From positions 1-37,201 of IMG/VR virus record IMGVR_UViG_3300027956_000023: a DNA stretch of 37,201 nucleotides. One strand, 5' to 3'. Shown here one piece after another: positions 1 through 37,201 of this stretch. Position numbers and translations under genes: made by a program. Position 1 is the stretch's first letter; every line of letters begins with the position of its first letter. The stretch is from a virus. Its lineage: Duplodnaviria; Caudoviricetes. The notes below the pieces were generated by a model. That model saw only the letters and a list, made by a program, of their open reading frames with translations, was not told the DNA's origin and ran no database searches.

Positions 1-325
1 CTTCGGCTCCTCCGAACTCGCCAATTGGGCGCGGGAGATTGCCGTTCTCCATGAAGTAGGCCAATCAAAGCCTAGACGCTTCCAATTGGCCTTCTGCAAG
101 CGGGGAGGGAGGATTGGACTCCCTTCTCCCATTCTCAACCTTCAGCACTCAGCCACCGGCATCCAGTGGGAGGAGTGCAACCCCCTCGCGTTCACTGGGG
201 CTGATCTGAAGGGGGAGAAGAGCGGGAAGCCTTCTTATCCTCGTCGAGGGCGTCGCGCATAGCCTTGAACCAATCCTCTCCATCAGCCGCTTTCTCTTCG
301 GGGGGAGCGGCTTGTTGCTGTTGGG
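1..325. repeat. Terminal direct repeat, left copy (circular-assembly overlap or terminal redundancy); contains the duplicated 3' end of the primase-helicase gene (stop at 262)
   Basis: 1-325 matches 36877-37201; I found one mismatch (T127 vs C37003). Confidence 0.95.
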
Positions 326-740
326 GTTTCGAATCCAGATCATCCTCCTCCGAGTCGGCCACATCATCGGTCTTCCTGCCTCCCTTGCGACGACGCAGCC
401 ACACAACCTCGCCCTTCACCTTCCGAAGCTCCGATCTCAATGATGATATATCACGCTTCAGCTCTGTCACAGTGCTCATCAATAGTGATATCTTGTCCAC
501 CTCCTCGGCGGGAACCCAATCACAACCACGCCACTGGCGATGAATACGATCGAATATCAATACAGCGCTCTTCATGTGGCGCATCGAATCAAACGCACGA
601 AGCGCACGGCCAAGATCGCATTTCAGATTCTCGCGAATGTAGGTCACGACCTCGGACCGAGTAGGGTCGGCGTCGTGCCGCATGGGCGGCATCAGGCGGA
701 ACATGGCGCGGAGGGTGGAACCGTTCTCTAGATAACTCAT
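192..740 (-). CDS. Hypothetical protein (182 aa): possible winged-helix N-terminus, coiled coil, acidic/basic tail
   Basis: ORF 192..857; ATG at 740 (MSYLENG...) preferred because the upstream part runs through the hairpin cluster. Heptad-like LMSTVTELKRDISSLRSELRKVK. Overlaps the primase-helicase 3' end convergently by 71 nt. Confidence 0.7.
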   Translation of the reverse strand: MSYLENGSTLRAMFRLMPPMRHDADPTRSEVVTYIRENLKCDLGRALRAFDSMRHMKSAVLIFDRIHRQWRGCDWVPAEEVDKISLLMSTVTELKRDISSLRSELRKVKGEVVWLRRRKGGRKTDDVADSEEDDLDSKPQQQQAAPPEEKAADGEDWFKAMRDALDEDKKASRSSPPSDQPQ

Positions 741-788
741 AGGAGAACCAAGGTACGTTCTCCCGGGGCACCCGTCAAGTATCCAGAA

Positions 789-942
789 GGAACTTCCAAT
801 CACGGTCCCAGAAAGTTCCGCGCCCCCCCCGCTATCTCCCCTAAAAGGGAGTTTCATACTCCCTTAAAAGGGAGTCAATAAATGCATCGCCGCAACGCTC
901 TGGGGGGCTCTAACGGCCCCCCGCTGCGGCGGCATTTATTGA
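789..942. other. Cluster of inverted and direct repeats; candidate replication origin or structured control element
   Basis: GGAACTT/AAGTTCC (789-819); CTCCCYTAAAAGGGAGT twice (836-852, 859-875); three-stem hairpin 875-942 (TCAATAAATGC/GCATTTATTGA, CGCCGCA/TGCGGCG, GGGGGGC/GCCCCCC). Confidence 0.6.
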
Positions 943-1368
943 GAACCCCCGACTGATTGCGAAACTTGGAAGCAGGGATCCGGGGATCCGGAGGGTAGGA
1001 GGTAGGGGTATCGGAGCACTGAAACCGGAATGCTGGGTCCGATGGATGGATGTGGATGCCTCGCAATCGATCAGAAAGGGGTCGCCAGTGCGTCGGAGGG
1101 GTGCTTCCGCATCAAATTGCGAAAGCGGGGTACGCGGGGCTGGAAACGGAAGGGCCGAAACCGCTCCATTCTGCCGCTCCATTCACACCCACGGATGATT
1201 GGCCAACTCAATCCCGCTCCATGATGAGGTATCGGGGTATTAGCATTTCTAATTTCCGAATTCCGAATTCCGTATGGCGTATGCGGGATCTTGGAATACC
1301 GCACCATGAGATCGCATGATCCCGAAACAGATTTCGGGATGATACCGGCAAGGTCGCAGGGGATGTAA

Positions 1369-1435
1369 CGGGGTGGGACATAGGGTGTCGTACCCTGAGG
1401 TGCTATGTAAATAGCGGGGTTGGACATTGGGTGTC
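1369..1435. repeat. Pair of 21-nt direct repeats with internal dyad (operator/iteron-like)
   Basis: CGGGGTGGGACATAGGGTGTC (1369-1389) and CGGGGTTGGACATTGGGTGTC (1415-1435), each with GACA-N5-TGTC. Confidence 0.6.
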
Positions 1436-1550
1436 CGATGGGTGGCAACCTGGGGAAGTGTGACAAGCGGGAAGTGACCAGCGGACAGACTAGGAAGGAG
1501 AGACTGGCCCACTAGGAAGGACAAGCGGGGCGGGGCGATGCCATGCGGGC

Positions 1551-1585
1551 AAAGAAAGAGCCCCTAGGTGATTCCTAGGGGCTTT
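1551..1585 (-). terminator. Intrinsic terminator of the reverse-strand operon (possibly bidirectional)
   Basis: Stem AGCCCCTAGG/CCTAGGGGCT (1559-1583), 5-nt loop, followed on the minus strand by CTTTCTTT; lies just downstream of the last gene (stop at 1602). Confidence 0.8.
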
Positions 1586-1601
1586 GGTGGGGGCTTCTAT
1601 G

Positions 1602-1691
1602 TCAATTGCCGGCGAGGGCGGAGAGAAAGAGGAGGAGGGTGAACAGCAGGCATAGGGCTAGGTAACCGAGAACGCGAAGTATGGGCTTCAA
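1602..1691 (-). CDS. Small single-pass membrane peptide (29 aa, MKPILRVLGYLALCLLFTLLLFLSALAGN)
   Basis: Hand-translated (below ORF-track cutoff); TTG start overlaps upstream TGA (TTGA); long hydrophobic stretch; ends right before the terminator. Confidence 0.7.
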   Translation of the reverse strand: MKPILRVLGYLALCLLFTLLLFLSALAGN

Positions 1692-1984
1692 AGTTGCCCT
1701 TTCGCTTTGACGATCGCGGCGCGGGCGATTTTGAAAGACTCAGGCTCGCCGTGATACCCGTGGGCAGAGTCGGAATCTTCCTTGAGGTACTCGGCGCTTT
1801 CTAGGAGTCGCTCCAACGCGGCTAGTAGCTCAGGCGCGGAGGCGATTAGGTGGGCGTTGGACATAGTTTCGTCGCTCAATCCACCAAATGCGTCACAAAT
1901 GACAACGCGAGCGGTTTCAACCTTAATAAGGTTGGGGCGATGAGAAACTAGATGCCAAGGGCCGGGAGTGTGGGTGGGCTTCAC
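1688..1984 (-). CDS. Phage protein of the widespread 'HTPGPW...NAxLIAxAPELL' family
   Basis: Motifs THTPGPW and NAHLIASAPELLAALE; GTGA-coupled start with GGAGG upstream. Confidence 0.85.
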   Translation of the reverse strand: MKPTHTPGPWHLVSHRPNLIKVETARVVICDAFGGLSDETMSNAHLIASAPELLAALERLLESAEYLKEDSDSAHGYHGEPESFKIARAAIVKAKGQL

Positions 1985-2238
1985 AGCTTCCTCCCATCGA
2001 TGACCTCGAGACGCAATCCAAGGGGGACAAGCTTCTCCTCGATCACAGGGCGCACTCGGTCAGCGCAATCGGCGCAGAATACTTTGATGGAAACGTAATG
2101 GGGACCCTTGCAAGCGGAGAGTTCCACAGCCCGCCGATAATCCAGAATAACCCCGCAGTCGGGGTGGCAGCAGAAAATCGCACGCCCCACGGCGCACTTG
2201 AATGCGTCCCGTTGAATCAAATCGAAGGCGGATTTCAC
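1981..2238 (-). CDS. Small Cys-rich (putative zinc-binding) hypothetical protein, 85 aa
   Basis: Start reassigned to GTG at 2238, overlapping the upstream TGA; CCHPDC and CADC motifs. Confidence 0.75.
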   Translation of the reverse strand: MKSAFDLIQRDAFKCAVGRAIFCCHPDCGVILDYRRAVELSACKGPHYVSIKVFCADCADRVRPVIEEKLVPLGLRLEVIDGRKL

Positions 2239-2942
2239 AGCGCCACCCCTTCCTTGAAATGCGTGGCTCCGGTCCCGTGCACGGGGATATGGATTGAAAG
2301 GATACCGCTTCGGGACCCGTCGCAGAATAAACAGTCGGCGCATGAGGTCCCGTTGCGTTCACTGGCGCATAACTTTTCGAAACTATGGTGATCTAGATCC
2401 GGTGTGACCCGGAAAGTAGACCAGCCCATGCTGCGGGCGATGAGAAGTTCGGCGGTGGTGTCCACACTGGCCATTAGGATGGAACGCCAAGCTTGCAAGG
2501 AGGGCTTTCGCCATTGATGGGTATATCCCGTGTGACCGCTTGCAACACCAGCAATTGCAAGGGCGAGGCCGATGGGAATATGCGTGGGGTCGCCGTAGGC
2601 TCCGAAACGGACTTTGCGCCCGGTGAAAACCTCGAGGCTGCGCAAGGGAGAGTATCGGCCCGCTTTCCACGCTTTCCAAATCCCTTGCGGAGCCTGTCCG
2701 GGATTTACGTAGCATGTCCTTTCCACACCGAAGCGACCGTTTTCTTCGTGCCCCCGATGGACGCAAGATCCACAGATTAAGCGATCAAGACCCGTCCGGA
2801 TCGCTTCGGTGGGGGAAACGGATTTGACCAGAATCCACACTTGGATCATGTCGCCGGTTTTCCGGTTGTCGGAAGCTTTGGAGAAGCCGGTCGCGATTAC
2901 CACACGGTGCTGATCCTCATGGATGACGTATCCGTTGCTCAC
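2235..2942 (-). CDS. Cys-rich putative Fe-S / radical-SAM-like phage protein (gp88-like family)
   Basis: S-x-N-x-K-T-G, ICGSC...TCYV, VRFGAYGDP, GYTHQW, MASVD, and C-terminal CASE...CADCLFC; this motif order resembles phage gp88-like proteins (from memory). Confidence 0.65.
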   Translation of the reverse strand: MSNGYVIHEDQHRVVIATGFSKASDNRKTGDMIQVWILVKSVSPTEAIRTGLDRLICGSCVHRGHEENGRFGVERTCYVNPGQAPQGIWKAWKAGRYSPLRSLEVFTGRKVRFGAYGDPTHIPIGLALAIAGVASGHTGYTHQWRKPSLQAWRSILMASVDTTAELLIARSMGWSTFRVTPDLDHHSFEKLCASERNGTSCADCLFCDGSRSGILSIHIPVHGTGATHFKEGVAL

Positions 2943-3193
2943 AGGGAACCTCCTTCAATCTCCTTCATGATCGCACGAAGAGCTGTATCAATGTGGTCGT
3001 CGTTCAGGTAGGAATAGAAATTAGGAAAGCCGACAGCGCGAGTGGCGGAATAGAACAGGTCCCAGCGAAGCCGCTTTTCGATGTCCTTTGCCCTTCCTTC
3101 CTTCCGGATGAACTCACGGTGCGCGGGTATCCGGGCGGCAAGCGGGCGGCAGGAATCGAGCAACCATTGATAATGTTCGGGCAGAATCTTCAA
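2939..3193 (-). CDS. Hypothetical protein, 84 aa
   Basis: TTG start overlapping upstream TGA with GGAGG upstream; RLRWDLF and YSYLNDDHIDTALR motifs recalled from early phage proteins. Confidence 0.8.
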   Translation of the reverse strand: MKILPEHYQWLLDSCRPLAARIPAHREFIRKEGRAKDIEKRLRWDLFYSATRAVGFPNFYSYLNDDHIDTALRAIMKEIEGGSL

Positions 3194-3300
3194 TTGGCAC
3201 CTCCAATGATAGCGTCAACGAGGATCCAGATGACCGGGAGGAGGAGGATGTGAAGCGCTAGGAAGCCTAGAGCGCGGAGGAGTTTCGAGGGGATTTTCAT
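3190..3300 (-). CDS. Small single-pass membrane peptide (36 aa, MKIPSKLLRALGFLALHILLLPVIWILVDAIIGGAN)
   Basis: Hand-translated; first ATG after the predicted promoter; hydrophobic core; its stop overlaps the next start. Confidence 0.75.
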   Translation of the reverse strand: MKIPSKLLRALGFLALHILLLPVIWILVDAIIGGAN

Positions 3301-3336
3301 GAGGTAAAACGGAACCGGTGATCGGTTCACGGGGGA

Positions 3337-3365
3337 AGAATGCAACGGGTTGCGATAGGAGTCAA
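3337..3365 (-). promoter_or_regulatory. sigma70-type promoter for the reverse-strand operon
   Basis: Minus strand TTGACT (3365-3360), 17-nt spacer, CATTCT (3342-3337); dyad GCAAC-GG-GTTGC overlapping the spacer; 5'-UTR hairpin GAACCG/CGGTTC at 3312-3328. Confidence 0.7.
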
Positions 3366-3430
3366 CAGGAAATTACATGGAAAGATCGAAAGGGATTCAC
3401 GGGCACACTTTGTGGGGCAAAGTGACGGGC

Positions 3431-3880
3431 ATGGAAAGCGACCAGGTGAAGGAACGGAAAGCGGGAAAGAGCGGGAAGGGGAAGGAACCCATTATCCGTC
3501 CTTCCGGCGCAGTGAAAAAAAATGGGCCGGATCCCAAGTCCGTCGCGGAGTCCGACTGGTCACGGGTACTCGATGCGGCTTCTCTCGGGATCCCATTTGA
3601 GCGGCTTTGCCATCTAGCCGGCATGACGGACAAGACCTTCACGAAGTACTTGCTGCGATATCCAGAACGGAAGGAAGCCATCGAAGCCGCAAGGACTCGG
3701 GGGGAGTATGACCTCACCTCCGTTGTCCGCCAGTGTGGTAACGGCTGGCAAGGCTCCGCTTGGCTATTAGAAAGAACGAGAGGCTACGTCGCCCGCGCTC
3801 AACTCGATCACACTACCAAAGGAAAGGAGTTGTCGGTAAGTGGTAATCTACTAGGAGCGTTTGGTGGTGGAAACAAATAG
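3431..3880 (+). CDS. terS: Putative terminase small subunit
   Basis: Directly upstream of terL; HTH-like GIPFERLCHLAGMTDKTFTKY; WQGSAWLLER motif typical of TerS-position genes. Start could be 3377. Confidence 0.7.
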   Translation: MESDQVKERKAGKSGKGKEPIIRPSGAVKKNGPDPKSVAESDWSRVLDAASLGIPFERLCHLAGMTDKTFTKYLLRYPERKEAIEAARTRGEYDLTSVVRQCGNGWQGSAWLLERTRGYVARAQLDHTTKGKELSVSGNLLGAFGGGNK

Positions 3881-3883
3881 GAT

Positions 3884-3985
3884 AGCGTATACCAATAAGC
3901 GTATAGCAATAGGGACGACGGGGTAGGGGGGACCCCCACGAGGGGGGTGGGGTGATACCTGATACCCCCTCCCCGTACCCAACCC
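3884..3985. other. Repeat- and G/C-tract-rich terS-terL spacer; candidate packaging (pac) region
   Basis: Tandem AGCGTATASCAATA x2 (3884-3911), several G4-G6 runs, TGATACC x2, complementary C runs. Confidence 0.4.
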
Positions 3986-3991
3986 AATTTT

Positions 3992-5533
3992 ATGGCAGTC
4001 AAGCAAATTAAGCGCAAGAAATCCCCTTCACTCGGCATGGGTTCGCATATCCCTGCTTGGAAGCAGCGGAAGCTCTTGGAGGAAGCTCAGCACCTCTCGA
4101 ACTTCCCTGAGATGATGCTTGGCCTACGCGATACCTATGCGTGGCAGAAGGCGGTGTTGGGGGCTCTGAACGAGAAGCATGCGAAGGTGGCGTTGAAGGC
4201 TGCGAACGGCTCTGGCAAGACGAGCATGGTGGCGGCGTCGGCTGTCATATGGCACATGCTTCGCTGGCCGGGGAGTCTGGTGGTATGTACGGCTGGTGTG
4301 TACCGACAGGTGGCCGACGCTCTGTGGCCGCATCTGCGGAAGATGATCAATGGCTTGGGTGGCGAGGAGAACGGTTTCTCGATCAAGGATGGCGAGATCC
4401 GCTATGTATACCCGAGGTTGGTTGATGGCCAACAATTGATCAGTCGCTGCATCGGGTTCTCAGCCAGCAACCCGGAGAAGGCTGAGGGCTGGCATGTGCA
4501 GGGTCCGAGCAACGACCTGATGTACATTGTGGACGAGGCGAAGGCGGTGCCGGACGGGATCTTTCAGTCGATGGAGCGGTGCCAGCCGACGCGGACGCTG
4601 CTGATGAGCAGCCCCGGTGGCAGCAGCGGGTACTTCTACGATGTATTCCGCCGGAACGACGGCAAGTGGAAGACCTTTACCGTTACCGCTTTCGACTGCC
4701 CGCATATCCGGAAGGAGTGGATCGATGATCAGTTCGCCCGCTGGGGCGAGGGTCACCCGCTGGTTCGCTCGATGATCTACGCGGAGTTCATGGAGGACGA
4801 TGGGAGCCTTACGGCTGTACGGACCGCCGACTGGCAGAAGCTGGTTAGTGGCCCACCCAAGGAGGATACCGAGGGGCACCGGTTGACCGCGGGTTGCGAC
4901 TTCTCAGCCGGCGGGGACGAGAGTGTGATGGTGGTGAGACAAGGGAACACGGTGAAGGGTCTGATCCGCTGGCGGGACAAGGACACGATGGCGAGTGTGG
5001 GCCGGTTCATCAGTGAGTTTCGGAAGTGGAAGCTGAAGGCTGAGGATATCTATGCCGACGTAGGAGGCATGGGGGTGGTGATGTGCGATGCGCTGAGGGC
5101 GGAGGGGTGGGACGTGCGGCGGGTGAACTTCGGGGAGCGGGCGATACGGGATGATCAGTTCGTGAACAAGGCGGCTGAGATGTGGATCGAGTTCGGGCGG
5201 ATGGTGGAGGAGGGGCGAGTGAACCTGGGACCGGTGGGTACGGATGAGGTGCTGCTCCAGCAGTTTGTGAGTCGGAAGGTGAGGACCAATGGCAAGGGGA
5301 AGCTGACATTGGAGGGTAAGGACGAGCTGCGAGCCCGCGGGGTGAATAGTCCGGATAGGGCGGATGCGGTGGTGCTGGCCTTCTGCGGAGCCGGGGGGAA
5401 GCGGATGGACGATTACATGAAGGCGTTGGGCGAGGATGGGAGGAGCCTATTGGAGCGGATGGAGGATGAGATGGGGGCGATTGAGGGGGATGGTAAAGGG
5501 TCTGCGCTTGCTGGTTGTGAGGTTGGGGGATAG
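3992..5533 (+). CDS. terL: Terminase large subunit
   Basis: Walker A AANGSGKT, Walker B YIVDEA, coupling motif SSP, nuclease acidic motifs GCDFSAGGDES and SPDRADA. Confidence 0.95.
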   Translation: MAVKQIKRKKSPSLGMGSHIPAWKQRKLLEEAQHLSNFPEMMLGLRDTYAWQKAVLGALNEKHAKVALKAANGSGKTSMVAASAVIWHMLRWPGSLVVCTAGVYRQVADALWPHLRKMINGLGGEENGFSIKDGEIRYVYPRLVDGQQLISRCIGFSASNPEKAEGWHVQGPSNDLMYIVDEAKAVPDGIFQSMERCQPTRTLLMSSPGGSSGYFYDVFRRNDGKWKTFTVTAFDCPHIRKEWIDDQFARWGEGHPLVRSMIYAEFMEDDGSLTAVRTADWQKLVSGPPKEDTEGHRLTAGCDFSAGGDESVMVVRQGNTVKGLIRWRDKDTMASVGRFISEFRKWKLKAEDIYADVGGMGVVMCDALRAEGWDVRRVNFGERAIRDDQFVNKAAEMWIEFGRMVEEGRVNLGPVGTDEVLLQQFVSRKVRTNGKGKLTLEGKDELRARGVNSPDRADAVVLAFCGAGGKRMDDYMKALGEDGRSLLERMEDEMGAIEGDGKGSALAGCEVGG

Positions 5534-5551
5534 GAAAGGGGGAGGATTTTT

Positions 5552-7441
5552 ATGATGAACGACAAACAGCGGAACTCGTTACAGGGCCAGATAGTCGAGG
5601 CTGTTGGCCAACGTAGTCCGTGGGAGCTGCGGCAGACGAGGTGGTATGAGTTGCGCCATCATGGTCTTCGCCGGACGAACAAGCCCTGGCCCAAGGCCGC
5701 GGATCTGCATTGGCCGCTCATCGATACGGCGATCGAGAAGCTCAAGCCATTGTTCCTACAGCAGGCTCTGGGCATGGATGTAGTGGCCAGCTTTGTTCCG
5801 ATGCGCCAGCAGTTGAATGCGTACACGCGGGTGGCTGAGGACTGGTTCAATTACAAGATTCGGGACAAGACCAACTTCGTGGACGAGGTCTTGAGCTGGG
5901 TCGATTACACCCTGATGAGCGGGCGTGGTGTGATGAAGTGCTTCTGGAATCCGGGTGACAAGCGGGTTGGGTTCGAGGCGGTGGACCCGATGTATATTGT
6001 GGTGCCGGCGTATACGACCGATTTGCAGGATGCGGACTGGCTGGTGCATGTGATGCCGATGAGCGTCAATGCGTACAAGCGGATGGCCGGCCAGTTCGGT
6101 TGGAAGTCGGATAACAAGACGATCGAGAAGATCCGGGGGAACCCGCAGGAGGATGATAACATACCGGGTGCGGCGTCCGAGAATGATGCGAAGCAGTTGA
6201 GAGAGGGTATCACCTATACCACGAACACCGATGGCGTGATCGTGTGGGAGGTTTATCGGAAGCGGGATGACGGGGTGTGGGAGGTTTATCTCTATAGCCC
6301 CGCGGCGGTGGATCTGGACCTGCGGGATCCCATGGAACTGCCCTATGATCATGGACAATGTCCGTTCGTGGACTTCCCGTATGAGATCAAGGACAAGGGT
6401 TGGTTCAGCCCGCGAGGGGTGTGCGAGATCCTGGCTCCGTTCGAGCTGAGCATGACCTCGATGTGGAACCATAAGCATGATGCGATGACCCTGTACAACC
6501 GCCCGCTGTTCCGTGCGGAGCGGGAGTTGCCCAACTCGATCAACCTGCGGTTCCAGCCGGGACAGATTTTGCCGTATGGTGTGGCCCCGGTTCAGATGCC
6601 GCAGCCGCCGGTGAGCTTCGATCAGGAGCTGAACCAGACGCGAGCGGTGGCGGAGAACCGGATCGGGAGTCCGGACTACGCGATGGGGAGCGTGATGAGC
6701 GGGGGTTCCGACCGGCGCACGGCGACTGAGATCCAGAGCATCAACGCGCAGGCCATGCAGAGCGGTGATCTCCGGGCAAGGTTGTTCCGCATGGCTCTTG
6801 GCAAGCTGTACCGGCAGGCGTGGAGCCTGTATGTGCAGTACGATAGCAAGAGTCTGCGGTACCGGTTCGCTGAGGATTCGCTGGAAGCAGACCCTGTCGC
6901 TCTGCACGACCAGTACGAGCTGGAGCCGAAGGGTGGAATGGACATGGTGAGCCGGCAGATGATGGTGCAGCAGGCCATCAATCGTAAGCAGTTGTTCATG
7001 AACTCGCCCTGGGTGGATCAGGTGGAGCTGGACAAGAGCATCATGGAGCTGGATGACCCGTCCCTGGTGAAGCGATTGCTGCGGGATCCTGGCCAGAAGG
7101 CTCAGGACGAGCTGGAGGACGAGACGAAGACGATCCCGACGCTCTTGGTGGGCATTCCGGTGCCGGCGAAACCGGGTCAGGACTACGCGGGCCGTATTGG
7201 GGTGTTGATGCAGTACCTCAATGGAGCGATCCAGCAGGGTCAGCAGTTCAGTCCGGCGGCCCAGAATGCGTTTATGATGCGTCTGGACAGCCTGTTGCAG
7301 TTCTACGAGCAGGTGGCGACGAACGAGGCTCGGAAACTGCGGAAGGAGATCCAGAAATTCTTGGAGGGAAGCGGTTTACTGGCGCAGCAGCAGGCCCAGA
7401 TTCCGGTTCCGCCGCCTGAGATGGCGCAAGCCCCTGTTTAA
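5552..7441 (+). CDS. Portal protein
   Basis: 629 aa directly after terL; G-x-G-V-x-K, RTATEI motif and Q-rich helical C-terminus typical of P22/podovirus-like portals. Confidence 0.88.
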   Translation: MMNDKQRNSLQGQIVEAVGQRSPWELRQTRWYELRHHGLRRTNKPWPKAADLHWPLIDTAIEKLKPLFLQQALGMDVVASFVPMRQQLNAYTRVAEDWFNYKIRDKTNFVDEVLSWVDYTLMSGRGVMKCFWNPGDKRVGFEAVDPMYIVVPAYTTDLQDADWLVHVMPMSVNAYKRMAGQFGWKSDNKTIEKIRGNPQEDDNIPGAASENDAKQLREGITYTTNTDGVIVWEVYRKRDDGVWEVYLYSPAAVDLDLRDPMELPYDHGQCPFVDFPYEIKDKGWFSPRGVCEILAPFELSMTSMWNHKHDAMTLYNRPLFRAERELPNSINLRFQPGQILPYGVAPVQMPQPPVSFDQELNQTRAVAENRIGSPDYAMGSVMSGGSDRRTATEIQSINAQAMQSGDLRARLFRMALGKLYRQAWSLYVQYDSKSLRYRFAEDSLEADPVALHDQYELEPKGGMDMVSRQMMVQQAINRKQLFMNSPWVDQVELDKSIMELDDPSLVKRLLRDPGQKAQDELEDETKTIPTLLVGIPVPAKPGQDYAGRIGVLMQYLNGAIQQGQQFSPAAQNAFMMRLDSLLQFYEQVATNEARKLRKEIQKFLEGSGLLAQQQAQIPVPPPEMAQAPV

Positions 7442-7449
7442 GAACACAA

Positions 7450-7752
7450 ATGACCTGCAAAGATTGCCGATATCGGGCCTCTGACAGCACTTGTCGGAGG
7501 TTCCCGCCCACCAGTAGACCCACTTGTTGGCCTACTGTGCTGGAATTTGATTGGTGCGGTGAATTTCACGCTATGACTACCATTGTTGTGCAGCCTCCGC
7601 CGGTTCCAGCAGCGATTCCGGCCCCTACTCCCCATGTAGCTACCAATTTGGAGCAGCTTGAGGAGGGTGTTGCGCCCAGAATCCGGGTTCAGAAGGTTCG
7701 CAAGCCCGAGAACATGAAGGACATCCAAGAATCACCCCTATTCCAGTCCTGA
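7450..7752 (+). CDS. Small Cys-rich protein (CxxC...CRRxPP...WP...WCGEF family)
   Basis: MTCKDCRY...CRRFPP...WPTVLEFDWCGEF. Confidence 0.75.
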   Translation: MTCKDCRYRASDSTCRRFPPTSRPTCWPTVLEFDWCGEFHAMTTIVVQPPPVPAAIPAPTPHVATNLEQLEEGVAPRIRVQKVRKPENMKDIQESPLFQS

Positions 7753-7753
7753 T

Positions 7754-7999
7754 ATGGCCGAGTACCAGGGCAAGAAGGTGACGCTCAACAAGCCGTTCTA
7801 CACTCCGGGCGAAGCGAAGAAGCGGGCGGTTTATGTTCGCAACCCCAAGGGGACTGTGATCAAGGTTCGCTTCGGGGATCCGAAGATGGAGATCAAGAAG
7901 GACATACCAGCGAACCGGAAGAGCTTCCGTGCGCGGATGAATTGCGATACGGCGACGGATAAGACGACGCCGAGGTATCACTCCTGCAAAGCTTGGTAA
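7754..7999 (+). CDS. Small basic conserved phage protein (VxFG...RKSFRARxxC...YWS/C-type family)
   Basis: KVRFGDPKM...RKSFRARMNC...RYHSCKAW; TGA-T-ATG junction. Confidence 0.8.
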   Translation: MAEYQGKKVTLNKPFYTPGEAKKRAVYVRNPKGTVIKVRFGDPKMEIKKDIPANRKSFRARMNCDTATDKTTPRYHSCKAW

Positions 8000-8002
8000 T
8001 TT

Positions 8003-8161
8003 ATGAAGAAACAATCGAAGTTCAGCAAACTGGCAACGCAACTCAAGAAGGAGGGCGCGGATGATCCGAGGGCTCTCGCGGCATACATCGGGCGCAAGAA
8101 GCTCGGGGCCGCGGAGTTCATGCGTCGTCAGGCGGCGGGTCGTAAGAAGGCTGCGAAATGA
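8003..8161 (+). CDS. Small highly basic protein, 52 aa (MKKQSKFSKLATQLKKEGADDPRALAAYIGRKKLG...)
   Basis: Hand-translated; fills the gap exactly and ends in an ATGA overlap with the next gene. Confidence 0.75.
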   Translation: MKKQSKFSKLATQLKKEGADDPRALAAYIGRKKLGAAEFMRRQAAGRKKAAK

Positions 8162-8481
8162 TCAGCACCTTCGCCAAGCTCCGAGCCGCGTGGACGTTCG
8201 CACGGCACCAGCGATGGGTGGATCCGCTCCCTTGGACCAAGGAGGACGCCACCGCGCTCAATAGCTTTTTCAAGAGCGATACCGGGAAGAAGTTCAAGGA
8301 CGCTCTCCTGAACACGGTTCTGATGCAGAACGCTTCTGCTATAACAGACCGAAACCATTTGCAATATTCCTCAGGCTTTGCAATGGGTCAGGCCAGTCTT
8401 GTGAAGGTCATCGAGATGATGGCCGACCGAGAATCAATTACGGGGCAGGAAGATGATCCGGATTCTGCCACGAACACATAG
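8158..8481 (+). CDS. Head-module hypothetical protein (pre-scaffold gene)
   Basis: FFKSDTGKKF motif and position between portal and scaffold. Confidence 0.75.
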   Translation: MISTFAKLRAAWTFARHQRWVDPLPWTKEDATALNSFFKSDTGKKFKDALLNTVLMQNASAITDRNHLQYSSGFAMGQASLVKVIEMMADRESITGQEDDPDSATNT

Positions 8482-8537
8482 GATCAAAGTTGCGGTTGCT
8501 GCGTCTGTGCGGGCCAGCAAACGAGTATAAGCACAAT

Positions 8538-9482
8538 ATGTCAGATGAAAACATGAGCGCGGATGCGATGCTCGCATTGGCCAGAGATCACGATGCCGGT
8601 GTCGATATCGACAGCCAGCCAGCGGAGCAGACTCAAAATACAAACGAGTCAGCTTCGGTTGAGCAGGAATCCTCTAATGAGGTGACCGCCAGCAAAGAGA
8701 CCGATGGTGGCGAGCAGGAAGTCAGCGCGAAATCAGAGTCGGAATCCAAGGCCAAGCAGAAGGAGGAGAAGCCGAAGGATCAGAAGAGCAAATTCGCCCA
8801 GGAGCAACAGCGTAAGGCTAAGTCTTGGGAGCAGATCAACGCCGAGAAGGAGGCTATCAAGGCCGAGCGCGAGGCGGTGAAGCGTGAGCGGGATGAGTGG
8901 AGCAAGCAGCGGGAGCAATCCAGTGCTGCCGAGTCCAACTCGTTTCGGGACGACAAGGGATACACTGCGGAGGACTACGAGGCTGCGGCCAAGGAGTTCG
9001 ATGCGGATGGTGATACCCAGTTGGCCAAGGCAGCGCGAGCCAAGGCTGATGGAGTCCGTAAAGCGGCGGGTGCCAAGCAGCAGCAGGTTCAGCAGGAGCG
9101 TTTCAACAAGTCATGGGCTGAGAACTATGGCCGACTCTCTGAGAAGGAAGTCTGGCTCAAGGATCAGTCCAGTCCTGAGTACAAGCGCACGGTTGAGTTG
9201 TTGCAGCGGGTTCCGTTCCTCACTGCGATGCCCGATGGACTTGTCCATGCGGTTGAACTGATGAAGCTCCAAGATACTGCGGGTCGATCTCAGTCGCTTG
9301 AGTCCGAGAATAAGGCTCTGAAAGAACAGCTCAACAAGCTCCAGCAGAAGACCGCTATTGGGAAAAGCGTTCCGGCAGGACAACTCAAGACCGAGGAGAA
9401 AGATTTCTCCCGATTATCTCTCAAGGAGCAAAGGGATGCGCTCATGCGAGCGTCGAGGGAGTTCGACCGGGAAGGCAACTGA
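8538..9482 (+). CDS. Capsid scaffolding protein (putative)
   Basis: Acidic disordered N-terminus, long E/K/Q coiled coils, directly upstream of MCP; start moved to ATG 8538 (MSDENMSADAML). Confidence 0.8.
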   Translation: MSDENMSADAMLALARDHDAGVDIDSQPAEQTQNTNESASVEQESSNEVTASKETDGGEQEVSAKSESESKAKQKEEKPKDQKSKFAQEQQRKAKSWEQINAEKEAIKAEREAVKRERDEWSKQREQSSAAESNSFRDDKGYTAEDYEAAAKEFDADGDTQLAKAARAKADGVRKAAGAKQQQVQQERFNKSWAENYGRLSEKEVWLKDQSSPEYKRTVELLQRVPFLTAMPDGLVHAVELMKLQDTAGRSQSLESENKALKEQLNKLQQKTAIGKSVPAGQLKTEEKDFSRLSLKEQRDALMRASREFDREGN

Positions 9483-9503
9483 TAGCACAACCACAACTCA
9501 AAT

Positions 9504-10655
9504 ATGCCAGTTACAACCTCTACTACGCTAACCAGTCAGTTCCAGAACTACTTCAGCAAGGAGCTGCTCTCGATCGTCCAGCAGGAGACGATTCTTGATC
9601 AGTTCTCGATGAAGGCTCCGATCCCCAAGAACAATGGTAACAAGGCGATCTCGATGTTCCGTTTCGGAGCCCCGAGCATCAGCAGCGTTCAGACCATCGC
9701 TTCCGAGGGTGCTGCCATCAGCTCCGCGAACTATCGCGCTCTGGCCCTCAACAGCCTGAGCAAGTCGCTCGCTCAGTACGGTCAGGTGATCGGTTTGACC
9801 GACATCCTCCGCGCCACCGACCTGTTCAACTCCCTCCAGCAGGCCACCAAGACCTCCGGTCTGGATATGGCTCTGTGGGTTGACTCGGTGATTCGTAACA
9901 CCCTGATCGGCTCCAACCTCACGGCCAGCGGTTCGTCCATCGGTTCCGCCGCCGAAGGTGGTGGTACGTTCGATAACTCGGACGCCGTGAACGTCGTCGC
10001 CAGCTCTGGCGGCGTGAAGGTGTACGGTAACCCCGCCACGCTGACCACGCAGAGCTTCTCTGCGCTGAACAGCGATACCACCGCTGCCAACACCACGATG
10101 ACGGCGTCCGCTGTCCTCGATTCCATGACCCGTCTGAAGCGCAACCGCGCTCCGATGATCAACGGTGGGTACGTCCTGGCGACCGACCCCCGCGTTGCTC
10201 GTGACTTGATGCGCGATGCCGACTGGTTGAACGCCTCCAACTACGGCAACAAGGGTACCCCGTTCTACAAGGGCGAAGTGGGTTCCATCTACGGTTGCCG
10301 CGTTGTCCAACAGACCAACTCGTTTGTCAGCACCGGCTCCGGTACCGCTGCCGATGAGTTCATCTATCAAGCTACTGCCGCGGGTGGCGGTCTGGCTGTC
10401 AGCAAGGACATCATCGCCTCGTTCTTCTTCGGTAACGAGTCGTTCGGTATCCCTGCTCTGACCGGTGATGATCCGTTGTCTCCGAAGATCGTTATCACTG
10501 ATACCCCCGACAAGAGCGATCCGTTGAACCAGCTCGTCACCGTTGGTGTGAAGCTGTACTTCGCCGCTCTGCGTTTGGCCGCTGGTAACACTGGCTCTAC
10601 TGCCAATCCGACTTGGTACTTGGTGCATCGTACTAAGACCTCGACCACCCTGTAA
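9504..10655 (+). CDS. Major capsid protein, N4-gp56-like family
   Basis: QNYFSKELL, LAQYG, GEVGSIYGCRVV, DKSDPLNQ motifs; strong C-ending codon bias. Confidence 0.92.
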   Translation: MPVTTSTTLTSQFQNYFSKELLSIVQQETILDQFSMKAPIPKNNGNKAISMFRFGAPSISSVQTIASEGAAISSANYRALALNSLSKSLAQYGQVIGLTDILRATDLFNSLQQATKTSGLDMALWVDSVIRNTLIGSNLTASGSSIGSAAEGGGTFDNSDAVNVVASSGGVKVYGNPATLTTQSFSALNSDTTAANTTMTASAVLDSMTRLKRNRAPMINGGYVLATDPRVARDLMRDADWLNASNYGNKGTPFYKGEVGSIYGCRVVQQTNSFVSTGSGTAADEFIYQATAAGGGLAVSKDIIASFFFGNESFGIPALTGDDPLSPKIVITDTPDKSDPLNQLVTVGVKLYFAALRLAAGNTGSTANPTWYLVHRTKTSTTL

Positions 10656-10656
10656 T

Positions 10657-11052
10657 ATGCGACCCAAGACGGCCACCATCATGGTGATTGCCGTCAGCCC
10701 AAAGGGGCATCATCGAGCAATCGGTGGTGCCCCTTCTCATTCCGCTTGCGGATGTGAGGAGGCTGACAACAATGCGCCCATGATTTCTATTCCGGTCGAG
10801 GCTCTTTCCACCGACATGGAGGATGGCCAACAAGCCATGCCCGAAGTTGGTGATGAAGTTGTCCTAGAGGAAGTTCGCGGTGTTCTCAAGAAGCTCGAAA
10901 ACGGCGAGGCTTATGTCGAGATCCGCAGTGTGAACGGTATGCCCGCTGAGTACGAGTCCAAGGGCGACAAGGGTATGGATAAGGAAGGCCCCATGGACGA
11001 AAAGGGTATGCGCGACATGGTCGCCGAGTACGATAGCGAGATGGAATCCTGA
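10657..11052 (+). CDS. Acidic hypothetical protein (head module)
   Basis: TAA-T-ATG junction after MCP; PEVGDEV beta-rich core. Confidence 0.75.
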   Translation: MRPKTATIMVIAVSPKGHHRAIGGAPSHSACGCEEADNNAPMISIPVEALSTDMEDGQQAMPEVGDEVVLEEVRGVLKKLENGEAYVEIRSVNGMPAEYESKGDKGMDKEGPMDEKGMRDMVAEYDSEMES

Positions 11053-11053
11053 T

Positions 11054-11308
11054 ATGCCGATCTACACCTTCGAGAGCAATGGCAAGTCCATCGAGCATAT
11101 CGCTCCGATGGGTACTGATTCCATTGTCCTTGATGGCAAGCGTTGGAGCAGACAGCCGGTGGCCCGCTTCGGGGTCACCGGTTTTGCCCGCGAGGCCGAA
11201 CTCAAGGACCATGTGAAGAAGGGATTCAGCCGGATGGAAGACCGGCAGGGCTCCCGCTTTGAAAGCACTTTCAGCAAGAATCAAATTCGCAAGATCTGGG
11301 ATATATGA
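11054..11308 (+). CDS. Hypothetical protein with FmdB-like MPIY start but no Cys ligands
   Basis: MPIYTFE N-terminus; no CxxC pairs. Confidence 0.7.
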   Translation: MPIYTFESNGKSIEHIAPMGTDSIVLDGKRWSRQPVARFGVTGFAREAELKDHVKKGFSRMEDRQGSRFESTFSKNQIRKIWDI

Positions 11309-11571
11309 GCGCAAATTCAAATCTGGCCACTGAGTATTCGATGGGCAACGGCGGGTTCCAGCTCGTCCTCGTTACCACGTTGACCACTGGCCCATTCGTT
11401 GCGGTCACCACGATTGCTCCGACTACCTTCACCTCGATCACCGGCAAGAACATCAGCGGCAGTTGGTCGTCGGCCACTATCCCCGCTGGCATCACGCTTC
11501 CTGGGCCGATCGACAGCTTCCAGATTTCGAGTGGTCAGGTGGTCGCTTTCAATGGAGTGATCAACTCTTAA
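11305..11571 (+). CDS. Small beta-rich virion protein (putative)
   Basis: Thr/Ser/Gly-rich, IPAGITLPGPI...SGQVVAF; ATGA overlap. Confidence 0.75.
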   Translation: MSANSNLATEYSMGNGGFQLVLVTTLTTGPFVAVTTIAPTTFTSITGKNISGSWSSATIPAGITLPGPIDSFQISSGQVVAFNGVINS

Positions 11572-11574
11572 GCC

Positions 11575-11823
11575 GTGACACTCGCTCTCGGAACAAGATT
11601 AACGTCCAGCGGATCCGGTGGGAATGTCACCCCGATCGATCCGCCGATCTTGCGCCGGGATCTTTTGCAGGAGGATGATTTCTTCGTCCTTCTGGAGGAT
11701 GGGACGAGCAAGATAGTTCTGAGTTTGGGAACCTACGACATTATCCTCTTGGAAGACGGCGTGAGTGCGCCGGTGACCGAGTCGGTGTCGAGCCCCGGAA
11801 GATTCATTCTAACAGTTAACTGA
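11575..11823 (+). CDS. Small virion protein with repeated LL(Q/L)ED motifs
   Basis: LLQEDD, VLLEDG, ILLEDG repeats; precedes the tail fibre gene. Confidence 0.7.
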   Translation: MTLALGTRLTSSGSGGNVTPIDPPILRRDLLQEDDFFVLLEDGTSKIVLSLGTYDIILLEDGVSAPVTESVSSPGRFILTVN

Positions 11824-11824
11824 T

Positions 11825-12841
11825 ATGCCAGATACGAAAATCACAGCCCTGACGGCGATCGGAGCCAATCCGATCATCCCAGCAACCTTCCCCATCCCGA
11901 TGGTCGATCTTACCGACACATCGATGGCGGCGAGCGGCACCACGAAGAAGGTGACCGTGAACCAAATCCTCGGCGCTGGCGGCACCGCCACCCTCGCCTC
12001 CGCCACCATCACCGGCGATCTGACGGTGCGGACGAATAAGCTAAAGGTTGATGCAACTGGTGTTGCGATTGGTGCAACTTCCGCGAGCTATCCGCTTGAT
12101 GTCACTGGAGATACTCGATTTATCGGAGATGCTTATTTGTTCTCAACAACTGGAGGCACTGCTTTCTCTAAGTCGTTGATCTTTGGCTCCGCTGCGAACC
12201 CATCAGCGGCTTCGATCTATAGTCAGACCGCAAGCGCAAACTCTGGCATCCTTTATTTAGCCACTGAAACCGGCGGCGTAATGACCGATCGGTTGGGCAT
12301 CGGTGCAGATGGCATCTTTACATGGCAAAACGTCGGCGGAGTCGCTGGCACCGCCATGACCCTGAACTCCACGGGGCTGGGCGTGGGGGTTACGCCGAGT
12401 GCTGGTCGTGGTGCAATTCAGCTTTCCGCTGGCGTTAGCTTCCCCGCCACTCAAGTCGCTTCGTCCGATGCGAACACGCTGGATGATTACGAGGAGGGGA
12501 GTTGGGTTCCCACGCTTAACTCTGGCACGTTTTCGTCCGCAAGCTGCCGATACACGAAAATAGGAAACATGGTGACTATCTTCTTCGATGTCACCGTTGG
12601 AACTGGTGGCGGAAATCAAATTACCAATCTTCCGTTTACTGCTGCTGCGACTTCAACTGTTGCAAATGGTATTTACACAAATAACCAAGACTATGCGGCT
12701 GGAACCACTGCTCCAGTTGTTGTTGTTGGCGGATCTTCAAGCACTCTGTTTTTTAGGACTGTTGGCGATAACGTAGCGTTTTCCGCAATGACTCTGACAG
12801 CCGCCGCTAACCTCACCGGTTCAATCTCCTACTTCGTTTAA
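11825..12841 (+). CDS. Tail fibre / receptor-binding protein 1
   Basis: MPDTKITAL N-terminus, TKKVTV, G/T/A-rich shaft, DANTLDDYEEGSWVP and YTKIGNMV...ITNLPF C-terminal module common in aquatic phage fibres. Confidence 0.85.
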   Translation: MPDTKITALTAIGANPIIPATFPIPMVDLTDTSMAASGTTKKVTVNQILGAGGTATLASATITGDLTVRTNKLKVDATGVAIGATSASYPLDVTGDTRFIGDAYLFSTTGGTAFSKSLIFGSAANPSAASIYSQTASANSGILYLATETGGVMTDRLGIGADGIFTWQNVGGVAGTAMTLNSTGLGVGVTPSAGRGAIQLSAGVSFPATQVASSDANTLDDYEEGSWVPTLNSGTFSSASCRYTKIGNMVTIFFDVTVGTGGGNQITNLPFTAAATSTVANGIYTNNQDYAAGTTAPVVVVGGSSSTLFFRTVGDNVAFSAMTLTAAANLTGSISYFV

Positions 12842-12845
12842 TCCC

Positions 12846-13223
12846 ATGATTACCCTCTCTTGGATCATCGAACGCCTTCTCGTTAAGCCGACCGAAGGCT
12901 CGCTCACGGATGTCGTCATCACCGCCGACTGGCGTTGCAACGGCTCGCAGGATCAGTACAGCGGAACGTGCTACGGCAGCGCGTCGTTCGCTCCGCCGAG
13001 TGGATCGTTCACGCCGTATCCTGACCTCACTCAGGATCAGGTGCTTGGCTGGTGCTACGCTTCTGGAGTCGATCAAGCAGCCATCGAAGCGAACGTCACC
13101 GCGCAGATCCAGAACCAGATCAACCCGCCGGTCATCGCTCCGCCGCTGCCGTGGGTGCCGCCTGCTCCTGAGCCGGTTGTTGTTGCGCCTGAAGCTCCCG
13201 TTGTTGAAGCTCCTGTCGCATGA
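12846..13223 (+). CDS. Tail-fibre-associated protein (possible chaperone)
   Basis: FTPYPDLTQDQVLGW...INPP...LPW motif, typically found after such fibres. Confidence 0.75.
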   Translation: MITLSWIIERLLVKPTEGSLTDVVITADWRCNGSQDQYSGTCYGSASFAPPSGSFTPYPDLTQDQVLGWCYASGVDQAAIEANVTAQIQNQINPPVIAPPLPWVPPAPEPVVVAPEAPVVEAPVA

Positions 13224-13375
13224 TTAAGATCGAACTCACACTGCAACAACTCCAACTGCTCCACCAGCTCTTGGTGATTGGTATGAAGGCCGGCGACGTG
13301 AACAATATGCGCGTCGGTCTCCCCTTGGTGGATATCCTAGAAGAAGCTGCGAAAAACCAATCAAATCCCACGTAA
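13220..13375 (+). CDS. Small helical protein, 51 aa (MIKIELTLQQLQLLHQLL...)
   Basis: Hand-translated; ATGA overlap upstream, TAA-ATG junction downstream. Confidence 0.7.
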   Translation: MIKIELTLQQLQLLHQLLVIGMKAGDVNNMRVGLPLVDILEEAAKNQSNPT

Positions 13376-13555
13376 ATGGACGCATCCAATCACGGCGGTG
13401 ACACAAATCAAATGATCGCTTCCATGGGTGGAGCAGCAGCGGCCACCGCTGTTTCGTTTATCCCCTGGCTCACCGACATCGTTCGACTTATCACCGCCGT
13501 GATTGGCTTACTATGCGCCATCTACGGTGCGTATCGCTTATTCCACTCCAAATGA
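13376..13555 (+). CDS. Membrane protein, holin/antiholin candidate, 59 aa
   Basis: Hand-translated; hydrophobic IVRLITAVIGLLCAIYGAYRLF, basic C-terminus. Confidence 0.65.
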   Translation: MDASNHGGDTNQMIASMGGAAAATAVSFIPWLTDIVRLITAVIGLLCAIYGAYRLFHSK

Positions 13556-13734
13556 AAAACACCAAGACCACTCTCGCCGGCATCGGTGCCATCCTGGTCG
13601 CTGTTGGCGGCGCTCTCAAGGCCCTGTTCGACGGTGACCCGACCACCCATCTGGACATCACCACGACCATCGCCGCGGTGACCGCTGGCATCGGCCTCAT
13701 CTGGGCCAAGGACGCCGAGAAGAAGGCCGAGTGA
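13552..13734 (+). CDS. Holin candidate (two TM segments), 60 aa
   Basis: MKNTKTTLAGIGAIL...AGIGLIWAKD with charged tail; start moved to the ATGA overlap at 13552. Confidence 0.7.
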   Translation: MKNTKTTLAGIGAILVAVGGALKALFDGDPTTHLDITTTIAAVTAGIGLIWAKDAEKKAE

Positions 13735-13904
13735 ACTGGATCTACCAGATCCTGAAGGCCCTGCTCGACTGGTTCCGCGAGACCCCACCCACCGACATCC
13801 AACATGGAAAAGCACCCGAGGCTCTCAAGAACGATCTGGCTGATCGCATTGCTGGACTGCCTCGGTTGCCAGATGACCAAGGTGGTCCTGGTCCCTTCCG
13901 GTGA
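13731..13904 (+). CDS. Possible i-spanin-like protein, 57 aa (MNWIYQILKALLDWFRE...)
   Basis: Hand-translated; GTGA overlap; amphipathic N-terminus; overlaps the lipoprotein gene by 101 nt in another frame. Confidence 0.5.
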   Translation: MNWIYQILKALLDWFRETPPTDIQHGKAPEALKNDLADRIAGLPRLPDDQGGPGPFR

Positions 13905-14025
13905 TCCGGTGATGCTGGCCAAGCCGGTGAAGGCCAGCGTCTACGGATTCGATTCAAACAAGAAGCTGGTGGGGCCGTCCACGGTGACGCTGCCTGCCGG
14001 CTGGTACGCACTACCGAAGAACTGA
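13804..14025 (+). CDS. Possible o-spanin-like lipoprotein
   Basis: Basic N-terminus, hydrophobic IWLIALL, lipobox-like CLGC, Pro-containing mature part; Rz/Rz1-like overlap. Confidence 0.55.
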   Translation: MEKHPRLSRTIWLIALLDCLGCQMTKVVLVPSGDPVMLAKPVKASVYGFDSNKKLVGPSTVTLPAGWYALPKN

Positions 14026-14026
14026 T

Positions 14027-15385
14027 ATGGGAACTCCACTCACAGGCAGTAGCGTCGCATCGACATACACTGGCCTACTAAAAAGCTCCGACAACTCCGC
14101 GCTGACTACGGTCCTCAAAGCCGTTGGAGACGGCAGCGGTATCGATTCCGCGCTCCAGCTATCGACCACCGCGGTCAATACCACCGGTGACTTCAGCGTC
14201 GGGTCCAACAAGCTCACGGTGGCCGCGGCAAGCGGTAACACGGTCGTCGGTGGTACGCTCACCGTAACCGGCGCAACGAGCCTCAGCGGCAATCTGGCGA
14301 TCCCCGGCAACCTCTCGGTGACCGGTACATCCACGCTCACTGGTGCCACAAGCGTCGCCAGCACGCTCGCGGTGACCGGAGCCACCTCGCTCTCAAGCCT
14401 TTCTACCAGCGGAGCAGCTACCATAGGAACCACTCTGGGGGTCACTGGAGCCTCTACGTTGGCCAGCTTGGGTGTCACCGGTGCGGCAACGGTTGGAACG
14501 ACCCTAGGCGTCACTGGAGCGACTACGCTGGCAAGCGTTGGGGCAACCACCGCAAACATCGCAACGCTCAATGTTAGCGGGCTTACCACGGTTGCTGAAC
14601 TTGATAACCTTGGTGACTCAACTGTCGGTGGGACACTTAATGTCACTGGAGCGACAACCCTCGGTGGGCTGACCGTTGCCGGAAATCTTGTAGCGAACGG
14701 CAACACCACAATCGGAAATGCCGGTGCCGATCTCCTGACGATCAACGCCAATGTCGTCACGCTTCCCAACGTCACTTCCGAAACGGTTGATCTGACCAAT
14801 GACAAGGTGCTGATCACCGATGCAAGCGATTCAAGCAAGGTGAAGGTGGTTCCGGCCAGTCAATTGGGAATCACAGCTTCCAATGCTCCGCAATGTGTTC
14901 AAACGCTGTATAGGGATGTAACACCTCAAGGAACTGCATTTGTAGGAACAAACACTGGATCAGGAGTTGAGATCACTGTTCTCAATACAACCATTACGCC
15001 TCGGTCATCTTCTTCAAAGGTTCTTGTTTCTATAGCGGTTAATTACGCTGGAACAAACATAGAGAAGGGAGCTTTGCGTATTACTCGCAATGGAGTTGAA
15101 ATTGGCTCAAACAATATAGGTTCAAGCCTGTACGGAATTGCGCCATTCACAGGACTTTCTCCATATAGCTCCAATTTCTTCAATAGTCAGTTCATTCAGA
15201 TTCTTGATTCGCCAGCAACTGCGTCTGCTGTTACATACAAGATACATCTTTATTCAACCACTTTTGGAGGAATTGTTCCAAGTATGTGGTTGAATAGGAC
15301 TAATCAAGATGTAACCAATAACACAAACTCTGCTAGTGATGCTCGCGTTAGCTCCTCAATGACGCTCCAAGAATACTTCGCATGA
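14027..15385 (+). CDS. Tail fibre / tailspike 2 with beta-solenoid-like repeats
   Basis: Repeats such as GTTLGVTGATTL; C-terminal ITPRSSSSKVLV...LDSPATASAVTYK...SSMTLQE domain. Confidence 0.85.
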   Translation: MGTPLTGSSVASTYTGLLKSSDNSALTTVLKAVGDGSGIDSALQLSTTAVNTTGDFSVGSNKLTVAAASGNTVVGGTLTVTGATSLSGNLAIPGNLSVTGTSTLTGATSVASTLAVTGATSLSSLSTSGAATIGTTLGVTGASTLASLGVTGAATVGTTLGVTGATTLASVGATTANIATLNVSGLTTVAELDNLGDSTVGGTLNVTGATTLGGLTVAGNLVANGNTTIGNAGADLLTINANVVTLPNVTSETVDLTNDKVLITDASDSSKVKVVPASQLGITASNAPQCVQTLYRDVTPQGTAFVGTNTGSGVEITVLNTTITPRSSSSKVLVSIAVNYAGTNIEKGALRITRNGVEIGSNNIGSSLYGIAPFTGLSPYSSNFFNSQFIQILDSPATASAVTYKIHLYSTTFGGIVPSMWLNRTNQDVTNNTNSASDARVSSSMTLQEYFA

Positions 15386-16143
15386 AACCCTCTGAAGTAG
15401 CCCAAGCGGCCTGCGACAAGCTCTCCTTCACCGACGCGAACACCCTCGCGTTGGCCAAGAAGTTCTGCATCCGCCGCTACTCCATGATCTGGGATTCGTG
15501 CCTCTGGAACGATACCCTCGGCGTTATCTCGCGCTCAGTCAGCGAAGGCAACGAACTGGTCACCCTCGACCAGACCGTAACCGCTACCTACGCCTCAGGT
15601 ACCGGCTACAACATGTTCCTCGACTTCCCGGTCGCCATTCGATTCACGATCAACGGCGAAACCGATGGCATCGAAGTCCCCGCCGCGGAATGGGTCTCGT
15701 TCTTCCAGCTCGATCCCAACACCTGGAACAACGTCGATAGCCGCAAGTCCACCCCCGGCAACTTCGTCAACTGGACCCGAGTTATCGGAGCTTCCTACGG
15801 CGAAGCCGGCGTCCCGCGCATCAAGCTCGTTCCCACGCCCAACACCGATGGCAACCTATTCATCCTCGGGAAGAAGCAATCCCAGATGCGGCAGTTCGGA
15901 GAGAACCAAGCGATCGTCAACGACAGCAACTTCGAGCTGCGCGGTGTCGAGAACGCTCTGATGGCCTACACCGAAGGCGATCTCCTCGAATACTCCCGGC
16001 AGTACGGGAAAGCCCAAGCCAAGTTCCAAGAGGGAGCCGCTCAGGTCTCCATCATGAAGGACATGGAACGCGGCCAGCAGCAGCAAATCAGCCGCATCAT
16101 TCCAGATAGCTTGTACGATTATACGTTCCAAGACATCCTGTAA
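15382..16143 (+). CDS. Head-tail adaptor / tail tubular protein A (putative)
   Basis: Size, IKLVPTPN motif, helical termini, position before the nozzle gene. Confidence 0.7.
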   Translation: MKPSEVAQAACDKLSFTDANTLALAKKFCIRRYSMIWDSCLWNDTLGVISRSVSEGNELVTLDQTVTATYASGTGYNMFLDFPVAIRFTINGETDGIEVPAAEWVSFFQLDPNTWNNVDSRKSTPGNFVNWTRVIGASYGEAGVPRIKLVPTPNTDGNLFILGKKQSQMRQFGENQAIVNDSNFELRGVENALMAYTEGDLLEYSRQYGKAQAKFQEGAAQVSIMKDMERGQQQQISRIIPDSLYDYTFQDIL

Positions 16144-16149
16144 TCCGCC

Positions 16150-18117
16150 ATGCCATTCCAATCCTCAGATGCTCTTGATGATCAGATGCTGTTGGATGGA
16201 AGCACCGGCTTCAGTACCGGTGTCGTCTCTGCTACTCGTCCCGATGCCATCCCTGCTACGAGCATGGAGTCGGCCATCAACATGGACTACGATGACTTCG
16301 GCAACCTAGTCACTCGTCTCGGATCCATCTCGCTGACCGGTAACAGCGAATCCAGAAACTGGGAGGAAATCCTCAGCACCTGGAACACGACCACCTCCAA
16401 CTACGGCAGTAACCTTCCGACAAATGCGGAGGTCTATTCCGGATTTTACTTTGATACCGCAGCATCCGAGCGACTGGTCATCGCGGTCAGCGATCGGAAC
16501 GCCAACACAAAGAACCTCTACTTCGGTTCCCCCGGCGTTTCGTACAACGCGATCAGCGGCGCGACGCTCAATAACGGGGCCACCTTCGTCTACTTCGCTC
16601 AGCTCAATGACAAGCTGTTCTATTCCGATGGCTTCGGAACCCTGAAGTATGTCTCCAGCGCGAATCTCAATAGCTCCATCGCCGCCGGAAAGATCAGCCG
16701 CATCGATGTGATCAATCAGGGTTCAGGTCACAACTCGATTCCCACGATCACCATATCCGCTCCTCCGAGCGGTGTGACCGCAACCGCGGAAGCAAGAATT
16801 GGCGGCGATGGAGCGGTTCTTTCCATCGTAATCCTGAACCCCGGCAGCGGTTACATCACCGCTCCCACCGTCTCCATCTCGCCGGCCAACCAGTCTCACG
16901 CGGTCGCTTTCGTATCCCTCACGCCGCCCAACAAGCCGCTCTACCTCACCACCCATACCAACCGGCTCTGGGCCGTCTCCGGTGATACCACTATCCAGCC
17001 CGATACCCTCTACTTCTCGGACATCCTCGATGGCGAATCCTGGGATCCACTCGGTTCCATCCGAGTCGGTGGCGACGGCGATCCCATCAAGGGTCTCTAC
17101 TCGTGGTTCGGTTACAAGCTCCTCGTCTTCAAGGAACGCTCAATTTGGAGCGTGGATGCCGATCCTACGCAGGATCCTGCCGATTGGACCATATCACTCA
17201 TCAGCGGCAATATCGGCTGCTCCTCGCACCGCTCCATCGCTGCGGTCGGTGCTGACGTATTCTTCCTCTCACGCGACGGCATCCGGTCGATGGCGCAGAT
17301 CCAAGCCGGCACCCAGACCAGCGTCGGCCTCGCGCTCTCCAGCCCGATCAACGACCTGATCAGCAAGATCGACAAGACCAAGCTCGACCTCTGCGACGGT
17401 GTGTTCTGGAACAACCGTTATCTCTTGGCCGTCCCGTTCGTTATCAACGAAGCAAACGGACTCGGACTGGAGAGCGAGTTCGGTGTTCTCCTCGAATCCA
17501 ATTCGTTGCTCGAACTCGAAGCCGCTTTCCCCCGGAACAACGCGGTCATCGTCTATCATTCACTGGCCCGCTCTTGGCTCGGGTACTGGGACAACTGGCA
17601 GGTGAACGACTTCTTTGCCACCTCGTTCTCTACGTTCGGACCCGTACTCATGTTCGCGGGCGACATGACCTCGATCTCAGAGGGAGCAGGCCAAGTCTGG
17701 TCGTTCAACGACTTCCTCCCGAACACCCGTCTCGCACCTGTCGCAAGCTCCGCGTACCTCGATGGCGGATCCCGTTACCAATCGAGCGTGATCACGAAGG
17801 CGTACAACCTAAACGAGCCAATCCCCGACAAGATCGGGTACAGCGTCCAGTTCGCGTTCGACAATCCGTACACCAGTTCCAATACGGACGCGGCGATCGC
17901 CTACTCGACCGACATGTCGGGGACGTTCACGGACCTTGATTCGAGCCTGACGATCACCAACTCTCAGAAGTTCCTCAAAGCGTACAACCTCATCAGCAAG
18001 GGACGCTGGAACACGATCCAGTTCAGAGTTCAGACCAACCCCAACTCGGGCGGTCGCCTTTCGCTTCAATCCACTATCCTATCTGGCTTCGTTGATTCTG
18101 TGCGTCCTCAGCAATGA
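16150..18117 (+). CDS. Tail nozzle / tail tubular protein B (P22 gp10 / T7 gp12-like beta-propeller)
   Basis: NRLW, LYFSD, LLVFKERSIW, IGCSSHRSI, VFFLSRDGIRS blade motifs; includes an NxGSGY repeat insertion. Confidence 0.82.
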   Translation: MPFQSSDALDDQMLLDGSTGFSTGVVSATRPDAIPATSMESAINMDYDDFGNLVTRLGSISLTGNSESRNWEEILSTWNTTTSNYGSNLPTNAEVYSGFYFDTAASERLVIAVSDRNANTKNLYFGSPGVSYNAISGATLNNGATFVYFAQLNDKLFYSDGFGTLKYVSSANLNSSIAAGKISRIDVINQGSGHNSIPTITISAPPSGVTATAEARIGGDGAVLSIVILNPGSGYITAPTVSISPANQSHAVAFVSLTPPNKPLYLTTHTNRLWAVSGDTTIQPDTLYFSDILDGESWDPLGSIRVGGDGDPIKGLYSWFGYKLLVFKERSIWSVDADPTQDPADWTISLISGNIGCSSHRSIAAVGADVFFLSRDGIRSMAQIQAGTQTSVGLALSSPINDLISKIDKTKLDLCDGVFWNNRYLLAVPFVINEANGLGLESEFGVLLESNSLLELEAAFPRNNAVIVYHSLARSWLGYWDNWQVNDFFATSFSTFGPVLMFAGDMTSISEGAGQVWSFNDFLPNTRLAPVASSAYLDGGSRYQSSVITKAYNLNEPIPDKIGYSVQFAFDNPYTSSNTDAAIAYSTDMSGTFTDLDSSLTITNSQKFLKAYNLISKGRWNTIQFRVQTNPNSGGRLSLQSTILSGFVDSVRPQQ

Positions 18118-18542
18118 CCGCACATCCCACCATCATCGAAGCGGCCCAACTGCTGCGACAGCATTGGCCTACTTGTTCCACATGGAACGATGATCAGCTC
18201 CTCAACTGGATCGGACTCTTCAATGCCAAGAAGCTGATCGGTATTGTGAAGAACGAGGAGGGGAAGTGTGTTGGTGTAGGTGCCGTTCGATTCCTCAACT
18301 CGATCGAGGAGTCCGAGGATCTGAACAACAACTTCCCAGATGGTCACATCGCTTGGATTGAAATAGCGATTGGTGCTGAGCCTCATGCGGTTCAGACACT
18401 CTGGTTGGCCATGATGGGGCTATGCTCGAAGAACGTCACCAAGCTGGGTGGGTTCCGCAAAGGCATTTCCCGTTTGTACGATTTTGACAGGTACTCCAAA
18501 CTACTGATGAACCGAAGGATTTCCTATGGGCGGCACCTATAA
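18114..18542 (+). CDS. Tail-module protein, possibly GNAT-like fold
   Basis: Syntenic position between nozzle and ejection proteins; alpha/beta pattern. Fold is inferred only. Confidence 0.6.
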   Translation: MTAHPTIIEAAQLLRQHWPTCSTWNDDQLLNWIGLFNAKKLIGIVKNEEGKCVGVGAVRFLNSIEESEDLNNNFPDGHIAWIEIAIGAEPHAVQTLWLAMMGLCSKNVTKLGGFRKGISRLYDFDRYSKLLMNRRISYGRHL

Positions 18543-19686
18543 AGCACCAGATATAGCGGCGGCGAACCGCGAGGCCGTCATGGCCTCCATCGAGACTTTC
18601 CCGCTCCAGCGTGAGATCGAGGCGGCATCGCGCATAGGTGCCAAGGTTCAAGTTCCTATCTACAAAGACGGCAAGGAGACCGGTCAGTTTAGAGAGGTTG
18701 ACTTCAAGGACGTTTCCGACATCGCTCAGACCAAAGCGATCGGTCAAGCGTTGGCTGATCTGGCTCCAGTGCAAGCTCAGCGAGAGCTTGAAGCCGCTCA
18801 GAAGTACGGCACCCAGTTCGCCCAGCAACGCCGAGCCGAGCTTCAAGCTCTTGACCCGGAGCGTTACGGCACCGCCACCGAGCCGGGACTCTACGCCCAG
18901 TTTCTCAAGGACATCGGAAGTCGCCCCATCGCCGAGGAAACCATTGCCGCGCCTTCCTACGAGCGCGTGGGCATGCCGGGTGGTCCCCAGGATACCGGTG
19001 AGGCCGCAAGGATCCGCAGCGATCTCGAACGCCAGATCGGTGCCGGTCTCGCTCAGGCCGGTACGCTCGATCCCGCTTTGATCCGAGCCGCTGAGCAGGC
19101 TGTTCGCGCCCGCGGTACCGCTTCCGGCAACGTCCTCGGTAACCTCTCCGCATTCCGCGAAGCCCGCGCTGTCAGCGAAGCGATTGGGAACGCCGATGTC
19201 CAACGCCGTCAGCAGGCTCTTGGCCTACTCCAGAGCGGTCAGACCACCAGCGATGTCGCCAATCGACAAGCGCAGGAAGCCTTCCAGAACATCCTCGCTG
19301 CCACCGGTCAGCGGAACACAGCGATGCAGCAGAGCTTCGCAGGCCAGATGGCTTCGCAGCAACAGCGTCAGGGCGCACAGCAGCAGAACATTGCGAACAT
19401 CCAGTCCGCTCTGGGTCTCCAGCCGATCGTCTCGCAAGCCGCTCAGCTCGGAGGTCTCCAGCAGGGTGCTTCGCCGTTCGCTACTCCTCAGTTGTTCCAA
19501 GGAATGCAGCAGGCCAGTCCTAGTCAGCTCATGCAGACTGGCAGCAATTTCGCTCTCACCAACGCCCAGAACGCATTCCAAGCCTCGCAGGCCGGTTCTC
19601 CGCTGGCCATCATGCAAGGCATCGGTGGTCTTGCTGGTGGAATTGGTCAGCTTGGGACTGGTTATCGCGGTTTTGTTGGACCCTGA
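18526..19686 (+). CDS. Internal virion / DNA ejection (pilot) protein
   Basis: MGG...KAPD start, Q/A-rich helices, ARG motif, Gly-rich hydrophobic C-terminus. Confidence 0.75.
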   Translation: MGGTYKAPDIAAANREAVMASIETFPLQREIEAASRIGAKVQVPIYKDGKETGQFREVDFKDVSDIAQTKAIGQALADLAPVQAQRELEAAQKYGTQFAQQRRAELQALDPERYGTATEPGLYAQFLKDIGSRPIAEETIAAPSYERVGMPGGPQDTGEAARIRSDLERQIGAGLAQAGTLDPALIRAAEQAVRARGTASGNVLGNLSAFREARAVSEAIGNADVQRRQQALGLLQSGQTTSDVANRQAQEAFQNILAATGQRNTAMQQSFAGQMASQQQRQGAQQQNIANIQSALGLQPIVSQAAQLGGLQQGASPFATPQLFQGMQQASPSQLMQTGSNFALTNAQNAFQASQAGSPLAIMQGIGGLAGGIGQLGTGYRGFVGP

Positions 19687-19689
19687 TCT

Positions 19690-20661
19690 ATGGCAAACGA
19701 TACCGGATCAAACTACTTCTTCATACCCGGAGCAGAAACGCCCGCTCCTACTCCGGTCACGCCTCCTCCTGCCACCACCGAACCGGTATCTCCGTTCGAG
19801 AAGTACCTCATCGCGCTGGAGAATCTCCAGCCTCCTGTCGAGCTTACTCTTCCAACCTATCAAGAGCCGGCTCCGACTCCCGTTTTCTCGACCCAGCAGA
19901 TCCGTAGGCCAACAAGCCTCCCTACATTCCAAGTCACTCAGACTCCTAGGCTTGGACCGATTCCGAGCGTCGTTTACGGCTACGATATCCCAACGGCAGT
20001 CGGTTCCTATGAGCCAGACCTGAGCAATCCAGCTACGATCGATCAGCCGTCTTTTGTACAACCTCCCACACAGGAAGTTGAAACAGGCGGCGGAGAGATG
20101 ATCGGTGGAGGAGAACCCACCGAGAGCGTAGAGGTTGGTGATGGACTAATCACCGAGGCGAACAAGAACAAGTACCTCAATGAGTTCACGATGGATCTCC
20201 AAGGATCCAACGTCCGCCCTACGGTCACGTCACCTCCTGAAGACATTGCGCCGCCAGAGATAGAGGCTCCTCCTACTATCGTTACGCCGACTCCGGTGAC
20301 GCCAACTCCGGTCACTCCGACGCCGACCACTCCAGTTCCGGAAGTGAAGATCCCTGAGATCGTTGAGCCTCCGAAGACCACGTTCCCGATTGCCACCGTT
20401 CCGGAAAATCCGGTGGTTCCTACGCCGGTTGTTCCCACTACTCCTGCAAGAGTTCCGGTTACACCAACCAATAGGCAGCCCATCGTGCGCCCTCTGATCG
20501 AGCCAACCACGATTCCGGTTGCGACCCGCAGGATGATTGAGGCTATATCCCCCGGCTACTTCAAGGACATCAACTACGACCCCGAGGAGATCCTCGCCGC
20601 GGCTATGCGGAGCATGGGTGGAAGACAGGCTCGTCGGTCAATCCTCAGCGAAATGCGATAA
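19690..20661 (+). CDS. Pro/Thr-rich low-complexity protein in the ejection module
   Basis: VTPTP tandem repeats (20281-20340); tight gene junctions on both sides. Confidence 0.75.
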   Translation: MANDTGSNYFFIPGAETPAPTPVTPPPATTEPVSPFEKYLIALENLQPPVELTLPTYQEPAPTPVFSTQQIRRPTSLPTFQVTQTPRLGPIPSVVYGYDIPTAVGSYEPDLSNPATIDQPSFVQPPTQEVETGGGEMIGGGEPTESVEVGDGLITEANKNKYLNEFTMDLQGSNVRPTVTSPPEDIAPPEIEAPPTIVTPTPVTPTPVTPTPTTPVPEVKIPEIVEPPKTTFPIATVPENPVVPTPVVPTTPARVPVTPTNRQPIVRPLIEPTTIPVATRRMIEAISPGYFKDINYDPEEILAAAMRSMGGRQARRSILSEMR

Positions 20662-20664
20662 TTT

Positions 20665-22029
20665 ATGGCTACTCCAGACGAAATTAGAAGGCGGCTCGAA
20701 GAGCAGGCCAATAGGCGGGTTAACCCCCTGCTCAAGGGTCTTTCCATGCTCACCGGCGGAATCGCTGGCGAGTTCACCGGAACCAATGAGCAGATCCGCC
20801 AGCAGCGTCAGGCTAAGCGGACTTTGATGGCTGAAGAGGTAGCTGCATTGGAAGATCAGCGGATCCTTGAAAGAGCCAGAATTACGAGAGAAGAAGAGTT
20901 GAAGCGTCGCATTGCAGAGAAAGCTGCCGAGGATGAAGCGCGTCTTCTTGAGGAAACTCGCAAATCACGAGGCGCAGAGATGGCTCTAAAAGGAGAAGAC
21001 ATGGTTGGCCCACTTGATCCAGCGACAATGGCTGGAATGGCTGCTGCAAAGGCGGCTCAAGCAAGGGTTCAAGCTGAGCGTATAAACGCTCTCAAAGGAA
21101 GAGAGACTGAAATGCGTGGTTATCTGGCTGGTCGAGGGGTTCAACTTGGAGATCCAGATGTTGAGACTGTTGCGTTTCTAGAAGCTCAAGAGAGGTCAAA
21201 GGAAGCTCTCAAGAAGGAGCAGGATACCAAAATGCAACTCATGACTCCTAGCGGGTCAGTTGTGTATGGAAGTTATGATGAGCTTGCTAAGAAATATCCT
21301 GCATTAACTGCAAATATATCAGTTGCAAAAACAAAGGAATCAAAACCCTTGGATGTTAGCTTTAGAGAAGCAGATGGGGAGTATGTGTTTAATTTCGGCC
21401 CCGGTGTTTCTCCTGAAGAAGCAGCTAAATATAAGCAGGATGTTTATAAAGCGTTTGGAACTCCTAAGAAAGACGACCTAAGTGGTGAAGGTGCTGGTGG
21501 CGAAGGTACCAAGACGTTTCCAAAAGCACCTCCAGTAAAAGAAGGAGAGCCGATGGTTGGAAGGAGCGACGGCAAAGCGAGATCCGCTGCTGCTGCCGCT
21601 GTGGCTGCTCAGGCTCGTGCTGAGGCTGAACCTCAAGCTCTTGGACCTATGTCGCCCGAACAGGAGTTCTCTGCGATCAACAGGAAGCTGGCCGAAATGG
21701 AAGCCCGCGGTGGATCTTCCGCATACGGAGCTAGGCAGACTTTGACCACTCCGTTTTACACCGACGTTGCGAGCGAATTGAATGTCCAACCGGAGCAAGT
21801 GGGAGGCAGCGTTTACCAGAGGACTCCAAGAACTGTCGTTTCTCAAAACTTCCCCGCTGAACAGTTCCGCAATCTGCCTCAAGAAGTTCAGAACCGTTTG
21901 TACATCGAGGCTATGAACAAGTCTGCTCAGGCGATGCGCGATGCTAAATACAAGCCAAGTGGAACTTTTTCTGAATATCAACTGAATGATCCGTGGATGG
22001 GAAGCATGTTCGATAAGCTGAGCCGCTAA
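20665..22029 (+). CDS. Internal virion / ejection protein (coiled coil)
   Basis: LLKGLSMLTGGIAGEF membrane-interacting segment followed by E/R/A-rich helices. Confidence 0.7.
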   Translation: MATPDEIRRRLEEQANRRVNPLLKGLSMLTGGIAGEFTGTNEQIRQQRQAKRTLMAEEVAALEDQRILERARITREEELKRRIAEKAAEDEARLLEETRKSRGAEMALKGEDMVGPLDPATMAGMAAAKAAQARVQAERINALKGRETEMRGYLAGRGVQLGDPDVETVAFLEAQERSKEALKKEQDTKMQLMTPSGSVVYGSYDELAKKYPALTANISVAKTKESKPLDVSFREADGEYVFNFGPGVSPEEAAKYKQDVYKAFGTPKKDDLSGEGAGGEGTKTFPKAPPVKEGEPMVGRSDGKARSAAAAAVAAQARAEAEPQALGPMSPEQEFSAINRKLAEMEARGGSSAYGARQTLTTPFYTDVASELNVQPEQVGGSVYQRTPRTVVSQNFPAEQFRNLPQEVQNRLYIEAMNKSAQAMRDAKYKPSGTFSEYQLNDPWMGSMFDKLSR

Positions 22030-22033
22030 CATT

Positions 22034-25000
22034 ATGACTAAGACCCAGCGTGATTGGTTGATCGAAAACAAACTCGATCCGGAGGTCTATGATGTAGATG
22101 CGGAAGGGAATGTCTTTGAGAACCCAATCATGGGTAAGACTGAGGCTGGTTTGCGCTCAGCCGCAGCCAGCACAGTTCCTTCTCTGGCTGCTCTTCCTGC
22201 TTCAGTGGCAGGTGGTAAGGGGGGAGCCTTGCTTGGTGCACCGTTTGGTCCTGTTGGAGTGCTTGTAGGCGGAGGTTTAGGCGCGTTGAGCGCAGGTGCT
22301 GCGGCTGCTTACGCTACCAGTAAAGCTCAAGAAGCACTGCTTGAAAGGTATTCCCCTGAGACGCTCCAGAAGCTGTCTCAAGCTCAGGAAGAGCAGCCTG
22401 TCGCTTCGTACATTGGTGGCTTTGCTCCGACCGCGCTAACCGCTCGCCCTTCTTTGAAGGGTCTCAGTGAACTCGCCAGGCCACTGACTCGTCAGGCCAC
22501 GCTACGCGAAGCAATCACCAAGCCCGCATTCGTTGAGCCTGCTATGAATGTGGCGGCGAACGTCGCTCAATCCACCGGTCAGCAGATCGCTGATGTTACA
22601 CAAGGAGGGGAGTTCTCTGGTGGCCAACTCGCAGCAGACATCGCACTCGGTACGCTCTTCAATCGCCCCACTCGATTGGGACGCAAGCTGGGTATGGCTG
22701 AGGGACCGCAAGAAGGTCCGGTTCAGAATCTGGATCTGGAAGAGGCTAGGACTCGGGTAGGCCAGCAGATTGACGCCGAAAGAGTTGCAGCAGAACCCGC
22801 TCAAATTGAGCCTGCTCAACCAAAAGAAGAAGGTGATTGGTGGAAGTCATCCGCTGAACCAAGTGCTGATTTCATCAACGAAAAGGCAGCTAGGTTTAAG
22901 GTTGATGAGTTTGGAAACACTATTGATGCGTTGGCAAAAGAGCCTAACGCTAATGATATAACACAAACTCCTGAGCAAGTTCCTAACTTCATTCAGAATA
23001 AATACGGAGAATCATTACAGTCTACATACGAGAGTCTCAGTAAGATAAACGAGACAAGCGATAAACTGATACGCGGACTTGCTGAAGAGCAGATGGGTGA
23101 GATCCAACGGTCTTTGGCTCGAAAGAAGGAAGCAGAGACTCTTGGGTTTAGAGACATCCTTCCAAAGGCTAACGATGCGGCTCAGGACATCTACGACACA
23201 GTGTCTGGCCGTCTCCAACGCCAGGGCGAAGGAGCGAAGATCACTCAATCTGACATCGATGCAGCCGCTCAGATCGCTGCTCGTCGCAACCTGACCATCG
23301 AGCTGGATCGTCCGTTTGCAGGTTCCACCGAGGTTCGTGGTATGTACCTGTCTGATCCCAAGACAGGTAACCGAATCGTTCGCGTCAACCCGCTCATGGC
23401 TACCGCGGACACGGCCATCCATGAAATCGGTCATGATGTGTTTCAGGGGGTTACGAACCCGTCGATGCGGAAGTCTCTGCTTGAATCCGCTCAAGATACC
23501 CCCGCTTACAAGAGCGAGCTATTGGCCCGCGCTCCAGAGGTTCAAGAAGGCAAGATCACTCCGAAGCAAGCTCAGGAGTTCGCCCTCGAAGAGGGACTCA
23601 TTCAGGCGTTTGGCGAGCAGATTCCGAACATCAAGCGTAGCGAGATACGGTCTTGGTTCTACGCCTTCAAGGCTTCTACCAAGCAGTTGCTGACTGGCAA
23701 GGTATCCCCCGAGGATGCCATCGCGTGGATGCACTATGCGACCACAGAGTCCGTTCCTTGGAAGGGTGTGAATGCTCCAAAGGCTACCGAGCAAAGGTTC
23801 CAACGTCCTGAAGAGCAGAAGACCCGAGCGTTTGCAGGCCGCGTTGCCGAGGCTGAACAGCTTCCCACCGAGGTCCGTGAGACGGTAGGCCAGTCTCCTG
23901 AAGCCCAATACACTCAGCAGAATGTGGGCGAGGTGGTCGATCGCGCATCATCCATGTCGCTCTCTCAGCTCAATGCTGATCTGGCCGATACCTCATCCAA
24001 CACCAGGGTTGCTTCTGGCATGGAGATCTTTGGACGCCAGATCCGTTCTGGAGATGTGGCTGGCGCAAGCAGCACCGCGCTGGCACTTGCGAAAAGCGGA
24101 ACCAGTTGGGGTCAGCTCATCAACCAGTTCAAGCTCCTCAACTCCTCCACCCCGGAGGGATTGGTCCTGCTGGTTCAGAATTCCTTGGCCAACAGGAATC
24201 GCAAGCCAATGACAGCGGAGCAGTCCCAGATCCTTCTGGACGCTGGCAACAAGCTCAAACTGGCCAACGATGAAGTCCTCGCTGCTGGTCGAGTCGCTCG
24301 TGATGCGTTCGCTGCCAACGATCTCAACACGATCAACAAGAGCCTGAAGCAGTTGGACTTGGCCGACGCAAAACGATCCGAGGTCGATGCCATCCTCAAC
24401 GAGCAGCTTGCGAAGATCAATCCAGCCGACGCTGCGGACCTGTTCATCTCGATGGTTCAAGGATCGGTGATGGGTCCGATCTCTATCATCCGCAACGTGG
24501 TGGGTAATGCCATCAATTACCCTTTGCGTGAGCTTGGAGATATCGGTGCTGCACTCATCGATGCGACCTTCTCAAAGGACAAGAACAACTCCTACAACAG
24601 ACGCGCTCGTACCATTGATCGAATCAACGCGATCTACAAGTCGCTACCAGCCGCGACAAAAACTGTCCTCAAGGGTTCCAATGCGATGCCGTATGAACCT
24701 GGAACCGACATTGGTAATCCGCTCAATTTCCAGAGAGCATGGAGGCGGATCGCTGAAGACATGGCCGCTGGCAAAATCGGATCCGCGTTGTCTCCTCGTA
24801 ACCTGACCGAGGCGACCATAGGCATTCTGCCCGACATCATGCTGCGCCTGACTCAGGCCACTGATATCCCGTTCCGGCAGGCTGAACGCGCTCGCATCAT
24901 CGGTGAGATTGGTCGAGCGAAGGGACTGTCAGAAGCTCAGATTCAGATCGCCGTGCGCGATCCCAAACTCGCGTTCGTGACTGATGTAGAAGCTCAACGT

Positions 25001-26377
25001 GGTCGCCGCGGATTCACCGAGGATGATCTTGCGACGATCGAGACCGAGTCTCTCAAGTCCATCTTTCAGCAGGACAACAAGGCTACCAAGGCTGTGGCCG
25101 GAATCAATCGGTTCATAAAGAATGAACTTGGGTCTACCGGTTACGTCCCATACCGCCTGATCTCGCTGTTCCAGAAGACTCCGATCAACGTAGCCGCAGA
25201 GGCTCTTCAGTTCACGCCTGCTGGTGCATTGCGAGATTGGGATAACATGACCCAGCGGGAAAAGAATATTGCCTATTCTCGCGTTCTCGTTGGAGCAATG
25301 GTCACCACAGCGTTCGGTTATCTCTACAGCAAGGGAATCATCACCCCAAACCTTGATACCGCTGGCGAGACCAACAAGGCTCGTGAGTTGGCCAAGGCTG
25401 GTGGCGTCATGCCTCCGGGTACGATCAACCTTTCGGCTCTAACTCGACTGGTAAACGGGAAGGATCCAAAGTTCCAAGGGGGAGATACCGTGGTCGATCT
25501 CTCGTCGCTCGGAACCGCGGGCGCATTGGGGATCATGGCTGGAACTTCTCTGCGCCAATTGGAGCGAGGACGCAGCAACGAAGAGGTAGCAACATCGCTC
25601 TTCAAGGCAGTTCCAACCTCTGGCCTCAGCTTTGTGATGGAGCAGCAGTTCCTCAAGGGAACCAGCGATTTCATCAAGCTCCTGTCGCAGGAATCCACCA
25701 ACTCGATGGATCGCTGGCTCAAGAGTCTCGCGGTTACCGCCGCGTCTCCTGTGGCTCCAGCCATCCTCGGTGCCGTGCGCCGCGCCGAACGCGACAAGCT
25801 CCCTGCAATCGGTGGCCAGAGCTTCATCAAGGATACGGTCGATGAACTCAATCAGCGGTACGCCGCCCTTGGGTTGGCCATCCCTGGTGTAAAGGATCCG
25901 AACGCCATGCCGGTGCGTCGCGACCTCTGGGGTTCTGCCGTGGAACAGACCCCGAAGGGAAGCAACCCGTGGGTGTACCAGTTCTTCAACGCATGGAAAG
26001 CGCGTGACATTGATGCCGATCCGCTCAACACCTCGATCTACACGATCTGGCGCAGGACCGCTGACAACAGCGCGATCCCATCGGTGCCAAGCCCCAGCCT
26101 GACTTGGAAGCAGAAGACCTACGATCGGATGTCGCCTGAGCAGTACGATCGCTACACCGAACTTGTTGGAAATTATCGCCGACTGCGAGCAGAACAGGAG
26201 TTTATGCGTCCCCGGTTCCAGCAGGGTGGTGACGAGCGAAAGCTCAAGCTCCTCCAACGCGCCTACGACGATGGCCTACTCATCGCCAAGAAGCAGTTCG
26301 TTCGAGAGCTGATCCAGTCCGGCCAAACCCTCACTCCAATCGCCGCCCGCCGGGGCTTCCAGCAGCCGTCCGAATAA
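22034..26377 (+). CDS. Large ejection / polyvalent protein with zincin-like metallopeptidase motif
   Basis: 1447 aa; Gly-rich N-terminal hydrophobic hairpin; TAIHEIGH (HExxH, 23420-23434) plus downstream EEG; helical C-terminal region with FxKTPIN and RRDLWG, like large polyvalent/ejection domains. Confidence 0.8.
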   Translation: MTKTQRDWLIENKLDPEVYDVDAEGNVFENPIMGKTEAGLRSAAASTVPSLAALPASVAGGKGGALLGAPFGPVGVLVGGGLGALSAGAAAAYATSKAQEALLERYSPETLQKLSQAQEEQPVASYIGGFAPTALTARPSLKGLSELARPLTRQATLREAITKPAFVEPAMNVAANVAQSTGQQIADVTQGGEFSGGQLAADIALGTLFNRPTRLGRKLGMAEGPQEGPVQNLDLEEARTRVGQQIDAERVAAEPAQIEPAQPKEEGDWWKSSAEPSADFINEKAARFKVDEFGNTIDALAKEPNANDITQTPEQVPNFIQNKYGESLQSTYESLSKINETSDKLIRGLAEEQMGEIQRSLARKKEAETLGFRDILPKANDAAQDIYDTVSGRLQRQGEGAKITQSDIDAAAQIAARRNLTIELDRPFAGSTEVRGMYLSDPKTGNRIVRVNPLMATADTAIHEIGHDVFQGVTNPSMRKSLLESAQDTPAYKSELLARAPEVQEGKITPKQAQEFALEEGLIQAFGEQIPNIKRSEIRSWFYAFKASTKQLLTGKVSPEDAIAWMHYATTESVPWKGVNAPKATEQRFQRPEEQKTRAFAGRVAEAEQLPTEVRETVGQSPEAQYTQQNVGEVVDRASSMSLSQLNADLADTSSNTRVASGMEIFGRQIRSGDVAGASSTALALAKSGTSWGQLINQFKLLNSSTPEGLVLLVQNSLANRNRKPMTAEQSQILLDAGNKLKLANDEVLAAGRVARDAFAANDLNTINKSLKQLDLADAKRSEVDAILNEQLAKINPADAADLFISMVQGSVMGPISIIRNVVGNAINYPLRELGDIGAALIDATFSKDKNNSYNRRARTIDRINAIYKSLPAATKTVLKGSNAMPYEPGTDIGNPLNFQRAWRRIAEDMAAGKIGSALSPRNLTEATIGILPDIMLRLTQATDIPFRQAERARIIGEIGRAKGLSEAQIQIAVRDPKLAFVTDVEAQRGRRGFTEDDLATIETESLKSIFQQDNKATKAVAGINRFIKNELGSTGYVPYRLISLFQKTPINVAAEALQFTPAGALRDWDNMTQREKNIAYSRVLVGAMVTTAFGYLYSKGIITPNLDTAGETNKARELAKAGGVMPPGTINLSALTRLVNGKDPKFQGGDTVVDLSSLGTAGALGIMAGTSLRQLERGRSNEEVATSLFKAVPTSGLSFVMEQQFLKGTSDFIKLLSQESTNSMDRWLKSLAVTAASPVAPAILGAVRRAERDKLPAIGGQSFIKDTVDELNQRYAALGLAIPGVKDPNAMPVRRDLWGSAVEQTPKGSNPWVYQFFNAWKARDIDADPLNTSIYTIWRRTADNSAIPSVPSPSLTWKQKTYDRMSPEQYDRYTELVGNYRRLRAEQEFMRPRFQQGGDERKLKLLQRAYDDGLLIAKKQFVRELIQSGQTLTPIAARRGFQQPSE

Positions 26378-26382
26378 AATTC

Positions 26383-26423
26383 GCAAGAATTCTCTTGCAC
26401 GTTTTGCGGCACGTCTCTACTTT
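26383..26423 (+). promoter_or_regulatory. sigma70-type promoter with overlapping palindromic operator for the replication operon
   Basis: TTGCAC (26395-26400), 17 nt, TACTTT (26418-26423); dyad GCAAGA-ATTC-TCTTGC (26383-26398); GTG start 7 nt after the -10. Confidence 0.7.
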
Positions 26424-26430
26424 CGACGAC

Positions 26431-26604
26431 GTGAGCGTGAAACTCCTGACAATCAAAGAGATCGCAACGGCTCTCGGGACTCATCCCGAGACCGTTCGTC
26501 GCTGGATCCGGGGAGGTAAGCTACCGGCCATGAAGGCCACCAAGCGCACGATCCGTGTCCGCTCTGACGTAATCGAAGAAATGCTACGGCAACAAAACCC
26601 ATGA
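26431..26604 (+). CDS. Excisionase-like HTH DNA-binding protein
   Basis: LLTIKEIATALGTHPETVRRWIRGGKLPA...IRV; start GTG 26431 (or 26437). Confidence 0.88.
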   Translation: MSVKLLTIKEIATALGTHPETVRRWIRGGKLPAMKATKRTIRVRSDVIEEMLRQQNP

Positions 26605-27392
26605 ACGCAATCGCAACGACAACCCCCCAGTCCTCCGACTCATCCTCGGAGATGTACAGTAAGATCCAAGATCCCATCACCGCCATCGAGAAGATGGGCG
26701 AGTGGATTGCTTCCAGCGGAATGCTGGGATGCACCAAGGTCGAACAAGGTAAACTCATCGCGTGGCAGTGCGCCGCCGAGAAGAAGACCCCGTTCGACTT
26801 CAAGCGCGAGTACCACATCATCAATGGTTCTCTCTCCATGCGCTCCGATGCCATGCTCGCCGGATACCGCGCCCGTGGTGGCAAGGTTCTCTGGAAGCAG
26901 TTCGATAGCCGCGCCGCGGTCGCCCTCTGGACCTACGACGGCAACTCCTGCGAGATCAGCTTCACCACGGAGGACGCAAAGCTCGCTGGCCTGCTTCCCG
27001 CCAAGGCGGGCTCTGGGTGGGCCAAGGATCCCTCCGCAATGCTCCGCGCTCGGTGCATCAGCAAAGCGGTTCGCATGCTCGCTCCTGAGGTTGTGGCCGG
27101 CATCTACACCCCGGAAGAGACCGAGGACTTCCAGCCTGCTATCGCGGAGGTTGCTGCCGCTCCCACCAAGAGCTTCGACATCACCGCCAAGCTCGAAGCC
27201 CTGTTCGAGTCCCGCGAGGAAGAGGTCAACGCCCTGCTCATCAAGGCTGGTCGTATTTCGGATATCCAAACCTTCCGCGATCTCCCCGATGCGGTCGCCT
27301 CCAAGTACATCGCCAAGCCCGACCTGATCCTCTCCAAGCTGCCTGTGATCGTCACCCCTGAGATCGCCACCACGGAGGTATCCAATGGTTGA
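26601..27392 (+). CDS. RecT/Redbeta-like single-strand annealing protein
   Basis: W...PSAMLRARCISKAVR...PEVVAGIYTPEE motif; adjacent to a RecE-like exonuclease. Confidence 0.78.
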   Translation: MNAIATTTPQSSDSSSEMYSKIQDPITAIEKMGEWIASSGMLGCTKVEQGKLIAWQCAAEKKTPFDFKREYHIINGSLSMRSDAMLAGYRARGGKVLWKQFDSRAAVALWTYDGNSCEISFTTEDAKLAGLLPAKAGSGWAKDPSAMLRARCISKAVRMLAPEVVAGIYTPEETEDFQPAIAEVAAAPTKSFDITAKLEALFESREEEVNALLIKAGRISDIQTFRDLPDAVASKYIAKPDLILSKLPVIVTPEIATTEVSNG

Positions 27393-28161
27393 TATCATCC
27401 ACGACATGCCCGCCGCGGATTACCACGCTGCGAAGGCACTCTCCAAGTCCGGCCTCGACCAGTTCCGCAAGTCCCCCGCTCACTTCCGCGCTTGGCAGGA
27501 TGGCAGGACCAAGAACGAAACCAGCCCCGCGCTGGAGTTCGGTTCCGCCGCTCACTGCGCTGTCCTGGAACCTGAGCGGTTCGTCATCACCTACAAGCTC
27601 TTCACCGGCGATCGCCGTACCAAGCAGGGTAAGGAGGACTACCAGCTTGTCATCGACAACGGATTCACTCCGCTCAACCAAGACCAGTGGGACAGCATCA
27701 CCGGTGTCGCCGCCGCGGTTCACGCCCATCCTGCTGCTTCTGGCCTACTGGATGGAATCAAAGCGGAGGTCTCGTACTTCACCGACTGGAAAGGCATCGA
27801 GGTCAAAGCCCGCATCGATGGCATCGGCAAGGACTACATCATCGACCTCAAAACCACTCAGGATGCGTCGCCAAGCGCGTTCGCTAAGTCCTGCGCTCAG
27901 TTCCGCTACCACGTCCAAGCCGCTTGGTACCAACGCATCACCGGCATCAATCGGTTCGTGTTCATCGCCGTTGAGAAGGAAGCTCCCTACGGTGTCGCCT
28001 GCTACGAGCTTGATCAGTTGGCCATCGATGTCGGACATTCAATCATCGATGAACAACTCAAGACATTCATCGAGTGCCAGGAACTGAACTCTTGGCCCTG
28101 CTACCCATCCACAACTCAAACCCTTTCGTTGCCCACATGGGCGATGCGTCAGTCCGAATAA
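27385..28161 (+). CDS. RecE / exonuclease VIII-like PD-(D/E)XK nuclease
   Basis: YHA...LSKSGL, GSAAH...LEP, KARIDG...IIDLKTT, YHVQAAWY, FVFIAVEKEAPY. Confidence 0.92.
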   Translation: MVDIIHDMPAADYHAAKALSKSGLDQFRKSPAHFRAWQDGRTKNETSPALEFGSAAHCAVLEPERFVITYKLFTGDRRTKQGKEDYQLVIDNGFTPLNQDQWDSITGVAAAVHAHPAASGLLDGIKAEVSYFTDWKGIEVKARIDGIGKDYIIDLKTTQDASPSAFAKSCAQFRYHVQAAWYQRITGINRFVFIAVEKEAPYGVACYELDQLAIDVGHSIIDEQLKTFIECQELNSWPCYPSTTQTLSLPTWAMRQSE

Positions 28162-28179
28162 CAAACACAACACAACACC

Positions 28180-28599
28180 ATGAAATTCACAGTCGATCGT
28201 TCACAAGCCGAAGTTAAGCCGTTCGCCAGCCCCGGCGAATACATCGTCACCGTCAACTCCTGCAAGGATGACAACCTCGATAAGAACGGGAACCCCGTCT
28301 GCATCCTGCGCTTTAAGGGTGGCAACGGAGAGGTCATCAGCGACCGCTTCGTCCTCAAGGATACCATGATGTGGCGGCTTCAGGCCCTCATCTCTGCCAC
28401 CGAGGCGAACATCAGCGATGGCGATGAGTTCGACTTCTCCATTGGCGGCGCGTTCTTCCGCTTCCTTCAGGGGTTCGTTGGACTCCAGTTGGTGGTCGTC
28501 CTCGAAGAGGAGAAGTACACTGACAAGCAAGGAGCCGAACAGGTTACACTCCGCGTGAAACGAATGAAGAAGGTTCCGGTGGATGTCGATGACATCTAA
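28180..28599 (+). CDS. DUF669-like single-stranded DNA-binding protein
   Basis: PGEYIVTV, KNGNP, WRL, acidic C-terminus; typical position after a recombination pair. Confidence 0.75.
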   Translation: MKFTVDRSQAEVKPFASPGEYIVTVNSCKDDNLDKNGNPVCILRFKGGNGEVISDRFVLKDTMMWRLQALISATEANISDGDEFDFSIGGAFFRFLQGFVGLQLVVVLEEEKYTDKQGAEQVTLRVKRMKKVPVDVDDI

Positions 28600-28614
28600 A
28601 TCCTGAAACGAAAG

Positions 28615-28642
28615 CCCCCCGGAGAGTGCAAGCTCCGGGGGG
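28615..28642. promoter_or_regulatory. Strong GC hairpin between SSB and helicase (attenuator, processing site or minus-strand terminator)
   Basis: CCCCCCGGAG-AGTGCAAG-CTCCGGGGGG; no U-tract on +, CTTTCGTTT follows on the minus strand. Confidence 0.55.
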
Positions 28643-28687
28643 TGACAACGAGTCCGTAACAAACAATACAGAGCGCAACGACACGCT

Positions 28688-29806
28688 ATGCAGACCAAGA
28701 ATCATCCCGAAATCGTTCCGACGCAAGCCTTTCTGCTTCGTCCCTACCAACAACGAGCAGTCGAGTGGGCCAAGAGTAGCGATGGACTCATCATCGCCCC
28801 TGCTGGATGCGGCAAGACAGTCATCGCTTCCTCCATCATCAAGCACTATCACCATTTGAATCCTGATTGGTCGTTTGGTTGGACAGCTCCAACACGCGAA
28901 ACATGTGAGCAAGCTCGCGCATCGTTGAGAGCCGCCGGAATTCCGGATGGCATTGTGGATATTCGTTGTCCGCATGAGTCGGTAGACTTTAGTAAGAAGA
29001 ATCTTTTAGTAGTTGACGAATCGAAACACAGCCCTGCCCGTGTTCTTCGAGCAATTATTGAGTCATGCAATGGTCTACGCTACGGTTTCGATGCCACCCC
29101 TTGGTCCGATGATCCAGAGCGCAACGCCATCCTTCGCAACCTATTTCGCAACAACCAGTTCGAGATCAAGCGCGAGGAACTGGGCAATGTTCTGGCCCAC
29201 GCGACCGTGTACATGAGTTCGGCCACTGACTTCCTGATCCAGCAGAAGATCGATGACCACATCGAGAAGCTCTTCACCGAGCGCAAGCGGTACATGCGGA
29301 TCAGCCAGCCGGAACTCCGAGCCATGTGCGCTTGGGAGGCGATCACCGAGATCGGTATCTGCGGGAACAAGCAACGCAACGCCGCGGCGATCATGTTTGC
29401 AAACTGCGGTGGTCATTCTCCAACGCTCGTTCTTGTTCCTAGGGTAACCCTCGGGGAGGAATACGCCAAAGCGATCGGCGACGCCGTACTCGTCTACTCC
29501 AAGATGTCCAAGAAGGCGCGGCGCGAGGCGATGGAGGAGTTCAAGGCCGGAAACATCAATACCATGATCGCCACTTCGCTGGCCGATGAGGGACTTGACC
29601 TTCCCAACGTCGAGACGCTCGTAATGGTGTCTGGAGGCCGATCCGCACAGAAAACGATCCAGCGGGCCAGCCGTGCGCTGCGGCGGTCACCAGGTAAGGA
29701 CCAAGCGTTCATCCACGACTTCAAGGATAACTTCCACCCGCTCGCTCAGGCTCACGCCAACAAGCGAATCAAATGCTACAAGGAACTTGGCTGCACGATC
29801 CCATGA
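28688..29806 (+). CDS. Superfamily 2 (SSL2/ResIII-like) helicase
   Basis: LRPYQ, APAGCGKT, VVDESKH, DATP, DEGLDLP, IQRASRALR. Confidence 0.92.
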   Translation: MQTKNHPEIVPTQAFLLRPYQQRAVEWAKSSDGLIIAPAGCGKTVIASSIIKHYHHLNPDWSFGWTAPTRETCEQARASLRAAGIPDGIVDIRCPHESVDFSKKNLLVVDESKHSPARVLRAIIESCNGLRYGFDATPWSDDPERNAILRNLFRNNQFEIKREELGNVLAHATVYMSSATDFLIQQKIDDHIEKLFTERKRYMRISQPELRAMCAWEAITEIGICGNKQRNAAAIMFANCGGHSPTLVLVPRVTLGEEYAKAIGDAVLVYSKMSKKARREAMEEFKAGNINTMIATSLADEGLDLPNVETLVMVSGGRSAQKTIQRASRALRRSPGKDQAFIHDFKDNFHPLAQAHANKRIKCYKELGCTIP

Positions 29807-29937
29807 ACACCGCCCTGACCATCATGGGCATGGCCATCCTCCTGCCTCTCTGTGTGATCGCCGGGATCTATGTAGGCCACTCTCTCACCATTAAATCACA
29901 ACAAACCAATGACAAACAAAACAATCGTAGCCTGTGA
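29803..29937 (+). CDS. Small membrane protein, 44 aa (MNTALTIMGMAILLPLCVIAGIYVG...)
   Basis: Hand-translated; ATGA overlap with helicase stop; N-terminal TM segment. Confidence 0.6.
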   Translation: MNTALTIMGMAILLPLCVIAGIYVGHSLTIKSQQTNDKQNNRSL

Positions 29938-30367
29938 CCCAGGCGTGAACGGCGGGTTCGCAATTCATACCAAGGACGGGATCCTCCTGTTCGCAATGCC
30001 CGAGTCCTTACCGGATATGGCGCAACTACTAAGCGGATTCAAATTAGCAGATAGCCATCTCTGGATTGAGAAGGTCCCCAAGTTCGTGTCAAAGCTGACT
30101 CCTGCTGCTTCGGTCGCCACCCTGCATGAGAACTACGGCATCATCCAAGGACTGGCCTACTCTCTTGGCTACGCCCTACACCGCGTGGAACCCAAGATCT
30201 GGCAGGATCCTCTTGGACTCGGTGGAAAACGATCCTGCGCCAACTCCGCGGAATGGAAGCGCAAGCTCAAGAGCAAAGCCCAGGAACTATACCCGCACCT
30301 CGACGTGACGTTGAAGAACTGCGACGCCCTGCTGGTTCTCCACTACGCAACCGGAGGCGGTCGATGA
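29909..30367 (+). CDS. RuvC-like Holliday junction resolvase
   Basis: VACDPGVNGG, WIEKV, V-x-P-x-x-WQ, CDALLV acidic motifs. Confidence 0.85.
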   Translation: MTNKTIVACDPGVNGGFAIHTKDGILLFAMPESLPDMAQLLSGFKLADSHLWIEKVPKFVSKLTPAASVATLHENYGIIQGLAYSLGYALHRVEPKIWQDPLGLGGKRSCANSAEWKRKLKSKAQELYPHLDVTLKNCDALLVLHYATGGGR

Positions 30368-30528
30368 GTCAGCAGGCCAAGCGATTGATCAACGATGGTA
30401 CCGGGGTGTACCAGATGAGCAGAAGCCAAGCCGGTGAAATATATCGTGCAGCGAAGAAATTGAAGAAATATGAAATCAGCTATTGGAATAGGAATAAAAG
30501 GAACAAACAAACCCAAACGAAACCGTGA
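30364..30528 (+). CDS. Small basic hypothetical protein, 54 aa
   Basis: ATGA overlap at 30364 (MSQQAKRLIND...). Confidence 0.55.
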   Translation: MSQQAKRLINDGTGVYQMSRSQAGEIYRAAKKLKKYEISYWNRNKRNKQTQTKP

Positions 30529-30664
30529 TCTTGTTAAACACGTTTTAGTGTCACCAGATGTGCATGCTGAGTTAAAGGCATACGCAATCAAAAATGGATA
30601 TAGAACTCAGGGACTGGCAGATGAAGCAATTGCAGAATATCTAAAGAGACAGGAAACCAAATGA
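30470..30664 (+). CDS. Ribbon-helix-helix DNA-binding protein
   Basis: KHVLVSPDVHAELKAYAIKNG...LADEAIAEYL pattern. Confidence 0.75.
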   Translation: MKSAIGIGIKGTNKPKRNRDLVKHVLVSPDVHAELKAYAIKNGYRTQGLADEAIAEYLKRQETK

Positions 30665-31014
30665 ACATCGAAGAAACCAAAGAAGCCATCCGCATCATGC
30701 AGGCATTTGTGGACGGGAAGGAAGTGGAGTGGAATTATCGGGGGATTGAAAGATGGGAAACAATAATCTCACCCAAGTGGAATTGGATTGATAACGAATA
30801 CCGCATCAAACCCACCCCAACATTCCGCCCGTGGACTGCGGATGAGGTGCCGCTGGGTGCGTGGATGAGAATGAAGTCAGACAGAGAATACAGATTCCTG
30901 ATATCCAACACTGAAAGTTTTAGTGGTAGAGAACACTGGTTGGAAGATTTTGAACATAGCACCGACGGCGGTAAAACGTGGAAGGAGTGCGGGGTGATGG
31001 AGGAGGCGAAATGA
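30661..31014 (+). CDS. Accessory phage protein (GKEVE...P-x-WNW...YRIKP family)
   Basis: AFVDGKEVE, PKWNW, YRIKP, STDGGKTW; ends EEAK. Confidence 0.85.
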   Translation: MNIEETKEAIRIMQAFVDGKEVEWNYRGIERWETIISPKWNWIDNEYRIKPTPTFRPWTADEVPLGAWMRMKSDREYRFLISNTESFSGREHWLEDFEHSTDGGKTWKECGVMEEAK

Positions 31015-31175
31015 GCGAAGAACTATTGAACAAACTATTGGAATACATCGACGCAGCAATCGACGCGAAATCTGAACAAGCCAACTCTGAAGATGGAGGA
31101 TTGATTGAACAGCTTCGAAAATTTCGCGTAAGGGATGAACTGTTCAACCTAATTAAGAAGGAGGCCAAGCCGTGA
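31011..31175 (+). CDS. Accessory hypothetical protein, 54 aa
   Basis: GGAGG plus ATGA-coupled start; ends KEAKP. Confidence 0.75.
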   Translation: MSEELLNKLLEYIDAAIDAKSEQANSEDGGLIEQLRKFRVRDELFNLIKKEAKP

Positions 31176-31546
31176 AGTACCGCAAGAAACCAGTCGTCAT
31201 TGAAGCGACTCAATGGATGAGGCATGGCGATCATCCGTTGGACTACAGCAAAACGCACGATGGATTTGAGAACGGTGAATTGCGCCAGTTCTCTCCAGAG
31301 CATCGCAAGCAAATGCAGTGGGAGGGCGACATCGTGCGATACTACCGATTGCCCGGTGTGAACGGCATGACAAAGTGCAAGCATTGCAACCGGATCATGC
31401 ACGACCACGGTTGGATCGACACGCTGGAAGGTGGGCACATCGTCTGCCCCGGCGACTACATCATCACCGGAGTAAAGGGCGAACACTATCCGTGCAAGCC
31501 CGACATTTTCTGGAGGACCTATGAGATGGTGGAGGAATCGAAATGA
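31172..31546 (+). CDS. YRKKPVVIEA...PGDYII family phage protein with CxxC insertion
   Basis: YRKKPVVIEATQW, IDTLEG, PGDYIITGVKGEHYPCKPDIF. Confidence 0.88.
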   Translation: MKYRKKPVVIEATQWMRHGDHPLDYSKTHDGFENGELRQFSPEHRKQMQWEGDIVRYYRLPGVNGMTKCKHCNRIMHDHGWIDTLEGGHIVCPGDYIITGVKGEHYPCKPDIFWRTYEMVEESK

Positions 31547-31836
31547 GCGCACCAATCAACGACGGAGGACCGGCGTTTCCACATACAACGAAATGGGACG
31601 GAATTACTCCAGCAATCAATTACCATGGCATGACCCTGCGTCAATACGCTGCGATCAAACTACGCGTTCCAGCCAGCGGAACGGATTGGCTGGATGAGAT
31701 GATCCGCAAATCAAATCGCGACATCTTTGCGGCGCATGCAATCAACGAAGTGGGGTGGTATGAAAACATGGATAAGTCCGCAGCAATGGCATACCTCATC
31801 GCCGACGCGATGCTCAAAGCGAGGGAGGCGAAATGA
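31543..31836 (+). CDS. GGPAFP...GMTLR family phage protein
   Basis: NDGGPAFP, GMTLRQYAA, AYLIADAMLKAR. Confidence 0.85.
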   Translation: MSAPINDGGPAFPHTTKWDGITPAINYHGMTLRQYAAIKLRVPASGTDWLDEMIRKSNRDIFAAHAINEVGWYENMDKSAAMAYLIADAMLKAREAK

Positions 31837-32252
31837 GCGATACCCCAATATCAGACTCGACTCCTCACAACGTGGCCGAACTCGGCATGCTGTGCAGGAG
31901 GTTGGAACGCGAACTCAACGAAGCCAACAAAACAAACAGACTCCAATACGAACTGATAACGACCGCAGAAAAGCGTGGAGTAGATAAAAGTAAAGAGGAA
32001 CTCAACGCGGCCAATGAGCGCATTAAACGGCTGGAGGCAGTTGTCAACGACCCTCACGCCCTGTGGGCCAACTGGTTGCGTGGGAGCGTTGCTCTGCCGG
32101 TGGGCATCGGTGACGTAAGGGAGTATCAAGACCGCATCAAGCGGTTGGAGGCAGCGGGGGATGCGATGGAAAAGTATATCTTCGATCAAACCAACACTCG
32201 ATGGATTATATGCGCTGTTCAATGGCGCGAAGCCAAGGAGGCCAAGCTGTGA
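31833..32252 (+). CDS. Accessory coiled-coil protein
   Basis: SDTP start, RRLERELN, two RIKRLE modules, ends EAKEAKL. Confidence 0.8.
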   Translation: MSDTPISDSTPHNVAELGMLCRRLERELNEANKTNRLQYELITTAEKRGVDKSKEELNAANERIKRLEAVVNDPHALWANWLRGSVALPVGIGDVREYQDRIKRLEAAGDAMEKYIFDQTNTRWIICAVQWREAKEAKL

Positions 32253-32614
32253 AAACCGCACCAGACAAATGCCCGTTCTGCGAATCGCCGATCATGGTTC
32301 ACGGCGGGAACATACTGAGGTCGGATAACTGCGGATTCGCTACCTACGAATGCCGTACCGTTTACGATGTCGAACTAGCTGACAATCAATGGAAACGGGC
32401 AGAGCAATCTATGGCATGTAAGACTCGTGAAAATCAACTACTGACAAAGCAGCGTGATGAAGCTCGTGAGCGCATCAAGCGGCTGGAGGAGGCTTTGGAC
32501 TTAGTAGTACTTCACTGCTCATGGGTTCATCATTCAAAAAAACATCAACACAAATACGGCGAACCATGTCCGGTAGTTGCGTTGATTGAAAAAGCCAAGG
32601 AGGCCAAGCTATGA
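32249..32614 (+). CDS. Accessory protein with CPFC motif and coiled coil
   Basis: GTGA-coupled start; CPFC; ERIKRLE; ends KAKEAKL. Confidence 0.78.
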   Translation: MKTAPDKCPFCESPIMVHGGNILRSDNCGFATYECRTVYDVELADNQWKRAEQSMACKTRENQLLTKQRDEARERIKRLEEALDLVVLHCSWVHHSKKHQHKYGEPCPVVALIEKAKEAKL

Positions 32615-32814
32615 CACTTGAAGAACACCTTCGGTATATGGCTGAAGACCCTTTCGGGCCGTGTGACAAAAACTCACTACGCAAATTCGCACTCGATGTC
32701 CGCAAGCTGGAGGATCGGGTGAAACAACTGGAGCAGGAGAACGACGCATTGCGAGCGGATCTGCTGCTGTGGGACAAAGCTGGCATCGGATTTACCACGG
32801 AGGACAAGTCGTGA
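32611..32814 (+). CDS. Accessory coiled-coil protein, 67 aa
   Basis: ATGA-coupled; LEDRVKQLEQENDALR. Confidence 0.75.
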   Translation: MTLEEHLRYMAEDPFGPCDKNSLRKFALDVRKLEDRVKQLEQENDALRADLLLWDKAGIGFTTEDKS

Positions 32815-33092
32815 ACCTCAACGATTCCCAGCGCAAGCTCATCACCAACAGCATTTCCACTGTTTGGAAGGGAAAGCGCGAATGCCCGATCTGCATCCCC
32901 ACCACCGTTTGGAGCATTGGAACCGTCGTTGAGGTCCGAGAGTTCAACGAAGGCAATCACTGCCCCGGCGCTGCAATTACTCCGCTGATCCAAGTTCAGT
33001 GCAACAACTGTGGGTACACCGTGTTGTTCAACGCCATTGCATTGGGTGTCGTTGACCGAGACACCGGCAAGGTGAAGGAGGTGAAGCCGTGA
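32811..33092 (+). CDS. Zinc-ribbon protein, 93 aa
   Basis: GTGA-coupled; CPIC and CNNCGY pairs. Confidence 0.8.
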   Translation: MNLNDSQRKLITNSISTVWKGKRECPICIPTTVWSIGTVVEVREFNEGNHCPGAAITPLIQVQCNNCGYTVLFNAIALGVVDRDTGKVKEVKP

Positions 33093-33292
33093 AACGCTAC
33101 ACCCACATCGTATTGCGACGAATGCCTCCACTGAATGGATTCAGCATCAAGACTCCAGAAGGTAAGTTCCTAAGCGACATACGTCCACGGGGCATCGTGC
33201 GAGAACTCAATCGTCTCAACGACCGCATCAAAGAACTCGAAGCCAAAGTGGATGAACTCCACGACTTGGAGAAATGGTTGGAGGGAAGATGA
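33089..33292 (+). CDS. Accessory hypothetical protein, 67 aa
   Basis: GTGA-coupled; RELNRLNDRIKELE. Confidence 0.75.
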   Translation: MKRYTHIVLRRMPPLNGFSIKTPEGKFLSDIRPRGIVRELNRLNDRIKELEAKVDELHDLEKWLEGR

Positions 33293-33507
33293 TCGTACCC
33301 ATCGGCCCTGCCGCATTCGTGTTCCGCCACAAGAGAACCGGCCAGATTTTCGTCGCACCCAGCGAGCGGTGGCATGAGTTCTACGACAACAAAGAGGACT
33401 GGGAACACACTGCGAGCGTGAATGCTTGCGGAGCTTTACAGTACATCATCGACGCCAAACCGGCTGAGAGGAACCGATACATCAAGTCACTTACGAAGAA
33501 ACCATGA
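33289..33507 (+). CDS. Accessory hypothetical protein, 72 aa
   Basis: ATGA-coupled start at 33289 with GGAGG upstream. Confidence 0.72.
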   Translation: MIVPIGPAAFVFRHKRTGQIFVAPSERWHEFYDNKEDWEHTASVNACGALQYIIDAKPAERNRYIKSLTKKP

Positions 33508-33680
33508 CCATCGAACAAATGAGAACCATCGACGCCGTCAAGACTTGGAAGGAACTGGAGGAGGCCAAGGAGCGCATCAAGCACCTGGAATCAGCCATCC
33601 GGAAGACCATCGACGACAACCGACACCTGGCCGACGGAGACAACTGCACCCTGATCGACCTCAAGAAAGCCCTTGCATAA
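33504..33680 (+). CDS. Accessory coiled-coil protein, 58 aa (MTIEQMRTIDAVKTWKELEEAKERIKHLE...)
   Basis: Hand-translated; ATGA overlap; same EAK/ERIK module as its neighbours. Confidence 0.72.
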   Translation: MTIEQMRTIDAVKTWKELEEAKERIKHLESAIRKTIDDNRHLADGDNCTLIDLKKALA

Positions 33681-33700
33681 CCAACGAATAGAAGAGAAAA

Positions 33701-33946
33701 ATGACGATACTCCAACAATTAGGGTTGACGAAGGAATCCATGTCACGCATGGTCGGCCATGTCACTCCGTTCAAGGATCCGAACCCTCGGATCAACCGGC
33801 GGTGGCCGGCTGTTCCAACCGAGATCCGAGATGCCATCCTTAAGGAGGACAAGTCACGCACTTACCCAGAACTATCCAAGAAGTACGGTATCTCACTGTC
33901 ATGCGTATGGAACATCAGGAACAACAAAAACAACAAACAACAATAG
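33701..33946 (+). CDS. HTH DNA-binding protein
   Basis: RTYPELSKKYGISLSCVWNIR. Confidence 0.78.
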   Translation: MTILQQLGLTKESMSRMVGHVTPFKDPNPRINRRWPAVPTEIRDAILKEDKSRTYPELSKKYGISLSCVWNIRNNKNNKQQ

Positions 33947-34086
33947 AGGAACTACAACGATGGAAACAGTTATGTCACGAATTGGCCGATTGCTTGGGAT
34001 GCGGATGCACAATCCAACACGGCCTGTGTGTCCAGTGCCACAAAGCACAGAAGCGGTACCGAGCAGTCCAAATACCTTTGAGGTAG
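33907..34086 (+). CDS. Small Cys-rich protein (possible)
   Basis: LQRWKQLCHELADCLGCGC...CVQC; overlaps the preceding gene's 3' end. Confidence 0.45.
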   Translation: MEHQEQQKQQTTIEELQRWKQLCHELADCLGCGCTIQHGLCVQCHKAQKRYRAVQIPLR

Positions 34087-34142
34087 TAGCAGTCAGTAAG
34101 AAGAAGAGCAGGAAGCACAACGTCCTGCTCAAACCCAACTAC

Positions 34143-34514
34143 ATGAAACTTAGCGATTCAATCGACACGGTTGTCAAACTACGGACTGAAGGTCTCACCT
34201 ACCGGCTCATCGGTGAACACCTCAAGATGTCCAAGCAGCGCGTCTATCAGATCATCCAAGCCGGCAAGCAGCGCGATCTGGATAGGTCTAAGTGGACCTT
34301 CGGACTCAGCGTCCGGAACGCCAAGCTGATGGATAAGCTCGGTATCACTTGCAGCGAATCCGCGAGGGTTGCTGTTGCAACAGGAGAGATCGCTCCGTTC
34401 AAGTGGGCCAACTTTGGTCGCAAGTCCTACACCGACCTCTGCCAGTGGCTCGATGTCAAACCGCTTGAATCCATTCCCAATCGGAAATGTCCTCACTGCG
34501 GACTCAAAACATGA
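34143..34514 (+). CDS. sigma70 region-4-like HTH fused to RNA polymerase alpha-CTD-like domain, with C-terminal CPHC
   Basis: EGLTYRLIGEHLKMSKQRVYQI (sigma4-type HTH) followed by GLSVRN...LGI...NFGRKSYTDL (alpha-CTD LSVR and N-x-G-x-K-S signatures). The ORF is open further upstream, so the start is uncertain. Confidence 0.75.
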   Translation: MKLSDSIDTVVKLRTEGLTYRLIGEHLKMSKQRVYQIIQAGKQRDLDRSKWTFGLSVRNAKLMDKLGITCSESARVAVATGEIAPFKWANFGRKSYTDLCQWLDVKPLESIPNRKCPHCGLKT

Positions 34515-34774
34515 CCGCTCGTCACCAATACCCACTCGTAGAATCAATCAAGGTGGTCCGTCTCTCCTCGGGGCGGACCATCCGCATTACAAGGGATCGT
34601 ACCAAGCAGGATCTCAAACTGATCCACGGCGACGGAGACATCCATCTCACCTGCGTCACTCACGCCGACGATCCAATCGAGATGATCAAGACACTGGCCC
34701 GCCTCGAAGACGTTCGATCAGTCGAACTCACCGACGACAAAGGCAACGGAATCATAGTCCACAAACAAAAATAA
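34511..34774 (+). CDS. Hypothetical protein, 87 aa
   Basis: ATGA-coupled to the previous gene; beta-rich. Confidence 0.7.
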   Translation: MTARHQYPLVESIKVVRLSSGRTIRITRDRTKQDLKLIHGDGDIHLTCVTHADDPIEMIKTLARLEDVRSVELTDDKGNGIIVHKQK

Positions 34775-34775
34775 C

Positions 34776-35021
34776 ATGCACCAGTCCTCAACACACGACA
34801 TCGTAACGGCACTCAAGATCGTCAGCACCCAAATCGAATCATCCGATGGAGTCGCACAAGCCCTCTGCCTCGAAGCAGCAAGTCGTCTCACTGACATGGT
34901 CCAGCTCACGAGCGACCTCACAGCACACGTTCTCGCCAATCCTGTCCATCACCCTCGATGTAACTCCAAGACCAAGGGTACCTACTGCAATTGTATCCTG
35001 GCGCGAGTCCTCCCCACATGA
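34776..35021 (+). CDS. Hypothetical protein with C-terminal H/C cluster
   Basis: EAASRL helix; HHPRC...CNC. Confidence 0.72.
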   Translation: MHQSSTHDIVTALKIVSTQIESSDGVAQALCLEAASRLTDMVQLTSDLTAHVLANPVHHPRCNSKTKGTYCNCILARVLPT

Positions 35022-35281
35022 AGACCCCAAGACACGAACAACCCTGGTACGAATCACGCCTGCTCAATAACAAGAAACCCAGCCCCATCACCGAAGAGGA
35101 ACGAACAAGCATCACCGACGAGAACCGTCGGCTCATCGAGGAGTCGGCCAGTATCATTGCCACCGGCGTCAAACGCGGATGGATCTCCTTCCCGGCGAAG
35201 ACCGAAGCCGAGACCTGGGTGCCATCACCAACCGGTCCCCAGCCACCAGATCCTCTCAGCATGATCTGGCCAGAATCCTAA
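35018..35281 (+). CDS. Hypothetical protein, 87 aa
   Basis: ATGA-coupled start (MKTPRHEQPWY). Confidence 0.68.
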   Translation: MKTPRHEQPWYESRLLNNKKPSPITEEERTSITDENRRLIEESASIIATGVKRGWISFPAKTEAETWVPSPTGPQPPDPLSMIWPES

Positions 35282-35311
35282 CAACCCCCTAACAAGCAAC
35301 GAATCAACGAC

Positions 35312-37138
35312 ATGACAACGCTCCAACGAGCGGCCCTTTGGCTTTCCAAGGTACCGCCAGCCATCTCCGGATCCGGTGGCCACAACGCCACCTACACCGC
35401 CGCAGTCGGTCTCGTCCACGGCTTCGCCCTCTCCCATGTGGACAGCCTCACCCTCCTCGAAGACTGGAACAAGTCCTGCCAACCCCCGTGGAAGGCCACA
35501 GAGCTGGCCTACAAGCTCCGAGATGCCGCGTCCCGCGCTCACAATAAGCCTAGGGGCCATCTTCTCGAAGCCGGGGGATCATCACCCTCCGGATCATTCG
35601 ACATCAGCAGGGTGACATTCAAGAAGCCGGTGGCCGACGCCCCGGTGCCAGTTCCATCGCTCAGCCCCGTCGCTCCAGATCCACAAGCCAGCGAGTTTAA
35701 GCGGTTCATGCTGGCCGCGTTCGCCCCGACTGAAGTCGTCTGCATCTGCGACGCCGTCGAGGAGGGTAGGCCAGTCAGTGCCGGCTCATTCATCACGATC
35801 GAGGAATGGCTCAACCGCTTCGATGATCCCCAGTCCCGCATCCTGTCCCCGGAGCGCGAAGGCATCTTCGTCCGCATCAACCCCTTCAAGCCCAACCTCT
35901 ACAGCGGCAGCGACAACGATGTCAGCGCGTTCCGCCATGTCCTAGTCGAGTTCGATGACCTCCCAAAGCCCGAGCAGGAACAACGCCTCCGGGACTCTGG
36001 CCTACCCATCACCGTCCTCATCGACTCCGGGGGCAAGAGCATCCATGGCTGGGTCCGGGTGGACGCCCCATCCCGCAAGGAATGGGACGCCCGCCGGGAT
36101 GAGATCTATCGGGTAATCCCCGGCATCGATGCCAAGAACAAGAACCCCTCGCGCTACTCCCGCCTCCCCGGCGCATGGCGCAGCCCCACCTCGCAGCAAC
36201 GGTTGTTGGACACCAACCTGGGTGCCGCATCCTGGGAGGATTGGCTCACCAACCGCGAGACCGATGATGACCAGTCCACCATCGTCACGGTCAAAGACCT
36301 CCTCGACTTCGATCCCAAGAATGATCCGGACAACCTCATCGGCAATCGTTGGATCACTCGCGGCTCATCCATGATCATCAGCGGCGGTACCGGCATCGGG
36401 AAGTCCAGCCTGATGATGCAGATCATCGTCCGCTGGTGCCTCGGCCTCGACTTCTTTGGCATCGCGCCGATCAAGCCATTGAAGATCGGGGTCATCCAAG
36501 CGGAGAACGACCGCGGCGATCTCTCCGAAGCCTTCCGCGGGGTCACACACAGGAAGTTCACCATCGAGCAGATGAACATGCTTCATAGGAACCTGGAGTT
36601 CCGCACCGAGACCGTTCGCACCGGCGAGCAGTTCTTGGCCTACGCCCGCCGATTCATCCACAAGTCCAAGCTCGATCTCATCATCGCCGATCCCCTGTTC
36701 TCCTACTTCGGCGGAGACCTGAGCGATCAATCCGAGGTCAGCGTCTTCCTCCGCAACAAGCTCCAGCCCATCCTCCACGAGACCAAGGTCGCTTGGATCT
36801 GGATGCACCACGTCTCCAAGCCCCAACGCAAGGAAACCGGCGAACCCCTCACCACCATGGAACTGGCCCACTCAGGCTTCGGCTCCTCCGAACTCGCCAA
36901 TTGGGCGCGGGAGATTGCCGTTCTCCATGAAGTAGGCCAATCAAAGCCTAGACGCTTCCAATTGGCCTTCTGCAAGCGGGGAGGGAGGATTGGACTCCCT
37001 TCCCCCATTCTCAACCTTCAGCACTCAGCCACCGGCATCCAGTGGGAGGAGTGCAACCCCCTCGCGTTCACTGGGGCTGATCTGAAGGGGGAGAAGAGCG
37101 GGAAGCCTTCTTATCCTCGTCGAGGGCGTCGCGCATAG
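35312..37138 (+). CDS. Primase-helicase: PriCT-like N-terminus, AEP/RepB-type primase, AAA_25/RepA-type helicase
   Basis: PAISGSGGH...WNKSCQPPW; LVEFDD, DSGGKSIHGW, NPSRYSRLPG; Walker A GGTGIGKS, QAEND, IIADP, MHH, GSSEL. Confidence 0.9.
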   Translation: MTTLQRAALWLSKVPPAISGSGGHNATYTAAVGLVHGFALSHVDSLTLLEDWNKSCQPPWKATELAYKLRDAASRAHNKPRGHLLEAGGSSPSGSFDISRVTFKKPVADAPVPVPSLSPVAPDPQASEFKRFMLAAFAPTEVVCICDAVEEGRPVSAGSFITIEEWLNRFDDPQSRILSPEREGIFVRINPFKPNLYSGSDNDVSAFRHVLVEFDDLPKPEQEQRLRDSGLPITVLIDSGGKSIHGWVRVDAPSRKEWDARRDEIYRVIPGIDAKNKNPSRYSRLPGAWRSPTSQQRLLDTNLGAASWEDWLTNRETDDDQSTIVTVKDLLDFDPKNDPDNLIGNRWITRGSSMIISGGTGIGKSSLMMQIIVRWCLGLDFFGIAPIKPLKIGVIQAENDRGDLSEAFRGVTHRKFTIEQMNMLHRNLEFRTETVRTGEQFLAYARRFIHKSKLDLIIADPLFSYFGGDLSDQSEVSVFLRNKLQPILHETKVAWIWMHHVSKPQRKETGEPLTTMELAHSGFGSSELANWAREIAVLHEVGQSKPRRFQLAFCKRGGRIGLPSPILNLQHSATGIQWEECNPLAFTGADLKGEKSGKPSYPRRGRRA

Positions 37139-37201
37139 CCTTGAACCAATCCTCTCCATCAGCCGCTTTCTCTTCGGGGGGAGCGGCTTGTTGCTGTTGG
37201 G
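36877..37201. repeat. Terminal direct repeat, right copy
   Basis: Matches 1-325 with one mismatch. Confidence 0.95.

Follow-up and report, generated by a model that had tools for sequence, protein, structure and literature searches.

The C-terminal domain of the RNA polymerase (RNAP) α subunit (α-CTD) and region 4 of the σ factor are the parts of RNAP that read promoter-upstream DNA and receive most activators. In the α-CTD, DNA is bound by the so-called 265 determinant (R265, N268, C269, N294, G296, K298, and S299), and an acidic patch formed by D258, D259, and E261 makes the contact to σ region 4. Arg265 is described in PMC2988021 as crucial to the contact between the α-CTD and the UP element, and as the residue modified by Alt and ModA of phage T4. 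The protein gp67 of phage G1 is reported to block the DNA contact of the α-CTD. Here, we describe a small phage protein in which a remote homologue of the α-CTD follows a helix-turn-helix (HTH) of the σ region 4/LuxR class.

Identification of the gene and its start codon

The window analyzed, the whole 37,201-nt stretch of IMG/VR virus record IMGVR_UViG_3300027956_000023 (Caudoviricetes), contains on its plus strand the coding sequence of a 123-aa protein, P0001, at 34143–34514 (stop codon included). An initial annotation had listed an ORF with several motifs at this position, and translation of the plus strand confirmed them at the same coordinates: LRTEGLTYRLIGEHLKMSKQRVYQI (aa 13–37), GLSVRNAKLMDKLGI (aa 54–68), NFGRKSYTDLCQWL (aa 90–103), and CPHC (aa 116–119, encoded at nt 34488–34499). 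The product comprises an N-terminal HTH of the σ-70 region 4/LuxR class (aa 1–45, 34143–34277; assigned with Pfam, PHROG, AF2, and Foldseek), an α-CTD-like (HhH)2 domain (aa 52–103, 34296–34451; assigned with hhalign, PF03118 matches of relatives, VIA, and AF2), and a C-terminal tail with the CPHC knuckle (aa 104–123, 34452–34511; pLDDT 55–62), all encoded on the plus strand. A first scan of IMG/VR retrieved 52 loci with relatives of P0001 at 57–100% identity, and a second one 54 loci, including two at 38–39% full-length identity. Across 42 distinct locus sequences, the summed variation of 34143–34511 at codon positions 1/2/3 was 470/356/952. These relatives and the third-position bias of the variation demonstrate that 34143–34514 is a real gene under coding selection.

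Public gene calls are mostly longer, with 61 of 66 clusters comprising 177–190 aa and starting at the ATG at 33960. The resulting 184-aa form would overlap a 61-aa Cys/His-rich ORF located upstream in a different frame (33901–34086, plus strand), and its extra 61 residues would form a basic, disordered N-terminal arm. Apart from the gene calls, this form is favored by a frame that is open in every relative, by spacer indels that are all multiples of three, and by a GAGGA sequence 10 nt upstream of ATG 33960; in addition, variation at third positions affects only 18 of 43 columns for the Cys-rich ORF in the overlap, versus 103 of 123 for the P0001 frame in the core. However, the variation at 33960–34086 follows, by codon-position counts, the frame of the Cys-rich ORF and not that of P0001, and variation in the 56-nt spacer at 34087–34142 is without codon periodicity (154/211/216). 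Among the distant relatives, L117 and L118 have the MKL start and the stop codon of the upstream ORF overlapping as ATGA, a coupling that favors the short form. A/C-rich leaders without a Shine-Dalgarno (SD) motif precede most genes of this phage, the P0001 gene included. The P0001 frame is also open across the preceding HTH gene, and its openness thus looks compositional. Taken together, the frame of variation, the aperiodic spacer, the ATGA overlap in L117 and L118, and the SD-less leaders support the 123-aa form as the predicted product, and it is quite unlikely that the 184-aa form is the true one. A −1 frameshift fusing the Cys-rich ORF to P0001 was also considered and dropped, as no slippery heptamer was seen by eye near the stop codon of the Cys-rich ORF.

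The N-terminal helix-turn-helix

Pfam families matched aa 10–40 of P0001 below threshold (HTH_23, E 0.0026; HTH_28, E 0.0041; Sigma70_r4, E 0.0059), with Sigma70_r4 (PF04545) scoring 16.5 bits on aa 14–39 versus a gathering cut-off of 24.1. P0001 also matched PHROG 686, 'HTH DNA binding protein', at E 8.6e-7. Sigma70_r4 was matched by all 13 diverse clade members (E ≤ 0.05; best member E 5.8e-5) and by 46 of 147 wider relatives (E ≤ 0.001, down to E 9.1e-10). In the AF2 model, the helices of the HTH span aa 3–15, aa 20–27, and aa 31 onwards (pLDDT 85–95). Foldseek analysis of the full model gave HTH matches only, none of them at E ≤ 0.001; the local matches comprised σ region 4 (3n97_A with a TMt of 0.74, 1rio_H, and 8jzt_E) together with DosR/GerE/NarL, all at E ≥ 0.7. 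Residues 1–45 are a σ-4/LuxR-class HTH. The σ-like character originally assigned to it is borne out by the Sigma70_r4 family match across the clade, but the HTH is equally LuxR- and transposase-like. No match to σ region 2 or 3 was found in P0001, and TIGR02937 covered only aa 9–42 (15.6 bits versus a cut-off of 42.9); P0001 is therefore not a σ factor. Two further matches were observed, one of NCBIfam Tfx to aa 4–74 (E 0.026) and one of the P0001 model to the archaeal factor 8hno/8hnp in Foldseek.

The α-CTD-like domain

A six-frame search of the window with PF03118 (RNA_pol_A_CTD, cut-off 23.8 bits) gave no match at E ≤ 10; in the control for this search, 14 of 14 control genomes were matched, 10 of them above the cut-off. 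P0001 itself had no PF03118 match at E ≤ 10, and none of the 13 clade members had one at E ≤ 0.05. Profiles were compared with α-CTD sets assembled for this analysis. When the clade profile was aligned to 11 α-CTDs, hhalign assigned a probability of 85% (E 6e-6) at a score of 33.65, approximately 11 sd above the mean of a column-shuffled null (10.3, sd 2.1) and reached by none of 200 shuffles. A probability of 86.8% was obtained with 73 PVC rpoA α-CTDs, and the wide-family profile reached 96.9–98.1% against α-CTDs. A domain-profile search of 1.84 billion proteins yielded 195 relatives at E ≤ 1e-3 (clusters at 50% identity); 30 of the 147 relatives scanned matched PF03118 (E ≤ 0.001).

The AF2 model of aa 46–123 (pLDDT 75.7) contains three of the four (HhH)2 helices, at aa 58–66, 71–80, and 93–102. 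In a VIA fold search of 48,161 chains, α-CTDs were found at ranks 1, 2, 3, 6, and 9 with Z scores of 4.7–3.9 (5vi8_T, Z 4.7; 1z3e_B, Z 4.6 with 57 of 67 residues aligned; 2max, Z 4.3; 4mex_A, Z 3.9). These α-CTD rows had rmsd values of 2.2–3.0 over 52–59 aligned residues, all at Z <5, and chains with other HhH or SAM-like folds score within 1 Z of them. Foldseek returned 10 rows for the C-terminal model, all at E ≥ 5 and none of them an α-CTD, and the full model was likewise without an α-CTD match. In the ESM Atlas, PF03118 clusters were at ranks 2 and 3 for aa 46–123 (scores 0.77 and 0.76).

Based on the profile–profile score, the PF03118-matching relatives, the wide-family profile, and the fold ranking, aa 52–103 are a true remote homologue of the α-CTD. 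Of the checks proposed with the initial annotation, the Pfam search per half left P0001 below threshold for both families, while its relatives matched Sigma70_r4 and PF03118; the structural comparison placed α-CTDs at the top of the VIA ranking, but not among the Foldseek matches. The conditions named there as refuting the reading mostly did not hold: the C-terminal half was modeled as an (HhH)2 fold, with three of the four helices, and homologues retain most of the LSVR and NFG-KS residues.

Conserved residues and the C-terminal tail

Eleven positions are invariant in 13 diverse members: R58, N59, N90, F91, G92, S95, Y96, D98, L99, C100, and W102. V57 and R93 of P0001 vary among the same members, and K94 is replaced by R in two. 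Five of the seven residues of the 265 determinant are kept, with invariant equivalents of R265, N294, G296, and S299 (R58, N90, G92, and S95, respectively) and with K or R at the position of K298 (K94). At the positions of N268 and C269, which are not kept in the clade, P0001 has K61 (K or R) and L62. The original claim that the DNA-contact signatures are retained thus applies to these five positions, but neither to the variable Arg of NFGRKS (R93) nor to the two positions occupied by K and L. D259 and E261 of the α subunit correspond to T52 and G54, which do not vary within the clade, and the acidic patch contacting σ region 4 is absent.

The close clade shows no variation at C116, H118, C119, and G120 of the tail, and the wide family has the consensus CPHCG; the CPHC motif is absent from L117, L118, and P0074. 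Co-folding of two P0001 copies with Zn gave a score of 0.01 versus a mark of 0.42, a value that speaks neither for nor against a dimer or a zinc-bridged pair.

The wide family and its possible origin

A wide family with the architecture HTH, α-CTD-like domain, and CPHCG tail exists. It is metagenomic and shares this order of parts with P0001 (e.g. P0095, P0105, and the viral contigs L199–L204; domain-profile E down to 1e-26), and P0095 and P0105 carry both Sigma70_r4 and PF03118 domains. The fusion of a σ70 region 4-like HTH to an α-CTD-like domain in one phage protein, as initially proposed, is corroborated by the Sigma70_r4, hhalign, and PF03118 results, and the survey of homologues revealed that the architecture is conserved along with most of the LSVR and NFG-KS residues. 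Some members of the wide family lack the HTH or contain two α-CTD-like copies.

Helix 1 reads LSVRNAKLM in the P0001 clade, whereas the wide family, many members of which are matched by PF03118, keeps a host-like LSVRAANCLNN. The latter motif is also that of rpoA in Verrucomicrobiota and Kiritimatiellia. Judged from the sequences, the P0001 family was possibly derived from a Verrucomicrobiota-type rpoA, and the likeness in helix 1 offers a clue to which hosts these uncultured phages infect.

A literature search did not find a description of the family, and none of ten members looked up bore a name. P0001 and the clade profile matched nothing relevant among PDB sequences. When 50,697 named phage records were searched by tblastn, P0001 gave HTH-level matches only (E ≥ 0.7) and P0105 none. 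In cellular genome contigs, the clade alignment produced 84 pattern matches and no relative. With family subset A9, the matches listed from 11 of 64 parts of this collection were the hosts' own rpoA, the small fusion protein not being among them, and 79 of the best 80 matches in the family-subset scan were located in rpoA-sized frames of at least 280 aa. By these searches the family is undescribed; its members are small phage proteins that combine homologues of the α-CTD and σ region 4.

Genomic neighborhood

The P0001 gene belongs to the early/replication module, where it is surrounded by other small ORFs of the HTH and Cys-rich types. The block comprises RecT, exonuclease, SSB, helicase, and resolvase, then the small ORFs, and then a primase-helicase encoded approximately 800 nt downstream of the P0001 gene. 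The 61-aa Cys/His-rich ORF, the codon-position pattern of which follows its own frame, was found in every relative examined and always adjoins the P0001 gene; the order HTH, Cys-rich ORF, P0001 gene, and primase is retained down to 38% identity. The purine-rich spacer between the two (34087–34142, plus strand) contains a hairpin at 34106–34130 (GAGCAGGA...TCCTGCTC) with a calculated folding energy of −15.8 kcal/mol (z −2.1; 7 of 200 shuffles equally good). On the other side, the ATG of an 87-aa ORF (34511–34774, plus strand) overlaps the TGA of the P0001 gene as ATGA. A homologue of this ORF is present in L052 and absent from L117, and no family match was found for it.

Scans of the phage's ORFs found no RNAP or σ gene, in agreement with the earlier statement that this genome has neither an RNAP nor a full σ factor. 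A separate small-terminase-like gene is located at 3377–3880 (phrog_4102, E 4e-5), approximately 30 kb away in the record; P0001 itself had no small-terminase match in Pfam or PHROG. In two of four loci of distant family members examined (L202 and L204), the family gene lies just upstream of the large terminase gene. It is two genes upstream of it in L202, where no other small terminase was detected in the stretch examined, and it has a small-terminase-like gene beside it in L204. The L201 member is located between Sak4-like and helicase genes. The region upstream of terminase genes is a frequent place of late activators; P0001 gave no Pfam or PHROG match to a RinA or ArpU late-gene activator.

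Proposed function of P0001

On balance, P0001 is probably a two-module regulator of phage transcription, predicted to bind DNA with both its HTH and its α-CTD homologue. The recognition helix of the HTH would bind a specific sequence in the major groove. The model shows this helix continuing as a single long helix (aa 31–66) into helix 1 of the α-CTD-like domain, which would lie on the neighboring minor groove and backbone in the same manner as the α-CTD on UP elements. A composite site would thereby be read by two rigidly connected parts, and from there P0001 could switch phage promoters on or off. An early-to-late switch would be the likeliest role, and imitation of RNAP is not assumed. The long connecting helix is a feature of the model only, aa 46–57 being mostly coil when the domain is folded alone by AF2. 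With regard to candidate binding sites, no 10-mer was common to at least three of 16 intergenic regions. Between 30300 and 37201, no σ-70-type promoter-like sites were found versus 3.6 expected, and the repeats in this range were echoes of coding sequence and SD junctions. The ordinary reading, a phage HTH regulator that carries a further DNA-binding module of the HhH type, is the most likely, and the gene context suits a role in replication equally well.

Such a replication factor would act at the phage origin, binding it and assisting in the loading or positioning of the primase-helicase encoded downstream. The position of the gene within the recombination/replication block, the gene order kept to 38% identity, and the placement of the L201 member are in line with it, but the L202 and L204 members adjoin terminase and not replication genes, the neighborhood yielded no iterons or repeats, and primase-helicases of this kind often recognize origins themselves; we consider this role unlikely. 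The terminase-linked loci suggest a packaging helper resembling a small terminase, the HTH and HhH modules of which would mark the packaging site. The position of the L202 member, the one of 147 relatives that matches Pfam Phage_terminase (small subunit), and a small-terminase chain ranked 22nd by Foldseek point in this direction. However, both this phage and L204 have a small-terminase-like gene of their own, which makes a packaging role very improbable.

A further alternative is that P0001 acts as a mimic or decoy of RNAP in host take-over, either by sitting on the −35/UP regions of strong host promoters to shut them off, or by soaking up activators, NusA, and other α-CTD partners. Both modules are homologues of RNAP parts that are side by side on promoters, the DNA-contact residues of the α-CTD are retained, and the α-CTD is a known phage target; the rpoA-like helix 1 of the wide family would also suit the imitation of a host subunit. 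The P0001 clade itself, however, has diverged from this motif to LSVRNAKLM, T52 and G54 stand at the positions of the acidic patch for σ region 4, the bare three-helix HTH is no more σ-like than LuxR- or transposase-like, and nothing found here links P0001 to RNAP. The mimic is accordingly about as doubtful as the replication factor. A bolder and still rather unlikely proposal is that phages of Verrucomicrobiota-like hosts captured a host α-CTD and fused it to a σ-4-type HTH and a zinc-knuckle tail. The resulting free promoter-upstream reader would represent a new class of take-over factor, which might occupy host UP/−35 DNA in place of RNAP α or, as a surrogate α-CTD, guide host RNAP to phage promoters.

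Comparison with known systems

P0001 shares the three-helix HTH and its sequence pattern with σ-70 region 4 (PF04545) and with LuxR/GerE HTHs; unlike σ-70 region 4 proper, it resembles HTH_23, HTH_28, and HTH_7 just as closely. With the α-CTD (PF03118) it shares the collinear motifs of helix 1 (LSVR) and helix 4 (N-x-G-x-K-S), whereas it has three extra residues between helices 2 and 4, helix 3 is modeled as a loop, and a Cys-His tail is added. In contrast to the RNAP α subunit, P0001 has neither the N-terminal assembly domain nor the linker and carries an HTH at its N-terminus instead. Activators of the RinA/ArpU type are often encoded just upstream of terminase genes, whereas the P0001 gene lies upstream of the primase gene in its own phage.

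Stand-alone α-CTD proteins occur in other phages, namely gp26 of Microbacterium phage Mazun ('DNA binding protein', 141 aa; PF03118 E 1.7e-13), gp005 of Bacillus phage vB_BmeM-Goe8 ('RNA polymerase subunit alpha', 210 aa; E 4.3e-22), and gp23 of Ruegeria phage vB_RpoS-V16 ('pyrophosphatase', 288 aa; E 1.2e-10). Their functions are given by annotation only, and they differ from P0001 in having no Pfam HTH, no CPHCG tail, and no direct sequence match to it. If DNA is bound as predicted, the P0001 family would represent a compact, natural two-groove DNA reader. If it also competes or cooperates with the host α-CTD, it would add a new route by which phages redirect transcription to those reported so far, the chemical modification of the α-CTD by T4 Alt/ModA and the blocking of its DNA contact by phage G1 gp67.

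Gene structure and start codon

The coding sequence at 34143–34514 (+) translates into a 123-aa protein (P0001), in which the four motifs quoted for this ORF in the initial annotation are each present in their assigned places. The 37.2-kb IMG/VR virus record is rated 99% complete. According to ORF scans, its (+) strand carries genes for the small and large terminase, portal, major capsid protein, a long tail block, a RecT-like protein, exonuclease, SSB, helicase and resolvase, then a run of small ORFs including the target gene, and a primase-helicase (35312–37138). Among the phage ORFs scanned, neither an RNA polymerase (RNAP) nor a full sigma factor gene was detected, in agreement with the initial annotation. 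Relatives of P0001 (57–100% identity, 24 distinct proteins, referred to as the clade) are encoded at 52 IMG/VR loci; when IMG/VR was scanned again with the C-terminal profile, the count was 54 loci, among them L117 and L118, whose proteins have 38–39% full-length identity. In 42 distinct locus sequences, third codon positions carry most of the variation within 34143–34511 (470/356/952 at positions 1/2/3). Judged from these comparisons, the target is a real gene; the start is placed at 34143 from the comparisons of the upstream stretch that follow.

Public gene calls are mostly longer, with 61 of 66 clusters comprising 177–190 aa and starting at ATG 33960; a conserved 61-aa Cys/His-rich ORF (33901–34086, +) occupies part of this extension in a different frame. 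Three observations speak against this longer form: codon-position counts showed that variation in the overlap tracks the frame of the Cys-rich ORF, the 56-nt spacer has no periodicity (154/211/216), and L117 and L118 lack the spacer, the upstream stop and the MKL start overlapping as ATGA. Indels in the spacer (34087–34142) among relatives are all multiples of three, yet codon periodicity is absent. Given these indels, and because the Cys-rich ORF varies at only 18 of 43 third-position columns inside the overlap while the target frame varies at 103 of 123 in the core, a minor long isoform may occur alongside the 123-aa form. At least five of six matches to AGGAGG were found at only about 9 of 40 start positions checked in the window; thus, the absent Shine-Dalgarno sequence is no argument against the 34143 start. 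A/C-rich leaders like that of the target precede the large terminase, capsid, RecT, SSB, and primase genes.

Neighbouring ORFs and signals

The 61-aa Cys/His-rich ORF, which always lies 5' of the target, contains …CHELADCLGCGC…CVQCH…, overlaps the 3' end of the preceding 81-aa HTH ORF (33701–33946) and had no match in family searches. The spacer is purine-rich, with an 8-bp hairpin at 34106–34130 (z -2.1). A conserved 81-aa ORF (34776–35021, +; L117:3173–3466) has the Cys/His-rich end HHPRCN…CNC; distant relatives keep it without the 87-aa ORF of 34511–34774. Within 31995–33594, part of the early region, several small ORFs are coiled-coil-like paralogues, with a coding motif (…ERIKRLE…) that recurs among them as direct repeats D1 and D2. 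The majority of gene starts have an A/C-rich leader without Shine-Dalgarno sequence (e.g. 3992, 9504, 26601, 28180, and 35312), and the minority with a perfect AGGAGG are small genes packed closely together (31172, 32611, and 33089). No sigma-70-type promoter-like sites were found in 30300–37201 (0 vs 3.6 expected), which, together with the SD-poor starts, hints that initiation signals in the host are unusual.

N-terminal helix-turn-helix

Pfam matches of P0001 at aa 10–40 were all sub-threshold (HTH_23, E 0.0026; HTH_28, E 0.0041; Sigma70_r4, E 0.0059), and the protein matched PHROG 686 'HTH DNA binding protein' (E 8.6e-7). When 13 diverse clade members were scanned singly, Sigma70_r4 was the sole family matched by all 13 (best E 5.8e-5), followed by HTH_23 (11), HTH_7 (10), and HTH_28 (10). 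The sigma70 region-4-like HTH proposed initially is therefore recovered across the clade, P0001 itself staying below threshold. The AF2 model (mean pLDDT 83.7) contains helices 3–15 and 20–27 and a long helix 31–66. Foldseek gave local matches to sigma region 4 (3n97_A, TMt 0.74; 1rio_H; 8jzt_E) and to LuxR/GerE-type domains (DosR, NarL, RcsB), all at E values of at least 0.7. The module is a sigma-4/LuxR-class HTH, and the protein is no sigma factor.

C-terminal alpha-CTD module

PF03118 (RNA_pol_A_CTD) did not match the window at E ≤ 10, in a search positive in 14 of 14 control genomes, and matched 0 of the 13 diverse clade members. A reference alignment of 11 alpha-CTDs was built from E. 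coli rpoA residues 249–329, three phage proteins passing PF03118 (Mazun gp26, Goe8 gp005, and Ruegeria V16 gp23), and seven alpha-CTD-like stretches from other phage-collection records, most of which resemble bacterial rpoA ends. Against this set, the clade C-terminal profile reached an hhalign probability of 85% (E 6e-6, 47 columns, one 3-residue gap); its score of 33.65 compares with 10.3 ± 2.1 (maximum 19.4) for 200 column-shuffled profiles and 17.9 for the reversed profile.

HMMER with this C-terminal profile found 195 of 1.84 billion representative proteins at E ≤ 0.001 and 23 at E ≤ 1e-10. P0001 and 146 of the 150 matches listed were aligned as a wide family, leaving aside two own-clade proteins and two long repeat proteins; this profile matched the 11-member set with 96.9% probability (E 2e-10). 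Scanned singly, the 147 members gave 46 matches to Sigma70_r4, 30 to RNA_pol_A_CTD (best E 1.4e-9), and 17 to HTH_23, with P0095 and P0105 containing both of the first two. Thus, the two Pfam families proposed for the halves are both seen in relatives; on P0001, PF03118 is silent and Sigma70_r4 sub-threshold. A fold search independent of Foldseek, using the isolated domain model (pLDDT 75.7) against 48,161 chains, ranked a mycobacterial RNAP complex first (5vi8_T, residues 251–302, Z 4.7), followed by B. subtilis alpha-CTD (1z3e_B, Z 4.6, 57 of 67 residues aligned, 23% identity), plastid alpha (8w9z_A, residues 273–325, Z 4.5), and, at ranks 6 and 9, H. pylori alpha-CTD (2max, Z 4.3) and E. 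coli alpha (4mex_A, residues 256–315, Z 3.9), the remainder being other (HhH)2 and SAM-like domains (Z 3–4.5); these scores are low and taken alone indicate the fold class only, and the modelled fold agrees with the sequence evidence for an alpha-CTD. The profile match beyond shuffles, the Pfam matches in relatives, and the top-ranked chains uphold the alpha-CTD-like assignment: the module is a diverged alpha-CTD.

In the hhalign register (E. coli numbering from translated rpoA), the equivalents of alpha R265, N294, G296, and S299 (R58, N90, G92, and S95) are invariant in the 13 diverse members, and that of K298 (K94) is K or R. N268 corresponds to K61 (K or R), K297 to the variable R93, and C269 to L62, which is not kept; at D259 and E261, the target has the nonacidic T52 and G54. 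Besides Arg265, alpha N268, C269, N294, G296, K298, and S299 belong to the DNA-contact face, and the acidic patch with D259 and E261 contacts sigma-4. Most of the DNA-contact face is thus preserved, and the sigma-4-contact patch is absent. Arg265 is described as crucial for UP-element contact (PMC2988021). The CPHC tail, a wide-family consensus, is missing in L117, L118, and the wide-family protein P0074, and is modelled at low confidence.

Wide family and its probable source

The wide-family architecture is HTH, alpha-CTD-like domain, and CPHCG; P0082, P0154, and P0169 are without HTH, and P0118, P0127, P0128, and P0147 contain two alpha-CTD-like copies. None of ten members looked up bears a name, and P0105-like members are encoded on six IMG/VR contigs of 17–211 kb. 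A genome scan with the family helix-1 pattern led to the hosts' own rpoA (582 relatives among the 600 matched stretches listed), and 79 of the best 80 fall in reading frames 280 aa or longer. The matches listed derive nearly all from Verrucomicrobiota and Kiritimatiellia MAGs, with the alpha-CTD motif LSVRAANCLNN resembling the family consensus. The family subset A9 matched 73 distinct PVC alpha-CTDs with 98.0% probability (E 2.7e-13, 42% identity) and was closer to these than to a mixed alpha-CTD set (95.6%, E 1.1e-8); the target clade profile reached 86.8% against the PVC set. The motif common to Verrucomicrobiota/Kiritimatiellia rpoA, for which the scan pattern itself selected, and the closeness of A9 to PVC alpha-CTDs suggest, without proving it, a capture from host rpoA.

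Around distant members on viral contigs, L204 has the order primase-helicase, small-terminase-like gene, 163-aa ORF, family member, and large terminase, and L202 family member, 75-aa ORF, and large terminase; thus, two of four loci lie just upstream of packaging genes. An HD phosphohydrolase lies near the member in L199, and Sak4-like and helicase genes near that in L201. In L201 (3597–4429), a MazG-like pyrophosphatase gene directly precedes the family member, and gp23 of Ruegeria phage vB_RpoS-V16 (L055) combines an alpha-CTD domain with a protein annotated as pyrophosphatase, which makes two instances of an alpha-CTD/MazG association.

Possible function

The best-supported reading is a small, presumably DNA-binding protein with two predicted DNA-contacting modules, which one continuous helix joins in the full-length model. 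What goes past the domain assignment is inferred: the most likely role of the protein would be to regulate phage transcription. Searches of the phage sequence found no binding site for it, and neither a partner nor an activity emerged from the analysis. A role in replication fits the local gene context about as well as transcriptional regulation does. The RNAP mimicry proposed in the initial annotation is the most interesting reading and is possible. In a literature search whose coverage excluded most subscription journals, no description of phage alpha-CTD-like proteins or of an HTH/alpha-CTD fusion was found. Both domains are well known, and the HTH–alpha-CTD-like architecture and the family appear to be new.
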